Assembly: GCA_963695855.1 (NCBI GenBank) | Contig: CAVOHZ010000002.1 | Location: 61,435-125,434, forward strand | Reading direction: 5' to 3' | DNA: 64,000 nucleotides | Source: an uncultured Nitrososphaerales archaeon | Lineage (GTDB): Archaea > Thermoproteota > Nitrososphaeria > Nitrososphaerales > Nitrososphaeraceae | Part shown: one piece after another, positions 1 through 64,000 of the stretch | Layout of the letters: every line of letters begins with the position of its first letter | How positions within the stretch are numbered: the stretch's first letter is position 1 | The notes under the pieces: generated by a model | What the model was told of the DNA's origin: nothing | Database searches by the model: none | Seen by the model: only the letters and a program-made list of their open reading frames with translations | Translations under genes and position numbers: made by a program

Positions 1-46
1 GTAATCAAATAACCATGATGAAATTATTTATGAACATTTCAGAATA

Positions 47-337
47 CTAACCTATCCGTTTCATTTTTGAACCACATTTTGGACACATTAGATTATTATG
101 TTTTGTATCACACATCATACAATAATAATTTACTTTATTAGAATCAAACATTGAAAAATTATCTACTTTAAATCTTGTCATTTCTCTTCTTCGTATATAT
201 ATACTAAGAATTAAAACTATTGAAACGATAACTATTAAAGAATAAGGAAAAGGTACTATCATTGAGATAATAAAACTTATTACAAAATATATTGCAATCC
301 ATTTTAGTTGTTGGTATAAAAAATTTTTATTATTCAT
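47..337 (-). CDS. Small membrane protein with C-terminal zinc ribbon
   Basis: Two hydrophobic segments followed by CMMC...CPKCG. Confidence 0.7.
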   Translation of the reverse strand: MNNKNFLYQQLKWIAIYFVISFIISMIVPFPYSLIVIVSIVLILSIYIRRREMTRFKVDNFSMFDSNKVNYYCMMCDTKHNNLMCPKCGSKMKRIG

Positions 338-453
338 TAATTAAATTAATACTAAGTGATATAAATAAATTTTATAAATATATACAATTTGAATGTTTTA
401 CCAAACTATTTATTAATAGAAAGAGAAATCGTAAACAGTGTTAAATTTAATAA

Positions 454-1296
454 ATGATTGATATTACTTTAGGTCATACGCCAGATTCAGACGATGCTTT
501 TATGTTCTACGGCTTAGCAAGTGGAAAAGTTGATTCCAATGAATTCCGTATTGCTCATGTCATTGAAGATATAGAAAAACTCAACAAACGTGCGGTTAAA
601 CACGAGTTAGATATTACTGCTATCTCGGTTCATGCCTATGCTTTCTTGAAGGAGTATGTAATATTAAGAAGTGGGGGCAGTTTTGGAATAAACTATGGTC
701 CTATTATACTTGCAAAAAAATATTTTTCTCAAGAAGAATTAACTACAAAAACAATCGCAATTCCGGGAAAAATGACTTCAGCATATCTATTGCTATCTCT
801 CTTTCTAAATAATTTGAATCTAAATAATTTCAACGTAAAAGAAATACCATTTCATTTAATTCCTGACGCAATAATTAATAACGAAGTTGATGCAGGCGTT
901 GTAATTCATGAAATACAAATAGCATATGAACATTTAAAACTTTGTAAAATTATTGATCTGGGCGTGTGGTGGCATAATATAACGAATGGTTTACCAGTTC
1001 CATTAGGTATCAACGTTGCAAGTAATAAATCTTTAACATTAAGACAAATACGAGAATTCGATACTTTGTTTAAAAAATCTATTATTTACGGTCTTAATAA
1101 TATGGAAGAAACTCTAAACTACGCAATGAAATATGGAAGAGGACAAGCACAAAATATGATCTCAAAATTTGTTAATATGTACGTGAACGAGGTCACAATT
1201 GATATGGGGGATAAGGGGAAACAAGCAATTGAAAAGGTCTTTGATCTAGCTATTGAAAAACATATTTTATCGCCATTCTCTGTGTATTTTGCATGA
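454..1296 (+). CDS. mqnD: 1,4-dihydroxy-6-naphthoate synthase (futalosine menaquinone pathway)
   Basis: N-terminal LGHTPDSDDAFMFY, GVVIHE and LPVPLG motifs; adjacent to mqnE/mqnC. Confidence 0.88.
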   Translation: MIDITLGHTPDSDDAFMFYGLASGKVDSNEFRIAHVIEDIEKLNKRAVKHELDITAISVHAYAFLKEYVILRSGGSFGINYGPIILAKKYFSQEELTTKTIAIPGKMTSAYLLLSLFLNNLNLNNFNVKEIPFHLIPDAIINNEVDAGVVIHEIQIAYEHLKLCKIIDLGVWWHNITNGLPVPLGINVASNKSLTLRQIREFDTLFKKSIIYGLNNMEETLNYAMKYGRGQAQNMISKFVNMYVNEVTIDMGDKGKQAIEKVFDLAIEKHILSPFSVYFA

Positions 1297-1570
1297 GGCA
1301 AAATGTTCTTTTCATTATCATAAAATCGAGACAGATCATAATCTGAACACTATTGAATAAGAGTTTATCATTAATGTAATCAGTTTCGGCTTTTGCTTAT
1401 ACAAATTCTCTATTTTTACAGGTTTCACAAAAACTAGATCCAAAGATTGGATGATATAAATTTGAACATTTATTTTCTTTCTATTTTATTATCGTACTAA
1501 TAACATACAAGTTATATAAAAAAAATGTAACTTACCATCAATCTTTCTTATTGTTTAATAAAATATTAAG

Positions 1571-2674
1571 TCAGTAATTCTTTATAATATTAAAAAATGT
1601 ATCTCTCTGAGCTGGTTGTCTATTTACCTCTCTAACCAAACTCGCTAATTCTTCCATAGAAGTACCACTATTCTTTCCTGCTGCACGAAAGATTTCTTCT
1701 GAAAATGCAGTACCAACAAAATCATTTCCACCATATGATAATGCAACTTGAGCTATTTTTTTTCCTAATGCTACCCAATAAACAGAAATATTGTTTAAAG
1801 TATTTGCTAATAAAAGTCTTGATATTGCAATAACCCTAAGATCATATACAGATGAACTTTCTATTTTAATTTCTCCATTTTTTTCGATTTCAGTATTATC
1901 TAAACTAAATTTTAGCGGAATAAAGGTGTTAAATCCACCGGTTTTTTTATGTAGATCTCTTATTTTAATAATATGATCAACAATATGTTCTGGTTTTTCA
2001 ATATGACCAAAAAGCATAGTGGAATTAGTTTTTAACCCAACTTCATGAGCCTGTCTAGCGGTATCTAACCACTCTTCGCCTGAACATTTCCCTCTTACAA
2101 TTCTATTCCTAACCTCAGGACTGAAAATTTCTGCTCCGCCACCGGGAAGTGCATCCAAACCAGAACTTTTTAATCTATTTAGTATTTCCTTAACTGAATT
2201 TTTTGTTAATTTAGATATAAAAAAAATTTCTGCAGGTGTTAATGCTTTAATCGTGACATTAGGAAATTCATTTTTAATACTTTTTATCATTTTTTCGTAA
2301 TAATCAAGTCCAAGTTTTGGGTGAAATCCTCCAACTATGTGTAATTCAGTTACTCCCATTTGTTTAATAGCTACTCTAGCACGTTCAACGACCTGTTCAG
2401 TTGTAAGAGTATACGCATCATCCTCACTTCCCTTTCTATAAAATGCACATAGGGGACAGCTTGCAATACAAACATTAGTGTAGTTTAGATAATATGATGA
2501 TGTAAATGTAACAATATTCCCATTTTTTTTCTTTCGGATAATATCAGCAGCTGAACCCAATAAGAACAAGTTTTCTTTAAATAACTGAATACCATCGTTA
2601 TAGGATAATTCTTCTCCAGCTAAAACCTTTTCTACAGCGATAGTTGGTTTAGTATTAAAAATATTATTATACAA
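1571..2674 (-). CDS. mqnE: Aminofutalosine synthase, CofH-like radical SAM
   Basis: NYTNVCIASCPLCAF (CxxxCxxC), ELHIVGG, LPGGGAEIF, YWVALGKKIAQVAL. Confidence 0.82.
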   Translation of the reverse strand: MYNNIFNTKPTIAVEKVLAGEELSYNDGIQLFKENLFLLGSAADIIRKKKNGNIVTFTSSYYLNYTNVCIASCPLCAFYRKGSEDDAYTLTTEQVVERARVAIKQMGVTELHIVGGFHPKLGLDYYEKMIKSIKNEFPNVTIKALTPAEIFFISKLTKNSVKEILNRLKSSGLDALPGGGAEIFSPEVRNRIVRGKCSGEEWLDTARQAHEVGLKTNSTMLFGHIEKPEHIVDHIIKIRDLHKKTGGFNTFIPLKFSLDNTEIEKNGEIKIESSSVYDLRVIAISRLLLANTLNNISVYWVALGKKIAQVALSYGGNDFVGTAFSEEIFRAAGKNSGTSMEELASLVREVNRQPAQRDTFFNIIKNY

Positions 2675-2770
2675 GTTTTGATAGATCTAATCTAATTATT
2701 TATTGATATATAACTTCTTTCAAATTGGTCTTGTAACGAATAAATAGAATTAAGAAAATATAGTACATAA

Positions 2771-3892
2771 TTGCAAAATAGCTTATCTTACTTTGTCTCT
2801 GAATCAGAAATAGGAGATATTTTAAATGATGTTTTGGGAGGTAAACGACTTAATTTCAAAGATTGTGTAAAACTTATAGGTTCTGATGATATTTATGCAA
2901 TCGGGCTAGTAGCTAATCTATTAAGAGATAATCTTTTTGGCAAAACTGCTACTTTTATAAATAATATTATTCTAAACTACACTAATGTTTGTGTAACTTA
3001 CTGTAAATTTTGTGCTTTTTACAGACCACCTGGACATGAAGCATCATATACTCTTACAAAATTAGATATATTAAAAAGAATTTCCATCTCCAAAGAACTG
3101 TTTGGAATGACTCAAATACTTTTTCAAGGTGGACACAATCCAAAATTGTCGATAGAATATTACGAAGATATTTTCAAAGATATTAAAAAGTATTATCCAT
3201 CTATTTCAATCCATGGTCTTTCTGCCTCTGAAATAGATATGATAGCAAAAGTTGAACGAAGTAGTACAAAGGAAATATTATCTAGATTAAAGATGTCGGG
3301 TTTAGATTCTCTTCCAGGTGCAGGAGCAGAAATTCTTGTAGATGAAGTTAAGTCTAAAATAAGCCCTCTTAAAATCAAAAGTAATGATTGGCTCAGGATA
3401 ATGAATGAGGCACATGATATGGGAATTAGTTCTTCTGCAACTATGATGTATGGAACTGTAGAAAATGATTATGATATTGCTCAACACTTGATGAAAATAT
3501 GTGAACTACAAGAGAAAACTAATGGTTTTATAGCTTTCATTCCTTGGGGATTTGAACCTAATAAAACTCAATTGCAATTGGAAGGATTGACCAAATATTC
3601 ACCTGGAGGGTTAAAATTGTTAAAGATGATATCCATCTCAAGAATAATCTTTTATGGTTTAATTCCTCATATTCAGTCATCATGGTTAACAAATGGAATA
3701 GGTATGGCACAGTTAGCACTATTTTTTGGAGCAGATGATTTTGGGGGTACCTTAATTGGTGAAGAAGTTGTAAGTGCCACTGGAGCACGTTCTACTGAGC
3801 TAACTTCAAGCAAGATAATTGAATCCATTCAACAAGTTGAATTTCGTGCTGCTGAGCGCGATAACTTTTATAATATTATACGTTTTTTTTAG
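2771..3892 (+). CDS. mqnC: Cyclic dehypoxanthinyl futalosine synthase, radical SAM
   Basis: NYTNVCVTYCKFCAF, QILFQGG, SLPGAGAEILVD, HIQSSW. Confidence 0.85.
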   Translation: MQNSLSYFVSESEIGDILNDVLGGKRLNFKDCVKLIGSDDIYAIGLVANLLRDNLFGKTATFINNIILNYTNVCVTYCKFCAFYRPPGHEASYTLTKLDILKRISISKELFGMTQILFQGGHNPKLSIEYYEDIFKDIKKYYPSISIHGLSASEIDMIAKVERSSTKEILSRLKMSGLDSLPGAGAEILVDEVKSKISPLKIKSNDWLRIMNEAHDMGISSSATMMYGTVENDYDIAQHLMKICELQEKTNGFIAFIPWGFEPNKTQLQLEGLTKYSPGGLKLLKMISISRIIFYGLIPHIQSSWLTNGIGMAQLALFFGADDFGGTLIGEEVVSATGARSTELTSSKIIESIQQVEFRAAERDNFYNIIRFF

Positions 3893-4028
3893 TATAATTT
3901 TTGAAATTGATATTTTATCTAAAAATTGTATATCTTTATAAATTTTTTATAAAATAAAATGATAATTACAAAATTCTCTATAAATAGTAAGTACGTTTAA
4001 ATGTCTAATTCATAAAATAGAAGTTGAT

Positions 4029-5426
4029 ATGTCTGTTGGTATTGATGATATGGCCCTTTATGTTCCCAAGTTATATGTAGATTCAAATGATTTTGCGAAG
4101 GCAAGAGGAATTGACCCTCATAAATTAGAAAATGGAATAGGTATAAAGAAAATGGCCATTGTTGATACTAATCAGGATCCAGCATGTATGGCCTCTAATG
4201 CTTGTTTAAAGCTAATGCAGAAAAATGACTTGAAACCAAATGATATAGGAAGAATGTATGTAGCTACTGAGTCAGGTCTGGATGAATCCAAAGCAATGAA
4301 TTCCTTCGTGATAGGTATGCTCGAACAGATTTATGGGGAAGACTCATTTGAACATGCCGGCGGAATAGAATGTAAATTTGCTTGTGTGAGTGGTTCCTAT
4401 GCTCTATATGATAATGCTAATTGGATCAGGGCCGAAGAAAATAACGGACGTGCAGCCATTGTCATAGTAAGCGATATAGCAAAGTATGATCTAGGTTCTG
4501 CAGGAGAATATACTCAAGGGGCAGGCGCAATAGCAATGCTTGTCAAAGAAAATCCTAGATTAGTTATTTTCGATCCCAAAGTTACTTCTACGATTATTAA
4601 AAATGAGTATGATTTTTACCGCCCGTTTGGAAGAGAAACTCCTCTTGTTAATGGTAGTTATTCTAATTATTTGTATCTAATTCAAGTTAAAAAAGCCTTT
4701 GATAGTTATAAGGAAAAAGTTTTAAGAACTAATTTGTTCCAAATAAACAGCGATGAATCAATAACAGATAAAATTGATTATGTTAGCGTCCATCTACCTT
4801 ATAGGAAAATGGGTGAAAAAGCATTGGCTTATCTTTTACGACATGAATGGAGACATCTTCCAAGATGGAAAAAAATAATTGAAGAAGTTGGAATGGAGGA
4901 GCCAATCCCAAAGGATCCAAGAGGAACAATTGAATCTATTCTAGCCGATAAAGAATTTATGAAAGCAGATGATACCTTCAGACGTGCATTTATAAAAACA
5001 ACTTTCTTTAAACAAGTCTTCGAGCAAAAGATGGCTAGTTCTCTTGAAGCATCTACAGTAATAGGAAATATATATACTGCATCTATGTACATGGGATTAC
5101 GAAGTCTACTTGAATTTGAATATAAGAAAAATATTGATTTAGCAAATAAGAGAATAGGATTTGGTTCATATGGAAGTGGAAGTAGTGCAATGGTTTTCAG
5201 TGGCGTGGTCCAAGAAGAATATAAAGAAATAGTAAAGGACATGAATCTAGAAATGGAAATAGGAAATCGTACTAAACTTGATATGGCAGAATATAAACGT
5301 CTTCACTCTAATGAACTACCAATAAATGAATCCTTTTTGGATCATGAGAAAGAATTTGTTCTAGTAAAGATTGGAGGAAATACATCTGATAAAGCTGGAC
5401 AAAGAGACTATCTCTTTTGTAACTAA
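4029..5426 (+). CDS. Hydroxymethylglutaryl-CoA synthase
   Basis: VGIDDM start, ATES, ECKFACVSG catalytic Cys, EYTQGAGA, GNIYTAS, SYGSG. Confidence 0.9.
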   Translation: MSVGIDDMALYVPKLYVDSNDFAKARGIDPHKLENGIGIKKMAIVDTNQDPACMASNACLKLMQKNDLKPNDIGRMYVATESGLDESKAMNSFVIGMLEQIYGEDSFEHAGGIECKFACVSGSYALYDNANWIRAEENNGRAAIVIVSDIAKYDLGSAGEYTQGAGAIAMLVKENPRLVIFDPKVTSTIIKNEYDFYRPFGRETPLVNGSYSNYLYLIQVKKAFDSYKEKVLRTNLFQINSDESITDKIDYVSVHLPYRKMGEKALAYLLRHEWRHLPRWKKIIEEVGMEEPIPKDPRGTIESILADKEFMKADDTFRRAFIKTTFFKQVFEQKMASSLEASTVIGNIYTASMYMGLRSLLEFEYKKNIDLANKRIGFGSYGSGSSAMVFSGVVQEEYKEIVKDMNLEMEIGNRTKLDMAEYKRLHSNELPINESFLDHEKEFVLVKIGGNTSDKAGQRDYLFCN

Positions 5427-5844
5427 ATAATTTTTCTAATTTAGACACTTTTTAATATTATGTTCTTCTATTATATAATAACTCCACCTGTAGGAAGTTA
5501 TATTATAATATGAATATTTTAGTATTAAGACTCTATCCTAAAAGTAGTTTATAGCTCTATTTTCTTAGAGTTCACCTAATTTTTTCAATATTGTTTCTAT
5601 ACCTTTGAACTATTCATTTTGTTTTTCATCATTTTTTCTGCAGATATTTTTATAAACAGAATAATTGGGTTTCGGGATAGGTTATGTAGATTGTTACTGT
5701 ACTTCTTTTTTTATATAATTTAGATAACTTTGAATTATGTCCTTGTGGAATTTTTGTGTAAGTTCCATTGATTTAATAAATGTATCCAAATTATTAGTTA
5801 TAATATTGTTTATTAATTTTAATGACTCATCTTTGCTAATTAAA

Positions 5845-6216
5845 TTAGTATGCATATTTTGAATGTGGAATGGATAATGTGTAAATCTTCCAGAAATAGT
5901 AAATATCCTGTAATATTTGAGAATATACCGAATTATACATGTTTATCATATTCTTATTAAGTTCTAGATAATAGGTAGTAATCTCTATTGGATCATTAAT
6001 AGTTCGTTGTTGATGTTGTCTCAAACTATTATCAGGATGCTGTACTAATTGTATATTTGTTTGATTTTTGTCTGGATCGTAAATTATAGAATCTGGTAAT
6101 TTCTTTCTTTGTAAATATTGTTGTTTCTTGTTCTTTTCTTTTTTTGCGTACGTCTTTTTGATCTTGTTAGTCTTGCTTAATTTCTTGTGATATAATATTG
6201 GTTTAGATAACAACAC
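5845..6216 (-). CDS. Hypothetical protein (possibly degraded)
   Basis: 123-aa ORF only; no recognised motif. Confidence 0.3.
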   Translation of the reverse strand: MLLSKPILYHKKLSKTNKIKKTYAKKEKNKKQQYLQRKKLPDSIIYDPDKNQTNIQLVQHPDNSLRQHQQRTINDPIEITTYYLELNKNMINMYNSVYSQILQDIYYFWKIYTLSIPHSKYAY

Positions 6217-6640
6217 AAAAATACGAACGTTCTTATTTAAAAAAATTTGTATAATAAATATATAATTTCTGGTTAAAAAAAATTATTATACAAGATTATT
6301 GAATTTGTAATTTGATTATAACTCTCATATATTAATAACTCAGTTTTACGATTTGATGATACACATAGTTATAAAGATTAACATGGTCAATCCAACTTAA
6401 AAAAGAATTAAATTTAACTCTTGGAATTTTAGAAGAATGATAAATTTTATTCTACACTAGAGTCAGCAGCAATATATTTCCAAATTTTATAGATATATTA
6501 ATAATTGATATCAATATAATAATCAAAAAATATCAATAACATTATACATACCAAAACAAATACTAAAAATTAATCTTATTATCAGTATATATTCAATAAA
6601 TTTTGTGTAAAAAAATAATATATTGTTAACTTTTTAATAT

Positions 6641-7024
6641 CTACTTACTTTCAGGTTTTGTTTTGTCCTCCACAATTTTATATCTTGATAAAAACTTGTA
6701 GGCAACGAAAACTACAAGTGCTATTATCAGAAAATCTATGATATTAGCAATCAAGTCTCCATATTTGAATTCTGACATTGTACCAGACACACTCGTAACA
6801 TTTGCAGATAGTGTTTCTAGACTTCCTGAGGGCAGGAATAGACCAACAAGTGGATTAATAATATCTTCAACAAACGCAGTAACCAATTTTGATGATGCCT
6901 GCCCTATGACAAAAGCTATTGCTAAACCTATTATACCAAATGTCTTGAGAAAATCAAAGAATTCCTGAATAAAAGTTCTAGTTACTGGAGACGATGAAGA
7001 AGGAGAGAAATCTTTATCTACCAT
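6641..7024 (-). CDS. mscL: Large-conductance mechanosensitive channel
   Basis: EFFDFL...GLAIAFVIG...LVTAFVEDIINPL...YGDLIANIIDFLIIALVVF. Confidence 0.9.
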   Translation of the reverse strand: MVDKDFSPSSSSPVTRTFIQEFFDFLKTFGIIGLAIAFVIGQASSKLVTAFVEDIINPLVGLFLPSGSLETLSANVTSVSGTMSEFKYGDLIANIIDFLIIALVVFVAYKFLSRYKIVEDKTKPESK

Positions 7025-7579
7025 GATTTTAATATATCTAAAAAAACAACATCTTTCATCAATAATAACGTTTAAAATTATTTACAAGAATGTAAAATAT
7101 TACATTAACTATATGAAATATTTAGAAAAATTTTAGAATAAGAGTTACATTTTTCTGTAATGTTTCGTAAATAATTTTATCTTTTTCATTTTCTATTTCT
7201 ATTTTATTTATCCAAATTATTATACAAGTTTTCAAATAATGGGAAATAGAAAAGAGTAAAAAAACTTTTTATTTTCAGCAATTGACTTACTATACCATCT
7301 ATTTTATGTGTTATTATTATCATCTAGTTTATTTTTATTCATGATATGGATCCTATTCTCTATATTCATCTAAATATTTTGATAATTACATTATTGCGCC
7401 ATCTATAGCAAATCCAAAACGATTTAAATTATTTTCAGACTTATAAACTAGAACGGAATTAAATTTTAACAAAAAATGACTCTAATTACGCATTTAAAAA
7501 AAACTAAATACAAGATATGTACCTTTGTATACATATCAAACTCGAATCTGTGATCACATTAAATTATTATATATTTTGT

Positions 7580-8524
7580 GGCTCTGTAGAAACCATCATA
7601 GCTAGCAACATTCTACCATTAATTATTGAACAAACAACAATCAAAATATGTTAGATTAGCAGATCAACTATTACGTATTCTCAAACATTGCAGAATTCCA
7701 TTATATATGCATAGAAAGAGCAATCACATTTACACAGTATGGCAACACATAGTACTTGTTACAATAAGACAGTATGAAGGTAAGAGTTATCGAATGTTTA
7801 CAGACTGGCTTGTTGAAGCATACTATTTGAGATTGTTTTTACAACTATCCAAAATACCACATTATACAACATTACAGAAATTCACAGATAGAATCAACAT
7901 CATGAAGCTTGGAAAGATAATATCATCTTTTATCTTATTCACAGGAACAAGACGCATATTTACTGGCATAGATTCGACTGGATTCAAAATAACATATGCG
8001 TCAGAATATTATACGAATAGAGCCAAATTGAGAAGGAAGAAATATGCTAAATTATCTATTGGTGCAGATGTTCTAAAACAGATATTCTGCAAGGTCAAGG
8101 TAAGACGAGCTCCAACAACAAGACATGACAATATGGATTTCAAACCTATTGTAACAAAAATATCAAAAATAAAACCATTATCGGTAGTTGTAGCGGATAA
8201 AGCATATGATAGCGAAGATAACCATGTACTTGTAAGAGAGAAACTACATGGATTCAGTATCATGCCTCCAAGATATGAACAAGTACCAGTATGGAAAACT
8301 CGTGGTAAATATAGAAAGGAGATGAAACGTGGATACAACAAGATTCTATACAATCAAAGAAACAAGGATGAAACTATGGTATCTGTCATAAAAAGACTGT
8401 TTGGGGAACATATCACATCCAAACTTGTGAGAATGCAAAATAGAGAATTGATATTCAGATGTATAGCATACAATACTCACAGAATGGTGAAGTTGGTTGT
8501 TATAGTAATGGTTTCTACACAGCC
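7580..8524 (+). mobile_element. IS5-family (ISH1-like) insertion sequence
   Basis: 17-bp TIRs GGCTCTGTAGAAACCAT (7580-7596) and ATGGTTTCTACACAGCC (8508-8524), one mismatch; 7-bp direct repeat ATTTTGT at 7573-7579 and 8525-8531. Confidence 0.9.
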
Positions 8525-8552
8525 ATTTTGTTTAATATTATATATATTATAA
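7626..8552 (+). CDS. IS5-family DDE transposase
   Basis: GIDSTG, VVADKAYDS and YNQRNKDETMVSVIKR motifs. Confidence 0.9.
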   Translation: MNKQQSKYVRLADQLLRILKHCRIPLYMHRKSNHIYTVWQHIVLVTIRQYEGKSYRMFTDWLVEAYYLRLFLQLSKIPHYTTLQKFTDRINIMKLGKIISSFILFTGTRRIFTGIDSTGFKITYASEYYTNRAKLRRKKYAKLSIGADVLKQIFCKVKVRRAPTTRHDNMDFKPIVTKISKIKPLSVVVADKAYDSEDNHVLVREKLHGFSIMPPRYEQVPVWKTRGKYRKEMKRGYNKILYNQRNKDETMVSVIKRLFGEHITSKLVRMQNRELIFRCIAYNTHRMVKLVVIVMVSTQPFCLILYIL

Positions 8553-8892
8553 TTTTTTATATAAATGATTTTTGTGAATTATATGTTGGGATGAGAAAAA
8601 AGATACAAAGGGGTTTTTGTTATCTAGTGAAAAGCATATGTTAAATCTTAATTTGATGACAATGATTCACATAATTATTTTTTATAATATCATATAACTA
8701 TGTATTGAAAATGTATTATATTATCGGTAATAATTCTATCTGAATAATAAGTTTTATTTTGTTTAGCTCTGATGAACATTTTACCTACTGGAGCCTTTGG
8801 GATATTAGATATCTTAGTTAAATAAATAAGTAAAAATATTATTTTAAAAGAAATATAAGGATTATTGCAATGTGTGTATTAGCTAACATTTC

Positions 8893-10140
8893 TTACATAT
8901 AGCATCTTTCTGCAGATGTGTCTTTATCACCAGTAAAGTATCCTTTACCTTGCCCATCACATAAAGTTGCTGGAGTTGCTCCAAGATTTTTAATTGTATT
9001 TGATACGTCTGAAGGAGACGCATTTGGATGTGATGAAAGGTAAAGTGCAACAGATCCGGTTACATATGATGTAGCCATACTTGTTCCACTGAGTTGCAAA
9101 AGAATTCGATTTATAGGTAGAATTGATACTTACACCTGAAGCTGCTATATCTACTACATTGCCATAGTTACTAAATGATGCCAGCAAATCATCTTTACCA
9201 TAATTAGAAGAAACTTCAGATGCACCACATTTGGTATCTGTATCTACAATCCCTGAAACTGCAATAACATTGGGATGATTTGCAGGCGAAAACGAAGAAG
9301 CATCTTTGTCGTCATTTCCTGCCGCGACTACAAATGTAACATCAGCATTGACTGCTCCATTAATGGCCGTATTCAACGCAGATGATGTACATTGACAACC
9401 CAGGCTCAAATTAACAACTTCGACTTTACCTGCATTTGCAGTTACATAATCTATTGCTGAAATTAGAGATGATATTGAACCGGATCCACTGTCATCTAAA
9501 ACCTTCAAAATTCCATAATCGTGTTCCAGGTGCTACCCCTACAACTCCAACAGTATTATCCTTTGCAGCTGCAGATCCAGCTACATGAGTTCCATGACGA
9601 TTTTTATCAGTAGCAAGATATGAATTTCCGGTAAAGTCATTCTGTCTAAAAATATTCAAATCCTGGTGATTATATATTCCAGTGTCAAGTATTGCTATAT
9701 CGGCATTGACCCATCCCAAGATTTAGTGAAACTTTGATCTGCATCTATTCTGTTTATACTCTTTGGTAATGTTTGAGCAAATGATTAAATCTTTTGATCC
9801 TGCTCTACGTACTTTACATTTGGATCTTGTCTTATTTTATTCAGTTCTTCTTAGGTATTAATTTTAACGACTGACGCTTTAATGGAATTTTGAAAAATAT
9901 TTAAAATATCATCTTTGAAGGTACTTGTTTCTATCCTTTTCACTATCTGCTTTATCATATAGTTGGGATTCTTGATATTCTCCCTGAAAACTACTATTGT
10001 CATCGTTGCCAGCAGAAGAAGGTGATGATGGTTATGATGATTGTGCATAGATCTCACTTGAAATCGATGGGACTAAAAAAAATGCAAAATAACCCATTGA
10101 CATTATAAAACAAACGAGACCTTTTTTACTTTTTTCAATA
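8893..10140 (-). pseudogene. Subtilisin-like S8 serine protease, frameshifted
   Basis: Catalytic motifs AILDTG, HGTHVAG and SGTSMAT lie in separate frames (ORFs 9492-9719, 8990-9508, 8893-9099); propeptide fragment upstream; 5' limit approximate. Confidence 0.88.
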
Positions 10141-10403
10141 TTTATTTGCTTAAATTATAAATATTTAGGAATTCTCATATTTATTATCAAAAATTTGTTA
10201 CATTTTCAAGTATTAACATACTTTTAGTAATTTAACTTGTTGAATATACTATTTCGATGGTGAGTAGCACATTATTCATGTTATAAAAAGCTGGATTAAT
10301 ACTTCTATTTAAACATTCATAATCTTACAAGTCTTGATAATAATCTTGCGCAATTGGGAGGACATTAGATTTTTATATGAAATAAACGAAAAAATATTAT
10401 CTT

Positions 10404-10832
10404 TTGTCAACTAACATAAATAAGTCTATAAAGAATAAAAGTGAACTATCTGAACAGGTATTTCATGCTATAGCCGATAGCGGAGAAAACGGAGTCTTCC
10501 AAACTGAACTTTGTAAATCTTTTTCAATAGATAGCAGAGATGGGTCTAGGTTAGTAGGAAATTTGGAAAAACAGTCTTTGATCTCAAGAGAAAAAATATT
10601 GTATAAAGGAAGATGGACATACAAGTTGATAGTAAAAAAGATACCCCAATTAAAAGAAGTAGACAAGAAACCTATTGAAATAGATAGTGTAGAAGGAGCA
10701 CCTTGTTTTAGTTGTTCCTATCAGCATTTATGTTCTACTGAAGATGAAATGAGTCAATATAGTCCTTCCAGATGTAGTTGGATTGAACAATGGGTAATAA
10801 TTGACTCTAAAAAACGAGGAGAATCAAACTAG
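10404..10832 (+). CDS. Transcription factor E beta subunit (RPC34-like wHTH plus Fe-S domain)
   Basis: wHTH (GVFQTEL...DSRDGSRLV...GRWTYKL) plus C-terminal APCFSCxxxxxC...SPSRC.WI..W. Confidence 0.72.
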   Translation: MSTNINKSIKNKSELSEQVFHAIADSGENGVFQTELCKSFSIDSRDGSRLVGNLEKQSLISREKILYKGRWTYKLIVKKIPQLKEVDKKPIEIDSVEGAPCFSCSYQHLCSTEDEMSQYSPSRCSWIEQWVIIDSKKRGESN

Positions 10833-10870
10833 TTATCAAATAAAGCAGTTTTACATAGTTCAAGAAATGG

Positions 10871-11389
10871 TTATAACCTGCTATCAAATTTTTTTTCTAT
10901 TATAACAAAAGCAGATTCAATTTGACTTGTTCCATTAACTTTCCAATCAATATCATCATCTACCAATATAGATGAATGTTTTAATAATCCTTCAATTAAT
11001 TTTAGATTAGAATTAGTTGGTTGGAGTATTATAGAAGACTTTAACGTTGTATTTTGTTGTGGAGAAAATTGAGGTCTGCCATTTAATGGAATATCTTCAT
11101 ATGATAGAATACCATGACCCAAGAATTCATCATTTCCAAACAAGTCATATTCTACTTTTGAAGTAGTTGCAGTTTTATTAGATGGATTATATACATTAAA
11201 TGATAATAATAATTCTACATTATTAGTATCATTAGAAATATTATTTATTGTTACATTAGCTAGCTTGAAATCTATCGCATCAGCGTCAGGGGAACTGACA
11301 TAATATTGAATTCTTGGAAGAAAAATTATCGTTAATGCTATGACGGATATTACCCCAAATAGAATTATTCTTCTTTTACTAAAGAACAT
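10871..11389 (-). CDS. LEA_2/WHy-like membrane-anchored protein
   Basis: N-terminal TM segment, FNVYNPS motif, beta-rich; paralogue of 49105-49674. Confidence 0.65.
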   Translation of the reverse strand: MFFSKRRIILFGVISVIALTIIFLPRIQYYVSSPDADAIDFKLANVTINNISNDTNNVELLLSFNVYNPSNKTATTSKVEYDLFGNDEFLGHGILSYEDIPLNGRPQFSPQQNTTLKSSIILQPTNSNLKLIEGLLKHSSILVDDDIDWKVNGTSQIESAFVIIEKKFDSRL

Positions 11390-11496
11390 ATAATACCAAA
11401 TTTAGAATTCGTAAAGCGAATTAAAATGTTTCTGTAATAATAGCACTAGTCTTATAACTTAAGTAATTTATATCATATAAGGCATGTTATTGGGTT

Positions 11497-11997
11497 ATGA
11501 ATTTAATTGATAGTGTTATAATTTGGATCCATCTTCTCGCTGCTTGTATTTGGATAGGAGGATCAATTTTCATTGGTTTGATTCTTGCACCAATGCTAAA
11601 AACTATTGGGAACTCAATAGAAGATCGCGTTATTCTAATGATCAAAGTCGGAAGAAGATTTAACAAATTTGCATTTCCCTCTTTTTTAATATTAATATTA
11701 AGTGGGATATACAATTCTAGATTTTTTTTTGAAGCTCCTAATAATTTTATTACAACTGATTATGGAATATTGCTTTTGATTAAAATTATACTAGTCATTA
11801 TTACCTCTATTTTTTATTTTATTCATATCAAAAGTTTTGGGAAAGATATTGAAAATAAACTGTTAGAAGATAATGACTCGTTATATGTAAAAGTAATTCG
11901 TTCAAAGATAATTAACTATGGAAGAATAACAGTTTTCCTTTCTATTCTTATTCTGTTATTTGCATCTTTTCTTGATTCTGGTCTAAAGTTAAGATAA
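11497..11997 (+). CDS. CopD-family copper resistance membrane protein
   Basis: WIHLLAACIWIGG, LSGIYN, YGILLLIKIILV; four TM segments. Confidence 0.75.
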   Translation: MNLIDSVIIWIHLLAACIWIGGSIFIGLILAPMLKTIGNSIEDRVILMIKVGRRFNKFAFPSFLILILSGIYNSRFFFEAPNNFITTDYGILLLIKIILVIITSIFYFIHIKSFGKDIENKLLEDNDSLYVKVIRSKIINYGRITVFLSILILLFASFLDSGLKLR

Positions 11998-12589
11998 GTC
12001 GTGTAAGGAATTCAATAAAAGTAGCACGCAAAATAGGTTTTTTTGGAATAACAACCAAAATTATCATCTTGAATATTTTATGGAATATCTGAAAGTCAAC
12101 CTTTCTACATTCTTATCGGTAATACCTGTACAGTTCAATCAAAGATAACCATCGATTTACTAAATATACATATTTTGTGCGTGAATTCTATCCAATTGAT
12201 CTAGCATCTAGTATGACAAATAGTAGGGTATATTTTGTCATATGTTGTAATAGTAGAAGTACTTGTATTAGATGCCATTGTAGATCCTTATATTGTCTTT
12301 CTGGAAATCGATCTGGCTGTAAAGACTGCCGATATAATTTTGGTGACTTTACAGATACTTATTTGAGAAATGTTCAAATATCGATGAACACAATCTATTT
12401 TATCTTTTTACATTCAGTGTACCGCCAGACAGAATTAGATTTTAAGTTGCTCCTGTTTATCAACAAAAGAAATAACGTTCAGATCATTAGCATACTCGAT
12501 ATGCAATGAATCTTTAAAGCAGTTAGGCGGTTAAGGTTATCTGGATAGAAATTGATGAAGCATTATTTGGTCTTCATAGAAAAGATGAA

Positions 12590-13060
12590 AAGAAAGATGG
12601 TACGTAGTTGAGTCCAGTTATATACATGTAATATGTTGCATTCATTTTGCAGACATGGATAATAGTCATCAAAATATTCTATTTTATCGTTGAAATACTG
12701 ATTGACTCATTTCATTAGACTTTTCTAAGGAGAATGTAAATAGTGTTTCGATTCATTATGTTGCATGCTTCATCATAGAATATACGTTCATCTGAATTTA
12801 CAGTACTGTTTACATACCTTTGAATCATAGATCTAATGAATTTTTCAGTAACAAGTATTTCTGTCTTGCTAGATTTGTAAATTCAAAGCACATAACTATG
12901 AACTGATTCTATACAAAACCATAGATAAAAGTGCTGACGGCCAATTTGAATAAAAGTTTCATCTATATATAACGAAGGCTTCTACTCTATTCTGTTTATA
13001 AATTTGACAGGACCCAAACATTTGATCATATTAAATAGAGACACATAAATTATTTTTTTA
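12590..13060 (-). pseudogene. Degraded IS6-family transposase
   Basis: Minus-strand fragments IDETFIQIGRQHFYLW and QYFNDKIEYFDDYYPCLQNECNILHVYNW match the intact IS6 transposase at 32065; limits approximate. Confidence 0.85.
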
Positions 13061-13755
13061 TCTTTAAAGGGTATTAAAGGGTATTAAAGTTTAGATGTAT
13101 TACGTATACTTAATTCAAGAAAATATAGATAAAGAATACATTACATAAATAGAACGTTGTTAGATATAGCTTTACTGGTTAACTTAAGAGCCTGTCTATA
13201 ATGTTTTCTAGAGAGCCAAAGTTAGTTTATCTTTTTATAAAGAGAATATAAATTTTATAAATTAAATCAAAAAATTATAAAACAAATCTTGTTTTATTTT
13301 TTGGAATTGGAAACAAATATGTAACTAGGAAGTAAACAAACTAAGTATTTATCTTCATGATTAGAATATCTAAAATCTTATGTAGCAAATTAATATAACA
13401 TTATCTGTACTTATCTTTAGCAATATTAATTGACAAGCATCATGTGATTGGTATATAACTTAAATTTTCAAAACTGGAATATGAAGAGACATACGTGATA
13501 CGGTCACCGGGATTTGAATTTGCCATATATGGGAATTCAGATATCTCGTATTTAGCTTTTTATTAGGAAATAGTTATTTAGATGCGACTAAAACAATATA
13601 GATTATATAGATTTTAAACTATTTTAGTATTACAATAAATTCAAAATAAATTTATCATTTTTATTTAGTTAATGTAAAAGAATTGTTCGATATCTTTAAA
13701 TTAATCCTCACTGTAGCAAAATCCACAAAATCAAGGAATGAATTATGAATAAATA

Positions 13756-15417
13756 TTGGAACAAGAACTGATAGAACTTTTAGTTCTGTTGGGAGGAACA
13801 TTAGTTCTAGCAACTTTTTTTGGAACATATTTAGCTAGAATGATTTCCTATGAAAATAGACCAATAGAAAAGACACTTGCAATAGTTGAAAACAGATTTT
13901 ATCGTCTAATAGGAATAGATGTAACTAAACAAATGACCTGGAAAGAGTACTTTTTTGCTCTTTTCATAACAAACATGATTGTTGTAATAATGTTTACTTT
14001 AATATTTACTTTTCAAGACTACCTTCCTTACTCATCTAATGTAGACCGTTTACCTCTAGATTTTGCCTTTACTACTGCAATATCATTTATTACAGAAACT
14101 AGTCTCCAACACTATATTGGTGAACAACAGCTTTCAATAACGTCACAAATGGTTGCAATAACATTTACATTTTTTGTAGTTCCTGCTTCAGGAATTGCTA
14201 CTGCCTTCGCATTCATTCGTGCATTCATTCGAAAAAATTTTGGTCTTGGAAATTTCTATATTGATTTTACAAGAATAATTATTACCTTTCTTTTGCCTGT
14301 TGCATTTATATCATCACTACTTTTGATGGCAATGGGAGTTCCACAAATATTAGATTCATCAATATCGATAGACACGCTGGAATCTACAATAGAGAATAAT
14401 TCTAGTAATACAAATAATAACAATAATAATGGTAAACAAACTATACCTTTAGGACCTGTAGCATCTCTAGAATCTATAAAATTGATGGGAAATAATGGAG
14501 GTGGTTTTTTTGGTGCCAATTCTGCTCATCCCTTTGAAAATCCTTCAGGCTTATCCAATATGTATGAAATGTTTCTAATGCTAATAATTCCTCTCTCCAT
14601 TCCAATAGCATACGCAAAGTTAGTAGGTCTTGGAAGAGGATTATCTATTCTTGTAACAATGCTGATTGGATTTGGTATCATATTGTCCTTATCTTTATCA
14701 GCAGAAAGTGGTCCTCAACTACTAGAAACACGATTTGATAGTTTTGGTAGTGTTTTGTTTAATCTTGTTTCATCTACAACAGGAACGGGTGCTCTTAATT
14801 CGGCATTGGCTGGAATGTCTTCCAATGCTGTTACTTCATTTTTTCTAGGAATGTTTGTTTCGGCAATCCCAGGACCTGTTGGTGTAGGTTTTATAACTAT
14901 GATAATTTACATCATCCTAACACTCTTTATGGTTGGCTTAATGGTAGGAAAGACACCAGAGTTTATGAGCATGAAGATTAGCCCTCGAGATATTAAATTA
15001 GCTGTACTCATTTTCTTGATTCATCCTATTATTATATTGATACCTACCGTTATTGCATTTGCAACAGGAAATGCACAACAACTAGTTGGAGAGCAAGTAA
15101 CTGCAATGGGATTTACTCAAACTCTATATGAATACACTACATCTGCATCAAATACTGGCTCAGATTACTTTGGAACATCTGCTGATACTCCATTCTGGAA
15201 CTGGTCTACCGTCATTGTTATGTTTCTTGGACGTTTTGTACCACTAGGATTAATGCTATATATTGCTGGGTCATTTACAATCAAAGATAGAAAAGAAGTA
15301 ATAGAACCAATTAAAACTCATGGACCTTTGTTTATCTCTATACTAGTTGTCATGACATTTCTCTTAACAGCACTAGAATTCTTCCCCTTTTTAGTAATGG
15401 GACCAATTTCTACTTAA
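13756..15417 (+). CDS. kdpA: K+-transporting ATPase subunit A, copy 1 (divergent filters)
   Basis: GPVASLESIKLMGNNGGGFFGANSAHPFENP, GLMVGKTPEF, MFLGRF. Confidence 0.92.
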   Translation: MEQELIELLVLLGGTLVLATFFGTYLARMISYENRPIEKTLAIVENRFYRLIGIDVTKQMTWKEYFFALFITNMIVVIMFTLIFTFQDYLPYSSNVDRLPLDFAFTTAISFITETSLQHYIGEQQLSITSQMVAITFTFFVVPASGIATAFAFIRAFIRKNFGLGNFYIDFTRIIITFLLPVAFISSLLLMAMGVPQILDSSISIDTLESTIENNSSNTNNNNNNGKQTIPLGPVASLESIKLMGNNGGGFFGANSAHPFENPSGLSNMYEMFLMLIIPLSIPIAYAKLVGLGRGLSILVTMLIGFGIILSLSLSAESGPQLLETRFDSFGSVLFNLVSSTTGTGALNSALAGMSSNAVTSFFLGMFVSAIPGPVGVGFITMIIYIILTLFMVGLMVGKTPEFMSMKISPRDIKLAVLIFLIHPIIILIPTVIAFATGNAQQLVGEQVTAMGFTQTLYEYTTSASNTGSDYFGTSADTPFWNWSTVIVMFLGRFVPLGLMLYIAGSFTIKDRKEVIEPIKTHGPLFISILVVMTFLLTALEFFPFLVMGPIST

Positions 15418-15548
15418 ATAAAAAGGTGATAAAAATATGAGAAAATCAAAAAATAGTAACAAATTAAGATTTAGAAGGAAAATTAACCAATATGATAGTA
15501 CCATAGTTTTCACATTCATTACTTTCTCAGGTAGGTTATTATAAAATT

Positions 15549-15836
15549 ATGAATGAATCTGAAGTTGAAGTTAATTTAATGTGTCAAAACTGTCAACATA
15601 AAATGTCAATGCATTTACCTAACTGTACTGTATTATCAGATGAGAACTACTCAGCAAAAATTTGTAATTGTAATAAGCCTCAATTTTATAATGTGATAAT
15701 TTCTGGTACATATATAGGTTGGACTCAAATTCACTGTAACAGTTGTGGAAAATTATTAGCATTTATTGATAGCATAAATGAAAATATTGATGATTTTAAA
15801 ATAATGTGTAAACAGTGTATTATCCATAAGTGTTGA
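15549..15836 (+). CDS. Cys-rich putative zinc-binding protein
   Basis: CQNC, CNC, CNSCG and CKQC motifs. Confidence 0.6.
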   Translation: MNESEVEVNLMCQNCQHKMSMHLPNCTVLSDENYSAKICNCNKPQFYNVIISGTYIGWTQIHCNSCGKLLAFIDSINENIDDFKIMCKQCIIHKC

Positions 15837-16174
15837 AGGAAATAAATATTTTAATTGCATAATTTTTTATTATTTACAAGATAATAGAATATTTTTTTAT
15901 TTAAATCAAAGAATCATGCAAAGAAAAATAATAAAAGCCTAATAATTTAATCTTTTTAGCAAAATGTTAATATTTTACACTATAATTAATTCATATAAAG
16001 ATAATCTAAAAATAGAGAATATATAGAATAAAATTGAGGATAATAGTAAAATAGTAAATTTATATAAATCTAATGTAACTATATAGATTGTTGTAGCCAG
16101 AGTTTCGGTATCTATAAATATCTCCAATAATGTAGGAACATCGACAAAATCAAGGAATGAATTATGAATAAATA

Positions 16175-17812
16175 TTGGAACAAGAACTGATAGAACTTAT
16201 AGTTCTGTTGGGAGGAACATTAGTTCTAGCAACTTTTTTTGGAACATATTTAGCTAGAATGATTTCCTATGAAAATAGACCAATAGAAAAGACACTTGCA
16301 ATAGTTGAAAACAGATTTTATCGTCTAATAGGAATAGATGTAAGTAAGCAAATGACCTGGAAAGAGTACTTTTTTGCTTTATTCCTGACCAATATGGTAG
16401 TTATGGTTGTTATATTTTTAATATTTACATTTCAAAATTATCTTCCGTCAGATACTCCTGTAGAAGGTTTTTCAATTGATTTAGCTGTTAATACGGCAGT
16501 TTCATTTATTACAAATACTAATATTCAACATTATGCTGGAGACCAACAACTTTCTATTCTTTCTCAGATGGTTGCATTAACTTTTACTATGTTTGTTGCA
16601 CCAGCTTCTGCTATTGCTGCTGCTTTTGCTTTCATACGTTCTTTTATAAGAAAGAATTTTGGATTAGGTAATTTTTACATGGATTTTATAAGAGTTATTT
16701 TAACATTATTACTGCCAGTCTCATTTGTTTCTGCATTAATTCTTATGATTATGGGGGTTCCACAGACACTAGACTCATCAATAACAATCAATCCATTAGA
16801 ATCGACAATTAATAATAATAGTACAGCTGAACAACAAATAAATATTGGACCAGTTGCCTCTCTTGAGTCAATAAAAGAACTCGGTATGAACGGAGGTGGC
16901 TTTTTTGGATCAAACTCAGGCCATCCCTTTGAAAATCCTTCAGGCTTATCCAATATGTATGAAATGTTTCTAATTCTGGTAATTCCACTTGCATTTCCAA
17001 TAGCACTTGCTAAATTAATAGGAAAAAGACGAGGAATCTCTATTCTTATAACAGTGCTGATTGGATTTGGTGTATTGTTATCCTTATCATTCTCTACTGA
17101 GAGTGGTCCTCTCTTATTGGAGACTCGTTTCGGTAGTTTCGGTAGTGCATTATTTGATACTACATCTATAGCTACAAATACAGGTGCAGCAAATTCCGCA
17201 TTGGCTGGAATGTCCTCCAATGCTGTTACTTCATTTTTCCTGGGAATGTTTATTCAGGCAATGCCAGGAGCACTAGGTATTGGAATAATGACTATTATAA
17301 TCTACATACTTTTGACACTTTTTCTTGTTGGTTTAATGGTAGGAAAAACTCCAGAGTTTATGAGCATGAAGATTAGCCCTCAAGATATTAAATTAGCTGT
17401 ACTCATTTTCTTGAGTCATCCTATTCTTATATTGATACCTACCGTTATTGCATTTGCAACAGGAAATGTTCAGGCACTGGTTGGAGAGCAAGTAACTGCA
17501 ATGGGATTTACTCAAGCTCTATATGAATATACTTCTTCTGCAGCAAACAATGGCTCTGATTACTTTGGAACATCAGCTGATACTCCATTCTGGAATTGGT
17601 CTACCGCCATTGTTATGTTTCTTGGACGTTATGTACCACTAGGATTAATGCTATATATTGCTGGTTCATTTACAATCAAAGATAGAAAAGAAGTAATAGA
17701 ACCAATTAAAACTCATGGACCTTTGTTTATTTCTGTATTGGCTGTAATGATATTTTTATTGGCTGGATTAACTTTCTTTCCCTTTCTGATAATGGGACCA
17801 ATTTCTATCTAA
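16175..17812 (+). CDS. kdpA: K+-transporting ATPase subunit A, copy 2 (near-canonical filters)
   Basis: NTAVSFITNTNIQHY, GMNGGGFF, ANNGSD; directly upstream of kdpB. Confidence 0.95.
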   Translation: MEQELIELIVLLGGTLVLATFFGTYLARMISYENRPIEKTLAIVENRFYRLIGIDVSKQMTWKEYFFALFLTNMVVMVVIFLIFTFQNYLPSDTPVEGFSIDLAVNTAVSFITNTNIQHYAGDQQLSILSQMVALTFTMFVAPASAIAAAFAFIRSFIRKNFGLGNFYMDFIRVILTLLLPVSFVSALILMIMGVPQTLDSSITINPLESTINNNSTAEQQINIGPVASLESIKELGMNGGGFFGSNSGHPFENPSGLSNMYEMFLILVIPLAFPIALAKLIGKRRGISILITVLIGFGVLLSLSFSTESGPLLLETRFGSFGSALFDTTSIATNTGAANSALAGMSSNAVTSFFLGMFIQAMPGALGIGIMTIIIYILLTLFLVGLMVGKTPEFMSMKISPQDIKLAVLIFLSHPILILIPTVIAFATGNVQALVGEQVTAMGFTQALYEYTSSAANNGSDYFGTSADTPFWNWSTAIVMFLGRYVPLGLMLYIAGSFTIKDRKEVIEPIKTHGPLFISVLAVMIFLLAGLTFFPFLIMGPISI

Positions 17813-17820
17813 ATAAAAAG

Positions 17821-20124
17821 GTGATAAAAAATATGAAAATGCAAATAAAAAACAAATTAAAAGATTTGGCAGAGACAATTAATCAATCTGACAATAACAA
17901 TAAGAAGAATGGAAATAATAAAACATTTTTTAATAAACTAGCTAATACTATGAACAAAGCAATATTAGTAGATTCCATAAAGAAACTTAATCCTAAATAC
18001 CTTGCAATAAATAATCCAGTAATGTTTACTGTAGAATTAGGTTTTTTTATAGTATTATTTATTGCAATATTTCCTAACATTTCAGAAACATTTGTTAACC
18101 AAAACCAAATATTTTATATCGAATCTGCAATAATACTGATACTTACTGTATGGTTTGCAACATTTTCTGAATCTTTATCAGAATCTCAAGCAAAGGCAAG
18201 AGTTGATTCTCTTAGAAGTTTGGAAAAAGAAGTAACTGCCCACAAATTAGTCCATGGAAAAGAGAGTCGCGTTACATCATCAAGTTTAAAACCAGGTGAT
18301 GAAGTTCGAGTATATGCTGGCGAAATTATACCTAGAGATGGATTAGTTATTGAAGGTAAAACATTTGTTGATGAGTCAATGATGACAGGAGAGAGTAATC
18401 CAATATTCAAAGAAAAAGATGACCATGTAATAGGTGGAACAAGGGTTACATCAGACAACATAGTAGTAGAAATAACTGCTGAGGCTGGAAGAAGTTTTCT
18501 TGACGAGATGGTCGGTATGATAAAGAATGCAACAAGACCAAAGACTCAAAATGAGATTGCTCTAACAATCTTGTTAGCAGGATTATCACTTATCTTCATA
18601 ACAATAATAGGAACATTACTATTTTTAGGTCATTTTCTAGGGTACAAAACAGACATTGCATCTTTAGTTGCACTTTTAGTTGCTCTAATGCCTACTACCA
18701 TTGGAGCTTTACTTCCTGCTATTGGTGTTGCTGGTATTACAAGAATAGGAAGAGATAACATCATAGCAAAATCCGGAAAAGGAATTGAAGCTGCTGGTGA
18801 TTGTGACGTACTGATACTAGATAAAACAGGGACCATTACAGAGGGCAGTAGAAGAGCAATTTCTTTTATACCAATGCAGGAATATACAGAAGAAGATATA
18901 GGACAGATAGCATTTGCAGCATCTATTCATGATACAACTCATGAAGGAAAATCGATAGTTGATTTAGCTGAAGAAAAAAAGTATTTGCCTCCTTTGCTAG
19001 AACAAATAATAACTGCAAAACCAATAGATTTCTCTGCTGAAACAAGAGTAAGTGGACTTGAATTTATTTTACATAAACAAAGAATTAATTTGAATAAAGA
19101 ACAAGAAGAAGAATTTAGAGATATAGCAAAAACAGTACAAGATAAAACTCGTATACAGGATTCTTTATCAGTAGACACGATAGAAAAAGCTATTGATGAA
19201 TCAAGCAAAAGCAAAATACACGATATACTATTGCATTTAACACAATCAGGTAAACCAATTAGAATCCTAAAAGGAGCTGTGAATGTCCTCTTAGAAAGAG
19301 CTAATCTACAAACTAATAAAGCCGAAATCAAGTGGAAGGCCCAGGAGATATCCAAACAAGGTGCTACACCTATAGCAGTATCACTCAACGATGAAATAAT
19401 AGGTTTAATAGTTCTAAAAGATAATCTAAAAGAAAACATCAGAGAAAACCTTGCAGAAGTTCATGCTACAGGTATAAGTACAATTATGATTACAGGTGAC
19501 AACAGACTAACAGCTGAAGTAATTGCTAAAGAAGCAAACGTTAATGAGGTAATGGCAGAAGCAAAACCTACTGATAAATTAACGAGAGTAATAGAAGAGC
19601 AACAAAAAGGACATATAATAGGTATGGTAGGTGATGGAGCAAATGACGCACCTGCGCTTGCAAAAGCAGATATTGGGTTGGCAATGAATAGTGGAACTGC
19701 TGCTGCTAAGGAAGCAGCCAACATGGTTGACCTGGATTCAGACCCATCAAATATACTAAAAGTTGTAAAACTTGGAAAGCAATTGCTGATGACCAGAGGA
19801 GTTATAACTACATTTAGTATAGCCAATGATGTTGCTAAATATTTTGCAATATTACCAGCAATGTTTATGGAAAATAATCCTACAATAGCCGCACTCAATA
19901 TAATGCAATTACACAGTCCTCAAACTGCAATACTATCGACTTTAATATTTAATGCCATTATCATACCAGGACTTATTCCTATTTCATTAAAAGGAATCAA
20001 ATTCAAGGCAGAATCACTAGAAAAAATATTTGTAAAGAATCTCGTTGTATATGGAATAGGTGGAGCAGTATTGCCTTTTGTTGGAATTAAGGTAATCGAT
20101 ATTCTGCTATCTCTTTTTATTTAA
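17821..20124 (+). CDS. kdpB: K+-transporting P-type ATPase subunit B
   Basis: TGES, PTTIG, DKTGT, MITGDN, GDGANDAPAL, TTFSIANDVAKYF; true start may be ATG 17833. Confidence 0.96.
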   Translation: MIKNMKMQIKNKLKDLAETINQSDNNNKKNGNNKTFFNKLANTMNKAILVDSIKKLNPKYLAINNPVMFTVELGFFIVLFIAIFPNISETFVNQNQIFYIESAIILILTVWFATFSESLSESQAKARVDSLRSLEKEVTAHKLVHGKESRVTSSSLKPGDEVRVYAGEIIPRDGLVIEGKTFVDESMMTGESNPIFKEKDDHVIGGTRVTSDNIVVEITAEAGRSFLDEMVGMIKNATRPKTQNEIALTILLAGLSLIFITIIGTLLFLGHFLGYKTDIASLVALLVALMPTTIGALLPAIGVAGITRIGRDNIIAKSGKGIEAAGDCDVLILDKTGTITEGSRRAISFIPMQEYTEEDIGQIAFAASIHDTTHEGKSIVDLAEEKKYLPPLLEQIITAKPIDFSAETRVSGLEFILHKQRINLNKEQEEEFRDIAKTVQDKTRIQDSLSVDTIEKAIDESSKSKIHDILLHLTQSGKPIRILKGAVNVLLERANLQTNKAEIKWKAQEISKQGATPIAVSLNDEIIGLIVLKDNLKENIRENLAEVHATGISTIMITGDNRLTAEVIAKEANVNEVMAEAKPTDKLTRVIEEQQKGHIIGMVGDGANDAPALAKADIGLAMNSGTAAAKEAANMVDLDSDPSNILKVVKLGKQLLMTRGVITTFSIANDVAKYFAILPAMFMENNPTIAALNIMQLHSPQTAILSTLIFNAIIIPGLIPISLKGIKFKAESLEKIFVKNLVVYGIGGAVLPFVGIKVIDILLSLFI

Positions 20125-20149
20125 TAATGGAGGAGATTGAGAAAAATAA

Positions 20150-20686
20150 ATGATAAATAATAATAACAATAATAACAATAATAATAAAACACGAATTAGA
20201 AATTTCCTTTCAAATAATTTACCTCCATCAATTAGAATAGTCATACTGATGATGCTTGTAACAGGAATTGCATATCCTATTTCACTTGTATTTATTGGAG
20301 AAATAGCTCTGCCATATCAATCCCATGGAAGTCAAATCATTTGGAATGACAAAGTTATAGGCTCTGAACTCATAGCTCAAGAATTTACGTCCCCAAAGTT
20401 CTTTCATAGTAGGCCAGCAACTGATTCAGCTTCTACAGTAGACCCACATATAACACCTGAATCTGCATATCAACAAATATCAAATGTAAGTAAAGCTACA
20501 AGCATTCCAGAAAATGCATTGAAAACTATAATTGACCTTAATATAGAAAGAAATAAGGTAAGTAATTTAATCGTGTTCGCTCCAAATTATGTGAATGTAC
20601 TGGAAGTAAATTTAGAATTGGTAAAACAGTATCCTGAAAGCTATTACACAAAAACAGAATTAGAACAAAATACATTTATGTCCTAG
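20150..20686 (+). CDS. kdpC: K+-transporting ATPase subunit C
   Basis: TGIAYP, GSELIAQEF, FHSRP, DPHITPESA, VNVLEVNL. Confidence 0.9.
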   Translation: MINNNNNNNNNNKTRIRNFLSNNLPPSIRIVILMMLVTGIAYPISLVFIGEIALPYQSHGSQIIWNDKVIGSELIAQEFTSPKFFHSRPATDSASTVDPHITPESAYQQISNVSKATSIPENALKTIIDLNIERNKVSNLIVFAPNYVNVLEVNLELVKQYPESYYTKTELEQNTFMS

Positions 20687-20698
20687 GTGGTGATATAG

Positions 20699-20785
20699 TT
20701 GGAAGTAATAGTCTATACTTTTATTTCATTTCTTGTAATATCTTCAATATTCTTATGTTATAGCTTTATTGAGGCAAAAAAATAA
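20699..20785 (+). CDS. KdpF-like 28-aa membrane peptide (not in ORF track)
   Basis: TTG-start MEVIVYTFISFLVISSIFLCYSFIEAKK; preceded by AGGTGGTGA Shine-Dalgarno-like sequence, 12 nt after the kdpC stop. Confidence 0.55.
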   Translation: MEVIVYTFISFLVISSIFLCYSFIEAKK

Positions 20786-20926
20786 ATACAAATATTACAT
20801 GTAATTACCAGGATTTAAATTTCCATATGGAAATTGACATATCTTGTATTTAGCTTTTTATTAGGAAACCATAAGTCTTCTCAGGACCTGTGTCATTGAT
20901 TTCAGCTTTAATCTTGAATTGTTATG

Positions 20927-21049
20927 AGTTCAACAGACACTTGATTCATCAATAACAATCACTCCCTTAGAATCTACAATTAATAACGGCAATAATACAA
21001 CAACAGTAAGAGAACAGACAACAACGATAGGACCTGTTGCCTCTTTATA
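20927..21049 (+). pseudogene. kdpA: Third kdpA fragment
   Basis: Translates VQQTLDSSITITPLESTINNGNNTTTVREQTTTIGPVASL*, homologous to the loop preceding filter 2 in both kdpA copies. Confidence 0.85.
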
Positions 21050-21140
21050 ATAAATTTTTAAGCATATTGGTGAAGTAAATGCAAGACAGATAAAAAAAGT
21101 AAATTTACAATTAAAAAGATGATTATATAGGACAGCTTGT

Positions 21141-22262
21141 TTACATACCACCGCCACCGTTCATTGACATACCACCACCACCGTTCATTGACATATTCAT
21201 TGAATTAGAACCCATCATAGAACCAGTATTGGTAGCATTTTTAGAGGGAGAAAGAGTGAATGTCATTTCGTTTTTCACATTTTGATTATTTTTACTAATA
21301 CTAGTACCATCATCATTCTGTACTATTTTCTGAGCAATATTCAGAATATCAGGTTTTGTTAACATGACATGAACTATGTCTTTAGAGGAATTTGTTCTAT
21401 CTACCATTATTGATTTAGGAGACAAATCAATATTATTGATAGTACCTGTATATCCGTTGGCAGCTAAAGGACTAGGATTTGGAATGGATAATTCCTCGTG
21501 AACATACACAGTCACTTTTTTTAACCTGTCAAGATTCCAATCAAAAGGCATTGCAAATTTTAATTCATTATTAGGAGAATCATAGTTGAAATTATTTAAT
21601 TCGTCATAATATGAAATTGCTTGTATTGGATAAGATGTTCCGTTAATTTCAATATTCTTATCTATTGAATAACCTACACTAAGCCAGCCTTCATACACAG
21701 GCTGTTTATCTGTTGGAAGCATGGTTGTGTCAAAATCAAGTGTTACTATAGTGACAATAAAGTGATATAGTCCTCCCTCGGCAAATATTGGACCTGTTGC
21801 AGATACAAGATGTTCCATATCGCCAGTATAAGCTCCCATAATAGGGTCTTGTTCCCCATATATTATAATGTGATCAGCACTAGAAGGTTTCATCTGTATT
21901 CCTAGATTGCCTGTATGAGAATGAAAAGTATCTAATAATAGACGCTTTCCACTTTTTTCAATCTCTATTAGATATGTTACATGGTTTATACTTTTATTAG
22001 TAGCTTTATCATCTAGTTTGAATTGAATTAAAGGATTTTGACCACCTTTTAAAGTCTCTGTTGTAACTACAGGAGGCCACATCTTTATCAATAGTGAAAG
22101 GTCCCTTCCAGCCACGGATGCTGATAATTCTTCCATAAACAAACCATCTCCAAATATGGGAATAGATGGAAATGAGATAGTAACAAATAGCAGAGGAAGA
22201 ATAGCAAATAAAATAGAGATTATAAATCTATTAGTTTTCATAATGGTAGTAATAATAATCAT
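21141..22262 (-). CDS. Exported thaumarchaeal protein with Met/Gly-rich tail (possible copper binding)
   Basis: Signal/TM segment, FHSH motif, C-terminal SMMGSNSMNMSMNGGGGMSMNGGGGM. Confidence 0.7.
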   Translation of the reverse strand: MIIITTIMKTNRFIISILFAILPLLFVTISFPSIPIFGDGLFMEELSASVAGRDLSLLIKMWPPVVTTETLKGGQNPLIQFKLDDKATNKSINHVTYLIEIEKSGKRLLLDTFHSHTGNLGIQMKPSSADHIIIYGEQDPIMGAYTGDMEHLVSATGPIFAEGGLYHFIVTIVTLDFDTTMLPTDKQPVYEGWLSVGYSIDKNIEINGTSYPIQAISYYDELNNFNYDSPNNELKFAMPFDWNLDRLKKVTVYVHEELSIPNPSPLAANGYTGTINNIDLSPKSIMVDRTNSSKDIVHVMLTKPDILNIAQKIVQNDDGTSISKNNQNVKNEMTFTLSPSKNATNTGSMMGSNSMNMSMNGGGGMSMNGGGGM

Positions 22263-22946
22263 TTATAGTATTATAATATTATTGTTATAGAACCTTGTCA
22301 AATCTTCGGTTTATCTATATTTGATACTTGAAATAAAGGTGTCAAAAGTAGATTGATATTATTTATTACAAATGCAAACAGTTGAAGCTGGGCCATAATT
22401 CGGTTAGTAAAAGCTCAATAAATAATAAATAAAAAGTTTTTTCTAATTCTGTCTTTATAAGTTTATTCTAATTCTGTCTTTATGTATGATAATTGCAGGA
22501 TTGTAGTACTAAGCAAACAAGAAAAGAGACAGAACAAAAAAACATCATTGTATAACCAGTTTCAGACTATTGCTATCAAATGAGTTCTATTATTAGAAAA
22601 TTAAATCCATAGGCCAAAGATATAAAATTGAAAATAGATAGATTTACTGAAACATTTTTGAATGAGCTATTACCTCTGGTATTTCTATTGTCATGTATTC
22701 CTTACATTTTTGGTTGTCCGGAGTAATTTATAAAAAACCAACAAATTTTTTGGCTTGAGTATAAAGTACATCTAAACCTAATACGTCTTCTTTTATAAGA
22801 CCATTTATTCTAGTAAGCCTAAACTTTCATCTTCATTATCGTGTCATTGTATGTTAATTCAAATAACCTTTATTTGTCTGAACATACAAAAAATATATGT
22901 TATTTTATTTTGTAGTTGAAAGATTCTAAAAGCAGAAGATATAGCT

Positions 22947-23843
22947 TCACGCTATCTTTCTCTTTTTCTTAGGAGCATTAGCTTGACCAAGGTAATCACT
23001 TAGAGACTTAATCATGGGACCCATCTTATAGACGTCAGGCATAACATCTATATGAACATAGTTCTCTTCTAGTGCTTTCATTGTAGAAGGTCCAACTGCA
23101 ACTACTATGACTTCCTTGTTAAGGTAGTATTGCAATGGTTCTTTTAGGTAATAGGCTTCAGCTATCTTGAATAGGTCACGGACTGCTGGTGGACTCGTAA
23201 ATGTTATTACATCTACAAGTCCCTTGCCGATATCTTCTACGAGTTTGACCACCTTTGCTTCATCAGGAGGAATATACTTGAAACCCATCATTTCAAGAAT
23301 TCGGGCCCCGCTCTCCGTAAGCTCAAGTGAATATCTGTATGTCGAGGCCTCAAAGACTCGGGCCCCAACTGTATGAAGCTCATTCTTTAGGAGAGGAGAG
23401 TATGACCCATGCCAGAGGATAGCGACATTTCTACCAGTCATGCTGAAACTCTTGAGCAGTTTAACTATTCCTTCAGCTGTATTCTCCTCCGGTATGATGT
23501 CTGTCTTGACTCCATGGTTTGCCAAGGCGATCTTGGGTTTCAAACTTCTAGCGATGACGGTTGTGTGCTGCAAAGCTTCGGCAAACTTCTTTTCTATTCC
23601 TAGGTTTTTAGCCGTAGACATAAGAGAGTATACACCTGGACCAGTCATGAAGACCACATAGTCAATTCTCTCTTCTAATATCTTGTTTATGAAGAACTCA
23701 GCTTCCTTAGATATGTCCTCTCTTGCCTCTATGCCCACTGTTGGTGCGAGATAAGGTCTACCACCGAAGCTGGTTATCAAATGGGCTAGCTCTGAAGCTC
23801 TACGACTTCCTGTTATGACAACTGTCAAACCTGCAAGTGACAT
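22947..23843 (-). CDS. hemD: Uroporphyrinogen-III synthase
   Basis: LAGLTVVITGSRRA, VFMTGPG, VITFTSPPAV, VAVGPST. Confidence 0.85.
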   Translation of the reverse strand: MSLAGLTVVITGSRRASELAHLITSFGGRPYLAPTVGIEAREDISKEAEFFINKILEERIDYVVFMTGPGVYSLMSTAKNLGIEKKFAEALQHTTVIARSLKPKIALANHGVKTDIIPEENTAEGIVKLLKSFSMTGRNVAILWHGSYSPLLKNELHTVGARVFEASTYRYSLELTESGARILEMMGFKYIPPDEAKVVKLVEDIGKGLVDVITFTSPPAVRDLFKIAEAYYLKEPLQYYLNKEVIVVAVGPSTMKALEENYVHIDVMPDVYKMGPMIKSLSDYLGQANAPKKKRKIA

Positions 23844-24028
23844 AATCCATCATCTTTTGTACACTCTATTGTCAAGAATGTTCTTTCTTGTAGTTTAATA
23901 GCAATATGTTCTATTACATGCAATATATAAAGTTCAGCATTAAATGCTTTTGCAAATTCTTTGGCTTTATAAAGTGCCTTATCTGAGATTTCCGTACCAT
24001 CATATGGAAGTAATATTTTACTTGTCAA
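23825..24028 (-). pseudogene. Universal stress protein N-terminal fragment
   Basis: KILLPYDGTEISDKALYKA...AELYILHVI, then the USP similarity ends. Confidence 0.7.
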
Positions 24029-24128
24029 AACAGTTTTCTATTTACCTCCACTTTTTTCAATTATTTTATCATGTTCTCGATTTTTTCTCATATATTAAAA
24101 TAACAATAAACACATAGATAAGAATAGA

Positions 24129-24144
24129 ACTTTACAAATGTAAA
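24129..24144. promoter_or_regulatory. Putative operator of the TRASH regulator, copy 1
   Basis: ACTTTACAAATGTAAA (TTTACA-N2-TGTAAA palindrome) about 40 bp upstream of the regulator; identical copy at 24906. Confidence 0.6.
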
Positions 24145-24183
24145 TGATATATAACTACCAATATCTAAATATTATAAAGGATT

Positions 24184-24699
24184 ATGCCTTTACATCTAGA
24201 TAACAACGACATAGCAATTATAAAATCACTTTTAAAAGATGGAAGAAAATCGTTTAGGCAAATATCAAGAGAAACAGGAATAACTACACCTACGGTGAAG
24301 GCAAGATTTGAAAGACTAGTCAATATAGGTTTTATTAAAGGAGTTCTTCCAGTATTTGATTTTGGTAAAGTGAATAATACAAAAGATATCATTAAAATAC
24401 AAAATATTAGTAAAGACAATACAAGAAAAGAAAAAGAGGATTTTTATAAAAATGGTCACAAGAACATATCTGAAGAGGTAGACAAAATAGAAGAAAAAAT
24501 TATAAATGGACTTGCAATAAACCTTGTATGTGATTACTGTCATGGACCAGTTCTTGGCAAACCTAAAGTTTTAAAATTCGCAGACTTTGAACGCTTTTTT
24601 TGTTGCAATTCTTGTAAAATAGATTATAATGAAAAATATAAGGGAAGAATAGAATCGATAAAAAGAAGATATGAAGGTAAATCTGAAATAGAAATTTAG
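24184..24699 (+). CDS. Lrp/AsnC-type HTH regulator with TRASH domain (CopR/CopT-like)
   Basis: LDNNDIAII..LLKDGRKSFRQIS HTH; CDYC...FFCCNSC. Confidence 0.85.
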   Translation: MPLHLDNNDIAIIKSLLKDGRKSFRQISRETGITTPTVKARFERLVNIGFIKGVLPVFDFGKVNNTKDIIKIQNISKDNTRKEKEDFYKNGHKNISEEVDKIEEKIINGLAINLVCDYCHGPVLGKPKVLKFADFERFFCCNSCKIDYNEKYKGRIESIKRRYEGKSEIEI

Positions 24700-24726
24700 A
24701 TTCTTTTGATTATTTTTAATTTTACC

Positions 24727-24870
24727 TTAATATCCATATTTTGAAGGATTTTGTTCTAATTGTTGTTTGCATGCAGATGAGCATAGATATATTTTGTTTC
24801 CATTAATTTCTGAAGTGTATTTTGCAGTCTTCTCATCTACATTCATGTTACATACAGGGTCTTTAGCCAT
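24727..24870 (-). CDS. YHS/TRASH metallochaperone, 47 aa (not in ORF track)
   Basis: MAKDPVCNMNVDEKTAKYTSEINGNKIYLCSSACKQQLEQNPSKYGY. Confidence 0.88.
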   Translation of the reverse strand: MAKDPVCNMNVDEKTAKYTSEINGNKIYLCSSACKQQLEQNPSKYGY

Positions 24871-24905
24871 ACCCTTATATGGATAACTACATATTTAACA
24901 ATTTG

Positions 24906-24921
24906 ACTTTACAAATGTAAA
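24906..24921. promoter_or_regulatory. Putative operator of the TRASH regulator, copy 2
   Basis: ACTTTACAAATGTAAA about 35 bp upstream of the YHS gene start. Confidence 0.6.
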
Positions 24922-25101
24922 AGAGTACTAAAAAATAATTTATTAACAACAGTACTAAATCCTAATCGATGAAACCATTATCTATTCTATTTGGTCCAAT
25001 ATCTTTAACCTATATAAAAAACAGAATGAAGATTGGAATGAAACTAGGAGAACACAATAACAATTTCTCTACCTCTTTTGTATTTTTATTGAAAACAAAT
25101 A

Positions 25102-25881
25102 TTACTGAAGAGTTTTAGGTAATTTATTAATTTCAATAAAATTTTTATCTTCTTGATGTTCCATCATCATTGCCATAGATTCCTTTTCTACAGTGTCATT
25201 TGTTGCAGTATCATGATGCATCGTTGTTTGAACAGAATTATCAGTAGAAGATGTATCTAAACCTACTCCACTAATTAATGTTCCAAACATTTCATTTGGA
25301 CTAGAAAAATGTCCTTCAGTTTTACTAACATCAATAGCGAGTCCTAAAACTTTGTTACCCATAATATGAATAGTTAAAGGAACACTTTTGTATTCGCTAT
25401 TATTATCATCAGAAGAGATATCTGCCATTCCCATTACAACAATATCTTTGCCAGTAAGTATGACCTTATCTGAAATAAAGTTACCAATATTGTGATTATG
25501 AGAAAGGCTACCGTCTGGTTTTATCATTGTAAAATTAGCAATAAAGTCTGCTTTATCATTATTATTTTTGTTAAGATTGCTACTAGTACTACTATTGTTT
25601 ATTGTCAATTCCCAAAATCCTCCCTGAATCCATGTAACAATTCCATCTTTTATTTGGTTATTTGCAAAATGTCCAAAGGCTTTTATCATTTTAGATTTAT
25701 TTTGTTCTTGTAAATTATCATCAACTATTGGAGTATTTGTAGATGATGATTGTGCTAGGACATGTTTGACAGTGTTAACGCGTAATTGTATTGATAATGA
25801 CTCTATTGCTATTAGAGATACAAATACAATGAAAATTATAGCATATACATACCTATGAAAATATTGAGGGGAATCAGTCAA
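25102..25881 (-). CDS. Exported hypothetical protein with His/Met-rich segments
   Basis: Signal/TM segment, SHNH motif, MHHD...SMAMMMEH tail. Confidence 0.7.
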   Translation of the reverse strand: MTDSPQYFHRYVYAIIFIVFVSLIAIESLSIQLRVNTVKHVLAQSSSTNTPIVDDNLQEQNKSKMIKAFGHFANNQIKDGIVTWIQGGFWELTINNSSTSSNLNKNNNDKADFIANFTMIKPDGSLSHNHNIGNFISDKVILTGKDIVVMGMADISSDDNNSEYKSVPLTIHIMGNKVLGLAIDVSKTEGHFSSPNEMFGTLISGVGLDTSSTDNSVQTTMHHDTATNDTVEKESMAMMMEHQEDKNFIEINKLPKTLQ

Positions 25882-25958
25882 TAACTACTATTTTTTATTG
25901 ACATATTATAAATTCTTATTCTTCACATACATGAAATATAACAATAATATAATTTATC

Positions 25959-26562
25959 GTGAATAAAATATGGAATATGGTTTATTCTAATGATTTCTCC
26001 TTTTTTGGTGATGAACCAAGTAAATTTGCTTTAATGTGTTATGAAGATTTTGTCAAGCATAAAGTTAAAAAAATATTGGAGTTGGGATGCGGTCAAGGTA
26101 GAGACTCTATATTTTTTGCTTCAGAAGGATTAGAGGTCTCTGCTATTGATTCATCCAAAGTAGCAATAGAAAATTTAACTGCAAAAACAAAAGAATCAAG
26201 TCTTAATGCATATTTAAACAATATTAACGCAGTGGAAGGACTGCCTTTTCACAATAACCATTTTGATGCAATTTATTCGCATATGTTTTATAATATGGAT
26301 TTTTCCGATGATGAATTAAAATTCATATTTAGTGAGAGTTCTTAAGAATAAAGGGCTATTATCATTCTCTGTTAGAAGTGACAGAGATATCATGTATGCA
26401 AAAGGAACAAAAGTAGTGAATAATATTTACGATATTGATGGTTTTCATATTCAATTTTTTACAGAGAAAGATATAAAATTTTTTGTAAATGATAATTTTG
26501 AAATTGACAAGATAATTGAAGTGTATGAAGAACCTGCAAGTTTATACTTTTTTTTATTGTAA
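25959..26562 (+). pseudogene. Class I SAM methyltransferase, frameshifted
   Basis: LELGCGQGRD motif; protein continues (RVLKNKGLL) in another frame near 26335. Confidence 0.8.
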
Positions 26563-26647
26563 TAATTAAATTTTATATTCTCAAAATCTTATATTTGTAA
26601 ACAAAATAGCCTATCTATGTCAATACGGTTTATAAGTTAATGGCTAG

Positions 26648-26981
26648 ATTACAAGTCAGAAATATCGTACTTGTATAGACGCATGCAATGAATGTCTTGA
26701 AACCTCAAAATTATGTGCTGTAAAATGTCTGTATGATGAGAATGTGAAACCGTTAGCGAACTGTGTGGAAAAATGTGTCACATGTTCCCATGCCTGTGTC
26801 ACTGTATCATTGGTAACCTCTGGAGAAAGTCAATATTCAAAAAAAAGCTTGTGATTTGTGTGCAGAGATATGTAATGCATGTGTTACTGAATGTGAAAAA
26901 CATCGTCAGCATATGAAACATTGCAAGCTATGTGCGGACTCCTGTCGTAGATGTGCAAAAGAATGTAGAAATATGAGTTAA
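26648..26981 (+). pseudogene. Four-helix-bundle Cys-rich copper storage protein (Csp3/DUF326-like) with +1 frameshift
   Basis: CIDACNEC...CVEKCVTCSHAC...[A8 run 26839-26846]...ACDLCAEICNACVTECEKH...HCKLCADSCRRCAKEC. Confidence 0.85.
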
Positions 26982-27122
26982 TCAATCCAAGTTTATTTGT
27001 TAGGTTTATGTTATAATAATTAGCTATTTAACTATTGTGTATATCATATCAATTCATTTAGAGCAATCTTCATTTAATATAGATATAAAATTTTTTTATA
27101 TTGGGTAGTCTAAAATAAAATA

Positions 27123-27410
27123 ATGATAAATAGGATACAATATATACTATTCATAGTAACAGTAACAATGGTAATCTCATTATGTATTTGCAATGTCGCT
27201 GTTTCTGCGGCAATGACGGTCAATCCCCAAACCTTACAAGAAATAGAAAGTCATCTAACAGAAGTACAGACAGCGTTAGGCAACAAGTATATTGAAGGTG
27301 CAAAAAGGCATTTGGATTTAGCAATGGAACTTTTAACTCAATTTACAAACAAAACTACCGGCCTGGAATCCTCACCTGGCATGGCCGTTAATACGACAAG
27401 CATAAGATAA
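27123..27410 (+). CDS. Small secreted hypothetical protein
   Basis: Signal peptide followed by a helical domain. Confidence 0.6.
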   Translation: MINRIQYILFIVTVTMVISLCICNVAVSAAMTVNPQTLQEIESHLTEVQTALGNKYIEGAKRHLDLAMELLTQFTNKTTGLESSPGMAVNTTSIR

Positions 27411-27655
27411 TTAAATTACTTCTTGTATATTTTTTTAATAATAATAAATGTATAAGAAATTGTAACTAAAAAATTTACTTAAAATAATGATAATTCTTTG
27501 AAGATTGCTACTTAGTTATTATTAGTTCATCTTCAATCTGAGAAAATTCCCTTCTATTTCATGACGTATGAATAAATATTTCAATATTAGAATTAGAGAT
27601 AAATCGCAGATATGATAACAATAATAATAGCACTACTCTAAAAAAGAGCATAGAA

Positions 27656-28285
27656 TTGTTGGATGTTTTATCAGAAATAGAAAAGATAGCAAAAAAGAAT
27701 TCCCTTCCGTCAATTGGTCCAATAAAAGGAAAAATCGTAGGAAAAGTTATCAAGAGATATAAACCTAAAAGGATTCTTGAGATTGGAACTCTGCATGGAT
27801 ATTCAGCTATTTTGATGGCAAATTTTGTATTAAAAACACATGATGATTATTATCATGATGAGGGCGATGACGACCATCCTAAAGAAATTATCGTTACCTG
27901 TTTAGAAATAGACAAAAATCTTGGAAACATTGCAAAAAAGAATATTGAGAGAGCAGGATTATCAGATAGAATAGATGTAATTACTGGTGATGCTATAAAG
28001 GTCATTCCAATGCTTGATAATAATCATTATAAATTTGACCTTGTCTTTTTAGATGCAGAAAAAAACCAATATCTTTCATATCTTAGACTTTTAGAAGAAA
28101 ATAATTTGCTGGAAAAGAAAGCAATAGTAGTTGCAGATAATGTTCTGATATATGAAAACGAGATGAGAGATTATTTGGACTACGTTAGAAATTCTGGTAG
28201 ATATAATAGCTATACAACAGAAACTAGTTTAGAATTTAACAAAAATGTTAAAGATGCTCTTGAAATAAGTATAAAACAAGATTAA
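27656..28285 (+). CDS. O-methyltransferase (caffeoyl-CoA/COMT-like)
   Basis: ILEIGTLHGYSAI, FDLVFLDAEK, VVADNV. Confidence 0.88.
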   Translation: MLDVLSEIEKIAKKNSLPSIGPIKGKIVGKVIKRYKPKRILEIGTLHGYSAILMANFVLKTHDDYYHDEGDDDHPKEIIVTCLEIDKNLGNIAKKNIERAGLSDRIDVITGDAIKVIPMLDNNHYKFDLVFLDAEKNQYLSYLRLLEENNLLEKKAIVVADNVLIYENEMRDYLDYVRNSGRYNSYTTETSLEFNKNVKDALEISIKQD

Positions 28286-28637
28286 GGCTTAATCCGATTT
28301 GTTTAAATCAATCTAAGGGCAGCAATAGGTAGTACTATCCAGAGAATACTTTTGTGACTTTCTTACATATACTCTAAAAATTAAGACATCTGTTTTATCC
28401 GGTTCATTAGCTTCATCTTTGCTTTCTGAAGCCAACTATTTTACTCTAACACAGTTCAAGCTATTGGAAGAATAACTGGAACAATCAACGAAGCAGAGAT
28501 TACGTATTTCCTAAATGTAAAATAAAAATTCAGATTATTCAGCAACAAAATTAATTATTTAATATAATTAGATACTGATTATGATAATCTGTTATGACAT
28601 TTTAAAATATAAAAATAATTGAAACAACGAATGAAAA

Positions 28638-28853
28638 TTACTTAATTGGTTTGTTCATTTCTTTAATCTTTTTTTCTAATCCTCTTACCTGAATTCCTGC
28701 CCCTATGCTAACAAGAAGCATTCCAAAGAAAAATGCCATCCATACAAGATTAGCATACAAATCCAGTCCGTAAGGTAGAGTTATAGAATAAGCATAAGCC
28801 ATAATTAGAAACAATACTGATATTATTGCAAGTATCCAGTAGCGCTTAGCCAT
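28638..28853 (-). CDS. Small two-TM membrane protein
   Basis: Two hydrophobic helices, ATG start. Confidence 0.6.
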   Translation of the reverse strand: MAKRYWILAIISVLFLIMAYAYSITLPYGLDLYANLVWMAFFFGMLLVSIGAGIQVRGLEKKIKEMNKPIK

Positions 28854-29049
28854 GATTGTTATTTCTGATTGTATTATATGTATATAATTTTCGTTCAGTT
28901 CAGAGCTCGAACCTGTCTACATTGGATTTCAGAAATAATATCTTATCTGCTTAATGTCTTTTAATAGTATATGAAGAATTTTTTAGGATGATTACTGTAC
29001 AATAGCAACCATCAATGAAAGCAAGAGTACCAATTATTTCAGTTTTGAT

Positions 29050-29680
29050 GAAATCATACAAAGAAAAATACAGTGGATATTTAAAAAACAGGAAGAGTAC
29101 AAAAGGAATAAACCAGAGATTAAGGAATATAGTTATTTACCACATTCTACACTTCCCTATTTAGGTAACAATTACGAAATAGAAATACGAAACGTAGATT
29201 CTTCTACCAATAATATTGAAAAAGTTAACATAGAAAACAACAAATTCCTTTTTTTATCTAAAAGATATATCTATAGAAGCGAATCAAAATAATCAATTGG
29301 AATTATATCAATTTGAAGATAGAGAAATTATAGGTAAAATTAAAATGTTATATGAAAGATGGCTTAATGAGCAAGCTCAAATAATTTTTAAAGAAAAAAT
29401 AAATGAATTTAGTAAAATTACTGAAGTTAGTCCTAAAGATTGGCAAATAAAGAAATTGAAAAATAGGTGGGGTAGTTTAACAAAGAATGAAAAAATAGTT
29501 TTAGATGTAAATCTAGTAATAGCACCATAAACATAGTCGATTACATTATTATACATGAACTATGTCATCTTCGAATAGAAGGACATTCTCATCATTTCTG
29601 GAATTTGTTACATAAATTTGTACCGGACTATCAGAAAAAAATTGACTGGCTTAATAGAAAATATTGAAAGTTTGATATCT
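29050..29680 (+). pseudogene. YgjP/DUF45-like zinc metallopeptidase remnant
   Basis: LKNRWGS and IVDYIIIHELCHLRIEGHSHHFW lie in different frames; limits approximate. Confidence 0.8.
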
Positions 29681-29692
29681 TGAATAACAACA

Positions 29693-30103
29693 TCAGTTCA
29701 AAATATTATTGTAGAGTATTGAGTCAGTTACTTCAAAGAATCTTAACTTGCCAGGATAAGGAATTGGCTTCTTAAACATCTTTGCATTTCTAATCAAAAA
29801 ACCGTATCTATAGCCTTCAAAATACTTGGTAACTACAGAAAAGTGTTTGTGTCTATCCCTTTCAAATTCTTCTAGATTATTATATTCTTTAACATCATAT
29901 AGAAAAACAGAACCTATTATAGCTCCTATTGTAAACTTGTTAGTATCCATATCGAGTCTTTCACAGGATTCAATATCGATATTTTTTGAAGCATGAATTA
30001 GAAATTTTCCTCGGAATGAAGTATCCCATTTCCTTAACTCTATTGTCTTTTCACCATGAGCTAAAAGGTCTGCAAAAGGTTGTTTTAAGGATAAACATTT
30101 CAT
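29693..30103 (-). CDS. ASCH domain protein
   Basis: MKCLSLKQPFADL..GEKTIELRKW...LIHAS...PIPYPGKL. Confidence 0.9.
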   Translation of the reverse strand: MKCLSLKQPFADLLAHGEKTIELRKWDTSFRGKFLIHASKNIDIESCERLDMDTNKFTIGAIIGSVFLYDVKEYNNLEEFERDRHKHFSVVTKYFEGYRYGFLIRNAKMFKKPIPYPGKLRFFEVTDSILYNNILN

Positions 30104-30204
30104 GGCTTGATATAATACTATGAAATACTAAATTTATTTTATCTTTCTGTTTTATAATATTTTATTGACTAGATTATATAAATCAAAGATATAGAAATAG
30201 TTGA

Positions 30205-30507
30205 TTAGTCATCATCATCATCATCATCTTCTCCTTCAAATAACCATGGTTGACATACTTTTGGATATCTTAATGAATCATCGGGGTCATCGCATACATC
30301 ATCTTCATAATATGTTCTCTTGTCTTTGTTCTCTATTTCGCATGCATCTTTTTTATCATTCCATTCTCCTCCATAATCTTTACAATACTCTTTAGGCTTG
30401 TTTTCTTTTCCTGCATATACATCATTTGTTAAGGATACAGATGTGACCATAGTTATCATAATTGAGATAATCATTACAAATATTGATCCTTGCATGTTTA
30501 TTATCAA
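30205..30507 (-). CDS. Small secreted acidic Cys-containing protein
   Basis: Signal peptide ending VYA, four Cys, poly-Asp tail. Confidence 0.6.
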   Translation of the reverse strand: MIINMQGSIFVMIISIMITMVTSVSLTNDVYAGKENKPKEYCKDYGGEWNDKKDACEIENKDKRTYYEDDVCDDPDDSLRYPKVCQPWLFEGEDDDDDDD

Positions 30508-30785
30508 AATATCATATGATGGTATTAAAATTTGCTATCAAAGAAATGAAATTTGTTTTTTGTTTTGGGATTATATTTTTTGGTTATTCATATTAATTAT
30601 TTTGAAGGAAGATGAATTTTTCCTGATAGTCCTAAAACTATATTTTATGATTTTAAGGGAATAGTGGACCCTAGAAAGAACCGAGTAGAAAGAACCTGGC
30701 CCGTCGCAAATAACACCGACAGCGGTGCAAAAATGGAAGTTTAATTTGAGTCCATTTTGAATAATATTAAGATTAGATTTTCCAA

Positions 30786-31802
<1,017 letters not shown>

Positions 31803-32006
31803 TAATGGATATCTGATAGTCTATCATAAATAATTTTCTGTATGTATATATGTACCTACAATATATTTCAACAATTAAATGATATAAATATATAGTATAA
31901 AAATATCAATAAAAAAATTGCATTTTTTATTGGAAAAATAAAACATAAAGAATTACAAAAAAATAAAAAATTTATAGAAAAATATATAAAATCAAAAAAA
32001 GATAAT

Positions 32007-32740
32007 GGTGCTGTTAACTTAAGGAAAGAGCTATATCTGTGAACGCTCTATTCTAACAATATAGATGTTGTTAAGATTTGTCAGAAATAGAACATCCACA
32101 TGTATAGTAATGCATTCTCTTTATTTGTACTTTCTTGGTCTCAGTCTACGAAATACATCCAAAGCATTGGAACCTTTTAAGGACCAAAAAAGAAGTTATG
32201 TTGCTGTTTGGAAATGGATTCAACGGTTTGGTTCATTGTTGCAGATCTATAACAAGCATAGAAGAATTTCCGCATTCATAATCGATGAGACAATGATTCA
32301 GATTGGTAATCAACATTTTTGGTTATGGATTTGTATTGAACCTGTTCATAAATCTATACTTGGGATCTATATTTCAGAAGAGAGAAACATGCTTGTAGCA
32401 GAAAATTTTATCAGATCGCTTGTATCAAGGTATGGAAAACATACTGTATACACAGATGATGGTGGTGGTACGTGGTATCCACAAGCATGCAACTTTTTAA
32501 ATCTAAAACACGTATCGCATTCACCATTTGAGAAAAGTCTGATAGAAAGAGTGATGCAGTATTTCAAGGATAGGACAGAATGTTTTGATGATTGCTATCC
32601 TTGTAATAATAATATACAAAATTGTCATCTACAACATGTATACAATTGGATAAGATTATTCGTTTATCTATATAATGCAAAAATTAGAAACAAAATTCTA
32701 TTCAAAATTGGAGATGAAATAGTGTTAAGTTAACACAGTC
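32007..32740 (+). mobile_element. IS6-family insertion sequence
   Basis: Imperfect TIRs GGTGCTGTTAACTTAA and TTAAGTTAACACAGTC; GATAAT direct repeat at 32001-32006 and 32741-32746. Confidence 0.82.
32065..32733 (+). CDS. IS6-family DDE transposase
   Basis: [28 protein letters not shown]. Confidence 0.9.
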
Positions 32741-33129
32741 GATAATATTGTCACTAATAATGAGATATTTCCAAAATTTCTAAATTATTCTTTTGAAGCG
32801 ATGTTTAAAGAAATGAAGAAAGATGAAATATCATTTAGAAATAGCTACAAACCAATATTAATGAATCATAAGCTTTATTATCTAGAACAAAATAAGTTGT
32901 CGACCAACAAATAGATTTTGACTAAAGACCTAGATAAGAATAAGATTAAAGAATTATCTCAACAATATACTCGGAGATATGTGACCAATTTAAATAGAGA
33001 ACAACTAAATATGATATACATAGATGGTTTCCTTAGGTATTGTGAATTTCTTCGTATTTCACAAGAGTTAAATCGTCCATTGTCGATTAAAGACTGTATC
33101 ACGTTCAAATTTTTCTTGTTTCTTAATTA

Positions 33130-33260
33130 ATTGATTTATTTGCATCTTTTTCAATTAATTTGCCTTTAATTATATAGTATTTCTCTATATTCTTTTGTTG
33201 TAGTTCACTAATTCTTTTCGAAAGTTTATTTTCTTCATTAACCGTTAGTAAATCTATTTA
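33130..33260 (-). pseudogene. Possible C-terminal remnant of a thaumarchaeal integrase
   Basis: Minus strand reads IDLLTVNEENKLSKRISELQQKN, resembling integrase tails in this lineage (from recall, not a search). Confidence 0.4.
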
Positions 33261-33475
33261 TACTCTTTACTTATTTTTTTTGAATTAAAAAAATTTTTTT
33301 ATCCTTTATCTGTTACGACATCATATAACTCAATCTGATTTTTGCGGGTAGTAAATTGTTATAGAAGAATAAGCAATTAACTTTTTTATGTAAAACAATT
33401 TTCTGGTTATAACTAATAGAAAAATTAACTAGCTATGCATTTATATTTGAAAGGCCTTTTTAATTACGAAGTAAA

Positions 33476-33679
33476 TTGATTCTAAGGATAGTCAGAAGTA
33501 TCAAAGCTCACCTTCAAAGTAATTTAAAGGCTCCACATCCAACATTAGTAGCATTCGGTATCAGTGCTGCAATTACATTAGTAGTATTCGGTATATTCTA
33601 CACGGCTGATACTGGAATTATGGGAATAGGAGTTGCTGAAGCCCCTACAAAATTCCATCCCTGCAATGGTAGTTGCTGA
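33476..33679 (+). CDS. Small putative secreted peptide precursor
   Basis: Basic N-region, hydrophobic core, AEA site, short Cys-containing tail PTKFHPCNGSC. Confidence 0.6.
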   Translation: MILRIVRSIKAHLQSNLKAPHPTLVAFGISAAITLVVFGIFYTADTGIMGIGVAEAPTKFHPCNGSC

Positions 33680-33824
33680 AGCCCCTACAAAATTCCATCC
33701 CTGCAATGGTAGTTGCTGAAGCCCCTACAAAATTCCATCCCTGCAATGGTAGTTGCTGAAGCCCCTACAAAATTCCATCCCTGCAATGGTAGTTGCTGAA
33801 GCCCCTACAAAATTCCATCCCTGC
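33631..33824 (+). repeat. Perfect 40-bp tandem repeat, 4 full copies plus 34 bp
   Basis: Unit AGTTGCTGAAGCCCCTACAAAATTCCATCCCTGCAATGGT with no spacers. Confidence 0.97.
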
Positions 33825-33908
33825 TGTTAAGTTAAGGAAATAGATTTAGCTATGCATATTCTCTTCTAATAAATGCCTGTTAAAGTTCTTAGAAATAGAA
33901 CATCCACC
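33821..33908 (+). mobile_element. IS6 left-end remnant
   Basis: CTGTTAAGTTAAGGAAA...AGAAATAGAACATCCAC parallels 32011-32099. Confidence 0.65.
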
Positions 33909-34075
33909 TTTATAGTAATGTAATGGCAGAGAATAAAAATAATACAAATTTTATATAATTCCAATTTACAGACAATAAAAAGATATTTTTGTATGCAAGA
34001 TTATAGATAATATATAACAATAAGGAAGCTGAATAAAATTTACATTTATTGTTGTTATTGTTATTGTTGTTATTG

Positions 34076-35026
34076 TTATTGTTGTTTTTGTTGTTGTGTT
34101 GTTTTATTACCCATAACCCTATTGAATTCATCTAATTCATCTTCATATAATATTTCAGTTAAATTAGGATTTATTTTTAAGGCCTTCTCGTAATATACTC
34201 TGGCTTCATCGTCTTTTCCCATATTAGCAAGTATAAAAGCCATAGTACTTTGCAAATTTTCATCCTTAGGATTATCTATAGCTGTTTTTTCTATAACTAA
34301 AAGTGCTTCTTCATTCTTTCCCATTTCAGCTAATGCTTCTGCCTTGTTATTTATTGCATAAACATCTGATGAATTCATAGATAGAACTCGGTCAAAATAC
34401 GGTATGGCCTCTTCATTTTTTTCCAGTACCAATAAAGCACCTCCTTTGTTAATTAGAGCATAAACATTTGATGAATTCATATGGAGTAGTTGGTCAAAAT
34501 ATTGTATCGCCTCGTCATTTTTTTGCAATCCCAATAAAGCAAGACCTTTGTTATTTAAAGCCTTTACATTGGATGGATTTATTGCAAGAATTTGGTCAAA
34601 ATACGGGATTGATTCATTATATTTGTGCAACTCCCATAGAGCAAGACCTATGCGATTGAGAGCATCAATCTCTGATGCATTTATCGCCAGGATTTTGTCA
34701 TAGTACGGGATTGATTCATCATATTTTTTTTTGTTAAACAAAGTATCAGCTGTCTCGAACAATATATCTAACTCTGTTGAATTACTATCTTTTTGAGCAG
34801 TAGCTAGAGGAGGTATAATAGAAGCAAATATAAAAAAAGATGGTAAAGCTACAATAATTGTACTAAAATACAAAAATTTCAAATAATGGATTCTTTTAGA
34901 TGATGATGATGATGGTTTGTAATATCTATTCATCATATTTGTTCTAAAAAGGAAATAATATAATTTTATTGATTGTGTACTATTATATTTAAAGAAAATA
35001 ATAAATTGATATTCGATATTCAACAA
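34076..35026 (-). CDS. Membrane-anchored TPR-repeat protein
   Basis: TM segment followed by about six TPRs (YFDQILAINPSNVKALNNKG); real start probably at MMNRYY. Confidence 0.88.
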   Translation of the reverse strand: MLNIEYQFIIFFKYNSTQSIKLYYFLFRTNMMNRYYKPSSSSSKRIHYLKFLYFSTIIVALPSFFIFASIIPPLATAQKDSNSTELDILFETADTLFNKKKYDESIPYYDKILAINASEIDALNRIGLALWELHKYNESIPYFDQILAINPSNVKALNNKGLALLGLQKNDEAIQYFDQLLHMNSSNVYALINKGGALLVLEKNEEAIPYFDRVLSMNSSDVYAINNKAEALAEMGKNEEALLVIEKTAIDNPKDENLQSTMAFILANMGKDDEARVYYEKALKINPNLTEILYEDELDEFNRVMGNKTTQQQKQQ

Positions 35027-35050
35027 AGAAATAAAAAAATTTAAAAAAAT

Positions 35051-35130
35051 TCTTGTTAATAGAGTTAATGGTATAGTCCAATTTAAGGAATCTTGTTAAT
35101 AGAGTTGATGGTATAGTCCAATTTAAGGAA
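35051..35130. repeat. 40-bp tandem duplication
   Basis: TCTTGTTAATAGAGTT(A/G)ATGGTATAGTCCAATTTAAGGAA x2. Confidence 0.9.
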
Positions 35131-35240
35131 TTTGGGAAAAAATAGTAGGTATTGATAGGTAACAGAGGGTAAAAAAAGATAGATAAATGAAAATATACTA
35201 TCAAACTGTTTATTAAGCCATTTTTTAATTCAATCCCAGA

Positions 35241-35873
35241 ATGGAAGATCCATCTTTGAATAAATTTGATAAACGCGAATTAGTAATAAGGTTACATAAG
35301 GAAGGAAAGACATATAGTGAAATTGCCCATATCGCTCACGTATCGATAAGGGATATAAAACCCATACTAAAAAAATACGAACGAAGTTTAAAGGCAGAAA
35401 TAAAAAGAAAAGGGGATAATCAAGCTAAACCCATTAATAAAATCTCTAAAAGCAGTAGAGCTTATCAACTATTGTTAGAAGGAAAGACGCCTGTACAAAT
35501 TACAATCGAATTGAATTTAGGTTTTGAAGACGCAAGAAAATATTGGACAGAATTTTTGAAATTGCAACGGATGAAAAAATTGTATAACCTGTATGTTGAT
35601 AATGAATGCCATTTAGATTATGTACTCAAGATATACTATTTTCTATTACGGAATAAAATAGATTTTAAAAATTTTGAAAATGTTTTGCGAGTTGTATATG
35701 ATGTCACTAAATTATACGAAACCAGTTCAACTCTTCTAACAGAGGAGGAAAGATTAAAACAAATCAGAAATAATTATCAAAATATTAATAGTGAACCTAT
35801 TATTGAGAGAATACCAAATCCTGGTCCATGTCCATTTGTATTACCGCCCATCACATGGAGATTTAAAACATAG
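35241..35873 (+). CDS. HTH-containing hypothetical protein
   Basis: VIRLHKEGKTYSEIAHIAHVS, with a second HTH-like AYQLLLEGKTPVQITIEL. Confidence 0.7.
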   Translation: MEDPSLNKFDKRELVIRLHKEGKTYSEIAHIAHVSIRDIKPILKKYERSLKAEIKRKGDNQAKPINKISKSSRAYQLLLEGKTPVQITIELNLGFEDARKYWTEFLKLQRMKKLYNLYVDNECHLDYVLKIYYFLLRNKIDFKNFENVLRVVYDVTKLYETSSTLLTEEERLKQIRNNYQNINSEPIIERIPNPGPCPFVLPPITWRFKT

Positions 35874-36573
35874 ACAAATAATCCTTAACGATATTCAATA
35901 AAATTATTGAACTTGTAATTTTCATAATTAAGTGAATAATTCATCAGATTCTGAAAATCTTGTAGTCAACAGTAACAGATACGAAAATTTTACATGATTC
36001 ATTTAAAATATAGATTTTTTATAATAATAATTGAATACTCGTATTCCAAGCAGAAAAGTTATAATGACAAATTTCTTTCTGATAACTTCCTATTTTAATA
36101 ACAAAAAATTTTCTTCTATCTAGTCCCAAATTAGTTTCTACGTGCGACGCCAATGTAATACTAAATTGTTACATGCTAAAAGCAAATTGACCCCAGAGGC
36201 AGAGATAAAAAAATCGAGTGATAAAATAGATTGACTTCTAAAATAGATCGAAATTTAGAGTTAGAAAATTTACTGTTCTTGAAGAAATTACTTAATATTA
36301 TCTCGACGTGTCCCGAATGTTGTCACAAACTTGCGAACGAAGGTGAAAAAAACTGACAGAACGGAATGAAAAAAACGAAGAGGTTCTCTCCACAAAAAGA
36401 CCTCGACGTTAACAGTATGGAAGTTTCCAAAAATGATACACCTTTAGAGAGTATAGAGATACCTTTTCAGATATGTTACAATTAATATTTATAGGATGAT
36501 TAAGTTAGTCGTTATGTTTATGATCTTCTTTATGGTGTCTATTTTAAGTATCTTTTAATGCTAAAATTAAGCT

Positions 36574-36900
36574 TTAAGCTCCCGTTACCTTTATTTTTCC
36601 ATGAACCCAAGCATGCTTTATTTCATCCAACTCGTAGGATTTATGTCTTCTTCTCTCAACTACGTAACCAGTTTTCGAATGATAAAAAATAATCATATCA
36701 TCTGGATAGAAAGAAATCATCGAGTGATTACCATAATCTGATGCCATATGTCTTATGTGAATTTTTTCCCAGTCAAATAATTTTTCAACATGACCGTCAA
36801 AATGAAAAGAATTACCACAGGGACATTCTATATCTCTCCAATTTCCCGAAATATTTTGTAACCAAATATTATTCAAACGTATGTTTTGGCTATTTTTCAT
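36574..36900 (-). CDS. Hypothetical protein
   Basis: 108-aa ORF with CPCG motif. Confidence 0.5.
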   Translation of the reverse strand: MKNSQNIRLNNIWLQNISGNWRDIECPCGNSFHFDGHVEKLFDWEKIHIRHMASDYGNHSMISFYPDDMIIFYHSKTGYVVERRRHKSYELDEIKHAWVHGKIKVTGA

Positions 36901-37279
36901 AGTATCTGATCTATTTTATTATGAAGAACATTAATTTAAATATTTCAGTAGCTCGCATTTTGTCAATTAATTTAAAGGAGGAGCTATAATGACAATATTC
37001 GAATAAATGAAGAAATTTGTCAGAAATAGGACAATTATGAGCTTTGTTACGTTAAGCAGTAATAACTATAGATATGTATGTTTTATTTTAAATCTATGAT
37101 GATAATTAGATTATTTGAAAGGAATAGAGCGTCCACTTTTATTGTAATGTACTCTCTTTGTCTATATTTTTTTGATTCAGTTCACGTAATACATCTAAAA
37201 CATTAATATTCTTTAAAGATAAACGAATGGGCTGACTCCTTTTAAATATATAAAAGAGTAATTTATTAAAGAATATATA

Positions 37280-39109
37280 TTATTTTTTTTCCAACAAAAT
37301 ATCAGATAGATTAAAACCTGTCCAAAGAATTTCGAATCCAAAATATTGGATCAGATCAATATGACAGGAATCAGGAATTTTATTCATTTGAAATATCTTT
37401 TGTGCTTCGACAAATTTCTTAATATCAGTGATCTGTTTTTTTATTTCGCCTAATTTAATATTTAATATAAAAAAAGTATTTATCAATGAATATTTTTCTT
37501 TTAGTAAACAAGTTGATGGATTTGAAACAATATCAATTATTGATTCAAGTGACATACAGAATTTTTTAGATATTTCTCCAAGATTTATTATCTCAATGTT
37601 TTGTTCCATTAAATTATTTATAAAATTACTGATTTCAGATTGGTATATAACTGTATTTTGCTTCGTTATTTTCTTATCCATTAATTTTAGATAATCAATA
37701 ATTGGTTTAATCGGTATAGAATTTCTTTTATAAATAATAAGCTTCTCTTTATCTATTGCTCGGATAAAGGAATTTGAATAAATTTTTCTTGAGTCTTCAT
37801 CATTTGAAACCAAATTATTTTCATTTATTGCAATTAAGAAATCATATTTTCCTTCTGATGATGACAGCAATTCATTAATCTTATTAAATTTTCGTTCTAG
37901 ATAATTTGGAGTCCAATAACCAACGATTTCAAAATATATTTTTTTGTCGTATCTCTCAAACATGAAATCCGCTATAAATGCTCTGCCTTTTGGTAAAACC
38001 AAGGGGTCCGGTTCTCTTATTAGCTCCCAGCCTGTTCGCAATTGTTTAAAGTTCAGAGCAAATTTTTCTTCAACTTGACTATCAAAATCAGAAAATACAT
38101 TCGAGAATTCAAAAGGAAAAGCAATATCCTTCTCTCTCAAATCCTTATGAAAATATTTTTTATCAGAAGAAAGCTCAAATTCATACATTTTCCGGTTTGA
38201 TAAATTATTTTTTAGGATCCATGCTTTAATATTCCATGTACAGGAATAAATTATTTCAGGAATTATTTTTGCGATTAATACTCCATATTTATTAGTCAAC
38301 CTAAAAATACTTAACGGACCATCTATAGAACACAATATGTAATTATCTGCTTTATTTTGTACTATTTTATTACCATCTATAAAATCATTGTTAGAACTAG
38401 AGTCTAATATATCAGTAAATTTATGTTTTTCTTTTTCTAAATCTTGCTCAACAAGTTTTAAATTATACATTAATCCAAATCTTTTGATTTTTCTCAATAC
38501 ATACTTCCATTCTTTTCCTCCCTGAATACTAAATTCAAAATTTACACAATTAAAAAATAATGTTTGTAAAAGAGAAAGATTATACAATTCTAATAATTTA
38601 TCTGGAGATATTTTTTTAAAAGATTCCACAATAAGGTTATCTTCTCGATCAATCCACATGGCTTTTTCAAGATATTTATGTGAAATACCTAATCTGGATG
38701 CTGCTCTCTCCAATATTCTGCATCTTCGATCATAATCCAAAGCTAAGCCTTCTTTTGCGGATTCTTCAAATAATACTTTTCTCAAGATAAAAGGACTTTT
38801 TTGTGGTTGAGATAGAACTCCTTGTCGGTTAATTGAATCCGGATTTTGAAAATTTTTATTTAAAGAAAAGATGGTTCTTCTCTCCAAAAGAACAATTAAT
38901 CCTCGAATTAATTTGAAATCCCGATATTCTGATTCAATTGATGATAAGTTTTTTTCTAGAATTGCTTTAGTATCTTTGTTATCATAGGATGTTTGAAATT
39001 CATTTATTAATTTTTGGGCGATAGCGATATCTTCTATTGAACAAAAAAGAGGCGTGATCTTCTTACCTTTATCGGTAATTTTTATTCTTAGTAATTCTGA
39101 AGGGAGCAT
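37280..39109 (-). CDS. DUF790 / Bax1-family endonuclease
   Basis: MLPSELL start, YNLSLLQT, IDGPLS, FDSQVEEKF, REPDP, FEIVGYWTPNYL. Confidence 0.88.
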   Translation of the reverse strand: MLPSELLRIKITDKGKKITPLFCSIEDIAIAQKLINEFQTSYDNKDTKAILEKNLSSIESEYRDFKLIRGLIVLLERRTIFSLNKNFQNPDSINRQGVLSQPQKSPFILRKVLFEESAKEGLALDYDRRCRILERAASRLGISHKYLEKAMWIDREDNLIVESFKKISPDKLLELYNLSLLQTLFFNCVNFEFSIQGGKEWKYVLRKIKRFGLMYNLKLVEQDLEKEKHKFTDILDSSSNNDFIDGNKIVQNKADNYILCSIDGPLSIFRLTNKYGVLIAKIIPEIIYSCTWNIKAWILKNNLSNRKMYEFELSSDKKYFHKDLREKDIAFPFEFSNVFSDFDSQVEEKFALNFKQLRTGWELIREPDPLVLPKGRAFIADFMFERYDKKIYFEIVGYWTPNYLERKFNKINELLSSSEGKYDFLIAINENNLVSNDEDSRKIYSNSFIRAIDKEKLIIYKRNSIPIKPIIDYLKLMDKKITKQNTVIYQSEISNFINNLMEQNIEIINLGEISKKFCMSLESIIDIVSNPSTCLLKEKYSLINTFFILNIKLGEIKKQITDIKKFVEAQKIFQMNKIPDSCHIDLIQYFGFEILWTGFNLSDILLEKK

Positions 39110-39133
39110 ATAAAAACAAACAATTGATAAAAA

Positions 39134-40108
39134 TCAGAGACGACTAAATCCGCCGATCCAACCCAATGTTCTGAAATAGAGAAACATCATTATAGTTAGA
39201 GCTGCTGAAATTATCATCAAAATAATCAGCATAGTGTAAGATCCTAGAAATTTCAAGTCCACACCAGGAAGAGAAATATTCATTCCATATATTGTACTTA
39301 TTATGGTAATGGGAATAGAGAGTGTAAACACGACAGTGAGAATTGCAATTATCTTATTGGTTTTTTCTGTACTCAACATGAAATCCGTATCTTTGTAAAT
39401 TTCTATGGTTTCCTTGGATTCTTCTAAGGAATCAAGAACTTTATCGATATGATCTTTTATATCATCAAAATATGGAGTTAAATCTTCTTCAGAAAACTTT
39501 TGAATGTCTCGTGTCAAGCTTACAATAATTCTCTTTAATGGTATCAGAACTCTTCGCATGGTTGTAATTTCTCTTCTTAATAGGGAAATTTCCCTTGCAA
39601 TTGCAGCCTTTTCGTCGTATACTGCATCTTCAATGTCATCAAGATTTCCTATTACTTTCATCAAAATATGGAAAAGGTCATCTACCAAGGCATCTATTAT
39701 TGTATGTAACAAATAACCTGATGATCTTCCCATCATTATCTGTCGATATTCGTTATTTTGTTCTTTTTTACATAAATCAAACATTTCAGCCAATGGCTTA
39801 AGATCCCCTTGATGTACGGTTATAAGATAATTTGAACCAATAAAAATTGATAATTGACTTATTCGAGGAATTTTACTACCATGATTCCCAGCAGGAAAAT
39901 GCAAAGTTACAAAAACATGATCCTCATATTTATCAATTTTTGGTATCTGAATTTTTGAAAGACAGTCTTCTATATTTAACTCATGGAAAGAATACTTGCT
40001 ACCCAGATTATGCATCTTTTCCCTTGTTGGATTTCTAACATCTACCCATAACAAACCATCATTCTGTATAGATGTAAATTGATCATCGTAGGATTCATGT
40101 GATTTCAT
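39134..40108 (-). CDS. corA: CorA-family Mg/Co transporter
   Basis: HELNIEDCL, QIPKID, YGMN signature, two C-terminal TM segments. Confidence 0.92.
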   Translation of the reverse strand: MKSHESYDDQFTSIQNDGLLWVDVRNPTREKMHNLGSKYSFHELNIEDCLSKIQIPKIDKYEDHVFVTLHFPAGNHGSKIPRISQLSIFIGSNYLITVHQGDLKPLAEMFDLCKKEQNNEYRQIMMGRSSGYLLHTIIDALVDDLFHILMKVIGNLDDIEDAVYDEKAAIAREISLLRREITTMRRVLIPLKRIIVSLTRDIQKFSEEDLTPYFDDIKDHIDKVLDSLEESKETIEIYKDTDFMLSTEKTNKIIAILTVVFTLSIPITIISTIYGMNISLPGVDLKFLGSYTMLIILMIISAALTIMMFLYFRTLGWIGGFSRL

Positions 40109-40634
40109 ACATCAAGATTACCTTACTTCAATTTAATCATACAAAAATATAAGTTGTTTCAAAGTATATTATCAAAAAAGATTTTATATTAAATTAAGGA
40201 AATTTTTCATGAATTCATGACTAAAATTAAAAATGAAAGAAAATTATACAACATAGTTGTAAATAATATCAAAAAAAGACGTATTCTTGAGAATCAATAT
40301 ATCGATCTAATGATTTTAACAAATATTATTTAATGGGATGGTTGATATTATTTTGGAATTATTTGTATGATGTCTTTGAAAGTTGTCTCAAGGAATAACA
40401 GTATATCTTTCATTAGTTGTCATATTTTTATATGTATAAAACAGCATTTTTATTCAAGGAAGATGAGTGTTATTAAATCTCTTTCTTTAGTCAGTCGCCA
40501 GAATTTGACAATACTATTAATGTACATTCTTATTTTGGTAAATTTATATATATTATCAGTTTATGTATCATATCCATAGGACATAAGGTAATTATTATAC
40601 ACATATCTATAATATAGAACAACTTTATTTATTT

Positions 40635-42992
40635 TCATCTACTATGAAAAATTTTTCCCAACCAGAATTTTGCACTATGAACTACAGGAATTGCAAAATC
40701 TTTAGTAACGATCACGGGACAATTTAATTGATCAAGTAAAACCAAGAGATGAGAATTATTAAAGAAATTAAATTTTCCAATTACAGAACTGGTAATAATA
40801 AGATCTGGTTGAGAGACATTTATTGCTGATAAAATTATATCAGATAATTTTTCTGCATCATCTTCGACCTCTTCGGATAAATAGATCTCGTTTGATTCAA
40901 ATTTAACATCATTTAGATATTCCAATTTTTTGGGCTTTATAAAATGAAGATCTTCTTGAATATCCGAGTTGATTTTTTTATTTCGTAATGATAAAATATT
41001 AATATTAAAAGATTTAGATATTTCTAACCATCTGATTGTTTTGAAAATAACATCTGAATCGTGTCTATGATCATCTATTATTACTAGATTATATTTTTTT
41101 TGGATTTTGTCTGAATCTCTGTCAATATTCTTGGCATCTAATAGAAAATGATCCTGACCAGTAGTTTGAATAGCCAATACATCACATGTCACCAGAGCTT
41201 GAAGTTTTTTACTATTTCGTAGAGTTTCATAATCAATTATCATAAGATCAATTTTTTGTTCTTGTATTGTAGCTAATATTGAATCATTTGTATCATGCGA
41301 AATTCTTACTAAATAATGATTCATTATATTTTCTTCTTCAATTATTTTTTCTAGTGGTTCAAAAGATTTTTTTGCTCTTTCAGAGAAGGCTACACCTGCA
41401 GAAAGAGGTGTCTGGTATGGAACGGTTATAGTCCTTAATACATTTATTTCTCCATTGTTGGCTTTGGCTATATTCATAGCGTAACGTATTAATCGATCTG
41501 GGTTTTCGGGTGTATACGGTATTAGAATTCTAAAATTAGTTCTAGTTAGATCTCCTTCACTAGTAATTATAGGTGCGTAATGATCTATTTCCTTTCTAAA
41601 AGTGTATAAACGATAGACACCAAATCCTAATCCCACCCAAATTAATGTTATTATCCAGCTGACAGGAACAGTAATTAATAAATAAATTGCTAAACCAATT
41701 TTAAGAATTATTCCAATTATAGGTAAAAATGGAAAAAAGGGCATCTTAAAGCCATAATTTAATTTATCTCCATAAATTCTACGTATATTGATTACAGCCA
41801 TATTAACCTGTACAAACAATAGGAGAAAAACTACACCAGCAGCAATTGCAATTTGATCCAAAGGAAAAGCATATGCCATAATGGCCATAATTATACCTGA
41901 AAGTAAAATCGCTATATAGGGTGTTTTATTTTTTTTATGTATAGAACTAAATTTATGTGGTAAATTATAATGGCGTCCCATTGCAAAGGCTACCCTAGCA
42001 GAGGAGAAAGTTGTCGCATTTAAAGCTGCTAATGTAGATATCATTCCACCTGCCAGAATAATAAATGCTCCATATGGTATCATAAGTTCGGCAGCTTTCA
42101 TTATACCTAGTTCTCCGTAATCACCTATGAATTTCCATGATGATATCTCTTCTGGAAATATAGATCCTATTGATACAAAAGCAATAAGACAGTATAAGAC
42201 TACTACAGCTGTTAATGAAATAAATATTGCCTTTGGAATATTTTTCTTTGGATTTTTTATTTCTTCTCCAGTTTGGACTATGACTTCATATCCCTCAAAT
42301 GCAATAAATGTCAATCCCATAGCGGCAATGATACCGGTAATCCCTAGTGGCACAATGTCAACGAAATTAATTGTCCAATCAGGATTGTTAAACATAATCC
42401 ATATACCAAATCCTATAAATACAAATATTAAACAAAGTTGAATTATTGTCACTATAACACCGACTTTGCCGGTTTCAGACGTTCCCTTAATATTAAGATA
42501 TGTAAAAGCTACAATAGATAATACTGCTATTAATTTATCTACTGGAAGAAATCCAAATAAAGAATAAATCTCATAATTAGACGATCTTAATAACCCTGTA
42601 ACAAATGAAGCAAAGCTTACAGCATATAGGCTTCCTGCAACTATATGCGCAAACCAAGCCATCCATCCACTTATAAAGGCATTGGGTCTAGGAAGTCCTT
42701 CTCTAACCCAGAGATATCCTCCTCCAGCTTCTGGCATAGCTGAACCCAATTCTGCATAAGCCATAGCCGTGAATAATGTTATTATCGCATTAACAATGAA
42801 AGCAATTATCACTGCGCTACCTGCTAATCCAATAGCAGGTCCTGTTAGAACGAAAATAGATCCGCCTATCATTGCAGCTATTCCAACCATTATAACATCA
42901 AGAAGACTCAAAGAACGGATTAGATGGGGTTCTGATGGGAACCGTTCTGATCGTGATTCACGATCAAGAGAATCTGACAATGTAAATAACAA
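40635..42992 (-). CDS. APC amino-acid permease with C-terminal USP-like domains
   Basis: GIAAMIGGSIF, YAELGSAMPEAGGGY, FIAFEGYE, EEIKNP. Confidence 0.9.
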   Translation of the reverse strand: MLFTLSDSLDRESRSERFPSEPHLIRSLSLLDVIMVGIAAMIGGSIFVLTGPAIGLAGSAVIIAFIVNAIITLFTAMAYAELGSAMPEAGGGYLWVREGLPRPNAFISGWMAWFAHIVAGSLYAVSFASFVTGLLRSSNYEIYSLFGFLPVDKLIAVLSIVAFTYLNIKGTSETGKVGVIVTIIQLCLIFVFIGFGIWIMFNNPDWTINFVDIVPLGITGIIAAMGLTFIAFEGYEVIVQTGEEIKNPKKNIPKAIFISLTAVVVLYCLIAFVSIGSIFPEEISSWKFIGDYGELGIMKAAELMIPYGAFIILAGGMISTLAALNATTFSSARVAFAMGRHYNLPHKFSSIHKKNKTPYIAILLSGIIMAIMAYAFPLDQIAIAAGVVFLLLFVQVNMAVINIRRIYGDKLNYGFKMPFFPFLPIIGIILKIGLAIYLLITVPVSWIITLIWVGLGFGVYRLYTFRKEIDHYAPIITSEGDLTRTNFRILIPYTPENPDRLIRYAMNIAKANNGEINVLRTITVPYQTPLSAGVAFSERAKKSFEPLEKIIEEENIMNHYLVRISHDTNDSILATIQEQKIDLMIIDYETLRNSKKLQALVTCDVLAIQTTGQDHFLLDAKNIDRDSDKIQKKYNLVIIDDHRHDSDVIFKTIRWLEISKSFNINILSLRNKKINSDIQEDLHFIKPKKLEYLNDVKFESNEIYLSEEVEDDAEKLSDIILSAINVSQPDLIITSSVIGKFNFFNNSHLLVLLDQLNCPVIVTKDFAIPVVHSAKFWLGKIFHSR

Positions 42993-43115
42993 CGCTATAA
43001 AAAAATGAATTAATTAAATGTTTACATATATTAGAGTTACAGGAAAAATACTGTCGTAAATTAAATAACTTTTAATAAGTATTTAATACAATTAAAGTAC
43101 GATGAATAACCCCTT

Positions 43116-43790
43116 ATGAGGGAAATGAACACTCAGATTGTTGTTGCAACCCTTGACGGAAGATCATATTATAAAATTATCAAGTTTTTAAAATCACTTA
43201 GATTAAGTTATAAAGAGTTATCCCCACTTGAAGCCATTAATTCCAATACAAAAATAATAATCACTTCGCAAAAAGAATCAACCATATTTAAGAAAAAGAA
43301 CATAATAATAGATTCAGAATTAAGTGAAAATCCTCTCATTATAAAAGCCAAAATTTTAAGAAATCTAATGAAACCGTATATGTACGACCAGTTGATTATA
43401 GGGATAGACCCTGGTAAGAGAATAGGTATTTCAGTTTTCTATTTATATGATGAAATTGAAAGTATTGTATTAACTTGTATTGAATGTGTATTGGATTTAA
43501 TCTCCAAAATTTTGGCAGGTATTACTGCAAGAAGAAAAATTGTGAGAATAGGAGATGGTAACATATCAATGGCAAATAACATTGCCATTCATATAAAAAC
43601 CAAATTTAATTTCGTTGATGTGGAAATAGTTGACGAACATGGAACATCGTCTCACATGAATGCTGAGAGAAATAGAAGAATAATCAAAGATAAATCATCA
43701 GCAAGATTAATAGCGTTCCGTAATGGTAAAATTTTTGATCCTAAATTAAAAAGTTTAAAAAAAGAACATAATAAGCTAGTCAAAGATTGA
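43116..43790 (+). CDS. Conserved archaeal protein with RNase H-like (YqgF-type) motif
   Basis: IIGIDPGKRIG, RIGDG, VDEHGTS. Confidence 0.7.
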   Translation: MREMNTQIVVATLDGRSYYKIIKFLKSLRLSYKELSPLEAINSNTKIIITSQKESTIFKKKNIIIDSELSENPLIIKAKILRNLMKPYMYDQLIIGIDPGKRIGISVFYLYDEIESIVLTCIECVLDLISKILAGITARRKIVRIGDGNISMANNIAIHIKTKFNFVDVEIVDEHGTSSHMNAERNRRIIKDKSSARLIAFRNGKIFDPKLKSLKKEHNKLVKD

Positions 43791-44085
43791 AAAGTAAAAC
43801 ATAAATTTAATATCAAAAATTCAAAAATCATCTCCTTAAAAATAGTTGTAGCTTTAGAAATTAATAAAAATTAGTAAAAAGAAACTTATTTAGATGTTTT
43901 AAAAATTAAATAACATTTAAAAAGTGGTTATCGATAAGATAAAGATTAATGATAAAACAGATGTTTTATGATTATCGTATCTGCAAAAAGTTTATTATGT
44001 TTACATATATTAAATACTCTGAAAATAGAATTAATTATTTTAAGTAAAATTTCATTACCACAAAGGGATAATAAGGCAGATCTAA

Positions 44086-44451
44086 ATGAAAAATATAGAA
44101 AAATTAGTTTCGAACACAATTTTATTAGACGAAAAAAGAAAGATGTATATAAAGATGCTTTTTTTTGATAATGGATGTTTTATTGTATTATCAGAAAATT
44201 CTCACAGAATAGGTTCGATGACAATTGCATCAAGTTTAGCAAATAACGTAACGAAATCACAAATCATTCCTAGCAGGTTTGACTCTTTGTTTATTGATTC
44301 AATGGCTCAAAGAATATCATTGATGTTAAATGGAATATGTCTAGTATCATTACATACCAAGAATCCATTAAATATTGAGGATATGAAAATAATTACGGGA
44401 GAGATATTAAATATAGTAAGTGAAAGAACAAAAGAAGATGCAGGAGAATAA
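44086..44451 (+). CDS. Hypothetical protein (possibly proteasome assembly chaperone-like)
   Basis: ORF translationally coupled to the UbiD gene; weak similarity recognised from memory only. Confidence 0.55.
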   Translation: MKNIEKLVSNTILLDEKRKMYIKMLFFDNGCFIVLSENSHRIGSMTIASSLANNVTKSQIIPSRFDSLFIDSMAQRISLMLNGICLVSLHTKNPLNIEDMKIITGEILNIVSERTKEDAGE

Positions 44452-45809
44452 TGGAGAAAAAAATAAAAAATATAGATCTTAACGATTTTATCAAAATACT
44501 AGAAAAAGAAAAGGAGATTATACGAATAAGAAAAAAAGTTAATACGAGATTTGAATTAGCTGCATTAGTTTCAAAGGTTGATGGCGGGAAGGCCATAATC
44601 TTTGAAAATGTAGAAGAGAAAAAAATTCCTGTAATTAGTAATCTGCTTGGAACAAGAAAGAGATTTGCTTTAGCTTTAGGTGTAAATAATGAAAAAGAGA
44701 TTCATAATATCATTAATAAATCTATAAATAAAATAAACTATAAAACGAAAATAACGAGTGATGCCCCTTATCATCAAAACTCTAATACAAACCTATCAAT
44801 TCTTCCAATAATTACTCATTTTGAAAAAGATGCTGGCCCATATATCACCTCATCGATAGTTTATGCAAAGGATCAGGAAAATGGAAATCAAAATTCATCA
44901 ACACACAGATTGCTGAAATTAGATGATAAGCATTTGGTAATAAGAATGGTAGAAGGTAGACATTTACATAAATGTTTTATAAATGCAAGGGAACATGGAG
45001 AAAATTTGAAAGTAGCAATTGTAATAGGAGTTCATCCGGCGGTAAATATCGCTGCGGCTTATCAAGCATCTTATGGAATAGATGAAATGTTCATAGCAAA
45101 TACTTTGCTAAATGGTAATCTACACTTAGCTATGAACAATTACTCTCACCTTTTGATTCCAGCTTCGTCAGAAATAGTTTTAGAAGGTAGAATATTAAAA
45201 GATAAAACTCATGAAGAATGGATGGTAGAAATGTTGAAAACATATGACTTTAAAAGACAACAACCAGTCTTTGAAGTAGAGAAAATCCGGTTTCGAGATA
45301 ATGCTATCTTTCACGATATTCTTCCGGGATTTTTGGAACATCGTCTACTGATGGGTTTACCTGTAGAATCAAAGATATTTGATCATGTTAGAAATATAAT
45401 TCCTAATACTTTACAGATCTGTTTAACTGATGGTGGTTGTAATTGGTTAACAGCAGTCATACAAATTAGGAAAAGATTAGAAGGGGAACCAAAAAATGCT
45501 TTGATTACAGCTTTTTCATCTCACCCATCACTAAAAATAGCAATTGTAGTTGATCATGATATTAATCCGTCTAATCCAACAGAGGTGGAATATGCAATAT
45601 CGACTAGATTTCAAGCCGATAAAGGGTTATTAATTATACAGAATGCGAAAGGCTCTAGTCTCGATCCATCAAGTGATCAACAAAATTTACTAACAACTAA
45701 GATTGGGATTGATGCTACTGCTAGTTTATTGAAGCCAAATGAAGGATTTGAAATTGCACATATTCCAGGAGAAAAGAACATAAAATTATCTGATTATCTT
45801 AGAGAATAA
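44451..45809 (+). CDS. UbiD-family prFMN-dependent decarboxylase
   Basis: DAGPYIT, EIVLEG, VVDHDI, GSSLDPS, KIGIDAT; substrate uncertain (anhydromevalonate phosphate or a menaquinone intermediate). Confidence 0.9.
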   Translation: MEKKIKNIDLNDFIKILEKEKEIIRIRKKVNTRFELAALVSKVDGGKAIIFENVEEKKIPVISNLLGTRKRFALALGVNNEKEIHNIINKSINKINYKTKITSDAPYHQNSNTNLSILPIITHFEKDAGPYITSSIVYAKDQENGNQNSSTHRLLKLDDKHLVIRMVEGRHLHKCFINAREHGENLKVAIVIGVHPAVNIAAAYQASYGIDEMFIANTLLNGNLHLAMNNYSHLLIPASSEIVLEGRILKDKTHEEWMVEMLKTYDFKRQQPVFEVEKIRFRDNAIFHDILPGFLEHRLLMGLPVESKIFDHVRNIIPNTLQICLTDGGCNWLTAVIQIRKRLEGEPKNALITAFSSHPSLKIAIVVDHDINPSNPTEVEYAISTRFQADKGLLIIQNAKGSSLDPSSDQQNLLTTKIGIDATASLLKPNEGFEIAHIPGEKNIKLSDYLRE

Positions 45810-45949
45810 GTTTATAGAAAATAAAACAAGTTATTGGTTATATTCATTCAACATGTTCAAAGAAATAACCATTTTATTGTAATTATAATGATTTATTTAT
45901 TTTTTGTATATTAATTTAAATATCCTAATTCCACAAAAAAGGAGTGTGA

Positions 45950-46276
45950 ATGTCTGTGAAGTCTAATAGGTTTGCTATGAAAGATTGGCATTTAGAACAT
46001 GTTGAAAAGGTAATTGTTCGCTATGTTAGGGGATTATCACCTAATGCAACTTCATTTGAAAAACGTAATTTTAAAAAATATAGTACAATGTCTAATTGTG
46101 CAAAACAAATAGAATACGATAAAAAACATGGTGTTACTAAAGAAGAAGTGATGGCTGTAATGCAAAAAATTAGAACGGATGAATCATTCTCTGAACTACT
46201 CAAAAATCCAGATTCTGTTCAAAGATTAGACGAACTAGAGAAACAATTAGCTACCCCGAAAAAAGTTAGTTGGTAA
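45950..46276 (+). CDS. Conserved hypothetical protein
   Basis: Clean ORF with upstream TTTAAATA box and GGAG. Confidence 0.75.
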   Translation: MSVKSNRFAMKDWHLEHVEKVIVRYVRGLSPNATSFEKRNFKKYSTMSNCAKQIEYDKKHGVTKEEVMAVMQKIRTDESFSELLKNPDSVQRLDELEKQLATPKKVSW

Positions 46277-46334
46277 ATAATTTTAAAATTAAATTTAAAT
46301 TTTAGATATTCAGCATTTTCAAATATCTTAAAAC

Positions 46335-46390
46335 AGAAATTATGAAAAGATATTTAAATTGTAGAAATTATGAAAAGATATTTAAATTGT
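46335..46390 (+). repeat. 28-bp tandem duplication of a BRE/TATA-like promoter
   Basis: AGAAATTATGAAAAGATATTTAAATTGT x2, ending 19 bp before the ATG at 46410. Confidence 0.8.
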
Positions 46391-46409
46391 ATAAGAATTT
46401 ATAATAGAA

Positions 46410-47132
46410 ATGAATGGTGATATTAAAATTCTTAGTGTAGTAATTGCCAGTAGCATTATCATTCTGACATTATTAACTTTAAATCTAAATCAAGTAGATG
46501 GTAATAATAGTAATTCAATTGGATTTATGGATGTATTTGCACAAGACGATAAATTACCAGTTGTTAAGAATTCCAAAATACTCCAATTTTCTGGGCAAAA
46601 TTACGCAGACGTTGTAAATAGTAAGACTATAAATCTCAATAGTTTTACGGTTTCAACTTGGTTTAATACTAATCTGAATGCAACTGAAAAAGAAACATTC
46701 TTGATAAACAAAGGTGGAACTGGAAGTGATAAGAGCGGATCGAATCTCAATTATGGAATTTTCCTCACGAACAGAGAAAAAGTGAGAGGAGGATTTGAAA
46801 CCTCGCTAGGCGATGATTATCTTGTTACATCTCAATCTTCATATAATGACGGACAATGGCATAATACAATTCTTACTTTTGATGAAAAACCTCATATATT
46901 GAAATTATATATGGATGGAATAGAAGTTGCCAGTAATTCTACAAAGATTGGTGTGAAACCAGATTCTACCGGAAAGCAACCTATAAGACTGGGAGCAAAT
47001 TCTCTGTCTGAAAAAGGAAAGATAACTGGAAATTATACCGGTCAATTGGATGATATTCAGGTTTGGAATTTTGCTTTTACAAACGATGAAGTGTTAAATT
47101 TGTTCAAAAAAGAATCACAAATCCAAAGATAA
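46410..47132 (+). CDS. Secreted LamG/concanavalin-like domain protein
   Basis: FTVSTWF, NDGQWH, LYMDG, GQLDDIQVWN. Confidence 0.88.
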   Translation: MNGDIKILSVVIASSIIILTLLTLNLNQVDGNNSNSIGFMDVFAQDDKLPVVKNSKILQFSGQNYADVVNSKTINLNSFTVSTWFNTNLNATEKETFLINKGGTGSDKSGSNLNYGIFLTNREKVRGGFETSLGDDYLVTSQSSYNDGQWHNTILTFDEKPHILKLYMDGIEVASNSTKIGVKPDSTGKQPIRLGANSLSEKGKITGNYTGQLDDIQVWNFAFTNDEVLNLFKKESQIQR

Positions 47133-47222
47133 TGAATTAGTAATGAAAGTTATTTTCACTGACTAAAATATTTTTCATGTATTTTAAGAATTGAAAGTGC
47201 TGTACAATACAAAAATTCAAAG

Positions 47223-47849
47223 TCATTTGTCCTCTGGAAAAATATAGTTTAATAACATATCAAGAGCTTTATTCTTTATTTTATCTTTAAAATATTCCGT
47301 TCCTTTTTTGGGTTTCTCTAATGATTTTTCTTTTTCCACTTCTTCAACTGGTCTATGATCTAATGCACCATCAAATTGTATTCTATATTGTTGAAAATTT
47401 GATTTAACAATCGAATCAAAAACATCTTTCATCCAGACAGAACCTATAAAATAAACATAGGGTGGATTCACACGTTTCTTAAGAAACTCATCAAGACTAT
47501 TAAGACTCTGTGAAACATTCTTAGGTTCTGAATCTATCTTTATTATCTTTTCATCTATTCCTCTATTTATTAATTCATTTTTAAGTAATCCTGAATAAAG
47601 AGAATCTGCAATGACTAGGATAATAGTTTTATGGGCGTCAGGTTTAGAGCGTAGAATTACATAATACATCCTTTCACAAAGATTAATTCTTTCCAGCACG
47701 TGAGAGGGTAATTCCGATGATGAAGGACTTTGATGTATTGAATATAAAATAATAAGATTTCCATCTGTAAAACGAGTTTCTGACAATGATTTAATTACAT
47801 ATTTCAAATAAGTCTTTTTATACATTCCCAATTGATACAAAAGTAACAA
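47223..47849 (-). CDS. Hypothetical protein
   Basis: 208-aa ORF. Confidence 0.65.
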   Translation of the reverse strand: MLLLYQLGMYKKTYLKYVIKSLSETRFTDGNLIILYSIHQSPSSSELPSHVLERINLCERMYYVILRSKPDAHKTIILVIADSLYSGLLKNELINRGIDEKIIKIDSEPKNVSQSLNSLDEFLKKRVNPPYVYFIGSVWMKDVFDSIVKSNFQQYRIQFDGALDHRPVEEVEKEKSLEKPKKGTEYFKDKIKNKALDMLLNYIFPEDK

Positions 47850-47911
47850 TAAATCTCATTGAAACTTTTTTCAGTAATTATTAAATTATTTACGATCATA
47901 AAATATGTGAG

Positions 47912-48253
47912 ATGATGGATATATATACAGAAAATCGTCCTTGGGGTAAATTTGAAAAATTTCATGAAAACATTACAAGTACTGTTAAATTGATTTATGT
48001 AAATGCCAATTCAAGACTTAGTCTACAATATCATCAACATCGAAGAGAATTTTGGAAAATCATCAAGGGAAGTGCCGTGATCGAAATAGATGGAAAAGAG
48101 ATGAAATTAAAAGAAAATGAGACTATAAATATTCCTCTGGGGGCAAGGCACAGAATAAAGGCATTAGAAGACTGTATAATATTAGAAATTTCATATGGAA
48201 ATTTTGATGAAAATGACATTGTTAGAATAGAAGATGATTATAATAGAGTATAA
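47912..48253 (+). CDS. Cupin, mannose-6-phosphate isomerase type II C-terminal-like
   Basis: RPWGKF, LSLQYHQHRREFW, EDDYNR. Confidence 0.88.
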   Translation: MMDIYTENRPWGKFEKFHENITSTVKLIYVNANSRLSLQYHQHRREFWKIIKGSAVIEIDGKEMKLKENETINIPLGARHRIKALEDCIILEISYGNFDENDIVRIEDDYNRV

Positions 48254-48289
48254 TAAATAAATAGATAAATAAATAGATAAATAAAAAAA

Positions 48290-48706
48290 TTAACTAAATG
48301 GAAATTTTCCGCTTTTCTTAAAAACGCTCATAATTCTCTTCACAGTAGTCATTGTACTGAAACAAGATGATGAATTTTGATCGTAACTACAAGGTGGATA
48401 CTTGAAATATTTATCATCTGTGTAATGGTCAAATTTGAATATACCTTTTATTATTTCCATTAATAACGGAATTATCCCAGACCTAGCCCCCCATGCTCCT
48501 TTGGTATTTACTATCCAGAACATTATTGTTGGATCATAATCAATAGGAAAAATGATTCTCTTTAATGATTTCAATTCTTCGGAAGAATAATGTCCTTCTA
48601 TTTGTATCCAACCTTTGGAGAGTTTGTGCATTAAAATTGCAAATTTATAACATTGAAAACATCTATCATCATATATAAGCAAAGGACGAATTATCTTAGA
48701 GAACAT
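48290..48706 (-). CDS. DCC1/DUF393-like thiol-disulfide protein
   Basis: LIYDDRCFQC (DxxCxxC). Confidence 0.65.
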   Translation of the reverse strand: MFSKIIRPLLIYDDRCFQCYKFAILMHKLSKGWIQIEGHYSSEELKSLKRIIFPIDYDPTIMFWIVNTKGAWGARSGIIPLLMEIIKGIFKFDHYTDDKYFKYPPCSYDQNSSSCFSTMTTVKRIMSVFKKSGKFPFS

Positions 48707-48793
48707 ATTAATTATATAGAAACTTAGTTATTTAAAATTATATTGATAAAAGTACGGACAGAATAAATATTTAGTTTTACTTTAAAATAAGGT

Positions 48794-49081
48794 ATGGGAA
48801 AAAGGAAGGGCAAAATTGAACAAATTTTTAGCAAAGCAATCTATTCAGATAATCCAGATTTATATATAATTTTATATCGAGATTTCAATACGATCATTTC
48901 TGTTACTTTGCCAAGATTTATGGAAATATCAGAAAATTTACAATTAATACCAATAACTAGAATAGTACAAATAAGAAAAGGGAATGAAATACTATATCAG
49001 AAATTCAATTATCTTAAAGAATTCTTGGGCTCGAAAGACGAACATAATTTCAATTCAATGAAAGCAAATGATAATTATTAA
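48794..49081 (+). CDS. DUF504/MJ1316-like protein
   Basis: ILYRD...IPITRIVQIRKGNEILY. Confidence 0.65.
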   Translation: MGKRKGKIEQIFSKAIYSDNPDLYIILYRDFNTIISVTLPRFMEISENLQLIPITRIVQIRKGNEILYQKFNYLKEFLGSKDEHNFNSMKANDNY

Positions 49082-49104
49082 ATTATCTTATACTTACAAT
49101 TCTT

Positions 49105-49674
49105 TTGTTGATTGATAGAATTAATAAGAAAATCATATATTCAGTTATTGGAGTTATAGTCGTAATAGGAATATCTATATTCTTCTTGCAACAATTTGAA
49201 TTCCCAAGTATTCCAAAGTTGGATTTTAAACCTGAATTTAATCAAGGAGCTCTTAGTGAGGCGAGGCAATTAGAAATCTCCTTAAATAATCTTTCTTTTA
49301 CGCGTATTAATAACAATGAAATCAATATTAAAACAGCATTCAACGTTTATAATCCAAATATGGGAACATTGCTTCTTGAAAATATAAATTATAATATTTT
49401 ACTAGACAACATACGAATTTCTTCTGGAGATATTGGTCAGAAGCCAGAAGGTTTCGTAGCTTCTCAGGAAAATATTTATCCAATCATAGGAAATAGTACT
49501 GTTATTCTGAAGGATGACGAAACAATACCAAAAGATAATAGAATTGCTGAAGTATGGAATAAAATTATGGATGAAAAGTCTAAATTTCAAATTCATGGTA
49601 ATTTTGCATATAAACAAACCTCAACTTTTCAAGCAACTGCTGGTGAAATAGATTTTCAATTGAGTTACCCATAG
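49105..49674 (+). CDS. LEA_2/WHy-like membrane-anchored protein
   Basis: TM segment plus FNVYNPN motif. Confidence 0.7.
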   Translation: MLIDRINKKIIYSVIGVIVVIGISIFFLQQFEFPSIPKLDFKPEFNQGALSEARQLEISLNNLSFTRINNNEINIKTAFNVYNPNMGTLLLENINYNILLDNIRISSGDIGQKPEGFVASQENIYPIIGNSTVILKDDETIPKDNRIAEVWNKIMDEKSKFQIHGNFAYKQTSTFQATAGEIDFQLSYP

Positions 49675-49740
49675 ATATTCTATAAACTTTATTTTTGATG
49701 GTAAGGTTTAATATCCTTTAATATTTTTTTATAGTGACAA

Positions 49741-49858
49741 GCGGTCATCGTCTAGTTTGGTTAGGACACTGGCCTTCCATGCAACAAATCATGCGAAGCA
49801 AGCCCGCAACCCGGGACCTTATTAAAGTAAGGCGGGAATTCAAATCCCGGTGACCGCA
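49741..49858 (+). tRNA. tRNA-Gly(TCC) with two introns (37/38 at 49780-49800; 53/54 at 49816-49838)
   Basis: Acceptor stem GCGGTCA/TGACCGC, anticodon TCC 49776-49778, T-arm CCGGG-TTCAAAT-CCCGG; both inserts form bulge-helix-bulge motifs. Confidence 0.92.
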
Positions 49859-49951
49859 TTCTACATGGGATGGGAATTCATATACTCGTCGTTGTTATAC
49901 TACAGTTGTTGTAAACAACGAAGAGAAGGAGGGAAAGAGGTAGAGAAAAAA

Positions 49952-51365
49952 ATGTCAGTGTCATCATTATCATCTTCATTATCATATTGTTCAGTCAAGC
50001 TTTCTACCATAGTGGATAACAAGATTGGTCTTGTGCCCAACAAAGAAAACTCCTCTATAATATACGATTTCTATAAATATATGCAAGAGAAAGGTTCATC
50101 CGATAACCATCAGGTAAATAACGAAAGTAGTTATTGATTTTGCTAATTTTCTTGGACCCGATATTACTTTTTATGAATTAAACAAAAGAGAACAAATACT
50201 ATCTTTTCTAAATACAAAGATAAAAAGCTATGATATTGACCCTGATAAAAGATGGATTACTACATGGAACCATTTTCTGAATAGAATTAAATTGTTTTTG
50301 AGATTGCTATACAACTATCATTATCAAATAATAAAGCAAGATAATACTGAGAATAAATATTATAACGATGATTATAGTGATTGGATTACACCGGAATTTT
50401 GTAAAATCAAGCAAAAACAAACAAAGCGAATAAGTCCTTATCTAGAAAGCGAAATTTGGGATAAAGATGAGATTTTAACTTTAATAAAATATGAACCTTG
50501 TAAGAGAAATAAGGCAGTATTAGCTTTGATGTGGGACCTCGATGCTAGACCACATGAGCTGACCTTACTAAGGATAAAACATATCAGATTGAAAGAAAAA
50601 TACGGAGAAGGCGAAATTTCTCATGAATCGAAAACAGGTACTGGTCCTATACTGCTTACTATGTGATTTCCATACGTAAGGGATTGGCTAAACGAACATC
50701 CATTTTCAAACGAACCAAATGCTAGGGTGATATGCAATCTATACAATGGTGGTACACTAAAACCCAAAGCGATATGAAATATGATGAATCAATTAGAAAA
50801 GCGGATAAAAAGGATTTTGCAAACAGGTGAAATAAAAGATAAAATTGAAAGAGAAAAAATAGAGTATCTTCTTAAGACAAAGAAATGGAATCCCTACTTT
50901 ATAAGACATAGTTCAATAACTGCAGATTCTGACTATCTTCCTGAATATGCTCTAAAAAAGAAGGTTAGATGGTCGATGAATTCAAAACAAGGAGCCAGAT
51001 ATATAAAAAGAAGAATGGGAGAAGAATTAAAGAGACAAATCCTTCAAAGAAATGGAATCCTACAGGAAGAAGGGATAAAGAAAAAACCTTCTATTTTAAA
51101 CTGTCCAAGATGTGAATTAGTTAATGCATTAGAAAATCAATATTGTTCTAAATGTAGTTATCCCCTAAAGCCAGAAGCATAAGATGAGATTAAAAACATT
51201 GAAGAAAAGAGAATACAGATACTTGAACAAAAATATGAAAAAGATATGAAAACATTAAGAGAAGATATGAATTATCAGATTAGTAAAATGATGTTAATGA
51301 TTCAACAAAATCCTAAATTATCCTATGTAAAACCAGAAATTTTGGAAAAAATAAGCAAACAATAA
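49952..51365 (+). pseudogene. Tyrosine recombinase/integrase, disrupted
   Basis: DARPHEL, SKTG, NPYFIRHS, CPRC..CSKC; frameshift near 50120 and several in-frame stops. Confidence 0.88.
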
Positions 51366-53211
51366 ATTACTGATAAACATATTTTATTTGCTTCTGCTGA
51401 TAATATAGTTAATTAGCCGATTAGAAGTCTATTATTTTTACATTCAGTGTACAAATCTTGTACCGAAACTTGTTCCTCTTTCAAATATTTTATTTTAACA
51501 TCAGTACTACATTTTATTTTGATACTCTCAAAAAAGATGAATAAATTCTTTATTATACTCTTGTGCATCGTTGAAAAAATGAGCAAAAAAATGAGTAACC
51601 TCACCAGAATATCTCTTCATAATCCAATAGTTTATTTTATCAAAGCGTCATTATTACTGTAGAGATTAGAGCTAGTATATCGTTCATCAAACATAATTTC
51701 GGTTTGAAGTTCTTTTGCTATGGTTATTAATACTTCAACTTCATAATATCCTAAATTTTTATTTTTAATCACATTTTTAAGGATTTCTCTAAATTTTTTA
51801 TTTTTGTGATGTGTCTATGGTTGCAGATCCAAAATATTGTGGTAATTGTGGAGAGTTTTCCATGACTAGTTATAATGCCAAGAACTGAAATGAAATCATT
51901 AATATTTTTATCATACTTGAGTTGTAGGAAATTAAGTTAGATAATATTTAGAAGACTTCAAATTAATCTACCAAATTTTTTTGATTTATTAACGTCCATC
52001 TCTATCAATAACAACACTATTAGGATTATTATATAGTCTACTTAGTACCTCCCCCATGTTATTATTAGAATTACTTTGCAAAGGGTTATTAGGGTTCTTG
52101 AAAAGATTGTCGAGTATATCTACAATATTATTATCCGCACCTATTCCAAAATTCAAATCATTATTCAATAAATTATTAGTTTGTGAGCCTTGTGAATCTC
52201 CGCCACAATCTAACATCGATAACATTTGGTTCAAAGTATAACCGCCCATGAAATCTCCTGTAATAAAACTTAGAATTGTACCTCCTCCAACCAAAAAACA
52301 TCCAAGTACTCTTATTCTTTCCGGTGAAAGTTGATATCCATCCGCAGTCGTAAGAGTATCACAAGGTTCTGAAATATATGGGTCAACTAATGGATGATTA
52401 CAAACTTCATCTCTTATATTTATTGAACCTGCTACGTAAACATCGATAATTTTATCATTTAAATCTAAATCAAGAGAAGATGAAGGATGAGCTTTTTCAC
52501 ATTAGTGTCCAGAGTTAGTATCTGTAAATATACAGACAGCAAATGAATGACTCAAAGGGAATGGTCCCCAACTATACGGAGTCTGTAAACCAAGAAGGTC
52601 TTGAGAAAAACAATCTTCATATGAATTATAATTCATATTTAAATCAAATTCATCAAAAGTACAAATGTGAATTTTACCCAGTCCGTTATGATGGACATGA
52701 AAAGTAACAGATTGTTCTTGAATTCCAAATACATCTTTTAACTGAATAACTAAAATTGTTAATACTAAAATTATGGCTAACCAATTAAAATTATTATCAG
52801 CCATAATAATTATTGGAAACTAAATCTACTTTATTTCTATTATTATATGTCATTTTTCTCATTAAATAACCTAATCCAAACATAATATTTGTTTGATTTT
52901 TGAATGTTTGGACAATGTTATTTTTATCCCGATTCAAACTTTTCGCTTCCCTAAATATTCTCATTTGTTCCCGTCTTGCTACTTCTCCTCTGGTTTGAGG
53001 TGATTGTGGTTCTTTTAATAATTGTTTAATGAACGATTTAATCATAAGATCATATAATCATTATTAAGTAATAAAATAGAATGAAACTAAAACTTAAATT
53101 CAATTTCAATGTAGTACAAATGATGCTATTTTTTATGATAACATACTTGTTGTTAATTAATGCTACAAAAGAGGATCACCATAATGAGGAGGAGGTTAAT
53201 TTCTAAAAATC

Positions 53212-53844
53212 ATGACAGTAACTAAAGGCAAGAAGAAAAAAGAAAAGGTCATAACTTTGAGAATGAATAATGATTCATTCGATATAATCGAGGAATATGC
53301 TGGAGCTCATGGTCTAAGTGTAAATGCTTATATTAATTCAATTATAGAGACTTATGTAGAATGGCTTATTCCTCTTAGTACTATTGAACGGGTAACAGTA
53401 CCTAAAAAGATGTTAGCTTCTTTATTTGATTCAGCTAATGAAAATGCATTGGAACAAATGGCACAATATTGGGCTACTGAAGCAAACAATGCTATATTAT
53501 TATTTGGGAATAATCTTTCTTTAACCTCAGCAATAGATTTTGTAAGAAGAGCATCAAAATATTTTATTCATTCTGATGCGAAAGTAATTATAATTAAGAA
53601 TAAAGATATTGTAAAGCTCTCTGAGGATATTAATGTTGAATCAAAATATAAAATGATAGATGATGATGATAATAACATTGCTGATAGTGATATTTTAATT
53701 GTAATCAGACATGATTTAGGGAAGAATTTTTCGATTTTTTGGAGCAAACAAATGTCTACTTTCTTTAATGCAATACAATCAAGGAAGGTGTCTGTCAGTC
53801 ATGATACAACTACTGTATGGATGAAGATAGAGAAACTACGATGA
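53212..53844 (+). CDS. Ribbon-helix-helix-type hypothetical regulator
   Basis: VITLRMN...GLSVNAYINSII N-terminus; IRHDLGKNFS. Confidence 0.7.
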   Translation: MTVTKGKKKKEKVITLRMNNDSFDIIEEYAGAHGLSVNAYINSIIETYVEWLIPLSTIERVTVPKKMLASLFDSANENALEQMAQYWATEANNAILLFGNNLSLTSAIDFVRRASKYFIHSDAKVIIIKNKDIVKLSEDINVESKYKMIDDDDNNIADSDILIVIRHDLGKNFSIFWSKQMSTFFNAIQSRKVSVSHDTTTVWMKIEKLR

Positions 53845-54110
53845 TCGTTTAATATTGAATTAGAAATAATTTCTCTAATAGCTTGAATTGTTTTTTCCTG
53901 AAAATCATTAACTATTTGTGTATAACGTGGAATCTCTCTTCTGGCTTCATCTATTGTTTTTTTGATATTATCTTTAGTTTCATATATTACTTTATTAATT
54001 GTTTGTTGTTGTTCTCTTTGAAATTGTTCTATCGTTGGTGAGCGTATTTCAGTTGAATCATCATTATCATCTTTTCTATCTTGTTTTTTAGTTGACATAT
54101 CGTATTTCAC
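53799..54110 (-). pseudogene. Truncated lineage-specific coiled-coil protein
   Basis: QQQTINKVIYETKDNIKKTIDEARREIPRYTQ; 3' end runs into the opposing gene. Confidence 0.45.
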
Positions 54111-54713
54111 ATTTTATACGTACTTCACGTTTGATAGCATAAGTTGATATAAACAATAGTATTGATAAAAAATTAATATACATAAAAATGGTCAATCTTT
54201 ATAACTTTACTTACTATAAACACAAAAATATTTTATGAAAGACTCAAAAGCAGATAAGCACTTGATACCTCTTTAAAGTAAATACTAAAATTGAAAGTAT
54301 AAAATAGTAATTGATGTTGATTTCAATTAAGCTATGAATGATCTGGGCTATCTCTTTTAGTGTTTTTCCTTGTCTTGTCTATGAAGTTCAATAACCTTTT
54401 TCGCTTTATCAAATTTATTGAAAGGTAATCGAGACAATTCTAATTTAAGCTGTTAAAAAGAAGTACTTAAATGGTATAATAAGTCCAACAATTATCCTTT
54501 TTACCCTTTGTTACGTGCTGATACCTACTATTTTTTTCTAAATTCCATAAATTGGAATTATATCATCAACTATATCAATAAAATTTTTTAGAATGTAAAT
54601 CAATCCTAAGTCATCAATCAATCTGATTTCCATTTAGTAATTATCCTATTTTTGTTTTTTATGTTAAAACGTTAGATTAGATATATAATATCTTTAAATA
54701 AATATTCTAGCTG

Positions 54714-55853
54714 CTATTGCTTTATCTTAACTAATAATTGACCTATATTCTCGTTTATATTTATTGAGGTACCGAACTCCTCTTCTGAAGTCATGGCAAT
54801 CTTGGATATTATCTCATTATCCCATCTTTCTTCTAGATATGGTATACCTTCATTATCAATTCTAATAGGATATATTGTTACACTCATTATGTTGCTTTCT
54901 GTATCGATATCTAGCTCTGGTACAATAGTTGTATGTGCCTCAAAAGGCATATTATAGTCGGGTCTGAAAATAAAATTACCTAGACTAAAGAAAGCTAATT
55001 TTTCTTTTCCTTCGTCTGTGGCTGTTGTTGTTTTTAGTATTGCCTGTGGTATATGTGGAGAATGTCCTATTACTATATCTATACCAGAATCAAAAAGATA
55101 TTGAATAACGTCAATTTGTTCTTTATTCACATCAGGAGACCAAATTCCCAAATGGATTGATGCTATGATAAGGTCAGCTTGATTTTGCATTCTTATTTTA
55201 CTATAGTCATGATTACAATTATCGATGCTTGCTCCAGCTGCACGATTAGTTTGTGCTGAAACTAAATTTTCTAATATAAAATTATATGATACAAAGACTA
55301 TTCTCAAACCTTCCTTGGACTGAATAACTAATGGCTCACATGCTTCTTTCAAATTTTGTCCTGCTCATACTGACAAAATATCTTTTTCCATCAAGACCCT
55401 TTTTGTTTCTTGAATGCCTTTTGGACCACACTCAAAAATATGGTTATTAGCCAAATTTGCTATAGTTATCGGGGCTAATTTAAGATAATCCGCAAATGTA
55501 GAATCAGCTACAAAAGTTGACTGTTCAGAAGGAAAGCCTTCGCATTCTTCTAGAGACAGACTGTTATCTAAAATGGAAGAATCTGCTACTAAAATTCCTT
55601 CTAAATTGAAGATGAATATATCAGTATTCTTAGGTATGATACTATCTAGATTTGTTAAGTCTTCATGATTTGTATTGTATCCTATAGAGTCACCTACTGC
55701 CATTAGAGAAACTCTCTGTTCATCAGAAGAAGAGGAAAAAGAAGAACTAAATGCAATGTTATTGTTATTATTATTTATGAACTGAGATGAATAGTAGAAG
55801 AGAAGTAAGATGAAAAAAATTGCTATTCCATTATTAAAAACAATAACCTTCAT
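54714..55853 (-). pseudogene. CapA/PgsA-like metallophosphatase split by one in-frame TGA
   Basis: AVGD, NLEG, LANNH | IH.G, IGHSPH, SLGNF; reads DILSV*AGQNL with the stop at 55365-55367. Confidence 0.85.
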
Positions 55854-56224
55854 TTTTTAATTGACAATATTACTTATGATATCATTAAGTGTTTATAGAT
55901 AACAAACTAGTACTTTTTATTCTAACATTATTCAGTTTTGATATTATCAATAAAAAAAACGCTATCGAATTCTACAATAATCATTCATTCACTAAATAAA
56001 ACAGATAGTATATGTTACTGAATGATTCTACGAACTCTAGATATAATTAAAATCTTTAGTAATAAAGATGCTCGAGTCCCCCACAATAATAGCAACAATA
56101 AATCAATAATTTCATTTACTGAATTACTCCTGCAAGAAGGGATAATAAATAATATAGAAAGAAGTAATTCCTTAAAATTATCTTTAGAAATTCAAAACGA
56201 CTCAAGCAGCTTTCGGATGATGTA

Positions 56225-56717
56225 TTGGATATTGCAAAAATTGAAAGTTGCTCTTTCTCTTTAAATAAAGAAAAATTCAATCTGAAAGAACTGATAACAG
56301 ATATCTTGAAAGAATATGAACAAACTATACAACATAAAAAAAAGAACTTGGAATTGATTTATGAATCATCTGGAATCAATCAAATAATTATTGAGGCTGA
56401 TAGAAATAGGCTTTGTCAAGCCATTCAGAACCTGTTAAAGTATGCTATCCAGTTTACAAATGAAGGTAGTATTACTGTTATTGTTCAACGAAAAGAGAAT
56501 GAAATTCTAGTTAGCATAAAAGATACAGGAACTGGAATACATCCAGAAGTATTGTCAAAACTTTTTACAAATTGCAACTAAAACAATGACAGGTGGTACT
56601 GGTTTAGGATTATTTATTTCCAAGTGTATAATTGAAATGCATGGTGGAACGATTTGGGCTACCAATGATAAAGAAGGTGTAGGCTCAACATTTACTTTTA
56701 ACCTAGCCATAAAATAA
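56225..56717 (+). pseudogene. Histidine kinase HATPase_c fragment
   Basis: DIAKIE, DRNRL, KDTGTGI; after a frameshift, GTGLGLFISKCIIEMHGG. Confidence 0.85.
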
Positions 56718-57020
56718 TAACCATTAGTAGTAGCAATCTTTAATTAATTTACTAATCAATATGAAATGAATTTCATTAAAATTAAAATACTAAATGTGAT
56801 TGTATCGAAATTTCTAAATCATTCCACAGAACCCGAATGAAATTTTCGCTTTTTAAAATTCTAATATTGTATTATAATTTCATATTTTGATTCAACTTAA
56901 TTAAATTTCTAATAATAAAAGCTAAATATCTCTTGGAATATAATATAAGGATATGACAGAATCAGTAGTCTGTCCAACCGAGCGTGCAAATCCATCTAAA
57001 CATAGGTTTTTCCTAGTATC

Positions 57021-57554
57021 TTGCTTTATTTATTTCTAAATTTAAAAACAATTTTTTATTATTATGATGGTTATTCCTTTATTATGACTACAGCCCCACT
57101 ATTTGCAGCAACAGGAGGAGGAGGAGGAGTAGAATTTATCTATATTCTCACTATATATTATACAGGTGCTTTAATTGTCTCTACTATTTTACTGATAATT
57201 ACTATTAAAAAGAATAGGTTTGAAGGTGAATATCAATTATATTCTAGAATTCTAGATGCTAGAACTACACTTCAAAATACTGAAGTATTCACTAATATGG
57301 CTAAGGAGAGCTCACTTTATGCTGAGAGATTTAAGTTAGTTGAGCCCAAAGAATACTATACTATAATATCCTTAATAGATACTATTGAATTTATTTATCG
57401 AATTAACAAAAAGAAAATGATTGATAAAGAACTTTGGAAGAGATGGGAAAATCATGCAAGAGGGATGATGACTATTCCAAAATTTAAAAAAGTTTGGTCA
57501 GTAACAAAGGAGTTTCACACTCATGATTTTGTTATCTTTATGGATACATTATAA
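57021..57554 (+). CDS. Single-TM hypothetical protein
   Basis: TM helix plus helical domain ending IDKELWKRW...FKKVW. Confidence 0.7.
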   Translation: MLYLFLNLKTIFYYYDGYSFIMTTAPLFAATGGGGGVEFIYILTIYYTGALIVSTILLIITIKKNRFEGEYQLYSRILDARTTLQNTEVFTNMAKESSLYAERFKLVEPKEYYTIISLIDTIEFIYRINKKKMIDKELWKRWENHARGMMTIPKFKKVWSVTKEFHTHDFVIFMDTL

Positions 57555-57667
57555 CCTTGAAAAATGAGCTATGAGAAAAATTTAAGGATAAAAATAATTC
57601 ATCTACAACAACAAATTCATTGTATGTGGTGACAGATAATTAAATAGGAAAGATAAGAGAAACGAAA

Positions 57668-58156
57668 ATGAACAATAACATACTAATTCTTGGATTTGTG
57701 TCAATATCTTTCTTACTTATATTAAGTATTACACAAATTTCAACAGCTCAGCGTCATGATGATGATAATAGACACTATTACAGGGATGATGACCATGACT
57801 ATGACCATGACTATGACCATGATGACTATTATAGATACTATGATGACCATGACTATCGCGACCACTATAGAGATGATAACGACCGACATTACGATGACGA
57901 TTTTGAATTAACTGTTAGATTAATTGGTGATGAAGACGAAGACATGCCAGATTTTAATGTAAGGGCTGCTGGAGAAAGAGAATACATACACGGTGAAGAA
58001 TTTGAGAATGATGGAAAAGCAAAGGTACAATTGTACTTGGATGATGTAGATAATAAAGAGAGAGTATGTATTACTGATGAAAGACATGATTTTGATACAT
58101 GTAAGACATTTAAGACCTACCGTGATGAAGCTACTGTTAATTTCTATGTAGATTAA
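57668..58156 (+). CDS. Secreted protein with His/Asp/Tyr-rich repeats
   Basis: Signal peptide, DDHDYDHDYDHDDYY; 9-bp GACCATGAC/TATGACCAT repeats. Confidence 0.8.
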   Translation: MNNNILILGFVSISFLLILSITQISTAQRHDDDNRHYYRDDDHDYDHDYDHDDYYRYYDDHDYRDHYRDDNDRHYDDDFELTVRLIGDEDEDMPDFNVRAAGEREYIHGEEFENDGKAKVQLYLDDVDNKERVCITDERHDFDTCKTFKTYRDEATVNFYVD

Positions 58157-58493
58157 TCAAATAAATTTTTTTCCTGTATTGTTAATAGATCCAAAACAAC
58201 AGTAACTTATACAACAACGATAACTGTACCAATTATCACATTAACTTTTTCTCTTATTATTCTCATTTCTCCTTAATTTAGTTATTGTACCGCTTATTAT
58301 TTCAAATATCTGGAAAGCTGTTAGTAAGATTAACTTTACGTCCTGCTATGGTTTCAACACTCCGACATCAACATTCCAGGTATAAATCCTAATATCACAA
58401 GTAATTATTGGGTTAAAGTTTTATTATTTTCATTTATTCATGATTCAGTTTATTTTTCTCTTAATTTGTTAAAATTAAATATTATTGTTTTTT

Positions 58494-58766
58494 TTATGGA
58501 ACTATCATGTATACGGCGGTATAATCAGCCCCAAATCCTCTACTCACTCTTTTGCAATCCTCTTTGAAATAATCTTCGTTTGTAACACATATCGTAAATA
58601 AGCTTCCCTCAGGAATATGAGTTTCATCTACCATAAAAGATTGAACGACACCTGTAGCAGGAACAGTAAGGTATTGAGAAGCAAATTCCCCATTTGAATT
58701 GTATAATCTAACTGAGACCTCCTGATCAAATAATGTATATATATGAGTGTTTACAAATACGTTCAC
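58494..58766 (-). CDS. Hypothetical beta-rich protein (5' end possibly lost)
   Basis: ICV...C pattern similar to the C-terminus of 57668-58156. Confidence 0.5.
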   Translation of the reverse strand: MNVFVNTHIYTLFDQEVSVRLYNSNGEFASQYLTVPATGVVQSFMVDETHIPEGSLFTICVTNEDYFKEDCKRVSRGFGADYTAVYMIVP

Positions 58767-58933
58767 AGAAATTTTTGTAACTTTTCATTTTAATTTGTAA
58801 ATAAGATTTGATTCACCATAGCCTTCTATTATTGATATACTCTTCAATAGTAGCAGGTTCTGGCTTTTACTTCCATGTTAATAAAATCAGATTGTAAGAT
58901 TAAAAATTTTTCTAAAGTAATTATAAATCTCAA

Positions 58934-58980
58934 GTTATTAACAAAATACGTTATTAACAAAATACGTTATTAACAAAATA
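58934..58980. repeat. 16-bp tandem repeat x3
   Basis: GTTATTAACAAAATAC x3 (last copy lacks the final C). Confidence 0.9.
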
Positions 58981-59307
58981 TACTACTTAAAGTAAACTAT
59001 TATATTTAAAAAATAATCTCAAGTATTATCTTCTTTATTGATAGAACATTAGACTCTTATTTTAGAATCGCTATCGGTATTACTCTCTTTAATTATAACA
59101 CATTATAACGAATTCAAAATAAAATAGGTTTGTAATAATGAAATCTAAATATGATTTAATAAAATCCTATTATAAACGATTCCATTCCATTAGGTGAGTA
59201 TTTTTCTTGGGTTCATCTATTTTTTGTATTATATTTAATAATACAATACAATATTAAATGCAAACAAACCAAACAATATTTATAAACTTTAATTCATATT
59301 AATAACT

Positions 59308-59619
59308 ATGGGTTTATATGGAATATATGGCAGTCACACTACAGAAGCATGTCCGTTGAATAACGCTGAAACTCGAAAATTAGTATTGGAACATGGTCCT
59401 AAAATAGTTGAGGAAGCAAGTAAACTAAATATAAAAATAATTAATCAATATCACTCAGGTTTAGAACACACTTTTTTATGGGTCGTTGAAGCTAATGACG
59501 CTCATTTAATACAATCATTCTTTCCAACAAATGTAGGTAAAAATAATACATTAAAAATAGTACCTCTAATCACGTACTCTGATGTTATTGAACAGTCTAA
59601 AAAATTAGAACATTCCTAA
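59308..59619 (+). CDS. Conserved small protein (GYD/DUF3303-like)
   Basis: HTTEACP, EHTFLWVVEA. Confidence 0.7.
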   Translation: MGLYGIYGSHTTEACPLNNAETRKLVLEHGPKIVEEASKLNIKIINQYHSGLEHTFLWVVEANDAHLIQSFFPTNVGKNNTLKIVPLITYSDVIEQSKKLEHS

Positions 59620-60142
59620 ATTTTTTATTTTATTTTATTTTAATGATGTGAAAGGTCAATCTTAGATTCATATTATTATTTCATTATTTCAGATAGTTAA
59701 GTTTCTAATGATAAAAGCTAAATATGATGTGATAGAACCCTACTACATGGAAGATTCTACTCCCGACCAGCTTGCTGAAAATGTAGGCGAACCCTATTGT
59801 TAAAAAGAACTAAAATTCAAACAGCCTTGCTAGTTCAAATTTACTAATATACTGAGTTTCAGAACATCTTTAACATTTTTAGTAAATTCTGAAGTAATTT
59901 TTGTTGTTGTTGTAATAACTATTGTATCTCTCAGAATTTCACATAATCTAAATAATCTTTCATTTCGTTTTCATGTATCAAAACATTATCTGCAACTATT
60001 ACTATTGATTTTTATTGAGTGCTGAGGCATTACCTTTTCTTATTTTCTTTATTTGCAAATAATATTTAGAATGTTTGTACTATAATTATCTTACCTTTGA
60101 CTGTGATATTAAACTAAAATAATTAAATAACCTTATAATAAT

Positions 60143-60406
60143 ATGAAATATAGAAGTAGAACGGAAATAGTGGGTAATATACTGGACGCTGCAAATGGAA
60201 GAGCAACAAAGACAAAAATTATGTACAAAGCTTTTCTAAGTTATGCACAATTAAAGGAATATCTTTCTGTTTTGACAGAAAACAATCTAATAGAATATCT
60301 TGATGTGACTCAAACATTCAAGACTACAGAAAAAGGACTAAACTATCTCAAAATGCATAATGAAATGGGCGAATTATTACAAGCTACTACCATCAAAAAT
60401 GACTAA
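60143..60406 (+). CDS. Archaeal winged-helix regulator (ArnR1-like/HTH_45)
   Basis: YRSRTEI..IL...ATKTKIMYKAFLSY.QLKEYL...TTEKG. Confidence 0.88.
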   Translation: MKYRSRTEIVGNILDAANGRATKTKIMYKAFLSYAQLKEYLSVLTENNLIEYLDVTQTFKTTEKGLNYLKMHNEMGELLQATTIKND

Positions 60407-60509
60407 TTAATTTAATATTTTTTTATATATCAAAATATATAATATTAATTTTTATAGTAACTCCACATTGGTATTCATTTAAAAATAAGTTTCTAATAAT
60501 AAAAGCTAA

Positions 60510-61434
60510 GAGCCTATCCCAAAATAGATAGGAATATAGCTCGTTGGTTTCCTATCATATCTGATAATGTTTGAGTAAGAGTAAAAAATATGTTAGAACC
60601 ATTACACGTATTCCTGATGACCTTTGGTATGAAATAAAAAATATTTTACCAGATGAGAAACCGGATAATACCATAGGTAGACCAATTGTTCCTTATAGAA
60701 AAGTCCTTGATGGAATAATGTTTATACTAAGAACTGGATGTCAATGGAAAATGTTACCCAAAGAATATGGTTCTGGTTCAACCTGCCACAGAAGATTTCA
60801 GGAATGGAGACAATCAGGATTATTTGACAAATTATGGACCAGATTACTAAAAATATACGATAACACGAGAGGAATCAGATGGAACTGGCAATCACTTGAC
60901 AGCATATCAGTAAAATCTCCTTTAGGGGGGCGATGACTGGTCATAATCCTACAGATAGGAGTAAATTAGGAAGCAAAAGACATATTCTAACAGATAAAGA
61001 TGGTATTCCTCTTTCTACTTTTATAACATCAGCCAATACTCACGATGTTACCGTTGCAACAAATACAATTGATAATATTGTTATCAAAAGACCATCGTCA
61101 TCATCATCGATAACAAAATACAGAAACAACAACAATAACAAGAAGAAGAAGAAAAAGCAGAATCTATGTCTTGATAAAGCATATCATTCCAAAGAAGTAG
61201 AACAAGAAATGGTCAAAAGGGGATACATCCCACATATACGACACAGAAGAGAAGAAAAATTATTTAGTAGAAAACATCCTGCAAGAAGATGGGTGGTAGA
61301 GAGAACAAATTCATGGCATAACAGATTTAGGAAATTATTTACAAGATATGAAAAGAAGGATGAGAACTATCTTGGTCTTGTGCAATTAGCAAATAGCATA
61401 ATTGTTTACAGGAGGATAATTTTGGGATAGGCTC
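60510..61434 (+). mobile_element. IS5-family element (two-ORF type)
   Basis: Perfect 16-bp TIRs GAGCCTATCCCAAAAT and ATTTTGGGATAGGCTC; TAA target duplication at 60507-60509 and 61435-61437. Confidence 0.93.
60571..61430 (+). CDS. IS5 transposase OrfA/OrfB joined by a probable -1 frameshift
   Basis: LRTGCQW, TCHRRF, LDS | GSKRHIL, LDKAY, RWVVERT; G6 run at the overlap near 60925-60930. Confidence 0.88.
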
Positions 61435-61590
61435 TAAATACAAGATAGTAGTATCTCTACAATAGACTCTTATTTTCGCACCACTATCGGTGTTACTCCC
61501 GATGGGCCCATAGTTTTCTCGGGTTCATTTACATGTTATTCTATGAAATACTAGGAAGATGAGTTACTCTCGTATATGGGAATTGGAGGA

Positions 61591-61818
61591 GTTTTAATCG
61601 AACTATTATAGGATTGAAATTATTTTTGGGATAGGGGTAAAATATGATCCAAAATTGTTTTGATCGAACTATTATAGGATTGAAATAATATAATTAGGAA
61701 CATAAGGTTTAGAAGGAGAAAAGTTTTAATCGAACTATTATAGGATTGAAATTATTTTTGGGATAGGGGTAAAATATGATCCAAAATTGTTTTGATCGAA
61801 CTATTATAGGATTGAAGA
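61591..61818 (+). CRISPR. Orphan CRISPR mini-array: 4 repeats, 3 spacers
   Basis: 30-nt repeat GTTTT(A/G)ATCGAACTATTATAGGATTGAAAT at 61591, 61657, 61723 and 61789 (last ends GAAGA); 36-nt spacers; spacer 1 equals spacer 3; no cas gene in window. Confidence 0.88.
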
Positions 61819-62844
61819 CAATAATAATAAATCAATTTTGCAATCAAATATAGCAAAAAGTTTGTTTCTTCATTATTGCTCTATAACAATTTATGACTCA
61901 ACCAAACAAGCGGACCCGAGGTCAGAATTCTGAGCCTCTGGTGGGAACTGTATGCTCGCCTCGAATCCTAATATTTGGATTCATTGATTAAGGATAATAG
62001 ATTCCATCTATTATTTGTTTTGAAGGTTGAGGTTTTAATAATTATCAAAAGAAAGTTATAAAAATAGATTTAATTAGCTTTATCCAAGTTTGGTTAGACG
62101 ATTAACCTATCACAAGAGGTAAGGAAATGTATGCTTTTAAACTTAATATTTATAACGAATATGGGCCTGTGGACTGTTATTATCTTAAAAAGACAATTGC
62201 TATTTTGAATATTTACCATCATTAGTAATTCTAATATGTTCTTCTTGTCGTTTTTGTTATTATTGTAGGGAATTTGCATGTTATCATAACGATAAGGCAT
62301 AATTTCTATAATAATATTCCAATTGAAATATATGTATAAACATTAGACATAATATTAATGATATTCTTGTATAGGTACGTGAGTATAATTTGGACTTTGT
62401 GCAAAGATTAGATTTGAAGAAATTGCGGTTAGACCTAATAGTTGCTACAAGTACAATGAGACTTAAAGATAAAATTCTATTCATTGCCATTACACTTAAA
62501 ATTATATAAAGTTTTCGTAGAAAACATTGATATAAATATATTTATTAGAGTATTTTCTTACAGATAGTTATTCTGAATATTATGGAGGAACTATCCATCT
62601 GATTAGGAGATAGGTAGGTATTGCTCAATAAGTTCTTGCATTATTGTTTTTATTCCTAACAATTAAAGAATTATTGTTAGTTGTTATTTAACAATTTGAT
62701 ACTAAAAAGAGGATAATTTTTCGGCGCCGAAAAAGTATTTAAGACCATAGTTATTTCCAAACAATAGATGAGAAACCCTTTATATTATAATTTTAATAAA
62801 TCTATTCTATATGGGAACTTTACATTTCGGGAGCATACTACTAA

Positions 62845-63528
62845 ATGAAAAATTTTTCTTCTAAAGGAATAAGATTTTCAGGTGATTCAATAAAGAGTTG
62901 TGTAGTTTTTATTGACTTGGTAGATTCGACTAAAAATACTATTACAATGGACAATTTAGAACATGTTAGAATCTATTATTCTAAATTCATAAATCCACTA
63001 TCTGAAATAGTTAAAAGTTATGGTGGGAAAGTTATTAAAAATATTGGGGATTGTTTATTATTATACTTTCCAAAAACATCTGATAATAAAAACGAAAATG
63101 CTTTTAGAGAAGTTATTGAATGTGGCTTGAAAATCTTAGATGAGCGATATCTTGTTAATCAAGAATTGTCCAAGCAAAACTTGCCTCCATTCAGCTATAG
63201 AATTAGTATGGATTATGGTGTACTAGATTTAGCTTTAGTTGGTGATTATAGCCAGATAGATGTATTTGGTTCAGCAGTAAACTTCTGTTCAAAGATAAAT
63301 TCCTGTTCATATTTGTCTATTCCTAATCAAATAATTATTGGAGATAATTTTCATAGAATTTTAAAATCTTTTTCTAATATTAATAACAATTATAATTTTA
63401 TAAATAATGGTGAATGTGAGATAACCGAAACTATTGCATACCCTACATATAGTATAAAAAAAGTTAATAAATCATCGTTGATTGATGATAGTAGTACTAC
63501 ATGTACGCTCTCAGGAAGAAATTGTTAG
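62845..63528 (+). CDS. Class III adenylate/guanylate cyclase domain
   Basis: VFIDLVDST, KNIGDCL, RISMDYG, DVFGSAVN. Confidence 0.88.
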   Translation: MKNFSSKGIRFSGDSIKSCVVFIDLVDSTKNTITMDNLEHVRIYYSKFINPLSEIVKSYGGKVIKNIGDCLLLYFPKTSDNKNENAFREVIECGLKILDERYLVNQELSKQNLPPFSYRISMDYGVLDLALVGDYSQIDVFGSAVNFCSKINSCSYLSIPNQIIIGDNFHRILKSFSNINNNYNFINNGECEITETIAYPTYSIKKVNKSSLIDDSSTTCTLSGRNC

Positions 63529-63968
63529 GTTACTCTACTGACTATTTTATAGAAACTAAAAGTAAAAAAGATTTATTTTTTCATCAAAGAAACAATAATA
63601 ACAAAAAGATAATTTTAGTAGATGATGACCAGGATATACTTCTTACTTATGAATTATTTTTAAAGGATAATGGTTATGAAACAATTTCTTTTACAGACTC
63701 TACTGATGCATTGAATTATATCAAAGACCTTCCAAATTTTAATGATTTACTAATCACTCTTGATATCCGAATGAATGATTTGAATGGATTCCAATTACAT
63801 CAGCAAATAAAAGCTATGGACCCAACAATTAAAATTCTTTTTGTAACTATTTTAGATATATCAGATGAAATATTAACTATAGTTCCCGGTTTATCCAAAG
63901 AACAAATATTGATAAAACCCGTTGATAAAAAGCTATTTACAAATACTGTAAAAAAAATGTTAAAGTAA
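63501..63968 (+). CDS. Response regulator receiver domain
   Basis: ILVDDD, LDIRM..LNG, LFVT, IKP. Confidence 0.85.
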   Translation: MYALRKKLLGYSTDYFIETKSKKDLFFHQRNNNNKKIILVDDDQDILLTYELFLKDNGYETISFTDSTDALNYIKDLPNFNDLLITLDIRMNDLNGFQLHQQIKAMDPTIKILFVTILDISDEILTIVPGLSKEQILIKPVDKKLFTNTVKKMLK

Positions 63969-64000
63969 TAAAAAAATTATATTTTATTATTATCATTATT

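Follow-up and report, generated by a model that had tools for sequence, protein, structure and literature searches.

A cas-less CRISPR mini-array with a partly IS5-like spacer in a Nitrososphaerales genome, most likely a relic of past immunity

Introduction

Integrated elements of Thaumarchaeota bear stand-alone CRISPR arrays, type I-B systems and spacers directed against other elements (Krupovic et al., 2019; PMC6563490). Those arrays hold 69 and 96 spacers, lack cas genes and have repeats matching the type I-B repeats of related genomes; the elements are clearly delimited and conjugative, with tRNA-type att sites, and their hosts possess a cognate I-B system. Mini-arrays of one or two distinct spacers, with host-type repeats and no cas genes, are carried by the Sulfolobales viruses SPV1 and SPV2; these have host-like leaders and reside in replicating viruses, and their spacers are highly identical to sequences of sister viruses (Medvedeva et al., 2019; PMC6858448). 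A route by which insertion sequence (IS) DNA can become a spacer is known from Pyrococcus furiosus, an archaeon with type I systems, where active transposons are protospacer hotspots and the protospacers align over their full length with IS copies of the host (Shiimori et al., 2017; PMC5737086).

The locus described here lies within a 64,000-nucleotide stretch of DNA (the window) from an uncultured Nitrososphaerales archaeon, where an orphan array follows an IS5-family insertion sequence (Table 1). The organism belongs to the same phylum-level group as the hosts of the thaumarchaeal arrays, its genome bears archaeal amoA, and the array likewise combines an absence of cas genes with repeats that match the type I-B repeats of related genomes and a tRNA-type att-like site; in contrast to those arrays, it holds two distinct spacers in a cas-less genome, has degenerate sister copies and belongs to no delimitable element. 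It resembles the viral mini-arrays in its few distinct spacers, host-type repeats and lack of cas genes, whereas it is preceded by a generic repeat that an IS has interrupted, searches found no target for its spacers and its host is Cas-less. Unlike the P. furiosus protospacers, the IS match of its first spacer covers 15 of 36 nt, and neither the IS tip nor its flank was found. We read the locus as a small fossil: ammonia-oxidising archaea without cas genes keep degenerating mini-arrays of type I-B repeats beside tRNA att sites, and one surviving spacer would record an encounter with an IS5 family that now has about 25 full copies in the genome.

Table 1. Features of the array and its surroundings, in window coordinates
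Feature	Position	Strand	Description
E2 repeated intergenic element, left half	60486-60509	+	TAAGTTTCTAATAATAAAAGCTAA; IS insertion target; last 3 nt are the left TAA duplication
IS5-family insertion sequence	60510-61434	+	925 bp; 16-nt perfect terminal inverted repeats GAGCCTATCCCAAAAT / ATTTTGGGATAGGCTC
IS transposase, two frames	orfA 60571-60936; orfB 60933-61430	+	Pfam DUF4096, DDE_Tnp_1; NCBIfam NF033580
IS target duplication	60507-60509; 61435-61437		TAA, left and right
Nominal leader (IS to R1)	61435-61590	+	61435-61437 is the right TAA duplication
E1 repeated intergenic element	~61436-61523		within the nominal leader
Repeat R1	61591-61620	+	GTTTTAATCG...GATTGAAAT; full 30-mer GTTTTAATCGAACTATTATAGGATTGAAAT
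Spacer S1	61621-61656	+	36 nt
Repeat R2	61657-61686	+	A6>G variant
Spacer S2	61687-61722	+	36 nt; no target found
Repeat R3	61723-61752	+	identical to R1
Spacer S3	61753-61788	+	identical to S1; product of the 132-bp tandem duplication
Repeat R4	61789-61818	+	terminal, degenerate: A6>G, 3' end ...GAAGA
Trailer	61819-61929	+	~69% identical to the C5 and C6 mini-array trailers (C5:27661-27311, 69.2% over 364 nt)
att-like core	61930-61946	-	17-nt copy of the tRNA-Thr(CGT) 3' end, TCCCACCAGAGGCTCAG; ~110 nt past the last repeat
Conserved arm abutting the core	61947-61968	-	GGATTCGAGGCGAGCATACAGT; same arm at C4:8622, C5:27338, C6:111242, C10:836969

A duplicated array with type I-B repeats

As read off the sequence, the orphan array spans 61591-61818 and comprises four repeats of 30 nt showing 0-3 differences. 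An initial annotation of this DNA had placed their start 156 nt past the IS end and had noted that spacers 1 and 3 are identical; both observations were reproduced, and the identity extends over two 95-nt units (61590-61684 and 61722-61816) that agree at 100%, so that the array is a 132-bp tandem duplication whose three units hold two distinct spacers. The elements by which an array is recognised are present, namely at least two near-identical direct repeats of 23-50 nt and spacers of constant length, one of them occurring twice through the tandem duplication. The Rfam model CRISPR-DR2 gave the repeat 29.6 bits, under its gathering score of 37. That the CRISPR array is genuine is confirmed, and the observation is stronger than when first reported.

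The repeat is a member of a type I-B group often met in the archaeal family, occurring in 22 of 61 sampled genomes of that family. In one relative (G032), the identical 30-mer immediately precedes a set of genes comprising cas6, a 453-aa open reading frame, cas7/DevR, cas5 and cas3 (HD and helicase). An apparent likeness between the CRISPR repeat and the IS end was discarded, as 4067 and 3623 of 5000 shuffles scored as high. Structure scores for the S1 hairpin, the repeat with S1 and the E1 element (z = 0.27, -0.41, -1.80 and -1.17) gave no signal.

The stretch between the IS and the first repeat, nominally the leader, contains E1, a widely repeated intergenic element that is not specific to CRISPR. 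BLAST with this portion returned dozens of copies on contigs C1, C3, C6, C8, C9 and C10, and the stretch showed no similarity to the sequence upstream of the mini-arrays on contigs C5 and C6 or of the arrays in the relatives G012 and G032.

The neighbouring IS5-family element

The insertion sequence upstream of the array showed nothing unusual for its kind. Its two transposase frames together cover positions 4-257 of the 258 in NF033580, the IS5-family transposase model (orfA 4-100, 108.8 bits; orfB 117-257, 130.2 bits, cut-off 110), and membership of the IS5 family follows from its DDE transposase on the one hand and its inverted ends, short target duplication and multiple copies on the other. 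As in other IS5-family insertion sequences, a DDE transposase in two overlapping frames is combined with short inverted ends beginning GAG, a 3-bp T(A/T)A duplication, a length of about 0.9 kb and many copies. The subgroup is presumably of the IS427 or IS1031 type.

Genome-wide, the family comprises 25 near-full copies, of 74-100% identity with a median of 84%, as well as 24 fragments, with 3-bp TAA/TTA flanks. The left flank is TAA or TTA in 23 of the 25 near-full copies, and in most of them the right-flank triplet equals the left one after a 1-nt boundary correction made by eye. The copy beside the array had inserted into E2, an intergenic element with 38 genome copies at no more than 5 mismatches, and BLAST located an uninterrupted homologue of the insertion site at C8:193510-194387. 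Members of the same IS family lie no more than 1.4 kb upstream of a repeat locus in three cases, which are the present array, C10:834597-835505 and a locus in G012. A historical reading of the array leaves this threefold proximity to coincidence or to clustering in islands.

A spacer that begins like an IS end

The initial annotation had drawn attention to a 12-mer, TTTTGGGATAGG, common to the spacer and the IS terminal inverted repeat and inverted in the left one, and to a match of 19 of 24 nt across the IS end and its flank. Both likenesses hold. The 12-mer lies at 61420-61431 in the right IS end, with its complement in the left end, such that S1 nt 4-15 match both ends of the adjacent IS copy, and the stretch 61417-61440 agrees with each of the two spacer copies at 19 of 24 positions. 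A longer identity is found elsewhere in the genome: in 23 other IS copies, the subterminal left end (IS nt 4-18) has exactly the sequence of S1 nt 1-15 (TATTTTTGGGATAGG), the adjacent copy giving only 12 nt because its left end has one A fewer. All 26 genomic occurrences of the 15-mer are accounted for by these 23 left ends and three spacer copies.

A coincidental likeness between an AT- and G-run-rich spacer and a multicopy IS end, with an unrelated virus or plasmid as the spacer's source, is distinctly unlikely. The match was noticed post hoc, is limited to 15 of 36 nt and leaves the IS tip unmatched; spacers C5_S3 and C6_S3 of the sister arrays described below each have exact 15-nt hits at unrelated genomic sites, and an exact 22-nt match to S1 in an unrelated Synergistota gene shows what large searches yield by chance. 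Against this stands the estimate of chance for which the first report of the 12-mer had called: when shuffled versions of S1 were compared with 25 distinct 30-nt IS ends, 340 of 200,000 reached at least 12 nt and 14 of 200,000 at least 15 nt. Furthermore, arrays of the same repeat in relatives supplied 124 distinct spacers, and the longest match of any of them to two whole IS copies was 11 nt; for the genome's own four other distinct spacers the maximum was 10 nt in this comparison, and within the genome the 12-mer is confined to IS ends (54 occurrences) and spacer copies (3 occurrences). The 15-nt identity between S1 and the IS left end is non-random and is not explained by chance.

Beyond nucleotide 15, the resemblance ends. 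The canonical IS tip that follows GGGATAGG is CTC (with variants GTC, TTC, CTT, TTT, CTA and CTG), whereas the spacer continues with GGT, so that derivation from an IS would require a copy, truncated or divergent, of a kind not observed. The 15-mer occurs in 17 of 74 family genomes of at least 95% completeness (against one hit for a reversed control), which indicates that the IS family is widespread and that foreign copies were available as a source. The initial interpretation is partly supported. Its first half, acquisition of the spacer from a related IS5 end, agrees with these data: the identity occupies the 5' part of a spacer of canonical length (36 nt) and is not due to chance. However, neither a full protospacer nor an IS variant with the spacer's next bases was found.

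Searches for a protospacer covered the remainder of the spacer as well as its whole length. No match to S1 nt 16-36 (21 nt) came from the genome, from 237 related genomes or from collections of viruses, metagenomes, phages and plasmids. A 28-mer of S1, allowing up to 3 mismatches, matched only the genome's own arrays among 238 family genomes (0 of the 237 others), and the 16-mer ATTTTTGGGATAGGGG was present in 0 of 183 other family genomes. With a 20-mer and up to 2 mismatches, 119 genomes gave 4 foreign hits against 12 for the reversed control, which is the level of chance. An exact 22-mer had no viral hits and occurred in one metagenome contig and one contig of a Synergistota metagenome-assembled genome; as both contigs contain the same coding sequence, with flanks unlike the spacer, these hits were judged to be chance rather than a protospacer. 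BLAST searches of phages with S1 or S2, and of plasmids with S1, returned only E values of at least 0.3. In the collections searched, neither S1 nor S2 had a significant full-length match, and the three spacers of the C5 and C6 arrays had none in their own genome, against which alone they were searched. A perfect match to a virus or plasmid at a non-IS locus, which the initial annotation had named among the findings that would overturn its proposal, did not appear; the viral, metagenome, genome, phage and plasmid collections gave hits at chance level. The best match of S1 outside the arrays is 15 of 36 nt, so that S1 does not qualify as a self-targeting spacer.

Two composite sources were considered and rejected. 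The 3' part of the spacer, ATCCAAAATT, resembles the right IS end with one deletion, at a spacing that by eye is roughly that of an IS-circle junction; matches of 8 nt to IS ends arise in about 22% of shuffled 36-mers, the tips mismatch, and this origin was not retained. The spacer tail also shares 9-10 nt (AAATATGAT) with 3 of the 38 E2 copies, as an IS end joined to its preferred target might, which is too weak a likeness to retain.

The spacer might instead be a footprint: an IS copy would at one time have occupied the array, and its subsequent deletion would have spared about 15 nt of the left end, joined to what remained of the spacer first present there. The recurrent position of same-family IS copies beside repeat loci would fit such a history, as would the missing tip, since an IS-mediated adjacent deletion would take precisely the part that the spacer lacks. 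However, the spacer is exactly 36 nt long (as are S2 and five of the six C5 and C6 spacer copies) and is flanked by intact repeats, which would rarely result from random deletion, and it contains no further IS-derived bases. A footprint is thus very improbable.

Absence of cas genes and control of transposition

The initial annotation had reported no cas genes in the window, and this absence holds for the whole genome, which is 99.87% complete. Profiles for Cas1, Cas2, Cas6, Cas7/DevR and RAMP proteins (PF01867, PF09827, PF01881, PF01905 and PF03787) had no hits genome-wide, and TIGR01587 (cas3_core) gave helicase hits below its cut-off alone (best 79.4 bits against 102.45). Searches of the genome by tblastn with the Cas6, Cas8-like, Cas7 and Cas5 proteins of G032 found nothing, and Cas3 led to one helicase of 26% identity. 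A cas operon that uses the same repeat, for which the initial annotation had suggested looking, does exist in the form of the type I-B operon of G032; this genome has none, and the cognate set (cas6, cas8b, cas7, cas5, cas3, cas1 and cas2) of a functional type I-B system was not found in it. In a genome of the same genus (G048), a truncated cas6 (124-aa frame) adjoins a two-repeat array.

Because cas genes are lacking throughout the genome, present-day CRISPR control of transposition is not supported. The suggestion that the spacer guides the silencing of IS termini through Cas proteins encoded elsewhere fails on the ground that its proposers had themselves named, the lack of a cognate Cas system in the genome, given that Cas1, Cas2, Cas6, Cas7/DevR and RAMP proteins are all missing at this level of completeness.

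A regulatory crRNA, whose seed-only complementarity would guide Cascade to the IS left terminus or promoter and repress transposition without cutting, is extremely unlikely. The binding sites of IS transposases and their promoters usually lie at the subterminal left end, which is where the match falls; within the spacer it involves no more than the first 15 nt, which in type I systems are the seed-proximal portion, and the exact 15-mer is found on 23 chromosomal IS copies. Cr-like RNAs of the CreA/CreR type, in which a spacer-like segment is partially complementary on the seed side to a genomic target, are encoded in cas loci, act on promoters of cas or toxin genes and need a resident effector; CreTA is a further example of such RNAs. 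CRISPR repeat-like regulatory RNAs of partial complementarity have been reported (10.1101/2023.03.03.530964). The present array shares the partial 5' match alone: unlike the known cr-like regulators, which sit inside cas loci, it has neither a cas neighbourhood nor a resident effector, and the genome contains no Cas protein of the families tested. Also against a regulatory role, the adjacent IS copy matches only 12 nt, a similar spacer occurs in 0 of 237 other family genomes, and the three nucleotides upstream of the target, ATC at left ends and GGA at right ends, are not tied to a known I-B PAM. For the array's own genome, regulation by such a crRNA is refuted unless Cas genes turn up. If, in Cas-bearing relatives, the seed-only match proved to work as a guide against IS ends, the importance of the locus would be far greater.

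An att-like core and sister mini-arrays

The array is followed by a trailer and by a copy of the tRNA-Thr(CGT) 3' end that resembles an att core (Table 1). The same arrangement recurs at the end of contig C4, where an intact tRNA-Thr (C4:134571-134645) precedes a core, trailer and array that reproduce 61701-61946 with 100% identity over 246 nt. A conserved arm abuts the core, and at the four other places given in Table 1 it likewise abuts cores that resemble tRNA 3' ends. The last 20 nt of the trailer (61910-61929) form a weak inverted copy of the arm across the att core (12 of 17 positions), which 312 of 5000 shuffles equalled.

Three other degenerate mini-arrays in the genome adjoin att-like pieces. 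At the C5, C6 and C10:836794 loci, the arm and core lie within about 100-190 nt of the last or sole repeat. In the C5 and C6 arrays no repeat is free of substitutions (2-5 in each, some of them in the 3' handle), and five of their six spacer copies are 36 nt long, the third C5 spacer having 35 nt; at C10:836794 there is a single repeat, whose partner is degenerate. A homologue (50.6% identity) of the tyrosine-recombinase-like gene that neighbours the CRISPR-Cas locus of G032 lies about 350 nt from the C5 core and carries an in-frame stop. The signs of decay that were counted are the mutated C5 and C6 repeats, the lone repeat at C10:836794 and the truncated cas6 of G048.

Judging from the core shared with the tRNA-Thr contig end, we infer that the array may lie at the att-proximal edge of an integrative-element remnant at tRNA-Thr(CGT). 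Its carriage by a mobile element is not proven. The array lies on a chromosomal contig (C2) that also bears the genome's sole archaeal amoA (C2:55563-56111), and no recombinase or other hallmark gene was found near it. Between tRNA-Thr(GGT) and the att-like copy on C10 (822995-836990), no hallmark mobile genes were found except an IS; Pfam analysis of seven open reading frames of this interval showed TPR, periplasmic-binding, PNPOx and similar domains. The array has the one or two spacers and the absence of cas genes of mini-arrays borne by mobile genetic elements, whereas spacers matching related competing elements were not found.

It is unlikely that the array is a mobile element's weapon acting in trans, moving among hosts and, once supplied with type I-B Cas6 and Cascade, producing crRNAs that hit competing elements, IS carriers included, while remaining silent cargo in this genome. 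Precedents exist in the archaeal virus mini-arrays of one or two spacers without cas genes that use host Cas proteins against related viruses (PMC6858448) and in the thaumarchaeal integrated elements with stand-alone arrays, I-B systems and spacers against other elements (PMC6563490). The identical repeat of G032 is served by an I-B operon, and four loci in the present genome combine repeats with att-like cores. However, a target was found for 0 of 5 distinct spacers, the sister-array repeats are mutated even in the 3' handle, and the sole neighbouring recombinase-like gene is broken. Moreover, what precedes the array is not a leader common to other arrays but a generic repeat of the genome, cut by the IS, and the att and arm module was beside 0 of 20 sampled loci of relatives (19 distinct places).

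A more elaborate scheme would make the att-adjacent mini-arrays a maintained module of integrative elements and S1 a seed-only guide, with Cascade supplied in trans binding the IS left end without Cas3 and blocking the transposase or its promoter; the array would then be a mobile, CreA-like repressor that protects element and host from IS expansion. We regard this as highly improbable. To our knowledge, no mobile mini-array has been described that represses transposition by CRISPR, and among the papers listed in a literature search, judged by titles and the beginnings of abstracts, there was no instance.

Probable history of the locus

We consider it probable, though far from assured, that the locus is a decaying stand-alone mini-array left by an integrative element and holding a relic spacer from an IS-related end. 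The array is most likely a relic of past immunity and not a working brake on transposition. A normally acquired spacer would have the 36-nt length that S1 has in common with the others. In such a history, cognate Cas1-Cas2 and Cascade would once have been available, either in an earlier host or on the element itself, and a canonical 36-nt spacer would have been taken from DNA containing the subterminal left end of a member of this IS5 family; a truncated or divergent copy in a different genome or mobile element is the likeliest source. The cas genes would then have been lost from the genome, and the 132-bp unit (repeat-S1-repeat-S2) later duplicated by recombination between repeats. Finally, an IS of the same family would have inserted 156 nt upstream, at a TAA inside the repeated intergenic element. 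As there is no Cas6 or Cascade, any transcript of the array would be neither processed nor used, and the array presumably has no present function in IS control. The locus adds a data point on the loss of CRISPR loci and on the entry of IS-derived DNA into arrays, and leaves current understanding unchanged.

Occurrence in environmental sequence data

Among sequencing runs, the best share of the sequence words found in any one was 0.26. One soil metatranscriptome, with a small share, yielded small contigs over 61572-61639 (start of R1 and S1) and 61708-61775 (start of R3 and S3), for which carry-over of DNA is possible. Logan contigs of soil metagenomes, again with a small share, contain a piece joining the leader to R1 (186 nt, 0 differences) and another running from R3 to the core (225 nt, 0 differences), which then diverges at 61946.

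The array and the adjacent insertion sequence

The locus consists of a short CRISPR array, R1-S1-R2-S2-R3-S3-R4 (repeats R1 to R4, spacers S1 to S3), downstream of an IS5-family element (the IS). Direct reading of 61591-61818 and of the IS end at 61434 confirmed the initial annotation's description of four 30-nt repeats starting 156 nt past the IS. S3 is identical to S1 and R1 to R3; an A6>G change is found in both R2 and R4, and the 3' end of R4 is degenerate. Because the units 61590-61684 and 61722-61816 (95 nt each) are 100% identical, the array is a two-spacer array with a tandem duplication of a 132-bp unit. The end of contig C4 provides an independent read, S2(part)-R3-S1-R4-trailer, the trailer being the stretch 61819-61929. 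For a single haplotype to accommodate both reads, S1 must precede R2-S2 in one place and R4-trailer in another, which makes the duplication necessary on the present data. Repeat ends carrying ATTGAAAT are significant for array orientation; on the basis of these termini and of the degenerate repeat at the right end, the array is taken to lie on the plus strand. The Rfam model CRISPR-DR2 gave only sub-threshold matches (29.6 bits against a gathering score of 37).

Features of the array locus and of related loci (bare positions refer to the window)
Feature	Position	Strand	Description
IS5-family IS	60510-61434		925 bp; 16-nt perfect inverted ends; TAA target duplication
CRISPR array R1-S1-R2-S2-R3-S3-R4	61591-61818	taken as +	four 30-nt direct repeats, 36-nt spacers
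tRNA-Thr(CGT) 3'-end copy (core)	61930-61946	minus	17 nt, ~110 nt past R4
Conserved arm GGATTCGAGGCGAGCATACAGT	next to core (core + arm 61930-61968)	minus	22 nt
Further repeat loci	C5:27434-27660, C6:111338-111565		near-identical 4-repeat arrays; every repeat mutated
Further repeat locus	C10:836794		lone repeat + degenerate partner; 190 nt from arm plus core
Further IS/repeat pair	IS C10:834597-835505, repeat C10:836794		studied genome; 1.3-1.4 kb apart
Further IS/array pair	L016 IS 363-1254, array from 2620		same-genus relative G012; 1.3-1.4 kb apart

Two frames that overlap encode the IS transposase (Pfam DUF4096 and DDE_Tnp_1), and they cover positions 4-100 (orfA) and 117-257 (orfB) of NCBIfam NF033580. 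The genome holds 25 near-full copies of the family, 74-100% identical to the window copy (median 84%), and 24 partial pieces, with TAA or TTA flanks; the family is old and diversified, and members of it turn up in 17 of 74 well-assembled genomes across the taxonomic family. Nearly every near-full copy has its reading frame broken up over at least two frames (one has a 244-aa ORF), so the window copy is typical, an ordinary IS5-family member. It inserted into an intergenic element present in many copies: the 24 nt on its left occur 38 times in the genome (up to 5 mismatches), the ~90 nt on its right dozens of times, and an uninterrupted version of the site lies at C8:193510-194387. The 156-nt stretch between IS and array is therefore not a dedicated CRISPR leader.

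Repeats of the array type have an IS of this family at most 1.4 kb upstream in three cases, namely the window array, C10 and G012. As 3.55 Mb contain about 37 IS loci, such proximity exceeds uniform expectation; it could reflect coincidence, island clustering or target preference, of which clustering of mobile DNA in islands would be the simplest cause. In another relative (G140), the 15-mer of the IS left end recurs as inverted pairs 117 nt apart (e.g. C2:16182-16313, C5:4-135, C42:4-135 and C42:17957-18088 of that genome), a pattern that suggests MITE-like derivatives with left-type ends on both sides.

Resemblance of spacer 1 to the IS end

Read outward, the left end of the other IS copies runs ...CTATTTTTGGGATAGGCTC, and nucleotides 1-15 of S1 are identical to this end in 23 copies. 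In the neighbouring copy one A is missing, which reduces the match to 12 nt; on this copy both the 12-mer and the 19-of-24 match first reported were reproduced. Genome-wide, the 12-mer occurs 57 times, at 54 IS ends and in 3 spacer copies. Coincidence, which the initial annotation had raised, is given little credence here: shuffled S1 sequences compared with 25 distinct 30-nt IS ends reached at least 12 nt in 340 of 200,000 trials and at least 15 nt in only 14, while 124 distinct spacers from relatives' arrays of the same repeat family matched at most 11 nt of two whole IS copies, and the studied genome's other spacers at most 10 nt. A chance origin is unlikely, also when it is taken into account that the match was noticed post hoc.

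The similarity ends after base 15, where the IS tip reads CTC (with few single-base variants) and the spacer GGT. The remaining 21 nt matched nothing elsewhere in the genome or in phage and plasmid records. A 28-mer of S1 was absent from 237 other family genomes at up to 3 mismatches, shorter probes were without success in 118 and 183 genomes, and S1 had no true match in viral, metagenome and species-representative genome collections. The earlier proposal of acquisition from a related IS5 end agrees with the 15-nt identity but is only partly supported, given the unmatched remainder and the differing tip. An IS circle junction, the IS target element and a resemblance of the CRISPR repeat itself to the IS end all failed controls as explanations of the tail, and self-targeting was rejected because just 15 of 36 nt match. 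Two exact 22-nt matches to S1 lie in one bacterial gene (L014 2618-2639, a metagenome contig; L015 2512-2533, a Synergistota MAG); since their flanks differ from the spacer they were judged chance, and they gauge the length of random matches in such large collections. The search for a target of S2 found none.

S1 could also be a footprint left by deletion of an IS that had sat within the array. This is very improbable, because S1 has the exact 36-nt length also seen in S2 and in all but one of the six C5/C6 spacer copies (the exception, the third spacer of C5, has 35 nt), and the repeats on either side of it are intact.

Repeat family and loss of cas genes

The repeat is a bona fide family-wide CRISPR repeat: of the 61 genomes of the taxonomic family that were sampled, 22 have it, and in one of these (G003) its arrays reach dozens of units. 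In the complete genome G032, an array with the identical 30-mer lies directly upstream of cas6, a 453-aa ORF without Pfam match, cas7 (DevR), cas5 and an HD-helicase cas3, a type I-B order. A cas operon using the same repeat, as sought in the annotation, therefore exists in this relative but not in the studied genome. Here, profiles for Cas1, Cas2, Cas6, Cas7/DevR and RAMP proteins had no match, while the same searches were positive in the expected control genomes; the cas3_core profile retrieved only helicases below cut-off, and tblastn with the G032 proteins found no remnant of Cas6, Cas8-like protein, Cas7 or Cas5. The idea of a guide served by Cas proteins encoded elsewhere in the genome is not borne out by these searches. 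Within the genus, a truncated cas6 next to a 2-repeat array is all that G048 retains, and the 12-repeat array of G012 is accompanied by neither cas6 nor cas7; thus, cas loss with array retention seems common there.

Without Cas6 and Cascade any array transcript would be neither processed nor used, so the locus cannot control the 25 IS copies today. CRISPR control of transposition by a guide silencing IS termini, as first envisaged, fails on this ground. For the same reason it is most improbable that S1 acts as a crRNA repressing the IS through its seed alone, and an identity as a cr-like regulator was rejected for want of a cas locus.

Att-like sites and mobile-element context

The C4 end carries housekeeping genes (RtcB, AIR-synthase-like, phosphoglucomutase) and the sole intact tRNA-Thr(CGT), followed by core, trailer and array (tRNA to array, C4:134571-134876). 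The shared stretch is 100% identical to 61701-61946, and the two contigs part at its end; a contig from a soil metagenome behaves in the same way, agreeing with C2 without differences over 61722-61946 and diverging from it thereafter. The tRNA integration site directly upstream of the array thus has two junction forms in the assembly, intact tRNA-core-array (C4) and arm-core-array (C2). The likeliest explanation would be an element present in only some cells (one that integrates and excises), or tandem elements, and this two-form site probably caused the contig breaks.

Each of the C5 and C6 arrays is likewise followed by a homologous trailer, arm and tRNA-3'-end-like core, and the core at C10:836794 resembles the 3' end of a tRNA-Thr(GGT) 14 kb away. 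About 350 nt from the C5 core, a gene with an in-frame stop is 50.6% identical to the tyrosine-recombinase-like neighbour of the G032 CRISPR-Cas locus. According to PMC6563490, type I-B loci and stand-alone arrays ride integrated elements of Thaumarchaeota; the pairing of repeats with att-like sites and the recombinase-like gene fit that picture, circumstantially for the window copy. Near the window array no recombinase gene was found, the inverted arms around its core are weakly similar, and none of 20 loci sampled in relatives has the att/arm module beside its array. The C5 and C6 copies (L039, C5:27200-28100; L042, C6:111100-112000) differ mainly in a swapped 15-nt core in opposite orientations, TCTGAGCCTCTACTA versus AATGTTCCCGCTCAA, which looks like a product of site-specific recombination.

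Proposed history and comparison with known arrays

The best-supported account, which we consider rather probable, is that the array is a relic. A type I-B system, probably element-borne, would once have served it, and the adaptation machinery would have captured a 36-nt spacer of standard size from DNA that included the subterminal left end of an IS-family member whose tip must have been different or absent. Active transposons are known protospacer hotspots in an archaeon (PMC5737086). Subsequently, the cas genes would have been lost, the array would have shrunk or stayed small, repeat-repeat recombination would have duplicated the 132-bp unit, and the IS would have inserted 156 nt upstream.

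In kind and workings the locus is closest to the stand-alone arrays carried by integrated elements of Thaumarchaeota (PMC6563490) and to the virus-borne mini-arrays that occur in Sulfolobales (PMC6858448). Unlike both, as described there, it has no cognate Cas and no identifiable target, and its sister copies are decayed. It is unlikely that the array is an element-borne weapon that could still be used once Cas is supplied in trans. The sole uncommon feature of this otherwise known type of array is that the seed-side half of a spacer copies an IS end.

Genomic setting

The genome (3.55 Mb, 11 contigs, ~31% G+C, estimated completeness 99.87%) has a single archaeal amoA, at C2:55563-56111; the organism is thus an ammonia-oxidising archaeon and C2, whose right-hand 64 kb form the window, is chromosomal. 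At the contig end, 62845-63968 encodes an adenylate/guanylate-cyclase-domain protein and a response-regulator receiver; with six paralogous copies (83-87% DNA identity) on C1, C3 (two), C8 (two) and C9, this pair is another repeat breaking up the assembly.

Two short intergenic repeats, E1 (ACAATAGACTCTTATTTTCGCACCACTATCGG...; dozens of copies) and E2 (TAAGTTTCTAATAATAAAAGCTAA; 38 genome copies, up to 5 mismatches), occupy window sites 60486-60509, 59698-59745, 59125-59172 and 61436-61523. They had no Rfam match, and the fold z-score was just -1.8. E2 usually precedes ATACAAG, a GTAGTAG..CTACTAC hairpin and the ATG of a tiny ORF, a layout that makes it look like the promoter plus 5' region of a family of small peptides. 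In relative G017 (L004), E1 lies inverted directly after a lone CRISPR-type repeat. Finally, the ORF at 57668-58156 encodes 162 aa with a signal-like N-terminus and a long His/Asp/Tyr-rich run (DHDYDHDYDHD...), and its product may be a secreted metal-binding protein.
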